A stretch of 64,000 bases of DNA from an uncultured Actinomycetes bacterium. Lineage in GTDB: Bacteria > Actinomycetota > Thermoleophilia > UBA2241. Location of the stretch: assembly GCA_963709345.1 (NCBI GenBank), contig CAVPVX010000004.1:192001-256000 (forward strand). Reading direction: 5' to 3'. Below the pieces are notes generated by a model, which did not search any database, had not been told where the DNA came from, and worked only from the letters and a program-made list of their open reading frames with translations. A program made the position numbers and the translations under genes. Shown here one piece after another: positions 1-64,000 of this stretch. Numbering within the stretch: the first letter of the stretch is position 1; every line of letters begins with the position of its first letter.

Positions 1-476
1 TCACCCGGAGCATGCTCACCACGGTGGGTCTCGTGGGCGTCTTCATGGCCGTCTGTCTGCTCGCCCTGCTGCAGTACGGCAATGCCCACTACGGCAGCGC
101 GGTCGTCGCCTCCACCATGGCCATGACCGCCTTCGCGGCGTGCCGCGTCGTCGGAGGCTTCGAGAGTCGCAGCCCGACCGGGAGCATCGTGATGGCCGCC
201 ACCTTCAACAGCCGCCAGATGAACTGGATCGCCTTGTTCGAGGTGGTCCTGCTGATCCTCGTGGTCGGCTTCGACCTGCTCAACCGGTGGCTCGGGACCA
301 CCTCGTTGACGTGGACGCAGTGGGGCCTCGCGCTCGCGCCGGCGGGCGGGCTCTTCGTGCTGTGGGAGATCGGCAAGGCGATCGCGCGCGGCTCGCAGCA
401 CGGCCCGGCGGCTGCGGCAGTCGTGCCGGTCGCGTCCCAGGCGGACCAGGAGGAGGAGGCGCCGGCGGCGCAGTGA
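1..476 (+). CDS. Cation-transporting P-type ATPase, C-terminal part (5' truncated by window edge)
   Basis: Hydrophobic helices with ASTMAMTAF...ESRS...FNSRQMNW...LGTTSLTWTQWGLAL...LWEIGK, typical of the Cation_ATPase_C domain. Confidence 0.8.
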   Translation, partial: TRSMLTTVGLVGVFMAVCLLALLQYGNAHYGSAVVASTMAMTAFAACRVVGGFESRSPTGSIVMAATFNSRQMNWIALFEVVLLILVVGFDLLNRWLGTTSLTWTQWGLALAPAGGLFVLWEIGKAIARGSQHGPAAAAVVPVASQADQEEEAPAAQ

Positions 477-633
477 GCGCCCACAGCACCTGCATCCCGA
501 ACCCGGGCAGGTGGTCGCACGTGTGGCGCCGCTTGCCGAGACACTCGAATCCGGGTTTGTCGAGAATGCTCGTCATGCCGTCCTGCCCTTCGATCTCAGG
601 CGCTGGGCCTGCTCCATGCACGCGCCGGCTCCG

Positions 634-770
634 CGTCGAGCTCGGTGGAGCGGTCGACCAGCCCCCAGCGCACCTTCCCACCGTCCCCGCGTCGTTCAGT
701 CGCCGAGATCGCGGAGGTTCGCCGCCGAGGCGATGGCGGGGCCGTTTCCCGACTCGCCTGCCGGGGTCAT
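634..770 (-). pseudogene. N-terminal relic of a tyrosine/dual-specificity phosphatase (Y_phosphatase3-like)
   Basis: ATG at 770 overlaps the upstream stop (ATGA). Reads ...ANLRDLGD* then, after a shift, TTR/DGGKVRWGLVDRSTELD, matching the NxRDLGG...DG.kvr.g.lyRS motif. Rest of gene absent. Confidence 0.55.
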
Positions 771-2399
771 GCCCCCTGCCGCTTCAGCTCCGCCCGCATC
801 TCCGGACTCAACGGCACCACGAGCTCCGCGTTGTACGAACACGTGGGCTCGAGGCCCAGCGGGTTCTTGAAGATCTGCTGGGCCGCGACGGCATACGTGC
901 GTGAGGTCGCGGCCGGCGAGCCGTCTTCCATCGTCGGGTCGACGTCGGTGGCGAGGATCGAGACGGTGTCGTCGCCGCCCCGCACGATCTCGAAGGTGCG
1001 GAGCTGCTGCGGGAAGTCCCGCAGCGACGCGGTCTCGATCTCCCAGAAGCCGAGTTCGGGCCGGTCGGCGTCCGGTGACGCGAAGGCCTTGACCGGGTTG
1101 CGGTGCCGATGCCCGGCGATCCAGGCGATGAGGTTCGGATACGTGTGGAGCTTGGCGATGAGATCCTCCACGGAGACGCAGGCGGCGGAGCCCCACGCCA
1201 TCGGAGACCCTGCCTCCTCGACGGCGATCGGGATGTGCGCGGCGATGATCATCAGCTTGGCGTCGGCCTGGCCCCTGTCGAGCTCGCGCACGAGCCAGTC
1301 CCAGCGCTCCTGGTCGAGGGAGCCGTGCCCGTAGCCGTTGTCGTAGGGCTCGTCGTCCCGCTGCGTGTCGTCGAGCACGAGGATCCTGACCGGCACGTCC
1401 GCCTTCGGCTCGAAGGTGTAGCAGGCGAAGCCCCGCTCCACGTCGGCCTCGCCGAACCCGTGTCCCTGCGGGCGCGACGAGGTGTCGAAGAACTCGCCGC
1501 ATCCACTCGCTCTTCGAGAGAGACCGGCGGTCGGGGTCGGCGGCGAGCACCTTCGGAGGGGTCGCGAAGTCCGCGACGGGCCCGAGACCGAAGATGTCCC
1601 CATGGGGCGTGCGCCCGTCGAGGCAGCCCATGTAGAAGCCGCGGCTGTCCGGGCCGCGCGGGTCCTGGAAGACGTTGCCGAGGTCGAGGATCTCCTCGCC
1701 GACGTAGGTCTTGCGCAGGTAGTCGTCGACGCGCAGGAACCCCGTCCAGAAGTGGTCGTGGTTGCCGCGCGCCTGGTACCAGGGGATGGACGCGTCGAGC
1801 CCCGCCGCCTCGTAGGCGTCGAGAAACGCGGCCCGGGCTGCGGGCGCCGCGCCGGTCTTGGCGCCGGAATCCGGGTCGATGCGCTTGCCGTCGAGGACGT
1901 CGATGTACCAGCGCAGCTCGTTGTGCTGCGTGTTGTTGCACGTGTCGCCCAGGGAGATGCCGAAGTCGATCGGGTCCTCCTTGTGCAGCGCGTTGACGGT
2001 GCGCACGGCCGCGTCGAGGACGTGGTGCGTGTACATCATGACGCCCGAGTAGGCCGACGAGAGAAAGCCCTTGTAGCCGAAGAAGATCGCCTGGGCCGGG
2101 GACTGCACGTCGGTGATGTGGATGTCGGTGATGGCGAAGAAGCGCAGGAGCCTGGCGCCGCCGGTGGCGGCGGCGCCGGCCGAGCCGCCGCCGTGGTCGG
2201 CCGGCATGAGGTCGAGCCGCCGCTGGCGCGCGAGGCCTGGCCCGTAGCTCCAGCGCCCGTAGCCGTTCCGCTCGTATTTGGCCAGCTCGTAGGGAAGGAC
2301 CTTCTCCGCATCGGCGGGGATCGGGTCGGGGACGATCGTCCTCTCGAGGGTCGTGACGACCTTCTCGGTCACCGGATGCTTCTCGTGTGTCGGTTCCAT
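767..2399 (-). CDS. TIGR03768-like metallophosphoesterase (frameshift near 1497)
   Basis: Motifs TDIHITD, LGDTCNN, RGNHDH in ORF 696-2399; AAHIP and AGHRH in ORF 767-1603. Confidence 0.8.
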
Positions 2400-2582
2400 C
2401 AGACCCCTCTCCGCTCTTCGCCGGAAGGGCGCGGCTTCGCTGCCGCGCTCACCAGACTATCGGCATCCGCGCCGGCTTTCGCCAGTTTTCCGGCGATGAT
2501 GGGAGCGGGCGGAAAGGCGTGGCCGAGCGCTGAGCGGACGAGGCCGGACGGTCCGGACCGTCCCGGCCTCGTCCGACCGGTC

Positions 2583-3566
2583 CTACAGCGGCTTGACGGG
2601 CACGCAGATGCTCACGTCGCACTTGTGCTCCGGGTGCTCGTTCGCGTCGTTGTGGTACTGCTCGTAGCAGACGCCGTCGGTGGGCTGGTAGCCGCTCTCG
2701 GGCAGCCAGCCGCTGAAGACGGCGTCCCAGGCGTCGCCGTACTGCTCGACGTCCAGCTCGAACCGGGCGAAGGCGTAGGCGCCGCCGGCGATGGCCATCT
2801 TGCCGATCTCCCCGTCCACCGGCGTGTCGTCCGGGATGCTGACGCCGACGCTGATCCGGAGCTTGCCGGCGTCGGTCACACCGGGATCGTCGTGGTAGAC
2901 GGTGACCATCTTCGTCTCCGGTCCCAGCAGCCCGCGCGGTCCTGCCCACTGCATGAGCCTGCCGAAGAGCCTGCCGAAGAGCTCCCCGTCGCCCTGGTAC
3001 GGACCGGTGTGGCGAACGTACGCCACGGTGAACGCCGGCTCCTCCCGGACTTCGATCTGCGCCTCAAGCCTGCCTTGCTCAGTCATAGTGACCCTCCACG
3101 TCCGTCGATGGCGTGCGCCGTCAACGTAGCCCGGTGAGACCTCCCAGGCTTTCCGCATCTTGCGGAGCGCTTGATGATCCTTGCGGTCTTGTCCGTTCGC
3201 AGCGCTCTCGGCGGTTGTCCGGGTCGCCTTCGACCGCCGCCACTGGCTGGCGCTCATGCCGAAGGCGTCTCTGAAGGCGCGGGCGAAGGGGGCCGACCCC
3301 GAGAACCCGCACTCCAGGGCGACCGTCGTGATCGGCTTCCCGGGATCGGCGACGAGCTGGAGGGCGGCGCGCTCCACGCGGAGCCGGCGGATGTACTGTC
3401 CGACCGTCTCGCCGACCATGGCCCCGAAGATGCGGTGGAAGTAGAAAGAGGAGAAGCCGGCGACCCCGGCGAGCTCCGGAAGCGTGAGGGGGCCGCCGAG
3501 GTTGTCGTCGATGTGGTCCATCACGCGGTTGACGCGGGCAACGTACTCTTTGCGAGGCGCTTCCAT
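2583..3566 (-). CDS. AraC-family regulator with C-terminal GyrI-like effector domain
   Basis: N-terminal double HTH (LPELAGVAGFSSFYFHRIF; VALECGFSGSAPFARAF), C-terminal GyrI-like (WLPESGYQP...ICVPVK). Confidence 0.9.
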   Translation of the reverse strand: MEAPRKEYVARVNRVMDHIDDNLGGPLTLPELAGVAGFSSFYFHRIFGAMVGETVGQYIRRLRVERAALQLVADPGKPITTVALECGFSGSAPFARAFRDAFGMSASQWRRSKATRTTAESAANGQDRKDHQALRKMRKAWEVSPGYVDGARHRRTWRVTMTEQGRLEAQIEVREEPAFTVAYVRHTGPYQGDGELFGRLFGRLMQWAGPRGLLGPETKMVTVYHDDPGVTDAGKLRISVGVSIPDDTPVDGEIGKMAIAGGAYAFARFELDVEQYGDAWDAVFSGWLPESGYQPTDGVCYEQYHNDANEHPEHKCDVSICVPVKPL

Positions 3567-3746
3567 CGAGTGACCGGCTCCCGATCGCGTGGGCAGTGCG
3601 GGGAGTCTACGGGATGAGAGGCCGAGGCATGCGTGAGGCGACTCCCGGGGCGTCGGCCGGGTTGCCCCCGTCGTCCTCCGTGGCTACCCTGTGCATCCCG
3701 GCCCGGCGAGAGCCGCCGCCTCCCACGGACGACGAGGCCGAGCGAC

Positions 3747-4457
3747 ATGGACGCCATCATCCGCACCACCGACTTCTTCCTCCACATCGACGTGCATCTG
3801 AGCGCGCTCGTGGCGCACTTCGGAGAGTGGGTGTACGCGATCCTCTTCGCCATCGTCTTCTGCGAGACGGGCCTCGTGGTCACCCCGTTCCTGCCCGGCG
3901 ACTCCTTGCTCTTCGCCGCCGGAACGCTGGCCGGAGCCGGCGTTCTCGACCCGCTGGTCCTCGGAGTGGTGCTTCTGGCGGCGGCCATCATGGGCGACGC
4001 GGTCAACTACCTCATCGGCCGGTTCTTCGGTCGCCGGCTGCTGAGCAAGCCGAGGCGCTTCGTGCGGCCCGAGCACATCGCGCGCACCGAGGCCTTCTAC
4101 GAGCGTCACGGCGGCAAGACGATCATCCTCGCGCGCTTCGTGCCGTTCGCGCGCACGTTCGCGCCCTTCGTGGCGGGCGTCGTCCACATGAACCTCGCGC
4201 GCTTCCTGCTCTTCAACGTGAGCGGCGCCGCCTTGTGGGTCGGCCTCTTCGTCGGCGGCGGCGTGTGGTTCGGCAACATCCCGTGGGTGAAGGACAACCT
4301 CACGCTGGTCCTCATCGCCGTCGTGCTGGTCTCCGTTGGCCCGGGCCTGGTGAGCGTCGCCCGCCGCCGCCTGCGTGGCGGCGGGCGCAGCGACGCCGCA
4401 GCTGTTCCGGCGAGCACCTCCGACGCGGAGCCAGCCGGTGAGCGGCCGCAGGTGTGA
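3747..4457 (+). CDS. dedA: DedA family membrane protein
   Basis: FCETGLVVTPFLPGDSLLF and LARFVPFARTFAPFVAG signatures. Confidence 0.92.
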   Translation: MDAIIRTTDFFLHIDVHLSALVAHFGEWVYAILFAIVFCETGLVVTPFLPGDSLLFAAGTLAGAGVLDPLVLGVVLLAAAIMGDAVNYLIGRFFGRRLLSKPRRFVRPEHIARTEAFYERHGGKTIILARFVPFARTFAPFVAGVVHMNLARFLLFNVSGAALWVGLFVGGGVWFGNIPWVKDNLTLVLIAVVLVSVGPGLVSVARRRLRGGGRSDAAAVPASTSDAEPAGERPQV

Positions 4458-4654
4458 GCGCCGGCGCCCGATGGTACCATCTCGAGCAGTGATGAACGAC
4501 GAGCACCGCGATGTCGCGTTCGCAGCCCGCCAGGCGCCCTTCGCCTCCGAGTGAGCGTGGCACGCATGTCCCAGGACTCCCACTTACCCAGCGACGATCC
4601 CGACTCTCCGGATGGCCGGCTGCGTCGAGCTGAGGTCGGAGAAGGCCGGCGACG

Positions 4655-5773
4655 ATGATAGCTCTGGTCGTCGTCGGCGTCCTCGTGCTCGTCAATGCCC
4701 TGTACGTGGCGGCTGAATTCTCCGCGGTCGGGGCGAGGCGCAACCTCGTGCGCCTCCTCGCCCAGGACGGCGACCGCCGCGCCGGCTGGGTGCTGCCCGT
4801 CATCGAAGACGTCGCGGGGCTCGATCGGTACGTCGCCGCCTGCCAGATCGGCATCACCTTCTCCAGCCTGATCCTGGGTGCGTTCGGTCAAGCCACGCTC
4901 GCACGCGATCTGGCGCCGCTCTTCACCGGTCTCGGGTGGCTCGGCGAGACGGCGGCGCAGAGCACCGCCGCCGCCGTCGTGCTCATCGCACTCACGTCGC
5001 TGCAGGTGATCCTGGGCGAACTGCTGCCCAAGTCGCTCGCGCTGCAGTTCCCCACTCGCACCCTGCTCCTGACCGTGCCCCCGATGCGTGTCTCCCTGCG
5101 TCTCTTCGCCGGCTTCATCTGGCTGCTCAACGGCAGTGGCCTGCTGTTCCTGAGGCTCTTCCGCGCGCCGCGTGTGGCGCACCGGCATATCCACTCGCCC
5201 GAGGAGATAGACCTGCTCATCGTCGAGAGCCGCGACGGCGGTCTGCTCGAGCCCGACGAGCAGCGGCGCCTGCACCAGGCGCTGCGCCTCAGCATGTACC
5301 CCGTGAGCCGCGTGATGGTCCCGAGAGACGAGGTCGTCGCCGTCGATCTCGCGAGCCCGTTCGCCGACGTCGTCGACGTGATCGTCGAGAGCCCCTACAC
5401 ACGCCTCCCGGTGTACAGTGGCGCCGGGCGCAGGGTCGTCGGCATGCTGCAGACCAAGGACGTGGCTTTCGCCGCCACCACACTGGGCGCCGACGCCCGG
5501 CTCGAGGATGTCATGCGCTCGGCCGTGACGGTGTCCGCGTCCACCCGGGCCGACGACCTTCTGACCGTGCTGCGGGAGCGACGAAGCCAGCAGGCGGTCG
5601 TCGTCGACGAGCATGGGGCGCTCGCCGGGCTCGTCACCCTCGAGGACGTTCTCGAAGAGGTGTTCGGCGAGGTCGGGGACGAGTTCAAGGGGGACGAAGC
5701 GCAGGTCGCCGCAGCACGCAGGCGCGTCCGTCTCCCCGCCCCTCGCCTGCGCCACCGAAAGAAGCTGCCGTGA
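4655..5773 (+). CDS. Hemolysin-family/CNNM (DUF21 + CBS pair) protein, no C-terminal CorC domain
   Basis: NALYVAAEFSAV, QIGIT, GELLPKS, YTRLPV, GLVTLEDVLEEVFGE. Confidence 0.88.
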   Translation: MIALVVVGVLVLVNALYVAAEFSAVGARRNLVRLLAQDGDRRAGWVLPVIEDVAGLDRYVAACQIGITFSSLILGAFGQATLARDLAPLFTGLGWLGETAAQSTAAAVVLIALTSLQVILGELLPKSLALQFPTRTLLLTVPPMRVSLRLFAGFIWLLNGSGLLFLRLFRAPRVAHRHIHSPEEIDLLIVESRDGGLLEPDEQRRLHQALRLSMYPVSRVMVPRDEVVAVDLASPFADVVDVIVESPYTRLPVYSGAGRRVVGMLQTKDVAFAATTLGADARLEDVMRSAVTVSASTRADDLLTVLRERRSQQAVVVDEHGALAGLVTLEDVLEEVFGEVGDEFKGDEAQVAAARRRVRLPAPRLRHRKKLP

Positions 5774-7110
5774 GCGTGGCGTTGCCCATCCTCATCATCG
5801 CGGGCCTGATCTTGCTGAACGCGCTGTTCGTGGCCGCGGAGTTCGCCTTCGTCGGCGCACCGCGCACGGCCATCGAGCAGCGTGCCGCGGCCGGTGACCG
5901 GCGTGCGCTCCGCGTGCGCTCGATCCTGCGCGACCCGCGGAGCCAAGACCGCTACCTCGCTACCGCTCAGCTCGGCATCACCGTCGCCAGTCTCGGTCTC
6001 GGCATGTACGGCGAGCACGAGGTCGCGGGGCTCATCGCCGGGCCGCTCGAGGCGATGGGCGTCGACCGCCTGATCGCGGTGCACGCCGTCGCAAGCGTGA
6101 TCGCCGTCATCCTGCTCACCTATCTGCACATCGTCCTCGGCGAGATGGTGCCCAAGTCACTGGCGCTTCAGGGAGCCGAGCGCGCCGCGCTCGCTCTGGC
6201 GCCGGTGATGGCCGGCGTGCGCATCGCGCTGTATCCGCTGGTCGTCGCGCTCAACGGCATCGGGAACGGCATCCTGCGGCTCATGGGTGTCGTCCGCCAG
6301 CGCGGCAGCGTGGAGCAGTACCACACGGCCGAGGAGCTTCGCTACATCGTGCGCGACAGCTTGGAGGGAGGGATGCTGGGGAGTGAGAGCGGGCGCGTGT
6401 TCCAGGAACTCCTGGAGTTCGGCGACCTGACGGCGGGCGAGGTTCTCGTGCCGAGGGTGCGCATCGAGGGCATCCCCCTGCACGCCACCGGTGACGAGCT
6501 GGCCGAGTTGCTCAGGACCTCGCCTCACACCCGGTATCCGGTGTACAAGGACGACCTCGACGACATCGTCGGCATCCTTCACGTGAAGGATGTGCTGAGG
6601 CTCGTGCTCAGCGGCGAACCCGTCTCCGAGACCGACGTGCGCGGCATCCCCTATCTTCCCGAGACGGCGGGCCTCGACGTGGTGCTCGCGGCGATGCGCC
6701 GGGAGAGCACCCAGCTCGCCATCGTGCTCGACGAGCACGGAGGGACCGCGGGCCTGCTGACGATCGAGGACCTCTTCGAGGAGGTCGTCGGTGAGATCGA
6801 GGAGGAGACGGAGGCCCCCCAGAGTCGGGTCGACGCCGAAGGGCGCCTGTACGTTGCCGGCACGGTCCGCGTCGAGGAGGTGGGCGAGCACTTCGACCGC
6901 GTTCTCGAGCACGAGGAGGTCGACACGGTGAGCGGCCTCGTGCTCGCGCTGCTTGAGCGGCCGCCGGACATGGGCGACAGAGTCACCTACAGCGGCATGG
7001 CCTTCGAAGTCGTCGCCGTCGAAGGCTACGGCGTTGCGGAGTGCCTGGTCACGCCGCTCGACGACGACGGCACGGACGAGCCTCAGGCAGACGAGTCCAG
7101 ACGGGCCTGA
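5770..7110 (+). CDS. Hemolysin-family/CNNM (DUF21 + CBS pair + CorC_HlyC) protein
   Basis: GTG start overlaps previous stop; NALFVAAEFAFV, QLGIT, GEMVPKS, TIEDLFEEVVGEI, DTVSGLV. Confidence 0.9.
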   Translation: MSVALPILIIAGLILLNALFVAAEFAFVGAPRTAIEQRAAAGDRRALRVRSILRDPRSQDRYLATAQLGITVASLGLGMYGEHEVAGLIAGPLEAMGVDRLIAVHAVASVIAVILLTYLHIVLGEMVPKSLALQGAERAALALAPVMAGVRIALYPLVVALNGIGNGILRLMGVVRQRGSVEQYHTAEELRYIVRDSLEGGMLGSESGRVFQELLEFGDLTAGEVLVPRVRIEGIPLHATGDELAELLRTSPHTRYPVYKDDLDDIVGILHVKDVLRLVLSGEPVSETDVRGIPYLPETAGLDVVLAAMRRESTQLAIVLDEHGGTAGLLTIEDLFEEVVGEIEEETEAPQSRVDAEGRLYVAGTVRVEEVGEHFDRVLEHEEVDTVSGLVLALLERPPDMGDRVTYSGMAFEVVAVEGYGVAECLVTPLDDDGTDEPQADESRRA

Positions 7111-7255
7111 GCGTCACGTGTCGTGCGCGCGCGGGTAGCGGCCATCCGCCGCCCGCGGGCCCATCACGCGTCCAGCGCCACGGCTGTCAGAGGGCTTGTA
7201 CAATGCCCCCTGAGGCGGTCCCGCCTCAGGGGGGGTCGACGGCGAAGGGCGATCG

Positions 7256-9040
7256 ATGGAGAGACGAGTCTGGCGCTGGTCGCAGCTCAAGCTCCCGCGG
7301 CTGCCTGCACGCGACTGGCTGCCACGCTACGAGCGGCGCTGGCTGGGGCCCGACATCGTCGCGGCGGCCGCGGTCTGGGCCGTGCTCGTTCCCGAAGGCA
7401 TGGCCTACGCTTCGCTCGCCGGTCTGCCGCCGGCGACAGGTCTGTTCGCCGCTCTTGTGCCGCTGCTGGCGTATGCCGCTCTCGGCACGTGCCGTCAACT
7501 GACGGTCGGCCCCAGTTCGGCCGTCGCGGCCTTCTCCGCCGCCGCCGTGGCGCCGGTCGCGGCCGGCGACACGGCGCGGTTCATCGCCCTGTCGGCGCTG
7601 CTGGCCCTCCTGGTCGGTGCGCTTCTCCTCGTCGCCGGGCTCGCCCGGGCGGGGTTCATCGCCGACTTCTTCGCCCGCCCGGTGCTGACGGGGTTCATCG
7701 CCGGTCTGGCGCTCGTGATCGCCGCGGGGCAGGTCGCCAAGATACTCGGCGTCGAGGGCGGCGGCACCGGCTTCATCGGCAAGCTCGAGGTGCTGGTGCG
7801 GGAGCTCGGCTCGACCAATCTGATCTCGCTGGCGCTGGGGGCCGCTTCTCTGGCGCTGATCTTCGCGCTGCGCCACGTCGCGCCCAAGGTGCCCGCGATG
7901 CTGGTCGCCGTCGTGCTGGGCATCGTCGCCGTGTCCCTCCTCGGGCTTCAGGAACAGGGCGTCCGGATCGTCGGGGACATCCCAGCCGGCCTGCCCCGCC
8001 CAGCCATCCCGAGCTTCGGCATCGGGGATGTGACCGGCTTGCTGCCCGACGCTCTGGCGCTCGCCCTCATCGCCTTCGCTGAGTCGATCGCCGGCGCGCG
8101 CGCGTTCGGCGCGAAGCACGGCTACGAGGTCGACGCCGACCAGGAGCTCGTGGCCCTCGGCGTCGCCAACCTGGGCGCCGGTCTCCTGCAGGGCTTCTCC
8201 GTCGACGCCAGTCTCTCGCGATCGGCCGTGGCGAACGATTCGGGGGTCAAGTCACAGCTCTCCGGCATCATTCTCTTCGTCTTCCTGGTGGTGACGATGC
8301 TCTTGCTGATGCCGCTGTTCCACGATCTGCCCGAGGCGGTCCTCGGGGCCATCGTCATCGCGGCCGTGGCTCATCTTGTCGACATCGGCGCGCTGCGCCG
8401 GCTGCGGAGAGCAGACGGCACCGACTTCCTGCTCGCGCTCCTGTGCCTCACCGGTGTCCTGGTCTTCGGCATCCTCATCGGCCTCGTCATCGCCGTCGTG
8501 GTCTCGCTGCTCGCGCTGGTGGTCCGGGCCTATCGACCCACGAGCGCCGTCCTGGGCAGAGCCCCCGGGGCGCTCGACGACGAGACCCTGCGCTATCGCG
8601 GCGTGGACGACCACCCCGAATACGAGACGTTCCCCGGCCTCGTCATCCTTCGCATAGACGGCGAGCTGTTCTTCGCAAACGCGCGCTGGTTCAGCAAGAC
8701 GGTGCGCTCGCTGATCCGCGAGCAACCGACGCCGGTGCGCGAGGTGCTCGTCCATGCCGGCGCCGTTCCTCATCTCGACACCACCGCAGCGGCGCTGCTC
8801 AAGGAGCTGATCAGGGAGTTGAAGGACATGGACGTCGAGCTGGACTTCGCGCGCGTGACGACGCCCCTGTTCGAGAATCTCGATCTCAACGGCATCGTGG
8901 AACTCGTCGGCCTCGATCGCTTCCACGAGACCGTCGCCGCCGGCGTGGCCGACTACCTCTTGCGCCATCGCGGGGCCGGTGACGTGCAGTGGGAGATAGG
9001 TGAACCCCAGTCGCCTGGCCGCGCTCCTTCGGCGTGGTAG
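7256..9040 (+). CDS. SulP family anion permease with STAS domain
   Basis: VPEGMAYASLAGLP, QELVALGVAN, SLSRSAV, DGELFFANA, HLDTTA. Confidence 0.92.
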   Translation: MERRVWRWSQLKLPRLPARDWLPRYERRWLGPDIVAAAAVWAVLVPEGMAYASLAGLPPATGLFAALVPLLAYAALGTCRQLTVGPSSAVAAFSAAAVAPVAAGDTARFIALSALLALLVGALLLVAGLARAGFIADFFARPVLTGFIAGLALVIAAGQVAKILGVEGGGTGFIGKLEVLVRELGSTNLISLALGAASLALIFALRHVAPKVPAMLVAVVLGIVAVSLLGLQEQGVRIVGDIPAGLPRPAIPSFGIGDVTGLLPDALALALIAFAESIAGARAFGAKHGYEVDADQELVALGVANLGAGLLQGFSVDASLSRSAVANDSGVKSQLSGIILFVFLVVTMLLLMPLFHDLPEAVLGAIVIAAVAHLVDIGALRRLRRADGTDFLLALLCLTGVLVFGILIGLVIAVVVSLLALVVRAYRPTSAVLGRAPGALDDETLRYRGVDDHPEYETFPGLVILRIDGELFFANARWFSKTVRSLIREQPTPVREVLVHAGAVPHLDTTAAALLKELIRELKDMDVELDFARVTTPLFENLDLNGIVELVGLDRFHETVAAGVADYLLRHRGAGDVQWEIGEPQSPGRAPSAW

Positions 9041-9205
9041 AGCGGGCGGTGCCGGCCGTCGTCACCGCCCGCAAGCGAGCGATCTTCGACGTGGATCGCG
9101 GAGACGGCCGCCGACTCGAGGCTCCGCGCTCAGCGTGCCGTCTTGCAGGCGCTCGCACGCCGCCTGGCCTCCGCGCGACCCGTTCGAAGCACTCACCTGC
9201 CCCGG

Positions 9206-9221
9206 CTTGACCAGCGTCAAG
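9206..9221. promoter_or_regulatory. Crp/Fnr-family-like palindromic site CTTGAC-CAGC-GTCAAG
   Basis: Perfect 6-bp arms around a 4-bp spacer (FNR-box geometry TTGAt-N4-aTCAA), about 80 bp upstream of the cupin gene. Confidence 0.5.
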
Positions 9222-9301
9222 AATCCAGACTGCGTCAGTCGGGAATCGTCACAACGATCACCATCTGCCCCACGCGGGCGCCAGCGAGGAACGGAGTCAC
9301 C

Positions 9302-9625
9302 GTGCAGACCATCACCGCCGACTTGCTCCCTGTGGCCGACAACCCTCACGGCGTCGATGTGCGACATCTCCACACCAGCCCCCATGTGGTGGTCTCGCAG
9401 ATCACTCTGGAGCCGGGTGAGGCCGTGAAGCCACACAAAGCGCCGGTCGACGCCTTCTTCTACGTCCTCGAGGGCTCGCCGACGATCGAGATCGAGGGAG
9501 AGACCGTCGTGGCGCCGGCCGGGATGCTGGTCCCCAGCGCGGCCCGGCATCTGCACGCGATCCGCAACCAGGCTGACGCCCGCGCGCGCATCCTGCTCGT
9601 GAAGACGCCGAACCCGAAGCCGTGA
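9302..9625 (+). CDS. Cupin domain protein
   Basis: TLEPGEAVKPH...FFYVLEG...LHAIRN motifs; GGAG RBS before GTG. Confidence 0.85.
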   Translation: MQTITADLLPVADNPHGVDVRHLHTSPHVVVSQITLEPGEAVKPHKAPVDAFFYVLEGSPTIEIEGETVVAPAGMLVPSAARHLHAIRNQADARARILLVKTPNPKP

Positions 9626-9644
9626 CGCGCCGGGCGGGCCGGCG

Positions 9645-9905
9645 CTACAGGCGCACGGCCACGAGCGAGAGCCCCAGCTCCTCTTCGGTCTCGCGCAGCC
9701 GCCCGAGCTGCTCGTCGTCGGGCTCCGCCGGCGCTGCCTGCAGTTGCGGGCCGAGCTCCTCCATCATCTTCTGGAGTCGCTCCTCCCTCTTGGGGTCGAG
9801 CGATCGGCAGGAGAAGGCCACGATGGTCAGACCGAGATCGGCCTCCAGCGCCTTGATCCTCTCGAGCTGATCGTCCGGGATGCTTCTCGCGATGTCGCAC
9901 AGCAT
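9645..9905 (-). CDS. Small uncharacterised tandem-repeat protein (MLC...LExxLG..vA, two units), copy 1
   Basis: AAGGAGG RBS; 86 aa; homologous to 24816-25013 and to the C-terminus of 23381-23806. Confidence 0.8.
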   Translation of the reverse strand: MLCDIARSIPDDQLERIKALEADLGLTIVAFSCRSLDPKREERLQKMMEELGPQLQAAPAEPDDEQLGRLRETEEELGLSLVAVRL

Positions 9906-9988
9906 GTGGATCCTCCTTGAGTCCGCCAGGGCGTAGTGTACCCAAGGTCCGGCGATACTGAAGGCGGCGCGCCGTCTCGCTCCTCCGG

Positions 9989-11257
9989 TCAGGCGACGGG
10001 CATGTCGGCGGACGCCTCCTCGGGGGTATCCAAGATGACCTGTTCGTCGCGTGTTCGCCGCGCGATCGCGGCGAACAGGGCGAGGGCGGCGATGCTGGAG
10101 GTGGCGATCACGATCGCCATCGGCAGGCCGCCGACGCCGCCGCCGATTCCGACGAGTGGTGTCGCGAGGGCGCCGAGTCCCAGGCGGAGCGTGCCGAAGT
10201 AGGCTGACGCCGAGCCGGCAACCTCGGGATGCAGCGAGAGCGCCAGAGCGGTCGAGTCGGGGAACACCACCCCGAGGCTCGCGACCAGAAGGAAGAGCGG
10301 GATCGCCAGGGCCACGATGCCGAGGCCGCCGATGAGCGTCACGACCAGGACTGCCGTCCCCGACAGGCTGCCGCCGATGAGGCCCGCCGTGAGGAGCTGC
10401 CGTGGGGAGAAGCGAGCGAGCAGACGGTGGTTCGCCTGGCTCGCGATCAGCATGCCGACCGCGTTGATGGCGAACAGCACGCTGAACTTGACCGGCGAGG
10501 CGCCGTAAAGATCTTGGTAGACGAACGACGAGCCCGCCAGGTAGGCGAAGAAGGCCATGAAGGCGAGGGCGCTGGTGACGGCGTAGCCCATGAAGCCGGG
10601 ATCGCGGGACAGCATCGCCATGGTGCGAAGGGTGGGTCCCGGTCCCGTCGCGGAGCGACGCTCCCGGGGCAGGCTTTCGTCGAGGCCGAAGGTGACACTC
10701 GCGACCAGGGCGATGCCGATACCGGTCAGCACGACGAAGATGCCGCGCCACGAGGTGACGCGGAGAAGCTGGGCGCCGACGAGCGGAGCCACGATCGGCG
10801 CCATGCCGCTCACGAGGGCGAGTCGTGAGAGCAGGCGTGCCGCTTGCCGCCCGCGCGCGTAGTCGGTGACGACCGCGTTGGCGATCACGATGCCGGAGGC
10901 GCCGGCGAACCCTTGGATGAAGCGGACGCCGATCAGCACCTCGACCGACGGCGTGAGGGCGCACGCCAGGGCCGTGGCGGCGAACACGCCGAGGCCGATG
11001 ATCAGGGGGAGTCTCCGGCCGTAGGCGTCGCTCAGCGGTCCCGCAAGCAGCTGACCGAGCGCGAGGCCGGCGAGAAAGGTGGTGACCGTGAGCGCGATCG
11101 CCTGCGTCGTCGCGCCGAGGTCGCTCGCCACCGTGGGAAGCGCGGGCAGATAGAGGTCGGTTGCAAACGGGCCGATGGTGCACAGGGCGCCGAGGATGAC
11201 GATGAGAAGGGTCAGCCGCCGCGGGCTGAAGTCGCTGAGTCGGGAAGCATGATCCAC
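9989..11257 (-). CDS. Bcr/CflA (DHA1) MFS drug efflux transporter
   Basis: PFATDLYLPALP, GPLSDAYGRR, APIVAPLVG, multiple TM segments. Confidence 0.92.
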   Translation of the reverse strand: MDHASRLSDFSPRRLTLLIVILGALCTIGPFATDLYLPALPTVASDLGATTQAIALTVTTFLAGLALGQLLAGPLSDAYGRRLPLIIGLGVFAATALACALTPSVEVLIGVRFIQGFAGASGIVIANAVVTDYARGRQAARLLSRLALVSGMAPIVAPLVGAQLLRVTSWRGIFVVLTGIGIALVASVTFGLDESLPRERRSATGPGPTLRTMAMLSRDPGFMGYAVTSALAFMAFFAYLAGSSFVYQDLYGASPVKFSVLFAINAVGMLIASQANHRLLARFSPRQLLTAGLIGGSLSGTAVLVVTLIGGLGIVALAIPLFLLVASLGVVFPDSTALALSLHPEVAGSASAYFGTLRLGLGALATPLVGIGGGVGGLPMAIVIATSSIAALALFAAIARRTRDEQVILDTPEEASADMPVA

Positions 11258-11431
11258 GCCCGGCAGACTACTCTGCCTCCTGTGTCGCCGCTACCTCGCC
11301 GCGGCCGTTGTACCGTGAGGCGGGCGTCGCGAAGAGGTAGAGTCGGAGGCGCCGCTCCGGGAGAGGGCGGCGACGGAGGGCCGGGAGCGGGGTGGCGCGC
11401 GGCCGTGGCCCCGAGCGACGGAGGTGAAGCG

Positions 11432-12565
11432 GTGCGCATACTCTACGGAGTGGCCGGTGAGGGCATGGGTCACGCGACGCGTTCGCACGCCTTTCTCGCC
11501 GACATCGTCGGCGATCACGAGGTCCTGATCGTCGCATCCGGGCGCGCCTACGACTACCTCGGGCAGCATTTTCCCCAGGTCCGCGAGATCCTCGGGTTCT
11601 CGCTCGCCTACGAGGACAACGCCATCCGCCGCTGGGAGACGGTCGCCCAGAACCTGCGCGGCGCCGTGAGCGGGTGGCCGGCGCAGGTGCGCAGCTTCTA
11701 CGAGGTGGCCCGCGACTTCGATCCGGACGTCGTCGTCAGCGACTTCGAGTCGTTCGTCCTCACCGTCGCCCGACGCGAGCGCGTGCCGGCGATCAGCGTC
11801 GACAACATCATGATGCTGGACCGTTGCCGCCACGACGAGGGCATCATCGGCGGCGACACCCTGGACTTCGAGCTTGCGCGCCAGATCGCGCGGACGAAGG
11901 CCGCGGGCCTGCACCACGCCATCGTGCCGACCTTCTTTCGGCCCCCACTGCGGCGCAAGGCGACCACGCTGGTGGCGCCTGTGCTCAGGGACGCGGTGCT
12001 CGCCGCCGTGGCGGAGCGGGGCGAGCACATCGTGGTGTACCAGACGGCCGCGGGCAGCGAGAGCCTTGTGAAGGCACTTCACGAGACGGGGCTGCCCTGC
12101 CGGCTCTACGGCGTGCGTCGCGACCTCGACGACGATCTTGTCGACGGCGAACTCGTGTACCGACCGTTCAGCGAGCCGGGCTTTCTGCAGGACCTGCGTA
12201 CGGCTCGCGGCGTCATCGCCGGCGGCGGGTTCTCGCTGCTGTCGGAGTGCGTGTACCTGCGCAAGCCGGCGCTGTCCATTCCCGTCACCGGCCAGTTCGA
12301 GCAGACGCTCAACGCGCGCTACCTCGAGCGGCTCGGGTACGGGGAGTACGCGGAGGCGCCGACGCCGCTGGCGATCGGCGCCTTTCTCGAGCGCCTGCCC
12401 CAGCACGAGCAGGCGCTTGCCGGCTATCGGCAGGACGGCAACAGCGAGGCGCTCGCCGCCCTTCGCGAGCAACTCGCGCTGATCGCCCTCGAGCACACAC
12501 ACCGTCGACGCCGCGGCCCACAGGCTTCCGCGCCCCTTGACGGCTCGCCGGGGGCGTCGGCATGA
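11432..12565 (+). CDS. MJ1255/VC2487-like GT-B glycosyltransferase
   Basis: ILYGVAGEGMGHATRS, VSDFE, GGFSLLSE, GQFEQTLNA. Confidence 0.85.
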   Translation: MRILYGVAGEGMGHATRSHAFLADIVGDHEVLIVASGRAYDYLGQHFPQVREILGFSLAYEDNAIRRWETVAQNLRGAVSGWPAQVRSFYEVARDFDPDVVVSDFESFVLTVARRERVPAISVDNIMMLDRCRHDEGIIGGDTLDFELARQIARTKAAGLHHAIVPTFFRPPLRRKATTLVAPVLRDAVLAAVAERGEHIVVYQTAAGSESLVKALHETGLPCRLYGVRRDLDDDLVDGELVYRPFSEPGFLQDLRTARGVIAGGGFSLLSECVYLRKPALSIPVTGQFEQTLNARYLERLGYGEYAEAPTPLAIGAFLERLPQHEQALAGYRQDGNSEALAALREQLALIALEHTHRRRRGPQASAPLDGSPGASA

Positions 12566-12599
12566 GGCGCGCCGACGCCATGCCGCTTGAGGGAGTAGG

Positions 12600-13298
12600 A
12601 TGACGCTCGCCGTGGCCGTGCCGCTCCTCTGCGTCCTCGCCGTCGTCATGGCTGCCGCCGAGATCGAGATCGAGGGCCCGTACGGGTGGGCGGAGAGGCT
12701 TCCCACGCCCTACCGTGTGAGCGGCCCCTTGGCGCGGCTCTTCGGTCTCCTCCTCGGCGGCAAGCCGCTCACCGGCTACAACCTGTTGCTGTTCGCGGCG
12801 ACGCTCGTCGCCTTCCACCTGCCGTTCGCCTTTGGCGCACCGTGGACGGCGGCGAGCGAGCTCGCGGTGCTTGCCGCCTGGATCGCCTGGAGCGCCGTCT
12901 GGGACTTCCTCTGGTTTCTCCTCAACCCGGCCTACGGCTGGCGTCGCTTCCGGGCGGGCAGCGTGTGGTGGCACAGCCGATGGCTCTGGCGGCTGCCACT
13001 GGACTACTGGGTGGCCGTCATCGCGTCGCTGGTCCTGGCGCTGGCGGCGCAACTTGTCGCCGAGGGCACGCCGGGTGGGGCGGACAGTGCCGGATCCTCC
13101 GGTCCCGGCCCTCTCGCGGCCCAAGCGCTGCTCATCGTCGCCTTCGCCGTCCTCGCCGCCGCCGTCGGCCTGCTCTCGCCGTTCTACCGGAGGCTCCACG
13201 CACACACGCATGCGCCGGCGTTCGACGAGAGGAGCCGGGTGCCCATCACTCCTCCGCCGGGCGAGGCTCGGCCCCAAGACGGCGACGAGGACGGATGA
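12600..13298 (+). CDS. Hypothetical Trp-rich membrane protein
   Basis: GAGGGAG RBS, several TM segments, EIEIEGPYGWA and WDFLWFLLNP motifs; function not recognised. Confidence 0.7.
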   Translation: MTLAVAVPLLCVLAVVMAAAEIEIEGPYGWAERLPTPYRVSGPLARLFGLLLGGKPLTGYNLLLFAATLVAFHLPFAFGAPWTAASELAVLAAWIAWSAVWDFLWFLLNPAYGWRRFRAGSVWWHSRWLWRLPLDYWVAVIASLVLALAAQLVAEGTPGGADSAGSSGPGPLAAQALLIVAFAVLAAAVGLLSPFYRRLHAHTHAPAFDERSRVPITPPPGEARPQDGDEDG

Positions 13299-13352
13299 CG
13301 CCCGGGATCGCGGCGAATGGCCGCGCCGCTGTCCTCACAGCCGCGCCGCCGG

Positions 13353-13826
13353 TCAGGCCTTCGCGCTCAGGCCTTCGAGCTTCTCATGTAGACGGCGCTG
13401 GTGCTTCTCGGTCTGCTCGCGCAGCGTGTCCACCACTTCGGTGACCTCCGGCGGGTCCCCGTCGTACACGACGAACACCTGCGACTCGATCAGCGAGTCC
13501 TCGAGCTTCAGCGCCACGCGGAATGCCTCCTGCAACGGGAAGCCGGCGGCCGGCGTGATCTGCGCGAGATTCCTCAGCCGCGCCGTGTCCGCCTGCACGT
13601 CGGCCAGATCGTACTCGCGGTTGTCGACGAAGGCGGCCAGGTCGCGGGTCCGGTCGGGCAACGAGCGCAACAGCGCACCGTGACCGTGCTCGTCGCGTGC
13701 GAGGGAGCTCCACAGGTCGCCGACCTCGGGGAACTCCTTGGCGTAGGCGGAATAGAGAGCGCTCATCGCCTCTTCGTGCTCCGCCAGCGCAAGTACGACG
13801 TCGCGGGGATCATCTGTCGCTGCCAT
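13353..13826 (-). CDS. Ferritin-like (rubrerythrin-type four-helix) protein
   Basis: GGAGG RBS; E..E...Y, DEHGH, ALKLE, TEKH di-iron-like pattern. Confidence 0.7.
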   Translation of the reverse strand: MAATDDPRDVVLALAEHEEAMSALYSAYAKEFPEVGDLWSSLARDEHGHGALLRSLPDRTRDLAAFVDNREYDLADVQADTARLRNLAQITPAAGFPLQEAFRVALKLEDSLIESQVFVVYDGDPPEVTEVVDTLREQTEKHQRRLHEKLEGLSAKA

Positions 13827-13992
13827 CGGGGTACCTCCATGGGCCGGTTGTGATGGGTTCTGAGGGGCCTCTTCCCGCGTCACACAGCGCTCAATCGCGC
13901 GACGTCTGCAGGCCGCGATGCGGTCCGCACGACCGTTCCGCGGAGTGGTTCGGGCTCTTGACACGCTCCGCCGCGGCCTGTAGGCACCATCT

Positions 13993-15234
13993 GTGAACGC
14001 ACCTTCGGACCCGGCCCCAGTCAGCGGCGCGGGCCGCGGCATGAGCCGTGGCCTCATCCTGCTCTTCGCCGTCGCGACCGGGCAGGCAGTGGCGAGCAAC
14101 TACCTGGCGCAGCCGTTGCTGGACACGATTCGCGACCGCTACGGGGTCACGGCGGCGGTCGCGGGACTCATCGTCACGACCGCCCAGATCGGCTACGCGG
14201 CCGGCCTCATCCTGTTGCTGCCGCTGGGCGACCTGTTCGAGCGCCGCCGGCTGATTGTCACGCTGGCGGCGATAACTGTCGCCGGCCTCGCGGCCGCGGC
14301 GGCCGCGCCGACGATCGGCTTCTTCATCGCCGCCGTCGGCGTCGTCGGCCTGACGTCCGTGATGGCGCAGGTCCTCGTTCCCTTCGCCGCGACGCTGTCG
14401 TCCGAGGCCGAGCGCGGCCGCGTGGTGGGCACCGTCATGAGCGGCCTGCTCCTCGGCATCCTGCTGGCGCGCACCTTCTCCGGCCTCGTGGCCGAGGCCG
14501 CCGGCTGGCGCGCCGTCTACGTTCTTGCGGCCGTCCTCATGGCCGCTCAGGCCGTCGTCCTCTATGCCAAGCTGCCGAGCTACCACGAGTCGGCCGGTCT
14601 CTCGTACCCGAAGCTGCTCGCCTCGGTAGCGGCGATCGCGCGCGCCGAGCCGATCCTCCGCCGGCGCTCGCTGTACGGCGCGTTCTCATTCGCCGGTTTC
14701 AGCATCCTGTGGACGACCCTCGCCTTCCTGCTCGCCGGTCCGCGCTACGGCTACGGCGACGGCATCATCGGACTCTTCGGTCTCGTGGGCGCGGCCGGGG
14801 CGCTCACCGCGACCGTCGTCGGCCGCTTCACGGACCGCGGCTGGTCGCGTGGCCTCACCGGCGTCTCGGCTGCGCTCCTCCTCCTCGGCTTCGTGTTGAT
14901 CTGGCTCGGCGAACGTTCGCTGCCGGCGTTGCTGGCCGGGATCGTCATACTGGACGTGGGCGCCAATGGCATCCACATCACCAACCAGAGTGAGATCTAC
15001 CGGCTGCGGCCGCAGGCACGCAGCCGGATCAATGCGTTCTACATGACGTCGTGCTTCGTGGGCGCGGCCGCCGGCTCGGCGATGGCCGCTCTCGTCTACG
15101 AACGCTGGGGATGGACCGGCTCCTGTGTGCTCGGCATCGTGGTCGCCCTGGCTGCGGTCGGCCGCTGGGCGACCGACCGCGAGCGGCCGCTCTCCGAGCG
15201 GGATCCGGTCTGCGAGGCGCCGCCACCGGCGTGA
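13993..15234 (+). CDS. MFS transporter
   Basis: NYLAQPLL, PLGDLFERRR, GLLLGILLARTFSG, RSRINAFYM. Confidence 0.9.
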   Translation: MNAPSDPAPVSGAGRGMSRGLILLFAVATGQAVASNYLAQPLLDTIRDRYGVTAAVAGLIVTTAQIGYAAGLILLLPLGDLFERRRLIVTLAAITVAGLAAAAAAPTIGFFIAAVGVVGLTSVMAQVLVPFAATLSSEAERGRVVGTVMSGLLLGILLARTFSGLVAEAAGWRAVYVLAAVLMAAQAVVLYAKLPSYHESAGLSYPKLLASVAAIARAEPILRRRSLYGAFSFAGFSILWTTLAFLLAGPRYGYGDGIIGLFGLVGAAGALTATVVGRFTDRGWSRGLTGVSAALLLLGFVLIWLGERSLPALLAGIVILDVGANGIHITNQSEIYRLRPQARSRINAFYMTSCFVGAAAGSAMAALVYERWGWTGSCVLGIVVALAAVGRWATDRERPLSERDPVCEAPPPA

Positions 15235-15292
15235 CGGCCGCCGAGGCCGCTCGCCGCCACCGTCGTCAGTCACGAGAGGGAAGGGACCAGGT

Positions 15293-16087
15293 ATGAGATT
15301 CGTCGACGCGCATCTGCACACCGACATGATCGAGGACGTCCAGCTGCAGAAGCTCGTGATGATGGGCATGGAGGCGGCGGTCATCCCGAGTCCGCACATG
15401 TTCGTCGGCACGCATGACGCGGACACCGTGCTGCTCCTCTGGGAGCGCTTCCTCACGATGGAGGCGACTACCGCGACAACGCTGGGCTACGAGGCCTACA
15501 CATCGATCTCCGTGCCGTTCTTCGGGGTCGGCCGCGCCGACGCCGAGCGCTGCCTCGAGCGCATGCCGGAGTTCCTGGCCAACGACCGCGTCGTCGCCAT
15601 GGGCGAGATCGGGTTGGACACCGACACCGAGTTCGAGGAGTGGCTGTTCCGCGAGCATCTGCGCGTCGCCAAGGAGCACGACCTGCCGGTGATCCTGCAC
15701 ACGCCCATCCGACTGGCGCCGCAGGGGCAGACCGTCACCCCCCGCGTGTTCGAGATCATCAAGGAAGAGGGTTACCCGGTGGAGCGCTGCGTGTTCGACC
15801 ACGCCGGTGAGGAGACCATGGAGTTCCGCATGAGCACCGGCGGCATGGTCGGTCTCAGCATCTGCTGGGACAAGATGCCGCCGGAGGCCGCCGCGCGCAT
15901 CGTCATCGACCACCCCGAGTGGCGCGAGCGCCTGATGATCAACTCCGAGCTCGGCGGCATGGGCAACGACTACTTCATGGTCCCGCGCGTACAACTGGCG
16001 ATGAAGCTCTTCGGCCTGGACAAGGAGACGATCGACCAGGTCTGCTTCCAGACGCCGCGCGACTTCTTCTCGCTGCCGGTCGGCTGA
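15293..16087 (+). CDS. TatD-family (amidohydrolase fold) hydrolase
   Basis: DAHLH, MGEIGLD, ILHTP, FDH, INSE. Confidence 0.85.
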   Translation: MRFVDAHLHTDMIEDVQLQKLVMMGMEAAVIPSPHMFVGTHDADTVLLLWERFLTMEATTATTLGYEAYTSISVPFFGVGRADAERCLERMPEFLANDRVVAMGEIGLDTDTEFEEWLFREHLRVAKEHDLPVILHTPIRLAPQGQTVTPRVFEIIKEEGYPVERCVFDHAGEETMEFRMSTGGMVGLSICWDKMPPEAAARIVIDHPEWRERLMINSELGGMGNDYFMVPRVQLAMKLFGLDKETIDQVCFQTPRDFFSLPVG

Positions 16088-16659
16088 ACGTATCCCGCAC
16101 GGGAGCGAGCTTCCCGGTGAGCCCCCGCACCCGGCGCCGTCTTCGGGTGCGACATAGAAGGACGCCGCCGCCGGCAGCTGACGGTACGTTCTGGCGTCAG
16201 GTCGCCTTCCGGCTTTCGCTCGCGCGTGCTCGACCGGTGGGCCGTCGGCGACAGCGTTCAGGGCGATGAGCATCCGCGCCCCGTGAGGGGCCGCGGGCGT
16301 GCTGAGTGGCGTCACTGTCGTGGGGCGGCGTCACGTCCGCCGACCAGCCGCGGCGCCCCTTTTTACGAAGTGTTCACACTCTCCGCAAGACCGTCGAACA
16401 ACTCCGGGGACACTGAGGTCGCCACCCGGATCGGAGAGGATGTCTCCATATGCTTCGTTACTCCGTCATCGCGTGTGCCGCTCTCGCTGCTCTCGCCCCC
16501 CTCGCGCGAGTCGTGTCCCGCGTCCCGAGCAGGGAAGCCATGCCGCCTCGTCTCCCCGGCAGGGGCCGGCGCGGGGAACGCCCGTGACGATCCTCGAGGA
16601 CGCACGAGGCGGCAAGGGCGGCGCGGGACCGGATCGACCGCTCGCTGTGTCCGCCCGCC

Positions 16660-17682
16660 GTGACTGGCGAGAGGGCGGGAGCCGTGGGCCTGGGCAGGAT
16701 CGGCGTCGGGACGTGGCCGCTGCCCCACGACGGCCTGCGGCTGCCCGGCGCCGGGCGTGACGACTGCAGAATGCGGTCTGTTCTCCAGCGTGCCTTCGAG
16801 ATGGGCATCGACTGGATCGACACCGCGCACAGCTACGACGATGGCGCCGCGGAGGAGGTAGTCGGGCGCTTCGTGTCCGGCCTGCCCGCCGACGTGAGGC
16901 CGATCATCCTCACCAAAGGCGGCGTGGTCAGGGACATGGCGCTCGGCTGGCCGCGACCCGTGGCCGTCCTGCGGCCCTCCGTCATACGGGCGCAGCTGGA
17001 GGCCTCGTTGCGGAGGCTCCGGCGCGAGGCGGCTGATATCTATCTGCTGCATCATCCAGATATGACGGGCGTTCCCGTCGAGGAGTCGTGGGGCGAGGTC
17101 CTCGGGCTCGTCCGGGAGGGCCTCATCGGGATGGCCGGGCTCTGCGGCTTCGTCGAGGACGACGTCCGGCGCTGCGCCGCCGAAGGCGGGATCGATCTCG
17201 TGATGCGGCGTCTGACCCCGTTGTGCCCTGAAGACGGCGCGGCCGACGCCCGTCTCTGTCGGGACCTCGGGGTCGACCTCGTGGTCTGGAGTCCCGGGCA
17301 GACGGGGCGGCTGCTCGATCCCGCCGCCGCCGGCCCGCTGTCCGGAACGCCTCTTGACACGCCTCGAGACAGGCTCAGGGCGCTCTCGGACACCGATATC
17401 GGTCGGGAGCTTGCGCTCACCGCGGCGCTTCGACATGTCGCGGAGCGGCACGGCGTGACGCCCGAGGCAATCGTGGTGGCCTGGCAGCTGTCTCAGGAGG
17501 GCGTGACTGCCGTCGCGTTTGGCGCCTATCAGGCAGCACACGTCGACGCGTGCCTGCCGGGTCTCACGGTCTCGCTCTCCGCAGACGATCTCAGCGAGAT
17601 CGACGATGCTTCCCGGCCGTCACTGGCGATGTGGCGCTCTGCCGCGAGAGAGCCGCCCCGCGACGAGACTCGATCGGTCTAG
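16660..17682 (+). CDS. Aldo/keto reductase
   Basis: WIDTAHSY, LTKGG, SLRRL, IYLLHHPD, WSPGQTGRL. Confidence 0.85.
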   Translation: MTGERAGAVGLGRIGVGTWPLPHDGLRLPGAGRDDCRMRSVLQRAFEMGIDWIDTAHSYDDGAAEEVVGRFVSGLPADVRPIILTKGGVVRDMALGWPRPVAVLRPSVIRAQLEASLRRLRREAADIYLLHHPDMTGVPVEESWGEVLGLVREGLIGMAGLCGFVEDDVRRCAAEGGIDLVMRRLTPLCPEDGAADARLCRDLGVDLVVWSPGQTGRLLDPAAAGPLSGTPLDTPRDRLRALSDTDIGRELALTAALRHVAERHGVTPEAIVVAWQLSQEGVTAVAFGAYQAAHVDACLPGLTVSLSADDLSEIDDASRPSLAMWRSAAREPPRDETRSV

Positions 17683-17723
17683 GCTCGCTGGACCCGGCCC
17701 GCCTCGGAAGCCGCTCTGGCGAT

Positions 17724-19043
17724 TCAGATCGAGTCGGCCGGCGAGTCGAGGGGAAGGCGGATGGAGAATGTCGCTCCGCCGTTCGCGCGGCTGCTTGCTT
17801 CGACGTGCCCACCCATGGTCTCCACCAACTCCCGCACGAGCGCGAGGCCGAGGCCCGTGCCGACCGGCCGCGTCGCCTTGTAGCGATCGTACAGACGGAA
17901 GCGGTCGAAGGCGTGCTCGAGGTCGTCGGCGTCGAGCCCGGGCCCCGAGTCGACGACGCTGATCGAGCCCGGCTGCACGGCGACGTGTACGGCGCCGCCG
18001 GCCGGACTCAGGCGGAGCGCGTTCTCGACCAGGTTCGTCACGCACTGGACGATCCGGTCCGGGTCGCCCCGGGCCGGCGACTCCGGCGATGCGACCAGTT
18101 CGACCCGCGTCTCCAGCCTGTCCGCCGCGGCCTCGCAGCGCCTGACGGCTTCCGCCGACAGCTCGGCGAGGTCGACGGGCTCCGAGCGCACGGTGAAGCG
18201 CTCCTGGCCGAGCCGCGCCAGGTCCAGCAGGTCTTCGACGAGACGTTCGAGGCGAGCGCTCTCGGTCAGGATGAACTCGCTCGCCATCTCGGGCGCGACT
18301 ACGCCTTCCGTCTGGCCGAGGGCGAATCCGCGGATCGCCGCGAGCGGCGTCCTGAGTTCGTGGGTCACCGACAGGAGAAAGGCCCTTTCCGCCAGGCGTA
18401 CCCGCTCCAGCTCACGTGACATGTGGTTGAAGCTCTCGGTGAGCGAGCGCAACTCGCGCGGGCCACCGACCTCGATCGGGAGCGGTGTCGATCCCTCGGC
18501 GACCTGCCGGCTCGCTCCGGCGACGCGGGAGACAGGTCGGGTGACGGCGCGCGCGACGATGAGGGATGCGGCCGCCGCGCAGCCGACGGCCAGCAACGCG
18601 CCGAGCAGAAGACGCCCGGTCCACTGCCGCCAGTCGACGATGGGCGTCGTGTAGGGACGCTCGAGGACGAAGACCTCCGAGCCCCGGCGGACCGCCGCGA
18701 ACATCTCGCGGCCGCGCCGGTCTTGTCTGCCGGCGACGGCTCCGGCGGCCTCCAGCTCGGCTACGGCCTCCGGCGGCAGATGGGCGGCAGCGGAGTCGGC
18801 CGGGAAGATCGAGAGGGCGCGATCGACGCCGGCCACAGCGTCCTGGATGGCCACCCGCTGCTCGCGCGGCTGCTTCTCGATGATGGCCGAGAGCAGGTTG
18901 GTGTGGCGCGCGAGTGCGGCGAGATCGGCGTGCTCTATGCTCGCCTGGAGGACCACGGCCCCCAGGATCAGGAAGGCGACGAGCGGGACGGCCGTGGCGA
19001 GAAACACGGCCAGCCACATCCGGGTCCACAGTCGGTCCAGCAT
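17724..19043 (-). CDS. HAMP-domain sensor histidine kinase
   Basis: Two TMs, HELRTPL, NLVENA, DSGPG, GTGLGL. Confidence 0.93.
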   Translation of the reverse strand: MLDRLWTRMWLAVFLATAVPLVAFLILGAVVLQASIEHADLAALARHTNLLSAIIEKQPREQRVAIQDAVAGVDRALSIFPADSAAAHLPPEAVAELEAAGAVAGRQDRRGREMFAAVRRGSEVFVLERPYTTPIVDWRQWTGRLLLGALLAVGCAAAASLIVARAVTRPVSRVAGASRQVAEGSTPLPIEVGGPRELRSLTESFNHMSRELERVRLAERAFLLSVTHELRTPLAAIRGFALGQTEGVVAPEMASEFILTESARLERLVEDLLDLARLGQERFTVRSEPVDLAELSAEAVRRCEAAADRLETRVELVASPESPARGDPDRIVQCVTNLVENALRLSPAGGAVHVAVQPGSISVVDSGPGLDADDLEHAFDRFRLYDRYKATRPVGTGLGLALVRELVETMGGHVEASSRANGGATFSIRLPLDSPADSI

Positions 19044-19082
19044 GCTCGCTCCCCTCCGGCCGGCGCCGTCGCCGGCGACCGG

Positions 19083-19751
19083 CTAGCCGCGGATCGCCTT
19101 GTAGCCGACTCCGTAGACGGTCTGAATGAGATCGGGACGCTCAAGCTTGCGGCGGACCTGAGCGATGTGCACGTCCACCGTCCTGGTGCCGCCCGGGTAG
19201 TCGATGCCCCAGAGGCGATCGAGGAGCTGCTCGCGCGTGAACACCACGCCGCGATGCGCCACCAGGTGCGTGAGGAGATCGAACTCCTTGGCTGTGAGGT
19301 CCACGCAGGAGCCGTCGACGGTCACCTCACGCGCCTCGCAGTCCACCACGACGCCGGAGAGCGACAGCATCGACCTGCCGGCCGTCGGCCCGCTGCGGCG
19401 CAGGACGACTTTGACGCGAGCCATGAGCTCGCGCGGTGAGAACGGCTTCGTGACGTAGTCGTCGGCTCCGAGTTCCAGGCCGGCGACGCGGTCGGCCTCA
19501 TCGGTCCGGGCCGTCAGGATGATGATGGGGACGGTCGTTCGCGCCTTGATCTCACGACATACATCGAAGCCGTCCATGTCGGGGAGGCCGATGTCGAGGA
19601 TGACGAGAGCCGTGGCGCGCCGCTCGAGCTCCGAGAGCCCCTCGGCGCCGCTCCGCGCCCAGACGACGGAGTACTCGTCGTGACGGAGGTACTCTTGCAC
19701 CAGCGTGCCCATGCTGGCTTCGTCTTCGATGAGGAGAACGGTCCCACGCAT
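19083..19751 (-). CDS. OmpR-family response regulator
   Basis: LIEDE, ILDIGLPDMDG, ADDYVTKPF, RTVDVHI, TVYGVGY. Confidence 0.95.
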   Translation of the reverse strand: MRGTVLLIEDEASMGTLVQEYLRHDEYSVVWARSGAEGLSELERRATALVILDIGLPDMDGFDVCREIKARTTVPIIILTARTDEADRVAGLELGADDYVTKPFSPRELMARVKVVLRRSGPTAGRSMLSLSGVVVDCEAREVTVDGSCVDLTAKEFDLLTHLVAHRGVVFTREQLLDRLWGIDYPGGTRTVDVHIAQVRRKLERPDLIQTVYGVGYKAIRG

Positions 19752-19970
19752 GCCCCTATGATACCCGCCCGTCATCGAGCGGTCCCGGGGCCGTGGCCGA
19801 CGCGGGATGCGTCGTCCGCCGGACGCGCCGGACGGCCGCACAGGTAACCTGCCTGCATCCAAGGTCCTGCACCGGGACGCCGTCCGGCCCTCGGTGGTTC
19901 GAGGTGCCGGACGGCGTAAGAGGGCGTGGCCCGCAGGGCTGCGCCGGCGTGGCGCGCCGGCCTCTCGGCG

Positions 19971-20567
19971 TCAGGCGCGGCTCACCAGGTCGTCGCGGCC
20001 GTCGGCGACGAAGTACGCGGCCGTGACCGTGGCGATCGTGAACGGCACCGCGAGGATCGCCAGCGGGCCGTCGGCGACGGCGTTCAGAGCCAGCAGCATG
20101 ACGGTGAGCGCCAGGTGCTCCCAGAAGCCGTTGTCGCGGACCAGGTGGTAGCTTGCCGCCATCGCGTCGTAGACGCCCAGGCGCCGATCGACCATGAGCG
20201 GGATCACGTACAGCCAGATCGTCACGAGCAGCACGCCTCCGACGATGGTGAGTGAGGCCAGGCCGATCAGCACGACGAGCACAAGCGCCGCTACCAGGAA
20301 GTCCCAGAAGCGGTCCATGCAGGAGAAGACGTCTCCGATCTCGGCGGTGCGACCGTCGCGGATCCGCCCGGCGACCATGCTGTAGAGGCCGGCCAGCAGC
20401 GGGCCCGCGAGGATGCCCAGAGTGACGATGGAGAGCAGGCCGGCGATGAGACCGCCGACCAGCAGCGGGACGATGTCGGCGGTGAAGCAGTTCCAGCCGC
20501 CTTTGAAGGCGAGGCCGACATCCAGACGCGGGCGGGCGAGCGCCGGCGTTGCTTCGACTGTAGTCAT
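19971..20567 (-). CDS. Integral membrane protein
   Basis: AAAGGA RBS, multiple TM helices; family not assigned. Confidence 0.75.
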   Translation of the reverse strand: MTTVEATPALARPRLDVGLAFKGGWNCFTADIVPLLVGGLIAGLLSIVTLGILAGPLLAGLYSMVAGRIRDGRTAEIGDVFSCMDRFWDFLVAALVLVVLIGLASLTIVGGVLLVTIWLYVIPLMVDRRLGVYDAMAASYHLVRDNGFWEHLALTVMLLALNAVADGPLAILAVPFTIATVTAAYFVADGRDDLVSRA

Positions 20568-20739
20568 GGTGGGTTCCTTTCCCCGAGGTTGCGTTGTCCT
20601 GAGATGAGACTACGGACTCACGCGGCCGGCGTCGTCACCCCCGGGACTGAATCGGGGGTCAACCACAGGGGGAACCCCGCCCTCGCTGCGCACCCCTGCG
20701 GAGGGAGGGCGCCGGCGTTCGCGGGGCAGGGAAGCAAGA

Positions 20740-20776
20740 AAGGCGGCGGGCGGCCGGAAGGGCCGCCCGCCGCCTT
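20740..20776 (-). terminator. Intrinsic terminator of the transglycosylase-like gene
   Basis: Perfect 16-bp stem aaggcggcgggcggcc/ggccgcccgccgcctt; U-rich tail on the minus strand. Confidence 0.7.
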
Positions 20777-20807
20777 GGACAAGTCACGAGGGGGCGCGTC
20801 GGCCGGT

Positions 20808-21567
20808 TCAGAACGCCATCGAGTAGGTGTGGGTCCAGATGCTGGGGCCCATGCCTCTGCCGATCGCCAGGGCGGCGAGGCGGATCTGCGCCCAGCCGTC
20901 GTAGATGCTGGTGCCGCGCCATGGGTTCCAGCTCGCCGACCACTCGCGGGTCATGAATTGGAAGAGGCCGTGGTACGGGCCGCTGACGACCCGGCGTTGC
21001 CCGGTCGACTCGAGCATCATGAGGCGGTAGAGGCCGGCCGCGCTGACGCCGTACTTGCGCGCGGCGATCTCGATCAGCGGCCGCCACTGGCCGCGGCTGT
21101 TCCACTTCTGAATCTGGACGCGCAGGCGGACGCGCTTCGCCAGTCGCTTCACCTTGTCGCTCCAGCGTTTGGTCATCGCGCGCAGCTTCACGACACGCGC
21201 CTGCAGTGCTGCGACTTCCTCGTCGCTGACGACGCCGTCGGCCAGCAGCGCGGCCGCGAGCGCCTGATCCATGCCGGGGGGGATCAGTCAGAGTCGGCGC
21301 GGCCGGGTCGAGCGGCGCGGCGTCCGGGTCCAGCGGGGTGGCGGTGATAGTGGAGGGGTCCGTCGCGGCGCGGAGCTCACGGGCTCCCGCCAGGTTCACG
21401 ACGGCGAGGCGCTGACGCTGACGGGCCCGCTGCCTCTTCTCCTTGGCTTGGCGCAGCTGCTGCTTGAGCTGCTTGATGGGCGGTTGCTCTGCGGAGGCCG
21501 GCGACGCGATGATCGCGGTGGCCAGGAGGGCGAGGACGATGAGGATCCCGAGGTGTCTGAGACGCAC
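20808..21567 (-). CDS. Secreted coiled-coil + lytic transglycosylase (SLT/Rpf-like) protein, frameshift at G7 run 21276-21282
   Basis: Signal peptide (ILIVLALLATAIIASPASA), coiled coil, then LMMLES...YHGLFQF lysozyme-like motif in a second frame. Confidence 0.7.
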
Positions 21568-21997
21568 GGTGACCTTTCCACGTGGTGTCCCGCTGGGGCA
21601 GTGGCCTTGCCTGTGCCCGGCGGGCGATCCGCGCCCGGGCGCGCGCCCGCCACACGGCATGTCCGTCAGATGGAAGAGGGGAGACGAATCTGCTGGGGGT
21701 GGGGCGCGCGGGGCGCCTCTTCTGCGTAGATTCGTGCTCCATTGAACCCTGTGGACGGCGCGTATGCAACCCGATGCGCCTGCATCGTGGCCGGGCCGGC
21801 GCTTGCGCCGGCGATGAGCACCCCGGAAACGTCGTCGACCACGCATCGTCCTCGCAGCGTCCGATCCTGCGCGCCGCCCTGTGGGTCGTGAGGTATGGTT
21901 CAATCAGATGATCGCCGCGGACGCCGGCGTGAGACCGCTCTCGTCACGCGATGCCGGCCGCGCCGGAGCCGGAAATCACGCGGACAGGGGGAGAATC

Positions 21998-23269
21998 GTG
22001 AACCCACATGGGCCACTCTGTGCGCGGCGCCTCGCCGTCGTGCTCATGCTGCTGCTGGTGGCCGTGGCGCTGGGCGTCTCGCTGCTGACCACGGGGAACG
22101 CGCACGCCGCCGACCTGACGTCCTGGTTCGCGATCCAGGACAGCCGCGTGTGGCTCCGCTCCTCACGGGTCATCGTGGGCGACCAGGGTTGGTCGCCGTA
22201 CTTCCGTCCCGGTATCGTCGTGTGGGACGGGGGGAGCATCGTCGGCGGTCACGGAGTGGATCCCGGCGACGACTACGCCGCACAGACCCTCGCACTCGTC
22301 CCACGGGTCTGCCGGAGCTACGCGTCTGTTACCGCCGGAGCCGACATCGCCGACATGGTCGTCGAGGCTCCAGCCGAGGTCGATGCGCGGTATCTCGCGG
22401 GTGCCGACGGCAACGTGTGCGTCGTGCACGCCGGCGGCAGCGACCTCAAGAGCGGACGCGACCCCGAGGTCATCTTCGATCAGATCCGCACCTACTGTGC
22501 CGACCGGCGCGACGCAGGGTTCGCCGTGGTCGTCGTCACGATCCTGCCACGGACCGACGCCCCCACCTTCGAGGCGGCCCGCGCGATCCTGAACGGCTTG
22601 TTGCGCGCGCACTGGCCGGAGTTCGCCGACGGACTTGCGGATGTCGCCGCCGACCCGCGCATCGGCGACATCTACGACAACCTCGACCAGCGGTACTACT
22701 GCGCCGACGGCAAACACCCCAACGCCTCCGGGTACGCGGTGATGGCATCGGTGACCGCCCCGGTCCTCATGGACCTCCCGTGGCTCTCGCAGGCCGTGGA
22801 CATGCGTCTGCGCAACGCCGGGGACGAGTGGGGGGAGTGGCGCGCCTATGCGGCGCTCACCACGTGGTGGCTCGCGCCGGGCGACGGCGCCAGGAGAGTG
22901 GAGGCGGAGTACCGGAGGGGAGTGGAGGATCCGGTGGCCGTTGGAGACGACGTCAACGTCGACACCGTGCGCCCGACGACGCGGGCGCTGCGCTCCGTCG
23001 CCGTGCGTCGCGGCGGCAAAGCCGTACTCGCATACCGCGTGCTCGACGCCGACCCGCACGGATCCTACGCCACGGTGGTGCTTCGGATCCTGCGCGGCGA
23101 CAAGGTCGTCACGTCGATGGTCCGGCACCGCCGGGCCATCGGACGCCGTCTCCAGGTGTCGTTCACGTGCACCCTGCCCGCGGGCTCGTATCGCTGGCAG
23201 GTCCTCGCCCGCGACACCGCGGGCAACCGCCAGAGCGTGGCGGGCAGCGCCCGGTTCGTCGTGCGCTGA
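21998..23269 (+). CDS. Secreted SGNH/GDSL hydrolase-like protein with C-terminal beta-sandwich
   Basis: Signal/TM segment, DGGSI (GDS-like), AGGSD, DGKHPNASGY; C-terminal Ig-like tail ending ARDTAGNRQ. Confidence 0.7.
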   Translation: MNPHGPLCARRLAVVLMLLLVAVALGVSLLTTGNAHAADLTSWFAIQDSRVWLRSSRVIVGDQGWSPYFRPGIVVWDGGSIVGGHGVDPGDDYAAQTLALVPRVCRSYASVTAGADIADMVVEAPAEVDARYLAGADGNVCVVHAGGSDLKSGRDPEVIFDQIRTYCADRRDAGFAVVVVTILPRTDAPTFEAARAILNGLLRAHWPEFADGLADVAADPRIGDIYDNLDQRYYCADGKHPNASGYAVMASVTAPVLMDLPWLSQAVDMRLRNAGDEWGEWRAYAALTTWWLAPGDGARRVEAEYRRGVEDPVAVGDDVNVDTVRPTTRALRSVAVRRGGKAVLAYRVLDADPHGSYATVVLRILRGDKVVTSMVRHRRAIGRRLQVSFTCTLPAGSYRWQVLARDTAGNRQSVAGSARFVVR

Positions 23270-23380
23270 CGGCGCGGGTCCACCCGACGTCGCCGAGCCA
23301 GTGTGGCCCGCAACACTGGAGCTTTTCATGTCGGAGTCGAGAGGCGTCCTGTGGGACGGTGAGAGCCAACCGTCCCGTCC

Positions 23381-23806
23381 GTGGCTGCGGGCTTCGCGGT
23401 GCTCAGCGGCCGCGAGTGGGCAAGGTGGACAGGATTCGGGATCGCCGCACTGAGCGTGATCGGCCAGATGCCGTTCGCCCAGGCGTACCCGCTCTGGACA
23501 CTGCTCATCATCGCCGTCGACTTCATGGTCGTCTACGGTCTCACCGTCTCCGGCGGCAGGGCTGCAGGGTCGGCGACCTCGACCCGGGAGGAGTGGGAGC
23601 GCCACCTTCGTGACGTCTCGTCGCGGGAGGAGCGCGCGGCCTGGCGTCTCGTCCACATCGGGACGCTCGAGAAGAACCTTGGTGTGCCCGTGCCCACCCT
23701 CGCCGGTCACCAGGTGGACCCTGCCGCCATCGACGACGCCCAGATCGCGAGGATCAAGGAGCTTGAGAGCAGGCTCGTCGTCTCGCTGGTCGCCGTCAAG
23801 GGGTAG
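23381..23806 (+). CDS. Chimeric ORF: membrane-protein fragment (DUF7144-like) fused to small tandem-repeat protein copy 2
   Basis: N-half resembles C-half of 43769-44152 (WARW.G...P.W....VVYGLT); C-half resembles 24816-25013. May be a relic. Confidence 0.5.
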   Translation: MAAGFAVLSGREWARWTGFGIAALSVIGQMPFAQAYPLWTLLIIAVDFMVVYGLTVSGGRAAGSATSTREEWERHLRDVSSREERAAWRLVHIGTLEKNLGVPVPTLAGHQVDPAAIDDAQIARIKELESRLVVSLVAVKG

Positions 23807-23991
23807 GAGCTCCCAGCCCTGCGCGTGCTCCCCGAACGCGTCGAGGACGATGTCGAGCGCCGTGCGAACTACCCCGGGCCGTCGCCGACGTCCTGACGCC
23901 GTCCGTCACCCGGGGTAGCAGGCTGGCCGGCGCACCCGCGTGAGCGTCCGGGGTCACCCCCGTCGTCGTCGAGGGCGCGACGACCCTCTGA

Positions 23992-24640
23992 TCAGCTCGC
24001 CGCGCCGTCCTTGTCGTCGCTCGACGGGAACAGCTTGTCCTGATAGTAGCCGTCGGCCAGGTAGATCGCGGCCAGCGGGTTGTGGCCGAGGACCCTGTCC
24101 TTCGCGGCCAGAACCGTCACCGGGGCGCTTGAATGCTTGAAGAAGAGGCTGTCGTGCCCGACGCACAGCCCGAGCACGATGTTGAGCTGCGTTCCGGCGC
24201 GGGCAAGCGCGTGCGCTTGGCCGACGGGGTTGCACATGGCCTCGAACGATCCCGGCAGGAGTTTTTCGTCGTCGCCCAGCCCTATGAGGCTCTTGTCGAC
24301 GGCGCCGTTCTTGCAGAGCACCGAGTCGACGCTGAAGCCGTTGGCGACGAGCACCCGGCGAAGCACGGCCGCCTCGCTCTGGAGCCCGATGCAGAACGCC
24401 AGCCCAAGACTCTCGAAACCGCAGCGACGGGCGAAGGCCATGGTCTCCTCCACGCGCGTGAGGCGGCAGTAGCCCTCGGCCTCCACCCGAGCTGAGTTGC
24501 GGGCCAGCACGAGATCGTCCACGCTGTAGGCGTCGAGCGCCGGCGCCGGCGTCCGCGTCTGACGTTGGGCAGTGCGACGGGTACGTCGTCGCACCTTCTT
24601 CGTGGCAGGCGAGTCGCTTGCAGGCGGCACACTCGTACAT
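23992..24640 (-). CDS. DUF1847 family putative metal-binding protein (frameshift near 24545)
   Basis: CAAC...C...CP N-terminus; TRVEE, AFCIGL, MCNPVGQA, GLCVGHDSLF, KDRVLGHNPLAA. Confidence 0.85.
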
Positions 24641-24815
24641 CGCGCTCCTCCCTTGCCGGGCGGCCCGGCTCTTCTACGGCGCGAGACTCCACGCTCCCTT
24701 CCCGATCGTGACTCTAGCACCCCGTGAAGTCGCGTGGCCTGGTCAACGCTTGGGCACGTACTCGCGCGGGAAGGCACCCTTCGACCTGCGATCTCGCGCG
24801 AAGGGAGCTCTTCTC

Positions 24816-25013
24816 ATGCTGTGCAGTCTCGCAACGAAACTGGATCAAGGACAACTGGACGACATCGGGGCGCTCGAGGCCGAACTCGGTGTGCCCGTCC
24901 TCGCGTTCGCCTGCCACGAGATGGAGCCCGCCGCGATCGATGAGGCGCAGGTCGCCAGGATCGCGGAGCTCGAGAGCCGCCTCGGGGTCTCGCTGGTCGC
25001 CGTCCGGGGATAA
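24816..25013 (+). CDS. Small uncharacterised tandem-repeat protein, copy 3 (65 aa)
   Basis: AAGGGAG RBS; MLCSLATKLDQGQLDDIGALEAELGVPVLAFAC / HEMEPAAIDEAQVARIAELESRLGVSLVAVRG. Confidence 0.8.
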   Translation: MLCSLATKLDQGQLDDIGALEAELGVPVLAFACHEMEPAAIDEAQVARIAELESRLGVSLVAVRG

Positions 25014-25095
25014 GTCTCCCGGGCAGCCTCTGTCCATCCCGGTCACCGCCCTCATCACCGGCAGGCGCCCGCGCGCGGGCGCTCCGGCGTCTAGT

Positions 25096-26577
25096 CTAGT
25101 CCTCGAAGGCGCCGTCGTGCATGCCCGCGTAGGGCCTGCCCCAGCCGAAGTCGTCCCATTCGGTCGCGGTATAGGTCATGCTCGCCGTGAGCGGCTCGCC
25201 GAGGGACTCGAGATGCGCCTTGCTCGGGTGCATGACAAACGGCTCGGCCTTGTGGCGGCTGCTCGCCGTGTCCCACTGGGCCTCGGGGATCTCGTCGCAC
25301 TTGCGCAGCAGGAGGTCCCACTCGAAGTCGACCCACTCCTGCAGTTGCTCCAGGAGCTGCTCGTTGCCGGGCAGTGCCATGTGCGTGAAGCGGCCTTGGC
25401 GCTCGAGCCAGGCGCCGAGCGGCTGCTTGTGCCGCGGCCGGTAGGTCAGACGGTACTTGCCGTCGGCGACCTCGAAGAGCGGCCAGTAGCAGCAATCGGT
25501 CGCGAGACGCGACAGCTCGATGCCCTCGTCGTTCTCGGTGCGCCAGCCGCGGGGACAGGGCGAGAGGACGTTGAGGAAGGTGGGCCCCTCGATCGCCAGC
25601 GCCTTCGACGCCTTGTGCATGAGGTCCTGCGGGTCGTGCGGCGAGGACTGAGCCACGTAGGGTAGTCGGTGCGCCACCATGATCTCGGTGAGGTTCTTGC
25701 TGTGACCCACCTTGCCCTGCTGGTCGGAGCCCACGGGGCTCGTCGTCGTCCAGGCGCCGTGTGGGGTGGCGCTGGAGCGCTGGAAACCCGTGTTCATATA
25801 GGCGCCGTTGTCGTAACAGACGTAGAGCATGTCGTGACCGCGGTCCATCGCGCCCGAGAGCGACTGCAGGCCGATGTCGTAGGTGCCGCCGTCGCCGCCG
25901 AAGGCGATGAACTTCACCCGGTCCTCAAGCTTGCCGCGCTTGCGCAACGCGCGGAAGGCCGTCTCGACGCCGGAGAGCGTGGCGGCCGCGTTCTCGAAGT
26001 TGGTGTGGATGTAGCTGCCCTTCCAGGCGGTGTAGGGGTAGCGCGTCGTCGAGACCTCGAGGCAGCCGGTGGCGCCGGAGACGACGTGGTGGCTGTCGAC
26101 CTGTGAGAGGACCTGGTTCACGACGATGGAGGCGCCACAGCCGCTGCAGAGGCCGTGGCCGCTCGAAAGGCGCGGCGGCTTCTTGGCCAGCTCATGCACG
26201 CTGCGCCGATGCTCGTAGTACAGCTCGGTAGGCACGAGGGCGTCGAACTTGCATGCCTCGACGCAGTGCCCGCAGGTCATGCAGCGGCGCTCGTCGAGGG
26301 TGATCGTGCCGGCGAAATGGCGGTCCTTTCCCCTGCCGTGTGTGCGCGAGGGGTCGCGGCGCACGTCGATGCACTCCACCGGGCACACCTTCTTGCAGGC
26401 GCCGCAGAAGGTGCAGGTGTGGCCGCCGCCGGGCTTGGGCGCGAGGTCGAAGAGGCCCGTCCCGTGGAGCTTGTGGACGAGGTCGCGTACGGCGTAGCTG
26501 TTCTCGGGGATGGGGTGGCCGTACGTGAGGGCTTGCGTGTCGGCGGCATCAGTGGGGGTCTTTGGCCTCGCGCTCAT
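25096..26577 (-). CDS. porB: 2-oxoacid (pyruvate):ferredoxin oxidoreductase beta subunit with N-terminal 2x[4Fe-4S] domain
   Basis: CTFCGACKKVCP and CMTCGHCVEAC, then GHGLCSGC, ATGCLEV, GGDGGTYDIG, YDNGAYMNTG, SPCPRGW. Confidence 0.88.
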   Translation of the reverse strand: MSARPKTPTDAADTQALTYGHPIPENSYAVRDLVHKLHGTGLFDLAPKPGGGHTCTFCGACKKVCPVECIDVRRDPSRTHGRGKDRHFAGTITLDERRCMTCGHCVEACKFDALVPTELYYEHRRSVHELAKKPPRLSSGHGLCSGCGASIVVNQVLSQVDSHHVVSGATGCLEVSTTRYPYTAWKGSYIHTNFENAAATLSGVETAFRALRKRGKLEDRVKFIAFGGDGGTYDIGLQSLSGAMDRGHDMLYVCYDNGAYMNTGFQRSSATPHGAWTTTSPVGSDQQGKVGHSKNLTEIMVAHRLPYVAQSSPHDPQDLMHKASKALAIEGPTFLNVLSPCPRGWRTENDEGIELSRLATDCCYWPLFEVADGKYRLTYRPRHKQPLGAWLERQGRFTHMALPGNEQLLEQLQEWVDFEWDLLLRKCDEIPEAQWDTASSRHKAEPFVMHPSKAHLESLGEPLTASMTYTATEWDDFGWGRPYAGMHDGAFED

Positions 26578-26600
26578 GTCGTCCTCGCCTTGATCGGTGA

Positions 26601-26621
26601 TGCGGACAAAGTTTGTCCGCA
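26601..26621. promoter_or_regulatory. Palindromic putative operator TGCGGACAAA-G-TTTGTCCGCA
   Basis: Perfect 10-bp arms 24 bp upstream of the porB-fusion start, in an AT-richer divergent intergenic region. Confidence 0.5.
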
Positions 26622-26754
26622 ATTGGGGGGAAGTTGAAAAGCTACCAAAAGTGCGACGCCCCTACAAGCGTGGCAGGCGTTCGCCGGGCATGCGGCTCAC
26701 GGGCGCGTGGGCGACGGTGGCGCCACGGCCGCGGTCTTCGGCTAGACTCGTAGG

Positions 26755-27696
26755 GTGACCGACGAGCACGAAAGCCGGCCGCCGGCCGCAGGCGAGCGGC
26801 CGGCCGCCCCCGGAGAGATGCTCTCCGCGCGCCGCTCCGCCGCGGGGGCGGCGGCGCTGGTCGTCGTCCTCGCCGTCTCCATCCAGACGGGCTCGGCTCT
26901 TGCCGTGCGCGTCATCGAGTCGGTCGGGGTCATCGAGGCGCTTTGGTTTCGCACCGCCTTCGCGGCGCTGATCCTGGTCGCCGTCAGGCCGCGCGCTTTG
27001 CGTCTGCCGGCCCGCGGTCACCGCCTTCCCGTGGCGGCGCTGTCGGTCACGATGCTGCTCATGAACCTGAGCTTCTACGGCGCCATCAGCCGGGCGCCCG
27101 TCGGCATCGTCGTGGCGATCGAGTTCGTCGGTCCGCTGGCGGTCGCGGTTCTCGGCAAGCGCCGTCGCCTCGACTGGCTGTGGATCGTCCTGGCCGGCGT
27201 GGGCGTCGTCGTCCTGGCCGGCCCTGCCGGGGGAGCGAGCGGGTGGGGCGTCGTCCTGGCTCTCGGCGCCGGCACGTTCTGGGGCATCTACCTTCTGCTC
27301 GCCAAGCGATCCGTCACGGGTCTCGACCCTTTCTCCGTGGCGACGCTGATGATGGTGGGTGCGGCGATTCTGATCACGCCCGCGTTTCTCGTCACCGGCG
27401 TGCGCATCGCCGGCCACTGGGAGGCGATCGCTCTCGGCATCGTGATCGCCGTCGTTTCGTCGGCGTTCCCGTACTTCCTCGAGCTGGTGGCGATCCGCCG
27501 CGTGCGTGCCGCCACCTACGGCGTTCTGCTGAGCATCGAACCGGCTGTGGCGGCGCTGGCCGCGCTCATCGTGCTCGGCCAGCGGATCTCGGCGCTGGAG
27601 GCGGCGGCCATGGCTGCCGTCATGGCCGCCGCCGCCGGCGCCAGCTGGACGAGCGGCGGCGCCGCCGAGGCAGGGGTCGACCTGCCGGCGCCCTGA
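26755..27696 (+). CDS. EamA/RhtA-like DMT transporter
   Basis: SIQTGSALA, MNLSFYGAI, AIEFVGPL, PYFLELVA, LLSIEPAVAA. Confidence 0.9.
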   Translation: MTDEHESRPPAAGERPAAPGEMLSARRSAAGAAALVVVLAVSIQTGSALAVRVIESVGVIEALWFRTAFAALILVAVRPRALRLPARGHRLPVAALSVTMLLMNLSFYGAISRAPVGIVVAIEFVGPLAVAVLGKRRRLDWLWIVLAGVGVVVLAGPAGGASGWGVVLALGAGTFWGIYLLLAKRSVTGLDPFSVATLMMVGAAILITPAFLVTGVRIAGHWEAIALGIVIAVVSSAFPYFLELVAIRRVRAATYGVLLSIEPAVAALAALIVLGQRISALEAAAMAAVMAAAAGASWTSGGAAEAGVDLPAP

Positions 27697-27766
27697 ACGG
27701 GGCGTGCGCCCCGTCCCGCCGACTCGCGGTAGAATCGTCTCACCGTCATCACGAAAGGAGCCCCCA

Positions 27767-28360
27767 GTGGCCAGCCTCAAGGGCAGCAAGACCGAGCAGA
27801 ACCTCCTCAAGGCGTTCGCCGGCGAGAGCCAGGCGCGCAACCGCTACACGTTCTACGCCAGATCGGCGCAAGCAGGAAGGCTACGAACAGATCGGCGCGA
27901 TCTTCCTCGAGACCGCCGAGCACGAGCGCCAGCATGCCAAGCGCTTCTTCAAGCATCTCGAGGGCGGCGTGGTCGAGATCACCGCCTCGTATCCTGCCGG
28001 CCCGTTCGAAGGCAGCACGGCACAGCACCTCGCCGACGCCGCCGCCGGCGAGCACGAGGAGTGGGTAGATCTGTATCCGGCCTTCGCCGAGGTCGCCCAA
28101 GCGGAGGGCTTCAAGGACGTGGCCACCACCTTCCGCATGGTCGCCAAAGCCGAGGCGATGCACGAGGCGCGCTACCTCAAGCTGCGCGGCCAATGTGGAG
28201 GAGAGCGCGGTCTTCGAGAAGCCGGAGAAGGTCCGCTGGATGTGCCGCAAGTGCGGCTACATTCACGAGGGTCACCAAGGCGCTCCAAGGTCTGCCCGAC
28301 CTGCACGCACCCCCAGGCCTACCAGAATACGCGGCGACTTTGCGAGTCGACCGACGTGGC
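27767..28360 (+). CDS. rbr: Rubrerythrin (about 3 frameshifts; end approximate)
   Basis: SKTEQNLLKAFAGESQARNRY, EHERQHAK, GEHEEWVDLYP, EAMHE, WMCRKCGYIH, CPTCTHP across frames. Confidence 0.88.
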
Positions 28361-28401
28361 CTGGCCGACGGCTCGCCGTCTCGCCGGGCCGCCGGGGACG
28401 A

Positions 28402-28438
28402 GACGGGGCGGGAGGCCGGAAGGGCCGCCCGCCCCGTC
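28402..28438. terminator. GC-rich hairpin between convergent rbr and iscU
   Basis: gacggggcgggaggcc-ggaag-ggccgcccgccccgtc, 16-bp stem with one mismatch. Confidence 0.55.
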
Positions 28439-28479
28439 GCCGTAAGGGCGCCGCGGCGCCGTGCGACGCGCGGCGGTCC

Positions 28480-29283
28480 CTACTCGAGCACCACGAACGC
28501 GTCCGCAGTCAGCTCGTATTCCTCGTCTTCGTTCAAGTCGTGCACGCGTATCCGCTCGAGCTCGCCTTCGCCGAGCAGCTCGAGCGGCTGCGCCTCAGCC
28601 AGGATCTTGACGTCGCTGAGGCGCAGGGCCGAGCGCACCGCGGGGCTCACGCTCGGCTCCTTGCCGGTCGTCATCAGCACTACGCGCCCGGTGTGGTCTG
28701 TGAGGTCCATGGCCAGCTGCGCGGCGTGGTCGCCGGTGTCGAGCACGACGACACGTTGGTCGGCGAGGTCGGCGAGATCGTCCACCTTGCGGTAGAGACC
28801 CTTGCTCTCGTAGTCGTCCAGCTTCTGGATCTCGATCTCCGCAACGGCTGCCGGGACTGGGTGGCACGACTTCTCGATCGGCGTCGTGGTCGCGTCCTCC
28901 GGCTTGATGCCCTCGCGCCAATTCTTGATCGCCTCGTGCAACGCATCGGCGGCCAGGTTGCTGCAGTGCATCTTGATCGGCGGCAGGCCGTCGAGTGCGT
29001 CGGCGACGTCGCCGCGACTCACCTTGAGCGCCTCGTCGAGCTGCATGCCGACGACGAGCTCGGTGATCATGCTCGAGGTCGCGACGGCGGAGCCGCAGCC
29101 GAAGGTCTGGAACTTGATCTCCTTGATGCGGTCGTCCTCGACGTCGATGTAGATGTCCATCATGTCGCCGCAGACGGGGTTGCCCACGCGGCCGACGGCG
29201 ACGTTGGGGCCTTCCAGCGTGCCCACGTTCCGGGGGTTGCGGAAGTGCTCGAGGGTCTTCTCGCTGTACTGCGTCGATTTCAT
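28480..29283 (-). CDS. iscU: Fe-S scaffold IscU/NifU fused to a degenerate thioredoxin-reductase NAD(P)H-binding domain
   Basis: HFRNPRNVG, NPVCGD, FGCGSA, LPPIKMHCSNLA; extra C-terminal Rossmann-like domain of about 110 aa. Confidence 0.88.
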   Translation of the reverse strand: MKSTQYSEKTLEHFRNPRNVGTLEGPNVAVGRVGNPVCGDMMDIYIDVEDDRIKEIKFQTFGCGSAVATSSMITELVVGMQLDEALKVSRGDVADALDGLPPIKMHCSNLAADALHEAIKNWREGIKPEDATTTPIEKSCHPVPAAVAEIEIQKLDDYESKGLYRKVDDLADLADQRVVVLDTGDHAAQLAMDLTDHTGRVVLMTTGKEPSVSPAVRSALRLSDVKILAEAQPLELLGEGELERIRVHDLNEDEEYELTADAFVVLE

Positions 29284-29318
29284 CGTCAGGCGCCTTTCGG
29301 ATCAGATGGTCGCGGCCG

Positions 29319-30560
29319 TCACGAGGTCGCGGGAGCGTGTGTCTTGTAGAGGGGCGAGAGGGCGCGGAGCCGGGCGATCACGCCGGGGAGTACGGCCATG
29401 ATGCGCTCGACGTCGTCCACGGTGCTCCAGCGCCCGAAGGTGAACTCGAGCGAGCCGTGTGCCTCCTCGTGCAGCAGCCCGCACGAGATGAGCGTGTGCG
29501 ACGGCTCCAGCGTCTTGGAACTGCAGGCGGAGCCCGTGGACGCGGCGATGCCCTCGTCGCGCAGCGACAGGATCATCGCCTCGCCCTCGACCGCGTCGAA
29601 GCGGAAGTGGGCGTTGTTCGGCAGCCGCTCCTCGGGGTGGCCGTTCAGGTGTGAGTCGGGGATCTCGGCCAGCACGCGCTCGACCAGTCGATCGCGGATC
29701 GCCCGGATGCGCGACACCTCGGTCTCCATGTCCGCGCCCATGATCTCGGCCGCCGCGGCCATGCCGGCGATGCTCGCCAGATCTTCGCTGCCGGAGCGCA
29801 AGCCTCGCTCCTGGCCTCCGCCCAGCAGAACGGGTGCGATCTGCACGCCCTTCCGTACGTAGAGCGCACCGAGACCGCGGGGGCCGTACAGGTCGTTGCT
29901 CGAGAGGCTGAGGAGGTCGACCGGCACGGCGTTCATGTCGATCGGCAGCAGGCCTTCTGCGGCGACGGCGTCGCTGTGCAAGGCGATGCCCGTGCCGTCG
30001 AGCATCTCGGCGATCGCGGCGATGGGCTGGACGGTGCCGATCTCGCTGCTTGCCCACTGCACCGAGACGAGGATCGTCTCGTCGGTGATGCGGGCGCGCA
30101 GCTTCTTCGGCGACACGCGCCCGTACAGATCGATCGGCACGCGAGTGACGCGGAACCCGTTCTTCTCGAGGTACTTGGCGATGTTGAGGATGCTGATGTG
30201 CTCGGCCTCACTGATGATCACGTGGTCGCCCTTGCGCTTGTTGCGCAGGGCGTAGCCGACGACCCCCAGGTTGGTGGCTTCGGTGGCCCCTCCGGTGAAG
30301 ACGATCTCGCGCGGCTCGGCGCCGAAGAACGCGGCGACCCTGCCGCGCGCCTCCTCGAGCGCCTCGGTCGCCACGTCGCCCACGGTGTGCAGCGAGGCGG
30401 CGTTGCCGAACTTCTCCGTCAGGTACGGCAGCATGGCCTCGACCACTCGCGGGTCGACGGGTTTCGCCGACTGGTAGTCGGCGTAGACGACGCCGGCGCG
30501 GGCCAGCGCCTTGCCGGGGTCGGCCAGGGTGACCTGGTGGTCGGTGCTTGCGGCGGTCAC
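29319..30560 (-). CDS. iscS: IscS/NifS-family protein with PLP-Lys replaced by Asp
   Basis: FTGGATEATN, EH, EIGTVQP, GGGQERGLRSG, STGSACSS retained; SAHK.YGP reads SSNDLYGP. Confidence 0.9.
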   Translation of the reverse strand: MTAASTDHQVTLADPGKALARAGVVYADYQSAKPVDPRVVEAMLPYLTEKFGNAASLHTVGDVATEALEEARGRVAAFFGAEPREIVFTGGATEATNLGVVGYALRNKRKGDHVIISEAEHISILNIAKYLEKNGFRVTRVPIDLYGRVSPKKLRARITDETILVSVQWASSEIGTVQPIAAIAEMLDGTGIALHSDAVAAEGLLPIDMNAVPVDLLSLSSNDLYGPRGLGALYVRKGVQIAPVLLGGGQERGLRSGSEDLASIAGMAAAAEIMGADMETEVSRIRAIRDRLVERVLAEIPDSHLNGHPEERLPNNAHFRFDAVEGEAMILSLRDEGIAASTGSACSSKTLEPSHTLISCGLLHEEAHGSLEFTFGRWSTVDDVERIMAVLPGVIARLRALSPLYKTHAPATS

Positions 30561-30570
30561 CGGCCCGCCC

Positions 30571-30933
30571 TCAGAACCACATCGTCGCGTCGGCGTCCAA
30601 GGCGAGGTCGTTGAGCGTCGCCGCGCCGACGATCTTGACGCCGTCGATCAGCTCGACCGTCTCCCAGCCGAGCATCTGCTTGGAGGCTTCGCACACGTAC
30701 ACCGGGATGCCCATGTCGATGGTCTTCCGGAGCATCTCGGCGACGCTGGGGAAGCTGCCCATCTGCATCTTCTCCGCCTCGCCGGGCTTGAGCACCGTGA
30801 GACTCACGCCGAGGTAGTAGACGGCCGGGTCGATACCCATGGCCTTGGCGCTCTGGGCGAGCACGAGGGGCGAATACTGTCGCTCGGGGGAGTCGCTGGT
30901 CTGCACGTAGAGGATGTTCTTTTCGTCGGCCAT
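30571..30933 (-). CDS. DsrE/DsrF-family sulfur-relay protein
   Basis: 120 aa, GIPVYVCEAS conserved Cys, GVKIVGAA, ends in F. Confidence 0.8.
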   Translation of the reverse strand: MADEKNILYVQTSDSPERQYSPLVLAQSAKAMGIDPAVYYLGVSLTVLKPGEAEKMQMGSFPSVAEMLRKTIDMGIPVYVCEASKQMLGWETVELIDGVKIVGAATLNDLALDADATMWF

Positions 30934-30968
30934 GATGGTCCTTTCGGCGGTCGCGGTCCGGTGGCGGT

Positions 30969-31211
30969 CTACTTGAGCCGGCGGAGCAGGATGCGCAACT
31001 CGCCGCCCTCGTTCTCGAGCTCGACGACCTCGTGGCCTGCGCGCTTGGCGAAGCGCTTCAGGTCTTCTTCGGCGGCGGGGTCGTCGGCGATCACTTCAAG
31101 CACTTCGCCGATCTCTATCGCGTCGATGTTCTCGCGGGTCTGGAAGAGCGGCTCAGGGCAGTAGAGCCCGATGCAGTCGAGTGTGCGTGCGGGCTTCGGT
31201 TCGTCTGCCAT
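30969..31211 (-). CDS. tusA: TusA/SirA sulfur carrier
   Basis: LDCIGLYCPEP, GEVLEVIADDP; AAAGGAG RBS. Confidence 0.92.
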   Translation of the reverse strand: MADEPKPARTLDCIGLYCPEPLFQTRENIDAIEIGEVLEVIADDPAAEEDLKRFAKRAGHEVVELENEGGELRILLRRLK

Positions 31212-31263
31212 CTGGTCTCCTTTCGAGTTTGAGGAGGCCGTAGCTCTCCCTCCAGCGCTGTCT

Positions 31264-31288
31264 ATACCCGACCAGAGCAGTTGGTATT
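31264..31288. promoter_or_regulatory. IscR/Rrf2-like operator ATACCCGAC-N7-GTTGGTAT
   Basis: Imperfect inverted repeat resembling IscR type-1 consensus ATASYYGACTRwwwYAGTCRRSTAT; overlaps a minus-strand TATAGA -10-like hexamer 50 bp upstream of tusA. Confidence 0.55.
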
Positions 31289-31509
31289 CACCAGGCGGCC
31301 GAGCTCCCCGGCACGGCTGGGCTTTCGCACTCGGCGTCGCCGGTCTGGCCGGGCAGACACGTACGGGTCGAGGTTGGTGCTGAGCTGTCTGTATCACTCC
31401 GCTCTGGCGTGCAGGGTCGCGCTGTCGCGGTCACTCCGCATAGCCACCGGAACGCGTCCGCGTCGATCTCGAGGCAAGTCGTCACGGTCGTCTCGTTGCG
31501 GCGACGGAG

Positions 31510-32898
31510 TCACGCGGGAGTGAAGACGAAGCCGGCCGCGAAGACGCGCTCACACGCCGCCGCAGCGGCGGCGTCATAGCGCGTCCCGGCGCCGCTGCTC
31601 ACCTCGTGCAGCGCCGCCTCGATGCCCAGTGAGGCGCGGTAGGGCCGGTGCGACGCCATCGCTTCGACGACGTCGGCAACGGCGAGGATGCGCGCCTCGA
31701 GCATCATCTCGTCGCCGGCCAGGCCGGCGGGGTAGCCTGAGCCGTCGAGGCGCTCATGATGCTGGAGGACGATGTCGGCGACCGGCTGCTCGAAGCCGAT
31801 CGGTGCGAGCATCTCGCGCCCGGCCTCTGGATGGACCTTGACGAACGCAAACTCGACCTCCACGAGCTTCGACGGCTTGGCGAGGATCTGAGCCGGCACG
31901 CTGAGCATGCCGATGTCGTGGACGAGGGCGGCGAGACGCAGGCCTTCCACGGCCACCGGCGTCAACCCGAGGGCCTCGCCGACGACCACGACGAGCTGCG
32001 TCACGCGCACCTGATGCCCGGCGGTGTACGGGTCGTGCGCGGCGACCATCGACCCCATCGCTTCCACCGCACCCTCCACGGTACCACGCAACCGATCCGT
32101 CCCCTCGAGCAGCGCCTGCATGGCCCCGCGCCGCTCGCTGATGTCGTCGAAGACGGTGATGTAGGTGCCCGGATCGGTGCTGTAGACAGAGACGGACTGC
32201 CACGTGCCGGGCGGCTCCAGCTCGATCTCCATGGTCTCCGGGGTGCCGGTGCTCGCCACGCGATCGTACGTCCTGAGGAGCCTTGGGCCTATCTGCCGGA
32301 AGCCGGGGATGACCGCTGATCCTGAACGGCCGATCACATCGCTGAGTCCGGTGAGGCGCTCGAATGCCGGGTTGACTTCGAGGTAGACCCAGTCGACTGG
32401 CTCGCCGGCCTGGTCGTACACGAGACGACAGTAGGCATACCCGTTCAGCAGGTTGCCGATGAGCGAGGCGTGGCGCTCCTCCGTGTCTGCCAGAGCGCGA
32501 CGGCGGGCGCGCTCGTCGATGGCGCGTTCGACCATGAGCGGCAGGCGCGCCATCTTGTCCTTGAGCACGCAGTCGTCGGCGCCGTTCTTGAGCAGTTCGA
32601 CGGTCGCCTCCTCGCCGATCGTGCCCGAGACGCAGATGAAGGGCGTGTTCGGCCGCGCTGTCCTGGCGAGCTCGAGCGCCTGATGAGCATTGAAGGCCGG
32701 CAGCGAGAAGTCGGCGAGGATGACGTCGTGGTCGCCGCTGCCGAGGAGCTTCTCGAAGGCGCGGCCGTTCTCGGCCACGTCGAGCTCGAGCTCGTATCCG
32801 GCGCTGCGCAGCGCCTCCGCCGTCAGCTCGGCGTCGGGGGCCGAGTCCTCGAGGCAGAGGACTCGGAGCCGCCGCGCTCGTGTGCGCTCGTCGTTCAC
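31510..32898 (-). CDS. REC-PAS-HD-GYP c-di-GMP phosphodiesterase
   Basis: CLED/ILAD receiver, VNPAFERLTG PAS, LVHDIG, HHERLDGSGYP. Confidence 0.9.
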   Translation of the reverse strand: MNDERTRARRLRVLCLEDSAPDAELTAEALRSAGYELELDVAENGRAFEKLLGSGDHDVILADFSLPAFNAHQALELARTARPNTPFICVSGTIGEEATVELLKNGADDCVLKDKMARLPLMVERAIDERARRRALADTEERHASLIGNLLNGYAYCRLVYDQAGEPVDWVYLEVNPAFERLTGLSDVIGRSGSAVIPGFRQIGPRLLRTYDRVASTGTPETMEIELEPPGTWQSVSVYSTDPGTYITVFDDISERRGAMQALLEGTDRLRGTVEGAVEAMGSMVAAHDPYTAGHQVRVTQLVVVVGEALGLTPVAVEGLRLAALVHDIGMLSVPAQILAKPSKLVEVEFAFVKVHPEAGREMLAPIGFEQPVADIVLQHHERLDGSGYPAGLAGDEMMLEARILAVADVVEAMASHRPYRASLGIEAALHEVSSGAGTRYDAAAAAACERVFAAGFVFTPA

Positions 32899-32899
32899 G

Positions 32900-33350
32900 T
32901 CAGGGGCCGACCTGCGGCGGTCGTTCATTGATCAGCGCCCAGAAGATGCCGAGCTTCTCGCACCGCTTCCATGAAACTGTCGAACGCCACGGGCTTGACC
33001 ACGTAGGCGTTCACTCCCAGGCCATAGCTCGTCAGGATGTCCTGTTCTTCCCGCGAAGAGGTGAGGATCACGACCGGGAGCATCCTGAGCGCCGGGTCCT
33101 CGCGGATCTCGCGCAGAACCTCGAGGCCGTCCTTGCGCGGCATCTTGATGTCGAGCAGCACGACTGCAGGATGACAGGGTGCGCGGTCGGCGAAGATCCC
33201 CTCGCAGCGCAGGTACTCGAGCGCCTCCACGCCGTCGCGGGCCACCGTGACTGCGTTCGCGAGGTTCTGTGCAGCGAGCGCCTCAAGCGTGAGCTCGACG
33301 TCGTCGGGGTTGTCCTCAGCGAGCAGGATCCCCGGGTACTCCTTGGTCAC
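32900..33350 (-). CDS. Single-domain response regulator (Rcp1-like), frameshift near C-terminus
   Basis: LLAEDNPDD, LLDIKMP, ILTSS, NAYVVKPV; natural tail KLGIFWALINE in a shifted frame. Confidence 0.85.
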
Positions 33351-35901
33351 GATGTCGTCTCCTTCCGTTGCGGCAGAGAGAAGTAGAATGTCGCACCTTT
33401 GCCCGAGTGCGCCTTCGGCCCACACGCGGCCGCCGAGCCTCGTGACGATGCGATGGACGTTGGCGAGGCCGATGCCGGTGCCCTCGAACTCGCCGGCGCT
33501 GTGCAGGCGCTGGAACACGCCGAACAGCTTGTGAGCGTACTCCATGTCGAATCCCACGCCATTGTCGCGCACGAAGAAGACGTCGCCGGTCTCGTCGGTG
33601 TCGCCGTGCTCGGCGCCGACCTCGATCCGGGCCGGCGCCCTCCCGCGCGTGTACTTGACTGCGTTACCGAGCAGGTTTGCCCAGACCTGGCGCAACAGGG
33701 CGTGGTCGGCGACAACGCCGGGGAGTGGCCCGATGGCCCACTCGATCTCGCGACCGTCGGCCTCGTGCCGCAGCGGCTCGAGGGCTTCGGCCAGCACCTC
33801 ATCCATGTCGACGGCCGCGATCTTCAACTCCGCCCGCCCGGTGCGCGAGAACTGCAGCAGGTCGTCGATGAGCACGCCCATCTCGCGCACCGAGCTCGAG
33901 ATCCTGTCGACGTAGTGGCGGCACTTCTCGTCGAGTCCGTCTCCCGCTCGCTCCGCGAGCAGAGCGGAGAAACCGCTGACGTGGCGCAGCGGCGCACGCA
34001 GATCATGCGATACCGAGTACGCGAACGCCTCGAGCTCCTTATTGGCCGCGTCCAGTTCCGCCGTGCGGTCGAACACCCGCTGCTCGAGTTCCGCGTTGAG
34101 GCGTTCCACCTCTTCCTCGGCCGCCTTGCGCGTCGTGAAGTCGACGACGGTACCCTCGATCCGCTGAGACTCACCACTCTCGTCGCGCACCAGGTGAGCA
34201 TTGAGCAGGACGAAGAGCCTGGAGCCGTCGGACTTCACCGCCTCAGCCATGAAGCTGCGCGCGTAGCCGTCGCTCGTGAGCAACGCCAGGTACCGGTCCC
34301 TGTCGGTGGGGTGCCGCCAGAAGTCCGGTGTGTGCTGCCCGCGCAGGTCGGCATCGCCGTCGATCCCCAGGATCCGGCAGTAGGCAGGGTTGTGGTCGAG
34401 CAGCACGCCATCGAGCGACACGCTGTAGTAGCCCTCGTCGAGCGACTCGACCGTTTCTCTGAACTTGCGCTCACTGGCGCGTAGCTCCTGCTCTCTGGCG
34501 ACTCGCTCGGTGATGTCCTCGACGATGGTGGCGAAGCGGTCGCCGCCCTGTGGCACCACCGACACCTGGAAGTGCCGATCGAGCGGCTCGAAGTAGGACT
34601 CGAAGCGGCGCGGGAGCATCTTCGTCCACGGTCCGGGAGTAGACGTCCAGGAAGGGCGCCTCCGGGGTCTCGTACGACGGCGGTTGCGAGCCGCCGCGCA
34701 TCTGTTCGACCGCAGACCAATCTGGCGACATAGGCGGGGTTGACGTCGTCGACCCGGTAGTCGGTCGGATCGCCTTGCGCGATCGCGCACGAGCTCATGC
34801 ATGGCGACGCCCTCGGTCATGGTCTCGAAGAGCGAGCGGAACTTGACCTCGCTCGCGACCAGTTCCGTCGTGACTTGTGATTCGCGGGCGCGCCACAGCA
34901 GCAGGGTACCTGCAGCGGCGAGCGCGACGACGAGGAGGGTGAAACCCGCCGTCAGCCAGGCGCGGCTCTCGATCGGCCCCAGCACCTCGGCGGTGTCCAT
35001 CTTCGCGATGACGAACCAGCGCACGTCCGGCACCGGCTCGAGCGCGGCGATGACGGGGACGCCGCGGTAGTCGACACCCTCGACGATCCCGGTCGCGCCG
35101 CGCACGGCCATTGACGCCGGCAGGTGCTGGTCGCTCAGCGGGCGGGTCAGCCGCAGCGCCGTATCTTTGCGGTGGCGCAGCTCGTTGAGGAACACGACCC
35201 TGTCCCCGCGCCGCTGGACGACCAGGGTCTCGCCCGAGGCGCTCTCGAGGGGCCAGTCCTGGATGAGGGGATACAGGTAGTCGTGCGGGTTGATGTGAAG
35301 GACGACGGCGGCGATCGCCGGAGCGCCGGGCTCGTCGGCGAGCACCGGCGCCGCCATCTCCAGCCGCGCGTTTCCGGACGCGCCGAGGTAGAGTCCCGTC
35401 GTCTCGGCGCGGCTCGTGTGCAGGGTCGTGCGCACCAGCGCCCGCACCGGTATGCCCAGCGCGTGCGCCGCGTCCTCGGGCTCGCGGACCACGACCGCAC
35501 CGGTGCGGTCGACAAGCACGACGTCGACGTAGTCATAGTATTCCTGGATGGCCGCCAGCTGGGCGCGGACATCCGCCTCGGTCGCCGCTCCGCCGCGGCC
35601 TGCGAGCAGGTCGGCGACCGCGGCCGCGAGCAGTCGATCGCTGCGGATCACCTCCGCGTCGGCGCGTCGCTCACCCAGCCAGACGGAGATCTGGTCGGCC
35701 TTGAGCCGGGCGATGGCCACCAGCGAGCCCTCGGCGGCGTGCGCGCATCGAGCGCGCCTGCTCTCGCCAAGCCCAGTACGCGAGTCCGACGACGAGGACG
35801 GCGACCACGAGGAAGCCGGCGATGAGCAGGCCTTGTCCGCGTCGTCGGCTACTCGATCCGTGCCGACCCGCTTCTCCTTGGGTCTCCCTCGACGTCCGCA
35901 C
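33347..35901 (-). CDS. Membrane sensor histidine kinase (Cache-like + 2 PAS + HisKA/HATPase), several frameshifts
   Basis: TM, DYRGVPV Cache-like motif, PAS, YSVSHDLRAPLR, NLLGNAVK, DNGVGF, GTGIGL, GATFYFSL across frames. Confidence 0.85.
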
Positions 35902-35970
35902 GAATCCCCTTCTCGCCGGTGGGCATCGACACTCCTCCTCACCGTACCCGGTGAGGCACGATAAGCAACG

Positions 35971-36013
35971 GAGTGGCCCAACGGGCCTGCGGCGCAGGCC
36001 CGTTGGGCCACTC
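35971..36013. repeat. 43-bp near-perfect palindrome
   Basis: gagtggcccaacgggcctgcg-g-cgcaggcccgttgggccactc (21-bp arms, 1-nt centre). Confidence 0.9.
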
Positions 36014-36143
36014 GAGCGAGGCAGCTGTCCCTCGCCTTGCAGGCTCGGGGGTATTATATAGAGAAGCTGACAGCGGGAGTCGCGGGTGGCCGCGGCCACC
36101 AAGGGTCGCGATCGCGTCGGGATACGAGTTCAAGGGGCTGACC

Positions 36144-36974
36144 ATGAACACCATCGTCGACCGTCAAGAGCTCACGAAGCGTGACCTGATCAGCCTCACG
36201 ATCGAGGCGCCGCAGATCGCGCGCAAGATTCGTCCGGGCCAGTTCGTCGTGCTACGCATCAACGAGACCGGGGAGCGGGTGCCGCTCACCGTCGCATACC
36301 GCGACGAAGCCAACGGCACCGTCACGATCATCTTCCAGGTGGTCGGCAAGAGCACGGCCATGCTCGCCTCACTGGGCCCCGGTGACGCCATCAAGGACCT
36401 CTGCGGACCGCTCGGCGCGGCCGTGGAGTTCGAGAAGACCGGCACGATCGTCGGCATCGGTGGCGGATCCGGCATCGCCGTGCTGCACCACCTGCTCATC
36501 GGCCACCGTGAGGTCGGCAACCACATCATCGGGGTGGTCGGAGCGCGCCAGAAGGACCTCCTGATCCTGGAGGACGAGATGCGCGGCCTCTGCGATGAGC
36601 TCATCGTGACCACCGACGACGGGAGCTACGGCGTCCACGGCCAGGTCACCGACGCGCTCAAGTCACTGGTCGAGCGCCACGAGAACATCGACCGGGTCAT
36701 CGCCGTCGGGCCGCTCATCATGATGCGCGCGGTCACTGAGATGACGCGCATCTACGGGCTGCCGACGGAGGTGAGTCTCAACCCCATCATGGTCGACGGC
36801 ACCGGCATGTGCGGGGGCTGCCGGTGCAGCGTGGGAGGCGAGACGAAGTTCGCCTGTGTCGACGGCCCCCACTTCAACGCCTTCGAGGTCGACTTCGACG
36901 AGCTGATCAAGCGCAACCGCATGTACGGGCGCGACGAGCGCACCTCGCTGCTCACGTCCATCAAGGCGCGATAG
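36144..36974 (+). CDS. nfnA: NfnA/SudB-like FAD/NAD-binding [2Fe-2S] subunit
   Basis: PGQFVVLR, ERVPLT, GPLG, GGGSGIA, MVDGTGMCGGCRC, CVDGP. Confidence 0.88.
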   Translation: MNTIVDRQELTKRDLISLTIEAPQIARKIRPGQFVVLRINETGERVPLTVAYRDEANGTVTIIFQVVGKSTAMLASLGPGDAIKDLCGPLGAAVEFEKTGTIVGIGGGSGIAVLHHLLIGHREVGNHIIGVVGARQKDLLILEDEMRGLCDELIVTTDDGSYGVHGQVTDALKSLVERHENIDRVIAVGPLIMMRAVTEMTRIYGLPTEVSLNPIMVDGTGMCGGCRCSVGGETKFACVDGPHFNAFEVDFDELIKRNRMYGRDERTSLLTSIKAR

Positions 36975-36984
36975 GAGGCCGGGG

Positions 36985-38813
<1,829 letters not shown>

Positions 38814-38901
38814 CCCTCGGCCGGGAGCGAACATGCAAGGGGCCGGCGCGTCGGCAACGGGGCTGCCTCGTCGGCCTTTGTCGTGCCCGGGATGGGAGCG
38901 G

Positions 38902-39465
38902 TCAGGCCCTCGTCTCGGCCTCCGCCTCGGTGAGCCGATGCGCGAGTTCCTCCCAGTACGACGCGACGCCGTCCTCGACCTCGTCCCAGTGAACGGCTTC
39001 GAATTCCTCCGTGAGCTCTCGTCGGTCGTTCAGCGTGAGGTAGTGCTGGGCCGTGTCGAAGAAGACGGTCTCCTCGACGTCGATGTGACAGCGGATGACC
39101 TCGACGTACTCCCGCAGGCGGGTGGAGAAATCGAGCGCCGCGACGCGGTCACCCGGGTCCATGACCTCGAGGAGCTGTTCGAGAGAGTCCAGCTTGCCGC
39201 GGCACCACTCGTGCTCGCCGAGCATCTGCTCCAGCGGCTCGTCCTCCTCGGTCATCCCCCGTTTGTGGCAGCGCGCGAAGAGCAGGCCCTCTTCCTTGGG
39301 GTCGTGCAGGCCGTCGTTGAAGTAGCGGAAGAAGCCGAGGATGTCGACGGCGAGGTCGGCACGCACGGCGCCGCTGGCCTCGATGTGGGCGCACTCCTTG
39401 TCGGCCGCGTCGGCCACCTCGAGAACCAGACGGTGCTCAGCCTCGAGGATCTTCCTCCAGCCCAT
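38902..39465 (-). CDS. Hemerythrin/HHE domain protein
   Basis: EH, HDPKEEGLLF, MLGEH, HIDVEETVFF; AAGGAGG RBS. Confidence 0.85.
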   Translation of the reverse strand: MGWRKILEAEHRLVLEVADAADKECAHIEASGAVRADLAVDILGFFRYFNDGLHDPKEEGLLFARCHKRGMTEEDEPLEQMLGEHEWCRGKLDSLEQLLEVMDPGDRVAALDFSTRLREYVEVIRCHIDVEETVFFDTAQHYLTLNDRRELTEEFEAVHWDEVEDGVASYWEELAHRLTEAEAETRA

Positions 39466-39692
39466 GGGCTCCTCCTTACACGAGCACGGACCGCACCGGC
39501 GTGCGGCCCCCGCAGACACTGTGTCCCCTATGCTACCCCTCGTCGGGCAGAAGTGTGCTGTGATGCACCGAAATGGGGTTTACACCTTACTTTGGCCGTG
39601 GTGCGCGCCGTAGTCGGGCGGAGCGCCTATCATGTGCGTGGGTTCGAGGCGCCGACCGCGCCCGGGTGACGCCGACGAACGGGAGGGATCTG

Positions 39693-41210
39693 ATGAGTGA
39701 CCAGAGCAGGGGCACCGGCCGTGTGGTGCTGGCCCTCGACCACGGGACGACGAGCGCGCGCGCTCTCGTGATCGACGCCGCCGGCGTCGTTCTGGCGAGC
39801 GCTCAGCAGGAGGTCGGCCTGAGCTTCCCCGAGCCCGGTTGGGTGGACCAGGACCCACAGGAGATGTGGTCCGCGCAGCTCGCGACCGCCCGCGCCGCCC
39901 TCGCCGAGGCGGGGGTGAAGGCAGCAGGCGTGGCCGGCATCGGCATCACCAACCAGCGTGAGACGACGATCGTATGGGACCGCGCGACCTCCGAGCCCGT
40001 GGCGCCGGCGATCGTGTGGCAGGACCGGCGCACGGCTGCGTTCTGCGAGGAGCTGCGCGGCGCCGGGTGTGAGGCTCTCGTCCGGCGCAAGACCGGCCTG
40101 CTCCTCGACCCATACTTCTCCGCGACCAAGCTGCACTGGCTGCTCGAGCACGTTCCCGGCGTGCGCGAACGCGCGGTGCGCGGCGAGCTCGCCTTCGGCA
40201 CCGTCGACAGCTGGCTGGCGTGGCGCCTCAGCGGCGGCCGTCGCCACGTCACCGACGCGACGAACGCCTCGCGCACGCTGCTCTACGACATCCACGAAGG
40301 CGCCTGGGACGGCGAACTGCTCGAGCTCTTCGGCGTGCCGCGGGAGCTCCTCCCCGAGGTCTGTGACAGCAGTGGCGTGTGCGGTGAGACGGATCCGGAC
40401 CTGCTCGGTGCGCCGGTGCCGATCGCCGGCATCGCCGGCGACCAGCAGGCCGCGCTCTTCGGGCAGGCGTGCATCAGCCGGGGGATGGCCAAGGTCACCT
40501 ACGGCACCGGCTGCTTCCTGCTCTTGCATACCGGGGATGAAGCCGCGACCGCGCCTCCCGGCCTCGTATGCACGGTAGCGCTGCAGCGCGACGGGCGCCG
40601 GACCTACGCTCTCGAGGGCAGCGTCTTCGTCGGCGGCGCCGCGGTGCAGTGGCTGCGCGACGGTCTCGGCGTCGTCGCCGGGGGTGCGGAGGCGACCGCG
40701 CTGGCCGGCACCGTGGGGGCGAGCGCCGGCGTGGTCTTCGTGCCCGCGCTCGCCGGACTCGGCGCCCCGTACTGGGAACCGCACGCGCGCGGTGCGATCT
40801 TCGGCATCACGCGTGGGACGACGACGGCGCACATCGCGCGCGCCACGCTTGAGGGTATCGCCTTCCAGGTCGGCGACCTGTATGAGGCCGAGACGGCGGG
40901 CGCTGGGGTCGTGCCCAGCGTCGTGCGCGCCGACGGCGGCGCCGCTTCCAGTGACCTGCTGCTGCAGTTCCAGGCCGACCTGCTCGGGACGGAGGTGACC
41001 CGAGCCGGGCAGCCCGAGGCGACGGCGTTCGGCGCGGCCTGGCTTGCGGGTCTCGCGACCGGAGTCTGGCGAGACCAGGACGAGGTCGCCGCTCTGTGGA
41101 CGGCCGGGACCTGCTTCACTCCCACCCCCGGGGTCGACCGCGAGGCGCTCGCCCGGTCGTGGCGCGCCGCCGTGGCGGCCGTGCGCTCGTTCGCGCGCGA
41201 GTCGCAGTAA
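39693..41210 (+). CDS. glpK: Glycerol kinase
   Basis: [52 protein letters not shown]. Confidence 0.95.
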
Positions 41211-41260
41211 CGTCGCGCGCTCGCCGGCCCGCCGGGCGCCCTTCGTCGCGAGGGGAGCGC

Positions 41261-41716
41261 TCAGTGTCGGTGCGGTACCACGAGCACCGGCACGTCGCTG
41301 CGGTGCAGGAGCTCGAACGGCGTGTGCCGGCCCAGCGCCCCCGCGATGGGGCCCTCGCCGTGCGAGCCTACGACGATCATGTGTGAGCCGCGCTCGCGGG
41401 CGATGGCCTCGAGCGCTCGAACCGGCTCGTCCCACACCAGCAGCACCTCGGTCTCTGCGCCTGCCGCGCGCGCCCTGGCCGCGGCGCGGCTGAGCATCGG
41501 CTCGACCTCATGCTCGACGCGCCGCTCGTAGTCGCGAAGCTCCTTGGCCGCGGCGCACCCCGGGTCGAGGGCGCAGCGCAGACCGGGAGGAGGCTCGTGG
41601 CAGTAGACGAGGACGATCATCGAGCCCGGCGCGCCGCGGGACAACTCGACGGCTTCGTCGAGGGCCGCCGCGGAGCACGCCGAACCGTCGTACCCCAGTA
41701 CGATCGGATGTGGCAT
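41261..41716 (-). CDS. Universal stress protein
   Basis: IVLGYDGS, IVVGSHG, VPVLVV. Confidence 0.9.
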   Translation of the reverse strand: MPHPIVLGYDGSACSAAALDEAVELSRGAPGSMIVLVYCHEPPPGLRCALDPGCAAAKELRDYERRVEHEVEPMLSRAAARARAAGAETEVLLVWDEPVRALEAIARERGSHMIVVGSHGEGPIAGALGRHTPFELLHRSDVPVLVVPHRH

Positions 41717-41824
41717 CTCCGCTCCTTCCCTGGGCGTCCGGGCCGTGGCTCCCCGTCGCGCGCTCGCCGGACGTCCACACTCTGATGATGCCCCCGTATG
41801 CCGGGAGGTTATCCGTCGGCGTCG

Positions 41825-42778
41825 TCACGGCCAGGGATTCAGCAGCGCCCGCAGGTTGCGGGCGATGAGCGCCGGCGAGTAGTCGAGGCCGCAGGCCGCC
41901 AGCTTCTCGCGGGAGGCGGCGGAAAGCCGCTCCGGAGGAGTCGCCGCGAGGATGGCCGCCGAGTCCGCCTCGTCGAAGACCTCCGGCGGCGACACCCGGA
42001 GTTCGACGGTGGCGTTCTCGGGGCAGGCCTGTTGGCAGCGCAGGCACCCGACGGCGCAGTGGTGCCAGGCCGGGTCGACCCACTCGGGGAAGGGAGCTTC
42101 GTCCTCGTTGACCCAGGCAAGGCAGCGGTCCGTCTGCAGAAGGAAGCGGTCGCCGCGGATCGCACCGCTCGGACAGGCCCGCAGGCAGGCGCTGCAGCGC
42201 GCGCAACGGTCCAGCTCCCTCGGTTCGCCCCACACGGCGTCGTGCGGCGGCGGCGCGTCGCTGGCGCATGCCGCCAGCACGAGGTAACTGCCGAGTCCGG
42301 GGACGTACGCGAGGGTGTTCCTACCGTAGCGCGCCAGGCCGGAACAGGCCGCCAGAGTCTTGAGAGGCGGCTGGACGGTCGCCGCCGAGAACCCGGACGG
42401 CGCGAGCGCCTCGGCCACGACATCCCTCAGGACTGTCTCCGCCGTGTGGTACCCGGCGTAGTGTGGCGGCACGGGGACGGCGTGGCGCTCTCCGGCGATG
42501 GTCAGGGTGCCCAGTGTCAGCGGTCGCGCGGCGGCGGCGACCACGACCGAGCGCATCCGGTCCGGGCCCGCCGAGGCGGACCCACGGCCGTTGGGCGGCT
42601 CGAAGGCGACCTCGCCGGCAAGGCGGGCGGCGGCCGGGCCGGGCAGCTCGGCGGCGCCGAGGATCCCGGCCACGCGATCACGCACGTCGTGGAGCCGCTC
42701 CACCGGGACCACGCGGGCAGTCCAGCCCGCCGCCGCGGCGGCGGCGAGCACGACGGGCCAATCGGGAGAGGCGGTCAT
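41825..42778 (-). CDS. Epoxyqueuosine reductase (QueG)-like 2x[4Fe-4S] protein
   Basis: PLKTLAACSGLARYGRN, CARCSACLRACP, RCL, GCLRCQQACP. Confidence 0.8.
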   Translation of the reverse strand: MTASPDWPVVLAAAAAAGWTARVVPVERLHDVRDRVAGILGAAELPGPAAARLAGEVAFEPPNGRGSASAGPDRMRSVVVAAAARPLTLGTLTIAGERHAVPVPPHYAGYHTAETVLRDVVAEALAPSGFSAATVQPPLKTLAACSGLARYGRNTLAYVPGLGSYLVLAACASDAPPPHDAVWGEPRELDRCARCSACLRACPSGAIRGDRFLLQTDRCLAWVNEDEAPFPEWVDPAWHHCAVGCLRCQQACPENATVELRVSPPEVFDEADSAAILAATPPERLSAASREKLAACGLDYSPALIARNLRALLNPWP

Positions 42779-42954
42779 CGGTCGTTCCTTGGGAGAGGGG
42801 CTGCCGGCCCGTCGAGTGTGCGTCGCGGCCGCGCTCCTGGCAAGCCGCGCAGGGCTTGTGCCCGCACCTTCGCCGTCGGAGACTGTACGGGAACGGCCGC
42901 CGTGGCCGGTCGCCGGACTGTTCGAGGAGGCGTCGCTTGCGCGGGAACGTGGTC

Positions 42955-43101
42955 GTGATGCTCATGCTTGGAGGCGGGATCTTCTTCACGCTCGTCTCGG
43001 TGGCCGCCTGGGCCGCCGGGCGCCGCACGGGTTCGATGCTCCTGGCGGTGGTGGCCGGCATCGACTTCGCCTTCGCCGCCTCGCTCCTGCTCCGCGGATG
43101 A
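42955..43101 (+). CDS. Possible small two-TM membrane protein
   Basis: MLGGGIFFTLVSVAAWAAGRRTGSMLLAVVAGIDFAFAASLLLRG; start uncertain. Confidence 0.35.
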   Translation: MMLMLGGGIFFTLVSVAAWAAGRRTGSMLLAVVAGIDFAFAASLLLRG

Positions 43102-43124
43102 ACCGCCGGGCGCCGCCCCGTCTG

Positions 43125-43672
43125 CTCGGCCCGGCCGCTCGTGGGGCGCTCCGGCCCGCGCCGCCACGACGAGCACGAAGTCGTGGTCGTAGATGAACCG
43201 GTCGTTCATGACGTTCCAGCCGACGTCTAGGCTCACGAATCTCTTTCCCAGCCTTTCCCCGACGGTGACGACCTCGGCGAGGAGCACCGCCGACTCGTTG
43301 GTGAGGAACCCCCCGGCCCGACGCCAACGGTGACGTCCGGCTTAGCGAAGCGGCGCGCAGGGTCGCGGCGTAGGCGTCAAGGTCGAGTGGCTCCTCGCCC
43401 TGGTGGAGCGGTGTACCCAGACCGCCGCCGACGTCGATCTCGGTCGGGGGCAGCCGGCGCCGGTCGGTCGCCGCGCCACCGGTTCGAGCGCGGCGTCGAA
43501 GGTGAGCAACTTGCTGTCGAGCATACCGTTGGCGAGATGCGCGTGCAGGGTGTCGACCGTCAGATCGCACCGGGCGGTGGGGGCGGGCGTCGCGTCCCGC
43601 GACGACCAGGCGTCCGCCGGTGACGCGCACTCCGCCGTGCTTCCACGCGTGTCGTGCGGGCGGCGTCGCCAC
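43125..43672 (-). pseudogene. lysA: Degraded diaminopimelate decarboxylase relic
   Basis: Fragments GRLVVAGRDA, EIDVGGGLG...LDLDAYA, LLAEVVTV...LDVGWN in different frames with large internal deletions. Confidence 0.6.
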
Positions 43673-43768
43673 GAGTTGAGCGCCCCGCGCTCGGCCGGGG
43701 TCGCGAGCGTGGTTCGACCGCTACGCCGGAGCCTTCTGTCGACGTCGATCGGTGGAGGCGTCGCTCAT

Positions 43769-44152
43769 CTAGTCGAAGTACTCCCGAAACGCGGTGAGCC
43801 CGTAGATGATGACGCCGTAGACGATCATCATCGCAAGGCCCCAGAACGGGCTGACCGACCAGATCACGAACCACGCGACCAGACCGATCACCGCCAGGAC
43901 GATGGCCGGGACGCGGGCCGCGCGCAGACGCATGAGCACCGCTATGCCGGCAAGGAGCTGTACGGCGCCGAGGACCAGCCAGAGGATGCTCCACTCCTGG
44001 ATGCCCGCGACGATGATCGCGCTCTCGTCGAAGACCTCGCGCTTGAGCAGCCCGGTGACTCCGGCGATCAGGTTGAAGGCGCTCGCCACGAGAAAGAAGA
44101 TGCCGGAGAACTCGATCCAGCCGGCTCCCTGGCCCTTGGAATGTCCTGTCAT
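43769..44152 (-). CDS. Four-TM membrane protein (DUF7144-like)
   Basis: GWIEFSGIFF...FNLIAG...W..LWLVLG...PFW...IIYGLT; GGAGG RBS. Confidence 0.75.
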   Translation of the reverse strand: MTGHSKGQGAGWIEFSGIFFLVASAFNLIAGVTGLLKREVFDESAIIVAGIQEWSILWLVLGAVQLLAGIAVLMRLRAARVPAIVLAVIGLVAWFVIWSVSPFWGLAMMIVYGVIIYGLTAFREYFD

Positions 44153-44210
44153 GTCCCGCCTCCGCTGGTTGTTGCCGGAGCGGCGGGGTCGCCCCGGCCG
44201 CCCTTCACAG

Positions 44211-45740
44211 TCACTTCTCGGTGAGCCACGCGCGCAAGCCGGCCTCGACCGCGTCGCGGCCGGGCTCCACCCGGGCGTCGAAGCGGCGCGGTCGCTCGCG
44301 AACGGCTTGGAGTTGCGGGGGCACGGTCGCTCCGGGCGCCAGCCGCGTGACCTCGTCGAGCAGATCGAGGTCGTGGGCGCCGCCGGGCACAGGCGCGCCG
44401 GCGGGCACGCCGGTGAGGCCGCGGACGACGTCGGCGGCGAACTTGCTCCAATGCGCGGTGCTCACGATGAGCACAGGGGCGTCGCCGCCCAGCCGGTCCG
44501 CGGCCTCCCACGCGACGGCCGTGTGCGGGTCGAGCAGGTATCCCTGCTCGCGCTGCACGCGGCCGATCGTGCGCAGGCAGGTTTCGTTGTCGATCCACGT
44601 GCCGGTGAACCCCGCGCGCAGCTTCTCGCGGGTTTCATCGTCGACGGCGAAGCGTCCGCCGGTCTTGAGCTCGCGCATCCAGGTGGCGATGAGCTCGGCG
44701 TCCTCGCAGAGGTCGAACAGCAGGCGCTCCAGGTTGGACGAGATGAGGATGTCCATCGACGGCGACGGCGTCTTCACGAGCGATCGGGCGGAGATGTCGT
44801 AGACACCACTGGCGAGGAAGTCGAAGAGTACGTTGTTCGTGTTGCTGGCGCAGAGCAGCCTCCCGAGCGGTACGCCCATGCGCTTCGCGTAGTACGCGGC
44901 GAGGATGTTGCCGAAGTTGCCGGTGGGGACGCAGACGTCGAGCAGTTCCCCGGAGGTGACGACGCCGCCGCTCGTCAGGTCGGCGTACGCGCTCACGTAG
45001 TAGGCGATCTGCGGCATCAGCCGGCCCCAGTTGATGGAGTTGGCCGAGCTCAGTGAGAGCCGGTGGGCGCCGGCCAGTTCGGTGGCGAAGGCTTCGTCGT
45101 CAAAGACGGCCTTGACGGAGTTCTGGCAGTCGTCGAAGTCGCCGCCGAGGCGAAAGACGGTCAGGTTCTCGCCCGGTTGCGTGACCATTTGCAGTTCCTG
45201 CAGGGCGGAGACCCCGGCGTCGGGGTAGAAGACGCAGATCCTGGTGTGGGCGCGATCGGCGAAGCCGTTGAGCGCCGCGACCCCGGTGTCGCCGCTGGTC
45301 GCCACCAGGATCAGGAAGTCGAGGTCGGTGGCGCCCTTCGCGTGCGCCATCTCCAGCGCCTCGCTGAAGTACAGGGGCATGCACTGGAGCGCCATGTCCT
45401 TGAAGGCGAGGGTGGGGCCGTGCCACAACTCGAGCACGTGACGCCCTGGAGCGACGTCGCGTACCGGGGCGACTCGCGGGTCGTCGAAGTTCGAGCCGTA
45501 AGCCGCGGCGGCGATCTCGCGGGTGCGCCCGGCGGGCACGTCGAGGTCGAAGGCCTCGTAGACCGCCGCCGCGCGGGCGTGATACGGCAGCGCCGCCAAG
45601 GCGCGGATCCTGTCGAGCGAGAAATCCGGCAGGCGCTCCGGCACGAACAGGCCGCCGCCCGGCGCGATTCCTTCGAGGATCGCCTCGGTGTAGGTGCGCG
45701 GGCGTGAGGTCGCGCCGCGGGTGTCGCGGTACCGGATCAT
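44211..45740 (-). CDS. thrC: Threonine synthase
   Basis: GGLFVP, LELWHGPTLAFKD, VATSGDTG, NSINWGRL, VPTGNFGNIL, SPSMDI, DPHTAVA. Confidence 0.95.
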   Translation of the reverse strand: MIRYRDTRGATSRPRTYTEAILEGIAPGGGLFVPERLPDFSLDRIRALAALPYHARAAAVYEAFDLDVPAGRTREIAAAAYGSNFDDPRVAPVRDVAPGRHVLELWHGPTLAFKDMALQCMPLYFSEALEMAHAKGATDLDFLILVATSGDTGVAALNGFADRAHTRICVFYPDAGVSALQELQMVTQPGENLTVFRLGGDFDDCQNSVKAVFDDEAFATELAGAHRLSLSSANSINWGRLMPQIAYYVSAYADLTSGGVVTSGELLDVCVPTGNFGNILAAYYAKRMGVPLGRLLCASNTNNVLFDFLASGVYDISARSLVKTPSPSMDILISSNLERLLFDLCEDAELIATWMRELKTGGRFAVDDETREKLRAGFTGTWIDNETCLRTIGRVQREQGYLLDPHTAVAWEAADRLGGDAPVLIVSTAHWSKFAADVVRGLTGVPAGAPVPGGAHDLDLLDEVTRLAPGATVPPQLQAVRERPRRFDARVEPGRDAVEAGLRAWLTEK

Positions 45741-45820
45741 TGCGTCCGGATTCTACAGGAACGGGCCGGGCGCGCGCTTGCCCGTCGCGGCCGGGAGCCG
45801 CTGCCGCGTGATGGAGGGAC

Positions 45821-45855
45821 TTGACATCCGCTAGCGATGCATTACGATATATCGT
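45821..45855 (+). promoter_or_regulatory. Sigma70 promoter with overlapping palindromic operator ACGATATATCGT
   Basis: TTGACA 45821-26, 16 bp, TACGAT 45843-48; perfect 12-bp palindrome 45844-45855. Confidence 0.7.
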
Positions 45856-45881
45856 GTTACAACGCTACAAGGAGAGAAGAG

Positions 45882-46607
45882 ATGTACTCACAATCCCATT
45901 CCCAGCGCTCCGCCGGCCGTCAGGGCCGCGGCGGCGCACCGCGCGGCGGCGACTCCGTCCCCGCGCGCTTCAAGTTCGGTGGCCGCGGCGGCGGCCAGGG
46001 CTCAGGTTCCGGGCCCGGCTCCGGTGGAGGCTCCGGCCCCGGTCGCAGTTCCGGCGGAGGCGCCGCCTCTGCCCCTGGCTCCGGCCACGGCCGCGGCCCC
46101 GGCGGAGGCTCCGGCCCCGGCCACCTGCACGCCCATCCTCACGGTCGCGGTCCGTGGTCGCGGGCCCGCCGGGGCGACGTCCGGGTCGCTGTGCTGTTGG
46201 CCCTGAGCGAAGAGCCCATGCACGGTTACCAGATCATGCAGCGGCTCGAGACGCGGAGCGGCGGCGCCTGGCGGCCGAGCCCCGGCTCCGTCTACCCGAC
46301 TCTCCAACTGCTGGAGGATCAGGGTCTCATCAAGGGCGAGGAGGCCGACGGACGGCGGGTGTTCGCGCTGACCGATGACGGCGCTGTGGAGGCGGCGTCG
46401 GTCAAGGAGCGCATCGGCGACTCGCCGTGGGGCGCCGAGGGCGGTGAGCAGGATCCGCGCTTCGCCCTGCGTCAGGCCGTGTTCCAGCTCGGGGCCGCGG
46501 CGAAGCAGGTCGGCAAAGCCGGCTCACCCGAGCTCGTGGAGAGCTCGCTGGAGATCCTGCGCGAAGCGCGCAAGCGCATCTACGCGCTGCTCGCCGAGGC
46601 GGAGTAG
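45882..46607 (+). CDS. PadR-family regulator with Gly/Ser-rich N-terminus
   Basis: RRGDVR, PMHGYQIM, WRPSPGSVYPTL, EARKRIYALLA. Confidence 0.92.
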   Translation: MYSQSHSQRSAGRQGRGGAPRGGDSVPARFKFGGRGGGQGSGSGPGSGGGSGPGRSSGGGAASAPGSGHGRGPGGGSGPGHLHAHPHGRGPWSRARRGDVRVAVLLALSEEPMHGYQIMQRLETRSGGAWRPSPGSVYPTLQLLEDQGLIKGEEADGRRVFALTDDGAVEAASVKERIGDSPWGAEGGEQDPRFALRQAVFQLGAAAKQVGKAGSPELVESSLEILREARKRIYALLAEAE

Positions 46608-46633
46608 AGTCGAGCGAGTCGAGTCGGGTGTAG

Positions 46634-48523
46634 CTATCGGGTCTGCGCGAGCGACGGCGCCGGCTCTCTGTCGGCCGGCGCCGGCAGCAGGGCGATGCGC
46701 TGCGGGTCGAGGCCGCCGCGCGCGAGGGCGCGAGCCGCTTCGCGCGTCGGCGCATACGCTTCGTCGAGCCGTCCGTAGAACCACAGCTTGTACCGCAGTC
46801 GCAGCCGGCCGGAGAGGTCGGAGCGGCCGGCCGGCGCCTCGAGATCGCGAGGGTCGACGGCGCCGGTCAGCGGAAGATGCAGCAGCCGCGCTGCCGCCAC
46901 GGCGAGGAGGCCCTCGCCTCCCGACGAGTCGGTGTGCAGGGCGCTGAACCCTTCCTCTTCCAGGAAGTCGACGATCTCGACCACCGGCGGGACCAGGAAG
47001 CGAGGCCCGTCGCCGTTCGCCGACGGCCGCCACGCCACCGCGCGGAAGCCGATGGCGCCGGCAGCGGCGTCGCCGTCGGTCGTGCACGCGAGGAGTGTCA
47101 CGTCGATGTCCGGAGGATGCGCTGCGGTGCCGGCGTGACCGACCGTGGTTGGGCGCGTGGGCGGAGGCGCAGCGATGCCGCCCGCCGCCGGGCTCGCCGG
47201 TGCACCCTCGCGACCGTCCGAGCAGAGGACGGCGACCTTCTCCCGCAAGCTGTGGCGGCGCTCGCCGAGGAAGTAGGCGCGCAGCTGCTCCTGCGTGCGT
47301 CTGTCGCGGCTCTGGACGATCCACGCGATGTAGTACGGGAGTTCCAGGAAGCTGACCATGCCGACCGCGTAGATGCTCTGCAGCCGCCGCTTGAGACCCT
47401 GTCGTTCGGCCGGGTCGAGGAGCGGCTGCAGGTGCAGGCTCACGACGTCGTCGGCGAGGCGTTGCGCGACGGTGAAGAGGCGCCGGTTCAGCTCCTTGGC
47501 GTCGACCGCGTTGATCCCGTCGGCGTCGGCGACGAGGCTGCCGATCTCGCGCTCGAGGAGCGACTCCCACGACGGGCCTCGCGTGTCGCCGTCCCGGTAG
47601 AGGCCGGGGGCGATGCTGCGGACGCCGCGGATGGTCTTCTCGAGCACGGGGACGTCCCGGCCGATGCGGCCGAAGCCCTTGCGCAGCAGGCCGAGCGCGC
47701 GCTTTCTGGGCGCGGACTCGTCGAGGCGCAGGATCTGCCGGATGCGCCAGAACGAGGCGGCGTAGATGCTGTGCGCGAGCAGGCGGGCATCGCCGTCGGC
47801 GCCGCCGGGCTCGCAGTCGCCGACGGCCACGGCGCGGACGAAGCCGTCCGCCGTTCCGTCACCTCCGGCGCTGGTGAAGGCGCTCGCCGAGAACAGCCCG
47901 CTGTGGTCGTCCGAGCCGCCGGTGAGCGCCTTGCGCCAGGGAGTCTCGCCGAACGGCTCGATGCGCTGGCGCTCCGCCATCGCCCACAACTGGTCGGGGG
48001 TGAGCGCAGCTGCGATCGCCCGGAGGAGCCCGTTGCAGCGCGTCGTGCGGGAGCCGTTGCGACCCTCAAGGACGGAGAAGAGGAGCAGCATACGCTCGAC
48101 CGTGTCCGGCGTGATGTGGCCGGTCATGTCGAAGAGCGGGTGCGCGAGGTAGTGGGTGACGTCCGCCTCCCGCAGGCAAGCTACGAGGTCGTACACGGAC
48201 GCGCGTGCCTTGTCGGCCTCGGCGAACACCGCCTCGTCGATGCCGAGGGCGACGACGTGCACTCGTGCCCCGTCCTCCGGGAACCACGTGTCGAGCTCCG
48301 TGCTCAGGAAGGCGCCGGGAAGGTGGGCCACGGCCAGCGAGCCGGCCAACGTGTTGTGGTCGGTTATGGTGACGAAGTCCATCCCCCGGGCGCGCTGCGC
48401 CCGGTAGATCTCGAGCGGCTCCGTATAGGACTCGGCGCTGCGCAGCGCGCGAATGCCGGCGTTGGCCGAGGTCGCGGAGTACTTTGAGTGGACGTGGAGG
48501 TCGGCTCGATAAGGATGGCTCAC
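46634..48523 (-). CDS. PHP-domain protein with partial glycosyltransferase-like C-terminus
   Basis: DLHVHS, TITDHN, AHP, EGRNG, TGGSDDH; C-terminus resembles a degenerate GT4 N-terminal half. Confidence 0.75.
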   Translation of the reverse strand: MSHPYRADLHVHSKYSATSANAGIRALRSAESYTEPLEIYRAQRARGMDFVTITDHNTLAGSLAVAHLPGAFLSTELDTWFPEDGARVHVVALGIDEAVFAEADKARASVYDLVACLREADVTHYLAHPLFDMTGHITPDTVERMLLLFSVLEGRNGSRTTRCNGLLRAIAAALTPDQLWAMAERQRIEPFGETPWRKALTGGSDDHSGLFSASAFTSAGGDGTADGFVRAVAVGDCEPGGADGDARLLAHSIYAASFWRIRQILRLDESAPRKRALGLLRKGFGRIGRDVPVLEKTIRGVRSIAPGLYRDGDTRGPSWESLLEREIGSLVADADGINAVDAKELNRRLFTVAQRLADDVVSLHLQPLLDPAERQGLKRRLQSIYAVGMVSFLELPYYIAWIVQSRDRRTQEQLRAYFLGERRHSLREKVAVLCSDGREGAPASPAAGGIAAPPPTRPTTVGHAGTAAHPPDIDVTLLACTTDGDAAAGAIGFRAVAWRPSANGDGPRFLVPPVVEIVDFLEEEGFSALHTDSSGGEGLLAVAAARLLHLPLTGAVDPRDLEAPAGRSDLSGRLRLRYKLWFYGRLDEAYAPTREAARALARGGLDPQRIALLPAPADREPAPSLAQTR

Positions 48524-48600
48524 GACTTCACTATACCGCGCGCGGACGCTTCTGGCCGCCGGCCTTTGTCTTTCGGCGCTGTTGCCGGTACTGTCTGCCC

Positions 48601-49131
48601 ATGAAGACCGTCCACCACGCAGTGCTGACCGCCGTCGGCGACGATCGCCCCGGGCTTGTGGACGAGGTGACCCGCTACATCACCGATCGTGGGGGCAACC
48701 TCGAAGACAGCCGCATGGTCAACCTGCGCGGGCAGTTTGCGATGATGCTGCTGATCGCGGGCAGCGACGAGACCATGGACCTGCTGAACGACGGCCTCGT
48801 CGCGCTGGGCCGCGAGAGCGGCGTCCACGCGGAGCTGCGCGCCGTCGGCGCCGGCGCCGAGCGGGAGCCGGCGCTTCCCTTCCGGCTGAACACCTGGGCG
48901 ATGGACCACCCGGGGCTGATGCAGTCGGTGGCGCACCTTCTCGGGGAGATGGGCGTGAACATCGAGAGCGCCGACTCCACGCTGCGCCCCGCGCCGTACA
49001 CCAACGCGCCGCTGTTCGAGATGGAACTGGTCGTCTCCGTGCCGGCCGCGACGCCGGTCGCCACGGTGCGCGAGTCGCTGGCGCGCCTGTGCGACGAGAT
49101 GAACATCGACTGGCGGCTCACGGCGCTCTGA
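48601..49131 (+). CDS. GcvR-like double ACT domain protein
   Basis: VGDDRPGLV, NLEDSRM, DHPGLM, VNIES. Confidence 0.85.
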   Translation: MKTVHHAVLTAVGDDRPGLVDEVTRYITDRGGNLEDSRMVNLRGQFAMMLLIAGSDETMDLLNDGLVALGRESGVHAELRAVGAGAEREPALPFRLNTWAMDHPGLMQSVAHLLGEMGVNIESADSTLRPAPYTNAPLFEMELVVSVPAATPVATVRESLARLCDEMNIDWRLTAL

Positions 49132-49190
49132 GCGGCGCTTCGGCTCCGTCGCGAGCGGACGGGGCGGGCCCGGGCCGCTTGCGCCGCCTC

Positions 49191-50882
49191 CTACTGTGCG
49201 AGCAGGCGTGCCGCCTCGTCGGCGGCGAAACTTGGCCAGGGCGCCGGCCGGCCGCGCTCCAGCGCGGCGACTCCGGCGCCCGGCTGCCCGACCTCGCCGA
49301 TCTCCCGCGCCTCGATGCCACCGTCTCGCAGGGCCTCCAGAAGCCGGAGAACGCCGTCCGGCGCGCAGCAGATCAGTAGGCTGCCGGAGGCGATGAGCCC
49401 CAGAGGGTCCGCCTCGAGCAGGTCGCAGACACGGCGGGTCAGCGGCGCGACCGGGATCGTGTCGCGGTGCACGACGACGCCGTGCAGGGTCGCCGCGGCG
49501 AGCTCGCGCAGCGCCGTGGCGAGCCCTCCCTCGGTGACGTCGTGCATGGCCCGTACGGCGTCGAAGCCGGCGGCGATACCGGCTTCCTTGAGGATGCTTG
49601 CCTCGGGCAGGAGCGCGCGGCAGGCGTCCAGCTCGGCGCCCGTCATGCCGAGGGTGAGGAGGCGCTGCTCCAGCTCGTCGGCCAGTAGCGCCGTTCCTTC
49701 CATCGCCAGCGCCTTCGTCAGCACGATCCGGTCGCGCGGGCGTACGGAGCGCTTGTCGCGCAGTCCGGCGCGGGGCAGCGTCCCGAGCATCGTCAGCGAG
49801 ATGACGGGCCGGACGACGGCGGTGGAGACCTCGGTGTGGCCGCCGGCCACGACGATGTGATTCCGAGCCGCCGCCGCGGCGATATCGTGGAGTGTCGCCA
49901 GCGCCTCCGAGGGAGTGGCGCCGAGCGGCAGGAGCACCGTCGCGAACATCCAGCGAGGCTTCCCTCCCGACGTCGCGATGTCGTTGGAGTTCACCAGCAC
50001 GGCGGAACGCCCGAGCTCGCTGCCGCCGAGGGTGATGGGGTCGCCGTGGGCGACCATGACCTCGGCGCCCTCCAGGTCGAGCGCGGCGACGTCCTGGCCC
50101 ACCCCCGGTGGCACGAGAAGCGCGGGATCGTCGGCGGCCAGGGAGTCAAGGTAGCCGCCGAGGAGGTCGTTGGGCAGCTTGCCGGCGGCGAGCGGCAGAC
50201 CGAGGCGGACGACGTCGTGCAGTTGATCCAGCCGTGACACCACGAAGTCGCAGTCTGGTCCGTCGCCGCACGTGAGCTCGTCGACATCCGCGACCTCGCC
50301 CCGCGCGGCGGAGCCCCCGGCGTCGGCGGCGTTCGTCAGATAGACGGTGACGGCTCCCGCGGCCCGGCCGGCCTGCATGTCGAGCAGGTAGTCGCCCACG
50401 ACGAGCGTCTCGCCGGGCGCGGCGCCCATCACCTGCGCGGCGTGGAGGACTCCGTCCGCCGCCGGCTTCGGCGCGAGCCCGTCATCGCGGGTCACGACGA
50501 CATCGAAGTCGCTCAGCGACACGGTGGTGAATCGGCTCAGGGACTCCTCGACCGCAGGCCGGCCGTTGCGGGTGAGGATGCCCATCGGCAGGCCGAGGGC
50601 GCGCAGGCGGCCGATGACTCTCTCAGCGCAGTCGTTCGGCGCCGCCGTGCGCGCGCCGGCCAGCTCGAAGCGCTCGAGGGCGGCGAAGGCGTCATCGCGC
50701 CGCCGCCCCGACGGCAGAGCCTGGATCCATTCGAGGACGAAGTCGCCGGGTGGGCAGCCGATCTCGTGTTTGAAGGCCGCGAAGTCGAGCGCGTCCGGCC
50801 GCGTGAGTGTCCCATCGAAGTCGAAGAGCACGGCCCGAAGCCGGAAGGGCCGCGGGCCGCCGCGGGACGAGGGGACGGGCAT
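49191..50882 (-). CDS. HAD phosphatase fused to an AIR-synthase-like (PurM/HypE/ThiL superfamily) domain
   Basis: DFDGT, LTRN, KP, GDYLLD; then GKLP, GVGQD, DPIT, NDIA, GGHTE, MHDVTEGG. Confidence 0.85.
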   Translation of the reverse strand: MPVPSSRGGPRPFRLRAVLFDFDGTLTRPDALDFAAFKHEIGCPPGDFVLEWIQALPSGRRRDDAFAALERFELAGARTAAPNDCAERVIGRLRALGLPMGILTRNGRPAVEESLSRFTTVSLSDFDVVVTRDDGLAPKPAADGVLHAAQVMGAAPGETLVVGDYLLDMQAGRAAGAVTVYLTNAADAGGSAARGEVADVDELTCGDGPDCDFVVSRLDQLHDVVRLGLPLAAGKLPNDLLGGYLDSLAADDPALLVPPGVGQDVAALDLEGAEVMVAHGDPITLGGSELGRSAVLVNSNDIATSGGKPRWMFATVLLPLGATPSEALATLHDIAAAAARNHIVVAGGHTEVSTAVVRPVISLTMLGTLPRAGLRDKRSVRPRDRIVLTKALAMEGTALLADELEQRLLTLGMTGAELDACRALLPEASILKEAGIAAGFDAVRAMHDVTEGGLATALRELAAATLHGVVVHRDTIPVAPLTRRVCDLLEADPLGLIASGSLLICCAPDGVLRLLEALRDGGIEAREIGEVGQPGAGVAALERGRPAPWPSFAADEAARLLAQ

Positions 50883-50898
50883 GTCGTCGCCCAACCCT

Positions 50899-52353
50899 CT
50901 ACTCGGCGAAGGCCTTGATGCAGACGTTGGCGTTCGGGGCGTTGTGGAGGAGACTTCTCCAGGTGGCGCCGTCGTGGCTCATGTAGCTCTCCCCCTGCCG
51001 CGCCGTCGCCCCCTTCTGCCAGGCGGCCGCGGGTCGCTCCACGGCCAGGGGGTGGGTCTCACCTGGGGAGTCCAGCTTGACCACGACCACGAACTGCTTG
51101 CCGCGGCGGGCTCGGAGCGCGGTGTCGAACTTCGTGGTGGTGTAGCCGGGGAGGGGAGTGACGCCGGTCGCGCGGAGCCTGAGGGAGCTGAACCGGCGGC
51201 CCGCCCAGACCTCGTAGCCGGTGTTGGCCGCGAGCGTGTAGAAGGCTGCGGCGACGATGGGCTCGTTCGCCTTCGCCGTGAAGCGGTTTGCGCCCCAGAC
51301 CCGACTGTCGCCGTAGCCCCAGTGGTCGGTGACCCCGAGCTTGTCGTGTTGGTAGTTGCGGCCGTAGTCACGCGTGCTGTTCACGACCGTGTAGGAAACG
51401 CAGCCGCCGTAGCCGCCGAGGTTCTGCTCGCGCGCGAATGAGGCGTCGTAGAAGGAGACCCAGAAGTTGCCTTCCTCACCGAAGGATGTGCCCCAGCTGT
51501 TGCGCACGAGGAAGGCCCCGTCGCCCGGCGGTGCGCCGTGGGCGCCGGTGAAGTGGGAGGCGGAGAAGGAGTCGTCCCATCCGACGATGTTGACCCCGTG
51601 GTTCTCACCGCGCTGATCGGGCAGGTAGTAGGCCGCGTGGTCGGCCGTGGAGCCCGCGGCCCCGTAGCCGTTGTAGGCGGCCATGCTCGAGTCCCAGTAC
51701 ATGCCCACGCTGAGCGCTCCGTTGTCGACGACCAGTTGCTTGACGAGGTCGTTGTCGAGAGGCCCGGTACGACCGGGGATCATCGCGACCCCCTGCACGT
51801 GCCTGCGCACGCGGCTCACCCTCGGCAGCGTCGGCGACGGATACGGGTCGTTGGCTTCGGTCACGGGGCCGGCCCAGCGGGCCAGGTACGCGATGGCCAT
51901 GAAGTCGTAGCCGCCCCAGTTGTAGCGCCAACTCCTCGAAGCGCCGAACCCGCTGCGCCCGACCATGTTGTCTTCGCTCAGGTCCCAGTTCCGCGTGGGG
52001 AGCAGCTTGGACTCGATGGCGGCGATGTTGGCGAAGGCCCAGCACGTGCCGTAGCTGCGCTGGTCTTTCACCTTGGTGACCCGACCCTGCTCGATGAGGC
52101 TGTAGGCTCCGGGCAGAGACGTCCTGGTCGTCCTGGCTCTGGCGATCGGGCCTACGTGCACGGCCACGGGGTTCGGCCTGCGGCCGAGCCCGGCCGTCAC
52201 GAGCGGATCGTGCAGCGCCTCGACGAAGGCGGGGTTCAGCTGTCCCGCCTCAGGCGCCGGCGAGGTCTCGGCCGCGCCGGCGGTCGCCGGCAGCGCGGCG
52301 ACGGCGAGGACGGCGAGTGAGGCCAGAAGCGCGACGGTGCTGCGAACTGTCAT
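50899..52353 (-). CDS. Secreted papain-family (C1A) cysteine peptidase with C-terminal lectin-like domain
   Basis: Signal peptide; KDQRSYGTCWAF, NHGVNIVGW, RNSWG; ends NVCIKAF. Confidence 0.9.
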   Translation of the reverse strand: MTVRSTVALLASLAVLAVAALPATAGAAETSPAPEAGQLNPAFVEALHDPLVTAGLGRRPNPVAVHVGPIARARTTRTSLPGAYSLIEQGRVTKVKDQRSYGTCWAFANIAAIESKLLPTRNWDLSEDNMVGRSGFGASRSWRYNWGGYDFMAIAYLARWAGPVTEANDPYPSPTLPRVSRVRRHVQGVAMIPGRTGPLDNDLVKQLVVDNGALSVGMYWDSSMAAYNGYGAAGSTADHAAYYLPDQRGENHGVNIVGWDDSFSASHFTGAHGAPPGDGAFLVRNSWGTSFGEEGNFWVSFYDASFAREQNLGGYGGCVSYTVVNSTRDYGRNYQHDKLGVTDHWGYGDSRVWGANRFTAKANEPIVAAAFYTLAANTGYEVWAGRRFSSLRLRATGVTPLPGYTTTKFDTALRARRGKQFVVVVKLDSPGETHPLAVERPAAAWQKGATARQGESYMSHDGATWRSLLHNAPNANVCIKAFAE

Positions 52354-52659
52354 GGGGAACCCTCTTCGTCGTCGGTCGAGATCCGCGGGCCGGCCGCATG
52401 GCCACTGCGTGCGCCTGCCTCCAATGGTAGCGTCCGGGGCGTGCGACCGCACCCCTCCGGGCGCGTTTGCCGGCGCAGGCTCACTGCGCCGCGGCGGTCT
52501 CGCGCCCCGAAAAGGGCCGCCCTCGCCCTCGGCTCCGGGCCCAGAGCCCAGGCGCGCTGGGTTCCCATCCCTAGACGAAGGACTCAGTCTGACGATCCCG
52601 GGAGTGTCGATAATAGGTGTGATATCTCCACACGCGTCCCAGGGAACGGGGGCACCACC

Positions 52660-53643
52660 ATGAAGGCAATCGCGGCATCACCCGGCAGGTCGCAACGGGG
52701 CTTCTCGATGATCGAGTTGCTGATCGTCATCATCATCATCGGCATCCTCGCGGCCGTGGCCTTCCCCGTGTACGCGGCGCAGCGCGACAACGCCAAGGAC
52801 GCCGCCGCAAAGGAGGGTGTCCACATCATCCAGAACGGCGTCATGACCTACGCCGTCGACCATCACGGAGCGTACCCGTCCACCGAGTACGTCACGTACA
52901 CGCCGACCGACGAGTTCGCCGACAATCTCGGCAACACGTACCTGGACACCTGGCCGCGGAATCCGTGGACCGGCCAGCCCATGGCCAACACCGGCAGCAA
53001 CGTGCTCTTCAATACCGACTTCGACAACATGAGCGGGCTGACGCCGCTGCAGGGTGCCTGGAAGATCGTCGACGGGCAGCTCGTGGCTCCGGTCAGCGGC
53101 GGGCGCCTCGCGTTCGGTGATACGGGCTGGACAGACGTGCAGATCGACGTGAACGCGACTTTGGGCAGCGGACCCGGGTACGGCGTCTACTTCCGCTCCG
53201 ACGGCGCAGTGAACATCAGCGGCTACTGCTTCCAGTATGACCCCGGCCTCGGCAACAAGTTCGTCGTCCGCAAGGTCGTGGCGGGCAAGGAGTCGGCGCC
53301 GATCGCGTCCGCGTCCATGCCGGCCGGATTCACCATCTACGGCACGCCTCACGACGTCAGCATCTCTGCGGTCGGCGACCACATCGTGGCCAAGGTCGAC
53401 GGCAAGGTCGTCCTCGACTTCCGCGACAGCACCTTCACGAGCGGCAGCGCCGGGCTGCGTTCGTGGTACGGCACCACCGTGGGCTTCATCAGCGCCAAGG
53501 CGCTCGGCGGCAGCGGCGCCGCGGGCTCGGGTGACCCCAGCAAGGGCAACTTTGCCTACGCCTACGGGTCCGACAACACGAGCTACGGCCTCGTCGGCTG
53601 GCTCGCCGGCGACAAGGCTTTCGTGGTCCAAGGGCTGCAGTAG
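52660..53643 (+). CDS. Type IV pilin-like protein with inserted beta-sandwich domain
   Basis: Prepilin motif RG/FSMIELLIVIIIIGILAAVAFP. Confidence 0.85.
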   Translation: MKAIAASPGRSQRGFSMIELLIVIIIIGILAAVAFPVYAAQRDNAKDAAAKEGVHIIQNGVMTYAVDHHGAYPSTEYVTYTPTDEFADNLGNTYLDTWPRNPWTGQPMANTGSNVLFNTDFDNMSGLTPLQGAWKIVDGQLVAPVSGGRLAFGDTGWTDVQIDVNATLGSGPGYGVYFRSDGAVNISGYCFQYDPGLGNKFVVRKVVAGKESAPIASASMPAGFTIYGTPHDVSISAVGDHIVAKVDGKVVLDFRDSTFTSGSAGLRSWYGTTVGFISAKALGGSGAAGSGDPSKGNFAYAYGSDNTSYGLVGWLAGDKAFVVQGLQ

Positions 53644-53735
53644 GTCTACCGCGCCGCCACCCGCGCGTACCTGCTCAATCTGAAGGAGCGCCGAGTGGAT
53701 TCCTGCTCGCTGTTCGTCATTGGGGCGCCGCGCTG

Positions 53736-53765
53736 TTGACTCCGTCGCAAGGCCGTGCCTAGTCT
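53736..53765 (+). promoter_or_regulatory. Sigma70-like promoter
   Basis: TTGACT (53736-41), 18 bp, TAGTCT (53760-65). Confidence 0.55.
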
Positions 53766-53771
53766 GCGGCC

Positions 53772-53867
53772 ATGAGCCCCTGGCACGGCATCCACGACAC
53801 CTGGCGCCGGCCGCGCGGCTGGACGGGCTGCGCCGTCGGTCCCGCGATCCCTCCCGACGGCGTCTGA
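53772..53867 (+). CDS. Putative leaderless leader peptide (31 aa)
   Basis: ATG 6 nt after -10; MSPWHGIHDTWRRPRGWTGCAVGPAIPPDGV; stop lies in hairpin gacggcgtc-t-gacgccgtc. Confidence 0.45.
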   Translation: MSPWHGIHDTWRRPRGWTGCAVGPAIPPDGV

Positions 53868-53933
53868 CGCCGTCCCCGCGGCGACGCTTCTGGTGAACGC
53901 CGCCGCTTCACGCTACTCCGGAGGGTGGTCCCC

Positions 53934-55364
53934 ATGACTTCGACCTACACCGACCGACACGCGACCAGTGACGCAGGGGCGCTGCACGCGCTGCGCGACG
54001 CCATCCCGGCGCCCTTCTGGCTGGACGATCCGGGCGCGCCGCCGGCGGCGCCGGCGCTCACCGGCGCCGACAGCTGCGATCTCGCCGTCGTCGGCGCCGG
54101 CTTCACCGGCCTCTGGGCCGCCCTGCAGGCCAAGGAGCGCGACCCCGGCGCCGACGTCGTCGTCCTCGACGCCGGGGTCGTCGCCGGCCAGGCCAGCGGC
54201 CGTAACGGCGGCATCTGCATGGCGTCGCTCACGCACGGCGTGGCCCAGGGCGCCGAGCTGTTCCCGCGCGAGGAGCGCAAGCTGATCGACCTCGGTATGG
54301 AGAACCTGGACGCGATCGAGGAGACCGTCGCCCGGCACGGCATCGAGTGCGGCTGGGAGCGCACCGGAGAGCTCGACATCGCGAGCGCGCCGTGGCAGGT
54401 CGAGGGCCTGCGCGAGGAGCGCGATCACTACGCCAGGGTAGGACTCAGTCACGAGTGGCTGGACCGGGACGCCATGCAGGCCGACATCCGTTCGCCGCTG
54501 TATCACGCCGGCCTGTGGCACCACGACGCCGCCATCCTCAATCCCGCCCGTCTGGCCTGGGGTCTCGCCCGGGTGTGCGCCGAACTGGGCGTGCGGTTCT
54601 ACGAGCGCACGCCTGTCTCGGGGCTCTCGCGATCCGGCCCCGGCGTCGAAGTGCGCGCGCCGTGGGGCACGCTGCGCGCACGGCGCGCCATCCTCGCGAC
54701 GAACGCGTTCCGGCCGCTCCTGCGGCGGCTGCGCCTGCACGTCGTCCCCGTCTACGACTACGCGCTCATGACCGAACCGCTGTCGCCGGAGCGGCTCGAG
54801 GCCATCGGCTGGTCGCGTCGGCAGGCGCTCGCCGACGCCGGCTACCTCTTCCACTACTACCGGCTCACGGAGGACCGGCGCATACTCTGGGGCGGCTGGG
54901 ACGCCTTCTATCACTACGGCAATCGCATCGCTCCCGGGCTCGAGGACCGTCCCGATATGTACGCCAAGCTCGCGCGGCACTTCTTCGCCACGTTCCCGCA
55001 ACTCGAGGGCCTGCGCTTCACGCATCGCTGGGCGGGAGTCATCGACACGTGCTCCCGCTTCTGCCAGTTCTGGGGGACCGCGCTCGACGGCCGCGTCTCC
55101 TACGTGCTCGGGTACACGGGCCTCGGGGTCGCCGCATCACGCTTCGGCGCGCGCGTCGCACTCGACCTCGTCGGCGACTCGCCGACCGAGCTCACGCGGC
55201 TCGACTTCGTCAGGTCGCGCCCGCTGCCGTTCCCGCCGGAGCCCTTGCGCTTCCCGCTGATCGAGGTCACGCGGCGCTCGACGGTCGGAGCGGAGGCCCG
55301 CGACGGCCGGCGCAACCTGTGGCTCCGGACGCTCGACCGCTTCGGCGTCGGCTTCGACTCCTAG
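53934..55364 (+). CDS. FAD-dependent oxidoreductase, DadA/PuuB (gamma-glutamylputrescine oxidase-like) family
   Basis: VVGAGFTGLW, ASGRNGG, FHYYRLT, RWAGVID, GYTGLGV, PFPPEP, GFDS. Confidence 0.88.
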   Translation: MTSTYTDRHATSDAGALHALRDAIPAPFWLDDPGAPPAAPALTGADSCDLAVVGAGFTGLWAALQAKERDPGADVVVLDAGVVAGQASGRNGGICMASLTHGVAQGAELFPREERKLIDLGMENLDAIEETVARHGIECGWERTGELDIASAPWQVEGLREERDHYARVGLSHEWLDRDAMQADIRSPLYHAGLWHHDAAILNPARLAWGLARVCAELGVRFYERTPVSGLSRSGPGVEVRAPWGTLRARRAILATNAFRPLLRRLRLHVVPVYDYALMTEPLSPERLEAIGWSRRQALADAGYLFHYYRLTEDRRILWGGWDAFYHYGNRIAPGLEDRPDMYAKLARHFFATFPQLEGLRFTHRWAGVIDTCSRFCQFWGTALDGRVSYVLGYTGLGVAASRFGARVALDLVGDSPTELTRLDFVRSRPLPFPPEPLRFPLIEVTRRSTVGAEARDGRRNLWLRTLDRFGVGFDS

Positions 55365-55462
55365 CTGCATCCGTGAACGACGCCGGCCGGGGTCTTCTTC
55401 TGGTCGCATGCCGGCGCCGGAGCCGCGATAGACTCTCGCCGTCCAGCGAATCGGGGAGGAGC

Positions 55463-56893
55463 ATGGGCGTCGGCACATCGAGCTCTCTTCGGCGGGTCCT
55501 CGAGACAGTCGGCGTCGGCGCGGTCTTCTATGTCGCGGCGCTCGTGGGTCTGCGAGTCGGCCTTCCGGGAACGTCGGCGTCTCCCGTGTGGATCGCCGCC
55601 GGCGTCTCCCTGGCGGGAGCGCTGCTGTTCGGTCGGCACGTGCTCGTGGGGGTCTTCGTGGCCGCGGTCCTGGCGGAGAGCACGGTCAACTCCGTGCCCT
55701 TGGCGTTCGCGCTCGCGGCGGCCAACGTGGTCGAACCGCTCATCGCGGCGACTGCGCTGCAGCGGCTCTCAAGGGATCGCTGCGACCTGCTTCACGGCAG
55801 AGATACCGCCGTGCTGCTCGTCTTCGGAGCCGGGATAGGCACCGCGGTCAGCGCCACCATCGGCGCCGTCGCCCTGGGCGTTGCGCTGGATCTCGACGCC
55901 GCGACCGTGTCGCTCAACTGGTTCACCTGGTGGCTGGGAGACGTCGGCGGGCTCCTGCTCGTGGCTCCCCTGATCGTCTATCTGGCGCGTCAGCCGTACG
56001 CCTGGCCTGGTTGGCCCCGGGTCGTCGAGGGCGTGCTGCTCGTGTGCGGCACTGCGGCGATCGGGCTTGTGGCGTTGACGGGACTGGTGGACAGGGTCTG
56101 GGCGCTTCCGGCGCAGTCCCTCATCATGGTGCTGATCATCTGGACGGCGTTCAGTCTCGGGCCGCTGGTCTCGATGCTCTCGCTCAACATCGTGGCCGTC
56201 GTGACCGTGATCGCGGCTGTGCGGATGCGAGGCCCCTTCGTCGACTCCGGCCTGAACACGACCCTGCTCAGCCTGCAGGCGGCGATGTGCAGTCTGGCCG
56301 TCGCCGTCCTCATCCTCGCCACGCTGGTGGAGCAGCGCAAGGAGGCGATCCAGGCCGCGGAGACCGGTCGCGCGGAGCTCGAGGTGAAGGTCCTCGAGAG
56401 GACTGCGCAATTGCAGGAGCTTGCGACCCACGACGAGCTCACGGGACTGGTGAACCGGCGGGCTTTCGGCGCCCTGCTCGCGCAGGCCGTCCGCCGGGCG
56501 CGGCGTGGGCACGTCTCCGCGCTGCTGTACGGCGACCTGGACGGCTTCAAGGCGTTCAACGACGCGCATGGACATGCCGAAGGGGACCGGGCGCTCGTGG
56601 GCGTCGCGATCATCCTGCGCAAGGAGGCGCGTGACGCCGACGCGGTGGCGCGTCTCGGCGGCGACGAATTCGCCGTGCTTCTTGACGGCGCAAGCGCCTC
56701 GGGGGCGGCGGTCGCTCGCGATCGCATCACCGGGAGAGTCGCCGCGCTGGGCGCCGAGATGGGAAGCGGGCTTGGAGTGAGTATCGGGATCGCCCCTGTC
56801 GACGGTCGCCTCGAGGAGGACGGGCTGCTCGCTGCCGCCGACGCGGCGATGTACGCGGTCAAGGCGGCTGCGGGCCGGCCGGCCGCCCAGTAA
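55463..56893 (+). CDS. MASE1-GGDEF diguanylate cyclase
   Basis: SPVW, WWLGD membrane domain; DELTGLVNRR, DLDGFKAFND, RDAD I-site, ARLGGDEF. Confidence 0.9.
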   Translation: MGVGTSSSLRRVLETVGVGAVFYVAALVGLRVGLPGTSASPVWIAAGVSLAGALLFGRHVLVGVFVAAVLAESTVNSVPLAFALAAANVVEPLIAATALQRLSRDRCDLLHGRDTAVLLVFGAGIGTAVSATIGAVALGVALDLDAATVSLNWFTWWLGDVGGLLLVAPLIVYLARQPYAWPGWPRVVEGVLLVCGTAAIGLVALTGLVDRVWALPAQSLIMVLIIWTAFSLGPLVSMLSLNIVAVVTVIAAVRMRGPFVDSGLNTTLLSLQAAMCSLAVAVLILATLVEQRKEAIQAAETGRAELEVKVLERTAQLQELATHDELTGLVNRRAFGALLAQAVRRARRGHVSALLYGDLDGFKAFNDAHGHAEGDRALVGVAIILRKEARDADAVARLGGDEFAVLLDGASASGAAVARDRITGRVAALGAEMGSGLGVSIGIAPVDGRLEEDGLLAAADAAMYAVKAAAGRPAAQ

Positions 56894-56909
56894 CCCACTG
56901 GCGACGCCT

Positions 56910-58301
56910 TCAGCCGTAGAGTCCGGCCACCGCCTCCTCGAACACCTCACTGTGGCGGTCGACGTCCGCCGCCGACGTGGCCGGGCACATGAGCGCCATG
57001 TTGTGGAACGGCGTCATGAAGATGCCGCGATTGATCGTGTAGAGGTGCAGGTACTCCTCGAGCGGGCCGTCGTGAGCGGCGCGCGACTCGCCGCCGGTGC
57101 GCGGGATCGACGGACAGAAGCGATACTCCGCGCGGGCTCCAAGCTGCACGACCACCCACGGGACGCGGTGTGCGTCGATGACGCCCTGCACGCCGTTGGC
57201 GTAGCGGGTGGCCAGCGCGATCATGTGCGCGTAGCTCTCGTCCGTCAGCACCTGCTCGAGCGCGGCGCGCGCGGCCGCCGAGGCGAGCGCGTTGCCGGCG
57301 AGCGTTCCGCCCACCCCACCCTGGTCGACGAGGTCGGCCGCGGGGTCGCCCAGGATTCGGCCGGCGAGTTCCTCTGTGACGCCGTAGGCGCCCATCGGCA
57401 CGCCGCCAGCGATGGCTTTGCCGATAGTGACGACGTCCGGACGCAGTCCGAGGGCGCGGGTGCAACCGCCGACCCCCGCGCTGATCGTGTGCGTCTCGTC
57501 GTTGATGAGGAGGGTGCCGGTCTGGTCACACAGGTCACGCACCCTGTCCAGAAACCCGGGTGCAGGCGGTACGATGCCGATGTTGGTCATGACCGGCTCC
57601 ATGAGTACGCAGGCGACGTCGCGAGGTTCGAGGGCCGATCTCAGCGCGTCCACATCGTTGAACTCGACGACCTTCGTGGTCTGGGCAGGATCGACCTGCG
57701 GCCCGACGTTGCCCGGCTTGGCCTGCGCCGCGCCGCCCGCTCCGGTCACCACGATCGTCTCGTCCACGCTGCCGTGGTAGCACTCGCTGAAGACGAGGAC
57801 ATAGGGACGCCGCTGCACCTGCCGGCACAGGCGCAGGACCCAGCGGTTGGCGTCGGTCGCGGTCAGTGAGAACTGCCAATAGGGCAGTCCGAAGCGGCGC
57901 TGCAGTTCGGCTCCGACGAAGGCGGCGTCCTCCGTCGGCAGCATGGTCGTGATGCCCCCGAGGTCGCTGAGTCTCCTTTGGACGGCGCGCACGACGGCGT
58001 CGGGCGAGTGGCCGGTCATCGCGCCGGTGTCACCGAGGCAGAAGTCGATGTACGTGTGGCCGTCGACGTCGGTGATGCGGTTGCCGCGCGCCTCCGCGAA
58101 GTACAACGGGTGGTCGCCGATGAGCATGCTCATCCAGCTCATCGGGACGCCGGCCAGCAGCGTGCCGGCCGCTTGCCGGAAGAGGTCTCGCGAGCGCGGG
58201 TGCGCGGTGGCGTAGGCGGCGCGCTCGCGGGTGATAAGCGAGCGCAGCCGCTCACGATCGATGACGCGTGTCTCACGGGCTTCCGCGGGGATGACTGCCA
58301 T
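56910..58301 (-). CDS. Class III aminotransferase (GSA-aminomutase-like)
   Basis: GVPMSW, DVDGHTYID, YHG, EPVMTN, DETHT, GKAIAGG, GGTLAGN. Confidence 0.88.
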   Translation of the reverse strand: MAVIPAEARETRVIDRERLRSLITRERAAYATAHPRSRDLFRQAAGTLLAGVPMSWMSMLIGDHPLYFAEARGNRITDVDGHTYIDFCLGDTGAMTGHSPDAVVRAVQRRLSDLGGITTMLPTEDAAFVGAELQRRFGLPYWQFSLTATDANRWVLRLCRQVQRRPYVLVFSECYHGSVDETIVVTGAGGAAQAKPGNVGPQVDPAQTTKVVEFNDVDALRSALEPRDVACVLMEPVMTNIGIVPPAPGFLDRVRDLCDQTGTLLINDETHTISAGVGGCTRALGLRPDVVTIGKAIAGGVPMGAYGVTEELAGRILGDPAADLVDQGGVGGTLAGNALASAAARAALEQVLTDESYAHMIALATRYANGVQGVIDAHRVPWVVVQLGARAEYRFCPSIPRTGGESRAAHDGPLEEYLHLYTINRGIFMTPFHNMALMCPATSAADVDRHSEVFEEAVAGLYG

Positions 58302-58367
58302 GGGGTCCCTCCTGGGGTGGTCCGGCCGACTCGGCCGGCGAGAGGACGACGCGGGTCGAGGGTATCA

Positions 58368-58383
58368 TTGACTGAACAGTCAT
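58368..58383. promoter_or_regulatory. TetR/BetI-like palindromic operator TGACTG-AA-CAGTCA
   Basis: Perfect 6-bp arms in an AT-rich patch about 70 bp upstream of the aminotransferase start. Confidence 0.5.
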
Positions 58384-58446
58384 GCAATCATGTAGACTGG
58401 GGGTGTCCTCGCGGCGGCATCCCGTCTCCCGCTCGCTTCTCGTGAG

Positions 58447-59163
58447 CTAATGCCCGCAGTGGCAGTATCGCTCGAGGCCGAGGATGGTCGCGGCCGCCGC
58501 CACGGTGACGCCGTAGAACACGACCGGCTTGCCGCCGTCGACGAGTCCGGTGATCGAGCCGTTGACGAGCGTCGATCCCGTGGCGAAGACGACGTCGCAC
58601 CAGCGGAGCGCGTCCGCCGTGTTCTCCGGCGGCTCCACGGTGACGCCACCGACGGTCGATCCGATGTTGTCGGGGTCCAGATCGACGGCGCGGATCTCGG
58701 CCGCCGCCGCGAGGGTCTCCAGGAACCGCGGCTGCTGGCCGACGAGGAGAACACGACCGCGGCCCGCGAGCGTCTCCATGAGGTGTCCGGCGCACTCCTT
58801 CGGCTCGGCGTCTCTACAGTGAACGGTGCCGTCGCACAAGCCCAGGTGGCGGTAGACGGCGTTGAGCCCCGCGACGAAGCTCGCGCGGCTCGCGTCGCTG
58901 TCGAGGACGATGCGTGGCAGTTCCTCAACGAAGTAGTCGGCGTTCGCGTAGGCGCCGGCGAAGGCCTGTCCACGGGCGCCTTCGAACGCGGCTTCGACCA
59001 TCACCTCCTTGCCCTTGAGGATCGGGTAGTCCGTGTGTTCCGGGTCGCCGATGGCCTCGGCCGGCGTGAGCGCCCGGCAGGTGATGCTGATCCTGCGGCC
59101 CGCGAGACCGTTGCTCTCCACGGTCGCGGCGAAGGCGTCCCTCAGAGTGCTGTACACGTCCAT
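58447..59163 (-). CDS. DUF364-like Rossmann-fold protein
   Basis: EAIGDP...YPILKGKE, GQAF, HC...PKEC, DLDPDN, ATGSTLVNG, FYGVT, ends YCHCGH. Confidence 0.7.
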   Translation of the reverse strand: MDVYSTLRDAFAATVESNGLAGRRISITCRALTPAEAIGDPEHTDYPILKGKEVMVEAAFEGARGQAFAGAYANADYFVEELPRIVLDSDASRASFVAGLNAVYRHLGLCDGTVHCRDAEPKECAGHLMETLAGRGRVLLVGQQPRFLETLAAAAEIRAVDLDPDNIGSTVGGVTVEPPENTADALRWCDVVFATGSTLVNGSITGLVDGGKPVVFYGVTVAAAATILGLERYCHCGH

Positions 59164-59206
59164 CTTCTGTGACTCCCTTCGTCTGACGGGCATGACGGTT
59201 CCGGCG

Positions 59207-59698
59207 TCACTCCGGAGGCATGAAGCCGTTGGCCTGCAGGACGCGCCGGCCTGCGGCGGAGAACACCAGGTCGACGAACGCCGCCGCGCCGCGGACCTGA
59301 GCACAGCCGCCGACGACCGCGATGGGGAACGACTCGATCACGTTCTGGTCGTCGCGGATGACGACGCCGTCGATCCTGCCCCTGGCCGCCGTGAGCTCAC
59401 TGACCCAGGCCACCCCGGCGTCGGCCTCTCCCATCGCGATCTTGGTCACCACACCCTTGATAGTGTCCTCGAGCGACACGGGCTCCACGCTGATGCCCTA
59501 CGCGGCGAGCATCCGGTCGGCACACGCGCCGCCTGGCAGGTTGGGCTCGCCCAGAACGACCTTGAGCTCCGGGTCGGCGAGATCGCTGAGGCACGTGACG
59601 CCGCAGGGGTTGCCCGGCTCCACGATGATCGCCATCGTGTTGCGGGCGAACACGCGCGGCGTGCCGACGAGGTCCGGGCGTTTCCGCGTCGGGCCCAC
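59207..59698 (-). pseudogene. modA: Molybdate-binding protein relic (5' missing, in-frame TAG at 59498-59500)
   Basis: FARNTMAIIVEPGNP, GEADAG, QNV..FPIAV, GRRVLQANGF. Confidence 0.7.
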
Positions 59699-59941
59699 GA
59701 CGGCGCCTGCGCGCGCCGTCCCACGGTCTGTCCGTGGTACGGCCCGGCACCCGTAGCGAACGCCGTAGGGTGACGGGCTTGGAGACGGCGCCGAGTATCT
59801 CCGGGGGCTTCGGTCAAGTCAATCTGGCGGGTGGTCCTTGCGGCGGCTCGGCAACGGGATAGAGTTGGGCGTACTGTCGTCCGGGCGGTCCGGTGGGGGC
59901 CGCGATCCGGCGCGCTGGCGCGAAGAAGGGAGGGAGTGGCG

Positions 59942-60547
59942 GTGAGACGCGAGGAGTGGGCGAAGCAGCGACGCCGCGAGATGCTCGCCGCCTACTACCA
60001 GGTGCTCAAGGCCGAGGGGCTGCAGGGCGCGTCGCTCGCCAAGATCGCGAAGCTCATCGACGCGCCGCCCAGTCTGCTCATCCACTATTTCGGTACCAAG
60101 GAGCAGATGACGATCGAGCTGGTCGACTACCTGCTCGAGGAGTATCGCCAGGGGTACGGAGACAGGCTCGCCGCGATCGCCGATCCGCGCGAGCGCCTTG
60201 CCGCGATCCTCGACACCTTCTTCGACGCGGAGTACCACCAACTGCTCGACGACAGCGTCTTCTACGCCTGCTTCTACATCAGCCTGCGGCATGCCGCGGT
60301 GCGCAAGAGCTTCGCCGCCCTGTACGAGACATCCCTGGAGCTGGTCGAGACCACGCTCGCGGACTGCATGGTCGCGGGGTACGTCCGGGTCGACGACGCC
60401 CACGAGCTCGCGGTCGCGGTGAAGGCCCTGGAAGAAGGCTACGCCTTCCTCATCGGCGGTGGCGCCGACGAAGACGCCAAGGCCGAGATCGGGACCGCGC
60501 TCAGGAAGCGCGCGCTTCAGCTGCTCGGCCTCCCCGCTCCCGCCTGA
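59942..60547 (+). CDS. TetR-family (BetI-like) regulator
   Basis: GLQGASLAKIA...LLIHYFGTKE HTH; PRERL. Confidence 0.88.
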   Translation: MRREEWAKQRRREMLAAYYQVLKAEGLQGASLAKIAKLIDAPPSLLIHYFGTKEQMTIELVDYLLEEYRQGYGDRLAAIADPRERLAAILDTFFDAEYHQLLDDSVFYACFYISLRHAAVRKSFAALYETSLELVETTLADCMVAGYVRVDDAHELAVAVKALEEGYAFLIGGGADEDAKAEIGTALRKRALQLLGLPAPA

Positions 60548-60820
60548 GGCGTCCGGACAGCACGGGCGCCTGCCTCCGCGTGCCTCATGAAGGGACGCCG
60601 TACCCATCCCGCTCGGGAAGCCCGCCGCCGACGATTTCGCCAGTGGTCGACCGACGGCGTCGCCCCGCCTGCGGGGCGACGCCGGTACGGCAAATGCTCA
60701 AGAACGGGTCGGGCGTTGCCGAAACAGTCAACGCTGGTGGAGATGCACTGCAGGGGGTTGCGACGTCGGGGGCGGTCGGCGGATGTCGGGCCTCACGGGA
60801 GAAGTCCATGGAGGTGTGAT

Positions 60821-62542
60821 GTGAGTGGCAAAGCAGCAGCGCTCGTCGTGGCCGGGGTGGCCGTTCTTCTCGCGCTCGGTCTGACGGCATGCGGTGAGTC
60901 GAGCTCCGGCGACTCCGGGGCATCGCCGGCTGCCAGTGCCAGTCCAGCGGTCGCCCAGACCGTGAAGGTCGCGTCGGCGGTCATGCCGCCGGTCGTGCAC
61001 GCGAAGGTCGGCGACCAGCTCAAGGTGCGGCTGAACAGCAACGCGAGCACAGGGTATTCCTGGACGGCGCAGGTCATGTCGGGCGAGGGAGAGACGCCGA
61101 TCCTCAAGCAGGTGGGCGACCCCGAGACCATCGCGCCGAAGAGCAAGCTTGCCGGCGCGCCCGGCAAGACGGAGTTCACGTTCGTGGTCGAGGCAGAGGG
61201 TACACAGGAGCTGGGATTCTGGTACGAGCCTCCGGCGGAGGGCGCGCCCGGCTCGACCTACGCCCTCATCGTCAAGGCCGGGAAGGGCCACATCCCCGTC
61301 GACGTCAAGGCCGGCGAGGAGTACACAGCCGAGATGGCCGAACTGCGCACCGGCGACACCCTCGTCGTCACGATCAAGCACGCAGCGGACAAGGGCCGCC
61401 ACACCTGGAAGATGGTCGGCGGCGATCCCCTGCTCACGATGACGGGGCAGAAGTACTCGGGCGGTGGGTCCGGCACCGAGACCGTGACGTTCAAAGGCAA
61501 CGCGGCCGGCACCGGCACGCTGGTTCTGGTGAACCGTCCCAGCGGCGATCCGCCGCTGCAGACCTACGCACTGCCCGTCTTCGTCAAGACGCCGAAGAAG
61601 CCGGTCACCCTGCAGATGAACCACAACGACAACGACGAGTCCTTCGCTGCGAGAGCGGGCGACACGATCCAGGTGAGCCTGCACGACACGCCTACCACCG
61701 ACTTCCAGTGGAAGTTCCAGACGCCGAACGCAAAGGTGCTGAAGCAGGTCGGCAAGCCCAAGTTCTACCCCAAGAGCGACGCCATGGGATCGCCCGGAAA
61801 GATGGTGTGGACGTTCAGCGTCGTGGGCACCGGCAAGGCGTCATTGATCGCGGACTACACGGAGATCCCGGAGCAGGCGATGCCGATCAAGACGTGGCAG
61901 GTCACCATCGCCGCCAAGCCCGGCTACGCGCCCAAGACCGTCGGCGCCGTGGACGCGTACCCCGCCGAGACCGTGCACGTGCTGCCCGGCGACCAGATCA
62001 AGGTACACCTGAACGGCAACGTCGGCGCGTGGGTGAATCAGACCACGAGCAAGCAGCTTGCGGCGATGAAGCCGGTCCAGCAGGGCTCGACGACCGTCGT
62101 GACCTATGAGGCCAAGAATCACGGCGTCGCCACCCCGGTCCTGTGGGCCGAGACGTCCGGCGGCTGGCCCGCACAGGCCTACGCGTTCTCGGCGACGGTC
62201 GGCAAGGGCAGTCTGCCGAAGACGGTGACCGCTGTCGAGCGTCGCGTCGCCAAGACCATCGAGGTGAACGCCGGCGACCTGTTCGACATCGTTCTGCCGA
62301 GCAACTCGGCTTCTACCGGTTACACGTGGACGACAGCGAGCATTGTCACCGACGGTGTGATCGAAGCGGCCGGCGAGCCGACCGTTGCGGCCTCCGGCGA
62401 CATGCCCGGCGCTCAGGGCACGACGACCATGCACTTCAAGGCGGTCGGCGCCGGAACCGCGCAGCTCATGCTGTTGCTGGAGCCTCCGGGTGGCGAGGGC
62501 ACGCCGGAGGGCGTCTACCTGACCATGGTGGACGTGCAGTAG
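60821..62542 (+). CDS. Lipoprotein with tandem chagasin/I42 protease-inhibitor domains
   Basis: Lipobox LTAC; NASTGYSW..GAPG, TPTTDFQW..GSPG, SASTGYTW..GAQG plus two degenerate repeats. Confidence 0.8.
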   Translation: MSGKAAALVVAGVAVLLALGLTACGESSSGDSGASPAASASPAVAQTVKVASAVMPPVVHAKVGDQLKVRLNSNASTGYSWTAQVMSGEGETPILKQVGDPETIAPKSKLAGAPGKTEFTFVVEAEGTQELGFWYEPPAEGAPGSTYALIVKAGKGHIPVDVKAGEEYTAEMAELRTGDTLVVTIKHAADKGRHTWKMVGGDPLLTMTGQKYSGGGSGTETVTFKGNAAGTGTLVLVNRPSGDPPLQTYALPVFVKTPKKPVTLQMNHNDNDESFAARAGDTIQVSLHDTPTTDFQWKFQTPNAKVLKQVGKPKFYPKSDAMGSPGKMVWTFSVVGTGKASLIADYTEIPEQAMPIKTWQVTIAAKPGYAPKTVGAVDAYPAETVHVLPGDQIKVHLNGNVGAWVNQTTSKQLAAMKPVQQGSTTVVTYEAKNHGVATPVLWAETSGGWPAQAYAFSATVGKGSLPKTVTAVERRVAKTIEVNAGDLFDIVLPSNSASTGYTWTTASIVTDGVIEAAGEPTVAASGDMPGAQGTTTMHFKAVGAGTAQLMLLLEPPGGEGTPEGVYLTMVDVQ

Positions 62543-62566
62543 GGAGAGCGAAGAGCGACAGGACGG

Positions 62567-62598
62567 CGAGGCGGCCGGCGTGAGCCGGCCGCCTCGTT
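62567..62598. terminator. Hairpin between convergent genes
   Basis: cgaggcggccggc-gtga-gccggccgcctcg, perfect 13-bp stem. Confidence 0.6.
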
Positions 62599-62671
62599 CA
62601 CGTACGCCGGCTGCCGGAGCCCGACCCCGCAGGCGCCCGGCGAGCGGCGCCCCCGGCCGGCGCCTCCGGGG

Positions 62672-63499
62672 TCAGTTCAGCCCGAAGCGGTGCATGTCCT
62701 GCTCGCCCGCGCCGAAGTAGTGGGCGGTCTCGTGCAGGACAGTGATACGGATCTGCTCGGCGAGCACGTCGTCGTCCGGGACTTCACGTTCGAGGTTGCG
62801 CTGGAAGAGGTGGATGACGCCGATGTCGGGGCCCGGTCCGAGCACCGACTGGTCGGGCATCGCGATGCCGTGGAACAGGCCGAGTGTGCGGGGGTCGAGT
62901 CCTTCGAGCACAAGCGCCTCGGAGGGCTGGTCCTCGACGAAGACGGGGACGTTGCCCAGCCGGCCGAGGATCTCCGGCGGCAACTCGTCGAGGGCTTCGG
63001 CGGCGAGCCGCTCGAACTCCGCCCGCGGCAGTCTCGGCTCGGGCCCGTCGTTCGCCTGGTCGAGGCGCAGCGTCGCCAGCCACTCCTTGACCATCCCTCT
63101 GGTGTCGCCCTTGTCTTCGCAGGCGACGCCGAGCAGATGCCGGGCGTCGGCTTCGTCGAGCGGATCGAGCCGGGGCCCGGCGAGGAGTTCGCGCAGCAGG
63201 CGCGCGGCCTCGCCGGGCTCGTCGTAGTCAAGGTACACCTCCGCCGACCCGAGCCAGGGCTCCGGGTCATCGGGGTCCGACTCGCTCCAGCGCCGGTACG
63301 CGTCGAGTGCCGCCTCCGGCTCCTCCTGCTCGCGCGCGAGCGACGCCTCGAGCTCGATGACCGCCGGGTCGTCGGGCGCCGTCACGCGCGCTCTCTCGAG
63401 CGCTCGCGCGACGGAGCGCACGTCGCCGTCGGCGAGGGCGTCCCACGCGTCTTCGAGCAGTCGTTCCGTCTCCGGGTCGAGCCGGTCGTCGTCATCCAT
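62672..63499 (-). CDS. TPR + zincin-like (DUF1025-type) metallopeptidase
   Basis: TPR-like N-terminus; ALDELP, LGLFHG, ITVLHETAHYFG (HExxH). Confidence 0.85.
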   Translation of the reverse strand: MDDDDRLDPETERLLEDAWDALADGDVRSVARALERARVTAPDDPAVIELEASLAREQEEPEAALDAYRRWSESDPDDPEPWLGSAEVYLDYDEPGEAARLLRELLAGPRLDPLDEADARHLLGVACEDKGDTRGMVKEWLATLRLDQANDGPEPRLPRAEFERLAAEALDELPPEILGRLGNVPVFVEDQPSEALVLEGLDPRTLGLFHGIAMPDQSVLGPGPDIGVIHLFQRNLEREVPDDDVLAEQIRITVLHETAHYFGAGEQDMHRFGLN

Positions 63500-63672
63500 G
63501 CCGCTACTGTACCTCGGCTCGGCCCGGCGGCACACCAGCGCCGCGGCTGGAGCCCGTCGGCGCTGGACGCGGCCGTCGCGGAGGTCCTGATCGTCGTCGC
63601 GACGGCTGACCTGAATGCGGATCCGCTCCCGGCGTGTGGCTCCGGGTCCGAGGCTCTGGTATAAGGACAGGT

Positions 63673-64000
63673 GTGAATCACCCCTCCGCAGGACCCGACC
63701 CGGACGCGTCGCCCGGGCACAGCCGCGCCTTCATCGGCCTGCGTCCTCTCTTTGTCGGTGTCGATCTGGGCAAGGTCACCACCGCGGTGGCCGTGGGCGA
63801 GCTGGGCGACGACGGCGAGCTGCGCGTGCTCCAAACGCACGTGGAGCGCCACCTCGGCGAGCCGCTGCGGCCGTTCCTCGATCTGTACGCATCTCTGGAT
63901 GCGGGCCGGCTCGCGGGCATCGCGGCCACCGGGGTGTACGGCGACCGTCTCGGCGCCCCCGCTCTCGGCGGGATCCCGGAGGAGATCGCGCAGGAACAAG
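63673..64000 (+). CDS. Acyl-CoA dehydratase activase (BadF/BcrAD ASKHA ATPase), partial
   Basis: Own translation: LFVGVDLGKVTT...ERHLGEP...AATGVYG...IPEEIAQ; runs off the window. Confidence 0.7.
   Translation, partial: MNHPSAGPDPDASPGHSRAFIGLRPLFVGVDLGKVTTAVAVGELGDDGELRVLQTHVERHLGEPLRPFLDLYASLDAGRLAGIAATGVYGDRLGAPALGGIPEEIAQEQ

Follow-up and report, generated by a model that had tools for sequence, protein, structure and literature searches.

Gene content and layout of the locus

The window analysed here, a stretch of 64,000 nucleotides, carries on its minus strand the genes tusA, a dsrE-like gene, iscS and iscU, in that order and separated by 35, 10 and 35 nt (Table 1), and a search for terminator-like sites between the four operon genes found none. 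A sequence-only reading of the same DNA had described four co-oriented genes 10-35 bp apart behind an operator-like site, an IscS devoid of the PLP lysine and retaining the Cys of its SACS loop, an IscU with intact ligands, and no hscAB, fdx or iscA, and the features detailed below bear out each of these points. The upstream site is a 24-nt imperfect palindrome about 50 nt 5' of the tusA ATG, which from its sequence is a candidate operator. Sites of the form ATACC-N13-15-GGTAT number two in the whole 3.1-Mb genome, one being this palindrome, and an ATAC-N14-18-GTAT site lies 5' of tusA in two of 13 other loci examined (L103 and L086), both from close relatives in which the palindrome is kept and the spacer letters have changed. 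None of hscAB, fdx and iscA was found within 3 kb of the cassette, and neither an HscB C-domain nor an A-type carrier (PF01521) was found anywhere in the genome, which is 98% complete. RNA-library contigs from two studies cover all four genes at 85-99% likeness, a hint of expression with DNA carry-over possible; one contig of 1974 nt runs from iscU through iscS into the end of dsrE.

Table 1. Positions of the operon, its domains and its neighbouring features within the window.
Feature	Positions	Strand	Evidence or remark
Imperfect palindrome, 24 nt, candidate operator	31264..31287	-	ATACCAAC-N7-GTCGGGTAT on the coding strand
tusA, sulfur-carrier protein, 80 aa	30969..31211	-	PF01206, E 6.4e-25
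dsrE-like gene, 120 aa	30571..30933	-	PF02635, E 2e-14
iscS, Asp-type (lysine-less), 413 aa	29319..30560	-	PF00266, E 1.9e-66
iscU, 267 aa	28480..29283	-	NifU_N (PF01592), residues 5-124, E 2.2e-44
IscU scaffold domain, residues 1-124	28912..29283	-	NifU_N, E 2.2e-44
IscU linker, residues 125-148	28840..28911	-	Predicted disordered
IscU C-terminal domain, residues 149-267 and stop codon	28480..28839	-	Predicted NADPH-subdomain fold
Rubrerythrin gene, convergent on iscU	27767..28445	+	PF02915, E 4.5e-18 on one piece

The host is a soil or sediment actinobacterium, Thermoleophilia-like. Elsewhere its genome encodes a canonical Rrf2-IscS(S-G-H-K)-IscU cluster, a SufC-like/SufB-like pair and a VC1184-type cysteine-desulfurase-like protein scoring above its NCBIfam cut-off. 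The idea of a stand-alone minimal Fe-S pathway, put forward from the sequence, does not survive the presence of that canonical cluster and of the SufC/SufB-like pair in the same genome.

A lysine-less IscS of the Archaeoglobus type

In the window IscS, Asp223 (codon 29892-29894) occupies the position of the PLP lysine whilst loop Cys346 (codon 29523-29525) is kept within G-S-A-C-S-S. The alignment reads S-S-N-D-L-Y-G-P for this protein, S-G-H-K-I-Y-G-P for E. coli IscS and S-S-N-D-I-Y-G-P for 4eb5_A, and the second IscS of the genome has K where the window IscS has D. The protein falls under every NCBIfam equivalog cut-off; among solved structures it matches A. fulgidus IscS2 best (4eb5_A, E 3.8e-139), which shares its S-S-N-D motif. 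We therefore rejected the lysine-to-aspartate IscS as a new kind of protein; it is the published Archaeoglobus 'dead IscS' type.

Conservation was tabulated over 92 full-length Asp-type rows among the matches listed, with residues numbered as in E. coli IscS. N-D replaces H205-K206 in 91 of the 92 rows, Q183 has become Ala in 74, and Arg is missing from the six residues found most often at the position of R354, which together account for 89 rows (Glu in the window protein, Leu in A. fulgidus). All 92 rows, from archaea and bacteria, retain the loop Cys and the residues at H104, D180, T76 and S203, and at the four positions lost in the Asp-type the genome's own Lys-type IscS has Q, H, K and R. 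This pattern suggests a coordinated loss of catalysis with retention of the binding pocket, and from its residues the window IscS would have no desulfurase activity and would lend a Cys ligand to the [2Fe-2S] cluster of IscU. A FastTree phylogeny built from 116 rows has a branch with SH-like support of 96 that sets 93 Asp-type rows apart from the Lys-type paralogue of L095 and 22 Lys-type rows drawn from the same genomes.

The carrier proteins

TusA scores 87.2 bits on PF01206 (cut-off 28.6) and 59 against a cut-off of 78 on the NCBIfam TusA equivalog, its best solved match being E. coli TusA (1dcj/3lvj_C, E 2e-13). Its Cys18 lies in C-P-E-P and a second cysteine is Cys13; among the loci listed, cassette TusA proteins carry the former in 86/86 cases and the latter in 71/86. 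The DsrE-like protein scores 54.2 on the broad Pfam DsrE family (cut-off 22.7), with 3mc3 as its best solved match (E 2.2e-10), and its Cys81, within V-C-E-A-S, is invariant in the 59/59 cassette DsrE proteins among the loci listed. DsrE2 proper (NCBIfam NF047629) was rejected because the match, confined to the last third, reaches just 35.1 bits where the cut-off is 210, so that by sequence the product is assigned to the DsrE family without a named subtype. Both genes are, by tblastn, the sole detectable copies of their kind in the genome and are found in this operon only.

Complex prediction for DsrE with TusA gave a score of 0.42 against 0.00 for the best control, with at least 95% contact agreement between runs and partner pLDDT of at least 88. 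In the benchmark, 58 of 80 solved complexes and 2 of 110 mismatched pairs attained the mark; both of these mismatches, but just seven of the 80 solved complexes, did so with a score no higher than 0.60, and the prediction thus lends weak support to a DsrE-TusA pairing.

IscU and its reductase-derived tail

The IscU ligands C38, D40, C63, H106 and C107 are all intact, and this set is kept in 77/77 proteins among the loci listed. The closest solved structures are 7c8m (E 2.9e-50) and 4eb5_C (E 4.7e-44), and the protein scores 183.1 bits on NCBIfam NifU_clost, slightly below the cut-off of 187.9, and 67 bits on the SufU model versus 183 on the NifU scaffold model. Within the linker, AlphaFold2 pLDDT is below 50 for residues 134-148, and Cys140 is shared by at least 90% of the IscU proteins of the long form (alignment of 20 sequences).

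Residues 149-264 match 3lzw by sequence (E 2.3e-7), and a Foldseek comparison of the tail with 3lzw gave E 1.7e-10 and an rmsd of 1.9 over 118 columns at 28% identity. The extra Rossmann domain reported in the sequence-only reading holds up as a fold: sequence and model identify the tail as the NADPH subdomain of a thioredoxin-reductase-type ferredoxin-NADP reductase, as in B. subtilis YumC (3LZW) and B. cereus FNR2 (6GAS/8C16). As a working domain it does not, since the first two glycines of G-x-G-x-x-A are lost (the tail reads L-D-T-G-D-H-A, with D-T-G for the G-G-G of YumC/FNR2), H-R-R is lost, and the FAD domain and C-x-x-C are absent from the tail. A full reductase of this type was accordingly rejected, and the residues indicate that the tail cannot supply electrons by itself. 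It is nevertheless 77-90% identical across the 120 best relatives. Among the loci listed, three from Methanoperedens/Methanosarcinales (L044, L050, L120) have IscU fused to a complete Pyr_redox_2 flavoprotein, a full-length reductase of the YumC/FNR2 type, with FAD and NAD(P)H motifs intact (e.g. in L050 and L120). The gradation between complete IscU-reductase fusions and a truncated tail suggests local electron delivery as well.

Linkage of tusA and dsrE to Asp-type iscS

In order to assess the linkage of Asp-type IscS to tusA and dsrE, a check named in the sequence-only reading, we scanned for the S-S-N-D pattern, which yielded at least 120 Asp-type loci in archaea and bacteria; the pattern leaves out other lysine-less variants such as A-S-Q-D (L148, where tusA is absent within 1.5 kb) and S-A-H-Q (L173). 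The outcome was positive: among these loci, tusA lies directly upstream of the Asp-type iscS in 80 of the 89 that could be assessed and dsrE in 55, with both carriers in 51 and neither in five, and iscU lies downstream in 73/104. As a matched control, 40 of the same genomes were searched and 30 IscS loci fetched, in which tusA adjoins 0/22 Lys-type versus 7/7 S-S-N-D genes. Fisher's test, which here ignores kinship, gave p = 6e-7 for the matched set and 2e-16 for 80/89 versus 0/22. Since the Asp-type genes form one clade, the linkage is that of one cassette spread by descent and transfer and not of many independent associations.

The neighbourhood varies between lineages. Archaeoglobaceae S-S-N-D loci have tusA and iscU in 13/13 and dsrE in 6/13, and one of these 13, L164 (678 bits to 4eb5_A), is closely related to the crystallised protein. 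Rokubacterial loci, among those listed, have tusA, with dsrE adjacent in 0/10 and iscU adjacent in 0/13. Given this pattern and the 34 of 89 loci without dsrE, DsrE, and even IscU, are not obligatory neighbours. We found no paper on the linkage of Asp-type IscS to tusA or dsrE, and no measured sulfur-transfer step in print for any member of the cassette. The carrier linkage is the useful part of this work and points to a candidate sulfur source for dead-IscS systems that can be tested.

Comparison with known systems

In E. coli, IscS makes a persulfide from cysteine and passes it to TusA. The E. coli IscS-TusA complex (PDB 3LVJ) is thus an IscS-family protein exchanging persulfide with the closest structural relative of the window TusA, but since the window IscS would be unable to make a persulfide, flow in the cassette would run in the opposite direction. 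The longer Tus/Dsr relays (TusA-TusBCD-TusE or DsrEFH-DsrC) were rejected as models, there being a single DsrE-family gene and, in searches of the genome, no TusBCD trio and no TusE/DsrC (PF04358). Like canonical ISC (IscRSUA-HscBA-Fdx) and MIS, the cassette pairs an IscS-family with an IscU-family protein, and it resembles MIS in lacking chaperones and an A-type carrier; unlike both, it has no PLP lysine, adds sulfur-carrier genes and bears an apparent reductase relic on IscU. Assignment to canonical ISC was rejected on the missing lysine and on the genome-wide absence from our searches of A-type carrier and HscB C-domain.

The closest parallel is A. fulgidus IscS2-IscU (PDB 4EB5, 4EB7, 4HVK; D199K variant 4R5F), which has the same S-S-N-D and keeps the loop Cys. 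There IscU directly follows IscS and has the same ligands as the window IscU, but its chain of 153 residues has no tail, whereas the window protein carries 119 residues of probable reductase origin. The Archaeoglobus congener copy L164 stands behind tusA and dsrE, as in the window operon; compared with the Archaeoglobaceae homologues, the window copy is bacterial and 44-54% identical. According to the parts of the sources available to us, A. fulgidus IscS2 has no desulfurase activity and contributes a Cys ligand to IscU (PMC8918507; PMC13066941), and the homologous IscS-IscU pair holds a [2Fe-2S] cluster (PMC13066941). An IscS acting as relay or cluster ligand, as the sequence-only reading had it, is therefore sound in so far as it repeats a published reading of that structure, at least in the available text (PMC8918507). 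The same 2022 cysteine desulfurase review, in that text, poses cluster assembly by A. fulgidus IscS-IscU without desulfurase activity as an open question. In Methanosarcina acetivorans, the isc1 pair (IscS1 MA0808, IscU1 MA0807) likewise includes an IscS without the catalytic lysine, described in the available part of the source as insoluble and uncharacterised.

Proposed function and alternatives

On balance we lean towards reading the locus as a bacterial copy of the Archaeoglobus-type IscS-IscU pair, held in one operon with TusA and a DsrE-like protein, that serves as a relay-fed auxiliary line of Fe-S assembly. Sulfane sulfur would be borne as persulfide on Cys81 of DsrE and Cys18 of TusA and passed to the mobile-loop Cys346 of the dead IscS and on to the IscU cysteines, where iron, two electrons and sulfur would form a [2Fe-2S] cluster. 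The IscS would thus be no enzyme but a platform for docking and a relay for sulfur, its Cys doubling as the fourth cluster ligand in the way seen in the A. fulgidus crystal structure. The IscU tail may be what is left of a fused electron donor of the ferredoxin-NADP-reductase type, whole in some archaea, and now a subdomain without nucleotide motifs, still under selection and probably with a docking or structural role. The cassette, probably acquired from archaea by gene transfer and in many loci found near genes of oxygen defence, would work beside the IscS(Lys)-IscU set and the SufC/SufB-like pair in an oxygen-avoiding organism. The reversed flow from DsrE/TusA through IscS to IscU, as proposed from the sequence, agrees with the linkage and the invariant carrier cysteines, whilst its direction and its sulfur source are what we infer from them. 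The label 'cysteine-independent', with inorganic sulfane sulfur as the source, goes further than the genome does and stays conjectural, since the canonical IscS or the VC1184-type protein could load TusA from cysteine.

A self-sufficient PLP-free line, in which DsrE and TusA capture non-cysteine sulfane sulfur and load the dead IscS and an IscU-fused reductase reduces it, seems to us rather doubtful. Its sulfur may come from polysulfide, thiosulfate or persulfides of damaged clusters, and in the window the reductase relic together with a separate donor may reduce sulfur on the scaffold. Such a line would be derived and not primordial, because PLP-pocket residues of a lysine-bearing ancestor persist; if real, it would add a third sulfur route into Fe-S biogenesis to those that start from free sulfide or from desulfuration of cysteine, and it would be found widely among anaerobic archaea and in several phyla of bacteria.

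Clusters could also be built on the dead IscS-IscU pair straight from free sulfide, with TusA and DsrE buffering or detoxifying reactive sulfur, or regulating. In the available parts of the sources, direct sulfide use is a hypothesis in print for the crystallised A. fulgidus pair (PMC8918507), and two minimal systems, MIS and SMS, are reported to be able to use sulfide (PMC13066941); some Asp-type loci, moreover, lack dsrE or, in the five noted above, both carriers. Carriers would then be unneeded, however, and the near-constant tusA beside Asp-type genes, its absence beside the Lys-type genes and the invariance of the carrier cysteines all speak against this, as do the three whole IscU-fused reductases, which are required if sulfur arrives as S(0) and superfluous with sulfide as the source. 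We hold this explanation to be unlikely. Outward flow, in which oxidised clusters are repaired or dismantled under oxygen stress and the sulfane sulfur set free passes from IscU/IscS to TusA/DsrE to be used again, draws on the neighbourhood: rubrerythrin, flavodiiron protein or desulfoferrodoxin occurs within the fetched stretch of 27 of the 120 loci listed (a raw count), mostly on the same strand and in seven lineage groups, rubrerythrin lies 35 bp from iscU in the window and likewise in the relatives L103 and L033, and the genome has cytochrome bd whilst no haem-copper oxidase was found in it. Persulfide transfers are reversible, though, so gene content is silent on direction, and the A. fulgidus complex, caught with an assembled cluster, fits assembly equally; we judge outward flow decidedly unlikely.

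In E. coli the 2-thiouridine relay begins with an IscS-family protein, TusA and a DsrE/TusD-family protein, and the cassette might on that model thiolate tRNA or a cofactor through a TusA-TusBCD-type relay, with the IscU-like protein as a SufU-style sulfur acceptor. This is markedly improbable in view of the full C, D, C, H-C scaffold ligands, the preference for the NifU over the SufU model, the single DsrE-family gene without a DsrC/TusE found in the genome, and the [2Fe-2S] cluster on the homologous A. fulgidus pair (PMC13066941, available part). The loss of four catalytic or substrate-binding residues would also suit a functionless, decaying pseudo-enzyme, but the 120 best database relatives of IscS are at least 78% identical, the loop Cys and pocket residues are invariant in archaea and bacteria among the matches listed, gene order is conserved and RNA-library contigs fall on the genes, which makes decay very unlikely, to the point of being negligible.

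Under the relay-fed reading that we prefer, TusA and DsrE become concrete candidate sulfur donors for the dead IscS, testable with purified proteins; they can be named because TusA is near-constant before Asp-type IscS and absent beside the normal IscS of the same genomes. The actinobacterial copies indicate that the cassette moves as a unit between domains, and they offer a bacterial source of protein for biochemistry that may express more easily.

The rubrerythrin neighbour

The rubrerythrin gene of the window lies in three reading frames: a tblastn search with the intact L103 rubrerythrin as query placed one frame change near 27870, and the window translations show two further ones. The gene is either broken or affected by sequencing errors in the assembly. 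Among the matches listed, rubrerythrin occurs in 15 of 120 Asp-type loci.

The cassette and its lysine-less IscS

Four minus-strand genes lie head to tail with spacers of 35, 10 and 35 nt in the order tusA, dsrE-family gene, iscS and iscU (see table), and their order, strand, short spacing and Pfam matches confirm what a sequence-only reading of the window had reported. GC content is even across the operon region (0.68-0.70), no terminator-like site was found between the genes, and promoter and terminator scans of 28300-31600 were empty. Database relatives of the encoded proteins are labelled Thermoleophilia or Actinomycetota. Contigs from the RNA libraries of two studies cover all four genes at 85-99% likeness, their source being relatives and the presence of DNA in the libraries being possible, and a single contig of 1974 nt spans iscU and iscS and runs into dsrE. 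The contigs from both studies have no depth at 31228-31400, the DNA run X1 extends to 31297 and most loose ends are not displayed; this gap might mark the transcript start or, equally, a spacer too poorly conserved to be matched at 85% likeness.

Features of the cassette, its surroundings and related loci. Positions are those of the window unless a locus fetched from another genome (L) or a contig of the host genome (G000 C6) is named.
Feature	Position	Strand	Description
tusA	31211..30969	minus	80 aa; Pfam TusA E 6.4e-25
dsrE-family gene	30933..30571	minus	120 aa; Pfam DsrE E 2e-14
iscS	30560..29319	minus	413 aa; Pfam Aminotran_5 E 1.9e-66
iscU	29283..28480	minus	267 aa; Pfam NifU_N E 2.2e-44, residues 5-124
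Palindrome upstream of tusA	31264-31287		24 nt, imperfect; candidate operator
Response regulator	31510-32928	minus	PAS and HD-GYP domains
Hybrid histidine kinase	32925-36011	minus	PAS, HisKA, HATPase_c, receiver
Rubrerythrin gene	27767-28445	plus	frame changes near 27870, 28195, 28290
EamA-type permease	26755-27696	plus	just past rubrerythrin
2-oxoacid:ferredoxin oxidoreductase beta subunit	25096-26622	minus	N-terminal two-cluster ferredoxin domain
SufC-like and SufB/SufD/SmsB-like genes	G000 C6:31413-33094
Lys-type IscS gene back to back with cassette	L095:4408-5604, 6338-7534	minus, plus	Methanophagales contig
A-S-Q-D IscS variant	L148:1501-2670		Thermoplasmata genome
S-A-H-Q (Lys to Gln) IscS variant	L173:1435-2679		Archaeoglobaceae genome
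IscU-flavoprotein fusion	L044:375-1739
IscU-flavoprotein fusion	L050:4261-5658
IscU-flavoprotein fusion	L120:4497-5906
CoA-disulfide-reductase-like/rhodanese/TusA protein	L013:1666-4083		806 aa

The best solved match of the window IscS is Archaeoglobus fulgidus IscS2 (4eb5_A, E 3.8e-139), with which it shares the motif S-S-N-D where E. coli IscS has S-G-H-K, and the protein type is already known. A review describes the A. fulgidus protein as having Asp199 at the lysine position, bound PMP and no desulfurase activity, proposes for it the role of a scaffold partner only, lending one Cys ligand to a [2Fe-2S] cluster, and leaves open how clusters are assembled in A. fulgidus without a desulfurase, with sulfide as the hypothesis (PMC8918507). 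M. acetivorans IscS1 likewise lacks the lysine (PMC7585200).

We aligned 92 full-length IscS sequences from the 120 loci listed (see below), taking the host's own Lys-type IscS, which retains the lysine, as the reference. Residue numbers follow what we take to be the E. coli IscS numbering. Among these matches the H205-K206 position is N-D in 91 of 92 sequences, the sole H-K sequence being the second, Lys-type gene of L095, which stands back to back with a tusA-dsrE-iscS(Asp)-iscU cassette. Of the matches listed, 74/92 have Ala at the Q183 position and 89/92 have V, L, E, C, Q or M at the R354 position (Glu in the window), and all 92 retain H104, D180, T76, S203 and the loop Cys. Judged from this alignment, catalysis and substrate binding appear to have been lost together in the Asp-type IscS, with the cofactor pocket and the mobile cysteine kept. 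To our knowledge all fold-type-I PLP enzymes use the lysine and, because the pocket survives here, the Asp type is derived rather than primordial. In the partner proteins, TusA Cys18 (86/86), DsrE Cys81 (59/59) and the IscU ligands (77/77) are invariant among the matches listed. TusA Cys13 is present in 71 of 86 of them and was rejected as a defining feature, being Thr in 7 of the 8 Asgard copies. Two further lysine-less variants were seen, one (L148) in a genome that also has an S-S-N-D cassette, with no tusA within 1.5 kb, and the other (L173) with iscU and a weak TusA match.

Linkage of the Asp-type IscS to TusA and DsrE

A degenerate DNA pattern back-translated from S-S-N-D-x-[YH]-G-P-x-G-x-G-A matched the window once, with 0 matches expected by chance, and matched at least 120 stretches in one-genome-per-species contigs, an IscS homologue being encoded in all 120 of those listed. 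By record titles, the archaeal sources among the matches listed were Bathyarchaeia, Asgard archaea, Thermoplasmatota, Methanosarcinales, Methanocellales, Methanoperedens and ANME relatives, and Hadarchaeota, and the bacterial sources were Rokubacteria/Methylomirabilota, Actinomycetota, Desulfobacterota and a few others. Because the gene was off-centre in the sequences retrieved, counting was confined to loci with enough flank (at least 900 bp upstream, 89 loci; at least 500 bp downstream, 104 loci). The co-occurrence of S-S-N-D IscS with tusA and dsrE, anticipated in the sequence-only reading, was found: among the matches listed, tusA lay directly upstream in 80 of 89 assessable loci, dsrE upstream in 55, both in 51 and neither in 5, and iscU lay downstream in 73 of 104. 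Cassette content differed between phyla, the Actinomycetota loci among the matches listed having tusA and dsrE in 8/8 and iscU in 9/9, and the Rokubacteria loci having tusA in 10/10, dsrE in 0/10 and iscU in 0/13.

As a matched control, 40 genomes holding an Asp-type gene were queried with the host's Lys-type IscS, using 1.5-kb flanks. At least two IscS-family matches were present in 34 of the 40, and the 30 loci returned comprised 22 Lys-type genes, seven S-S-N-D genes and one A-S-Q-D variant. None of the 22 Lys-type genes adjoined tusA, with one weak DsrE-like match, whilst all seven S-S-N-D genes adjoined tusA and six of the seven dsrE; the A-S-Q-D variant had no tusA within these flanks. 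Fisher's exact test, uncorrected for kinship, gave p values of 6e-7 for 7/7 against 0/22 and 2e-16 for 80/89 against 0/22. Matches were also obtained in 14 of 31 Archaeoglobaceae genomes, where the S-S-N-D loci had tusA and iscU in 13/13 and dsrE in 6/13. This sample lay outside A. fulgidus itself, its nearest member being L164, a non-identical congener whose IscS is closely related to the crystallised one (678 bits to 4eb5_A) and whose locus has all four genes. The carrier linkage is real and strong, and it bears on the question of how Fe-S clusters are assembled without a desulfurase. No paper on a link between TusA/DsrE and Asp-type IscS was found in the literature searched, although one may exist in subscription journals or in closed supplements (e.g. 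Fig. S1 and S2 of PMC7585200).

In an IscS tree (FastTree, 116 rows) the 93 Asp-type rows fell on one side of a branch with an SH-like support of 96, and the linkage is therefore best read as that of a single ancient cassette, apparently kept intact through deep divergence and transfer, rather than as many independent events. Ten actinomycetotal rows including the window formed a clade (support 99) nested within a 20-row clade (support 100) that also held seven Asgard rows and one row each from Bathyarchaeia, Thermoplasmata and Thermodesulfobacteriota. Rooting on the Lys-type rows places archaea on the deeper branches, pointing to transfer into bacteria.

A complex prediction for DsrE and TusA scored 0.42 against 0.00 for the best control, with contact agreement of at least 95% and partner pLDDT of at least 88 in the predicted runs. 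Of 80 solved complexes 58 reached the mark used, as did 2 of 110 mismatches; only 7 of the 80 solved complexes, and both mismatches, had scores of 0.60 or below. The model weakly supports a DsrE-TusA pairing.

Fe-S and sulfur genes of the host

The host genome (3.11 Mb, 11 contigs, 98% complete) carries no tusA or dsrE detectable by tblastn other than the operon copies. Outside the operon it has an Rrf2 gene with genes for an S-G-H-K IscS and an IscU of 144 aa behind it, as well as a cysteine-desulfurase-like protein of VC1184 type that scores 410.6 bits (cut-off 352). A short SufB/SufD/SmsB-like gene of ~317 aa (70.9 bits, far under the NCBIfam cut-off) comes after a SufC-like gene (176 bits, also under its cut-off), and the two may be a divergent minimal SUF-like pair. 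The host has several minimal Fe-S systems. The description of the cassette as cysteine-independent is unproven, given the S-G-H-K IscS and the desulfurase-like protein, and the sulfur could still come ultimately from cysteine. No A-type carrier, HscB, DsrC/TusE or haem-copper oxidase was found in the 98% complete genome; cytochrome bd is present and, with no haem-copper oxidase found, the organism looks oxygen-avoiding.

The palindrome upstream of tusA has one other site of its kind in the host genome and is kept, with changed spacer letters, in two of 13 other loci examined (L103 and L086); a similar half-site was seen by eye in several other actinomycetotal loci. An automated repeat search did not return it upstream of tusA, reporting only an unrelated 10-nt palindrome. 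We treat it as a candidate operator, likening it to an IscR site solely by what we take to be the length and dyad symmetry of that site. An operator common to this palindrome and the Rrf2 promoter on contig C7 of the host was rejected as not significant: both have CCAAC-N7-GTYGG, but the genome contains 20 copies of the relaxed core CCRAC-N7-GTYGG, and none of the versions extended into the flanks matches both sites.

The C-terminal domain of IscU

IscU residues 149-264 resemble the NADPH subdomain of thioredoxin-reductase-type ferredoxin-NADP reductases (3lzw, E 2.3e-7). An AlphaFold2 model from a 20-sequence alignment (mean pLDDT 84.2, pTM 0.51) predicts a disordered linker at 134-148 between two well-folded domains. 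In Foldseek the N-domain matched IscU structures and the tail matched 3lzw (E 1.7e-10, rmsd 1.9, 118 columns) followed by other FNR, AhpF and TrxR chains, so that the extra TrxR-like domain noticed earlier is borne out by both sequence and fold. The tail belongs to a small family, with 56 representative clusters at E <=0.001 in a set of 1.84 billion proteins, and is strongly conserved (77-90% identity in the best 120 relatives). Among the matches listed, tailed IscU occurs in 21 of the 94 loci whose downstream flank is 900 bp or longer, mostly in the 20-row Asgard/actinomycetotal clade.

At three archaeal loci of Methanoperedens/Methanosarcinales type (L044, L050 and L120), IscU is joined to a whole flavoprotein of thioredoxin-reductase type (Pyr_redox_2, 291/291 profile positions), giving proteins of 455-470 aa. 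The L050 and L120 fusions have intact G-G-G-P-G-G and G-G-G-D-S-A (FAD, NAD(P)H) and H-R-R motifs and no C-x-x-C, and such a fusion would combine scaffold and reductase in one protein. The short-form tails, including that of the window (L-D-T-G-D-H-A), keep the third glycine alone and have lost H-R-R; they share a conserved linker Cys (Cys140 in the window), present in 90% or more of 20 sequences. Going by these motifs, the relic tail of the window would be unable to bind nucleotide in the usual way. We infer that the scaffold IscU once had an electron donor fused to it, which fits the arrival of sulfur as S(0); electrons also serve cluster coupling.

Neighbours of the cassette

Non-cassette ORFs of the 120 loci listed were clustered and representatives scanned against Pfam. 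Among these matches, rubrerythrin was found at 15/120 loci, 2-oxoacid:ferredoxin oxidoreductase subunits at 14/120, flavodiiron protein at 12/120 and desulfoferrodoxin at 10/120, with one or more of the oxygen-defence genes (rubrerythrin, flavodiiron protein, desulfoferrodoxin) at 27/120; these are raw counts, and against a rough expectation they give no more than an impression of enrichment beside the cassette. The window repeats the pattern, with rubrerythrin convergent on iscU and the oxidoreductase beta subunit 2 kb beyond.

The rubrerythrin gene of the window is readable with ~3 frame changes and is intact in L103, and is either broken or affected by assembly indels. Immediately upstream of tusA lies the response regulator, homologues of which (E down to 1e-41) adjoin tusA-iscS(Asp) in eight Rokubacteria loci and at none of the other loci listed; a PAS/HD-GYP response regulator thus stands by the cassette in two unrelated phyla. 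The histidine kinase has a ~60-residue Arg/Pro-rich stretch in mid-translation that looks out of frame and may reflect a pair of compensating indels. This stretch and the frame changes in rubrerythrin together suggest indel errors in the assembly.

A fusion protein in which a CoA-disulfide-reductase-like flavoprotein is followed by rhodanese, TusA and rhodanese domains, as in L013, lies 0.9-6.6 kb from the cassette at 8/120 of the loci listed (five Asgard, two Bathyarchaeia and one Geoglobus), and is a possible source or sink of sulfane sulfur.
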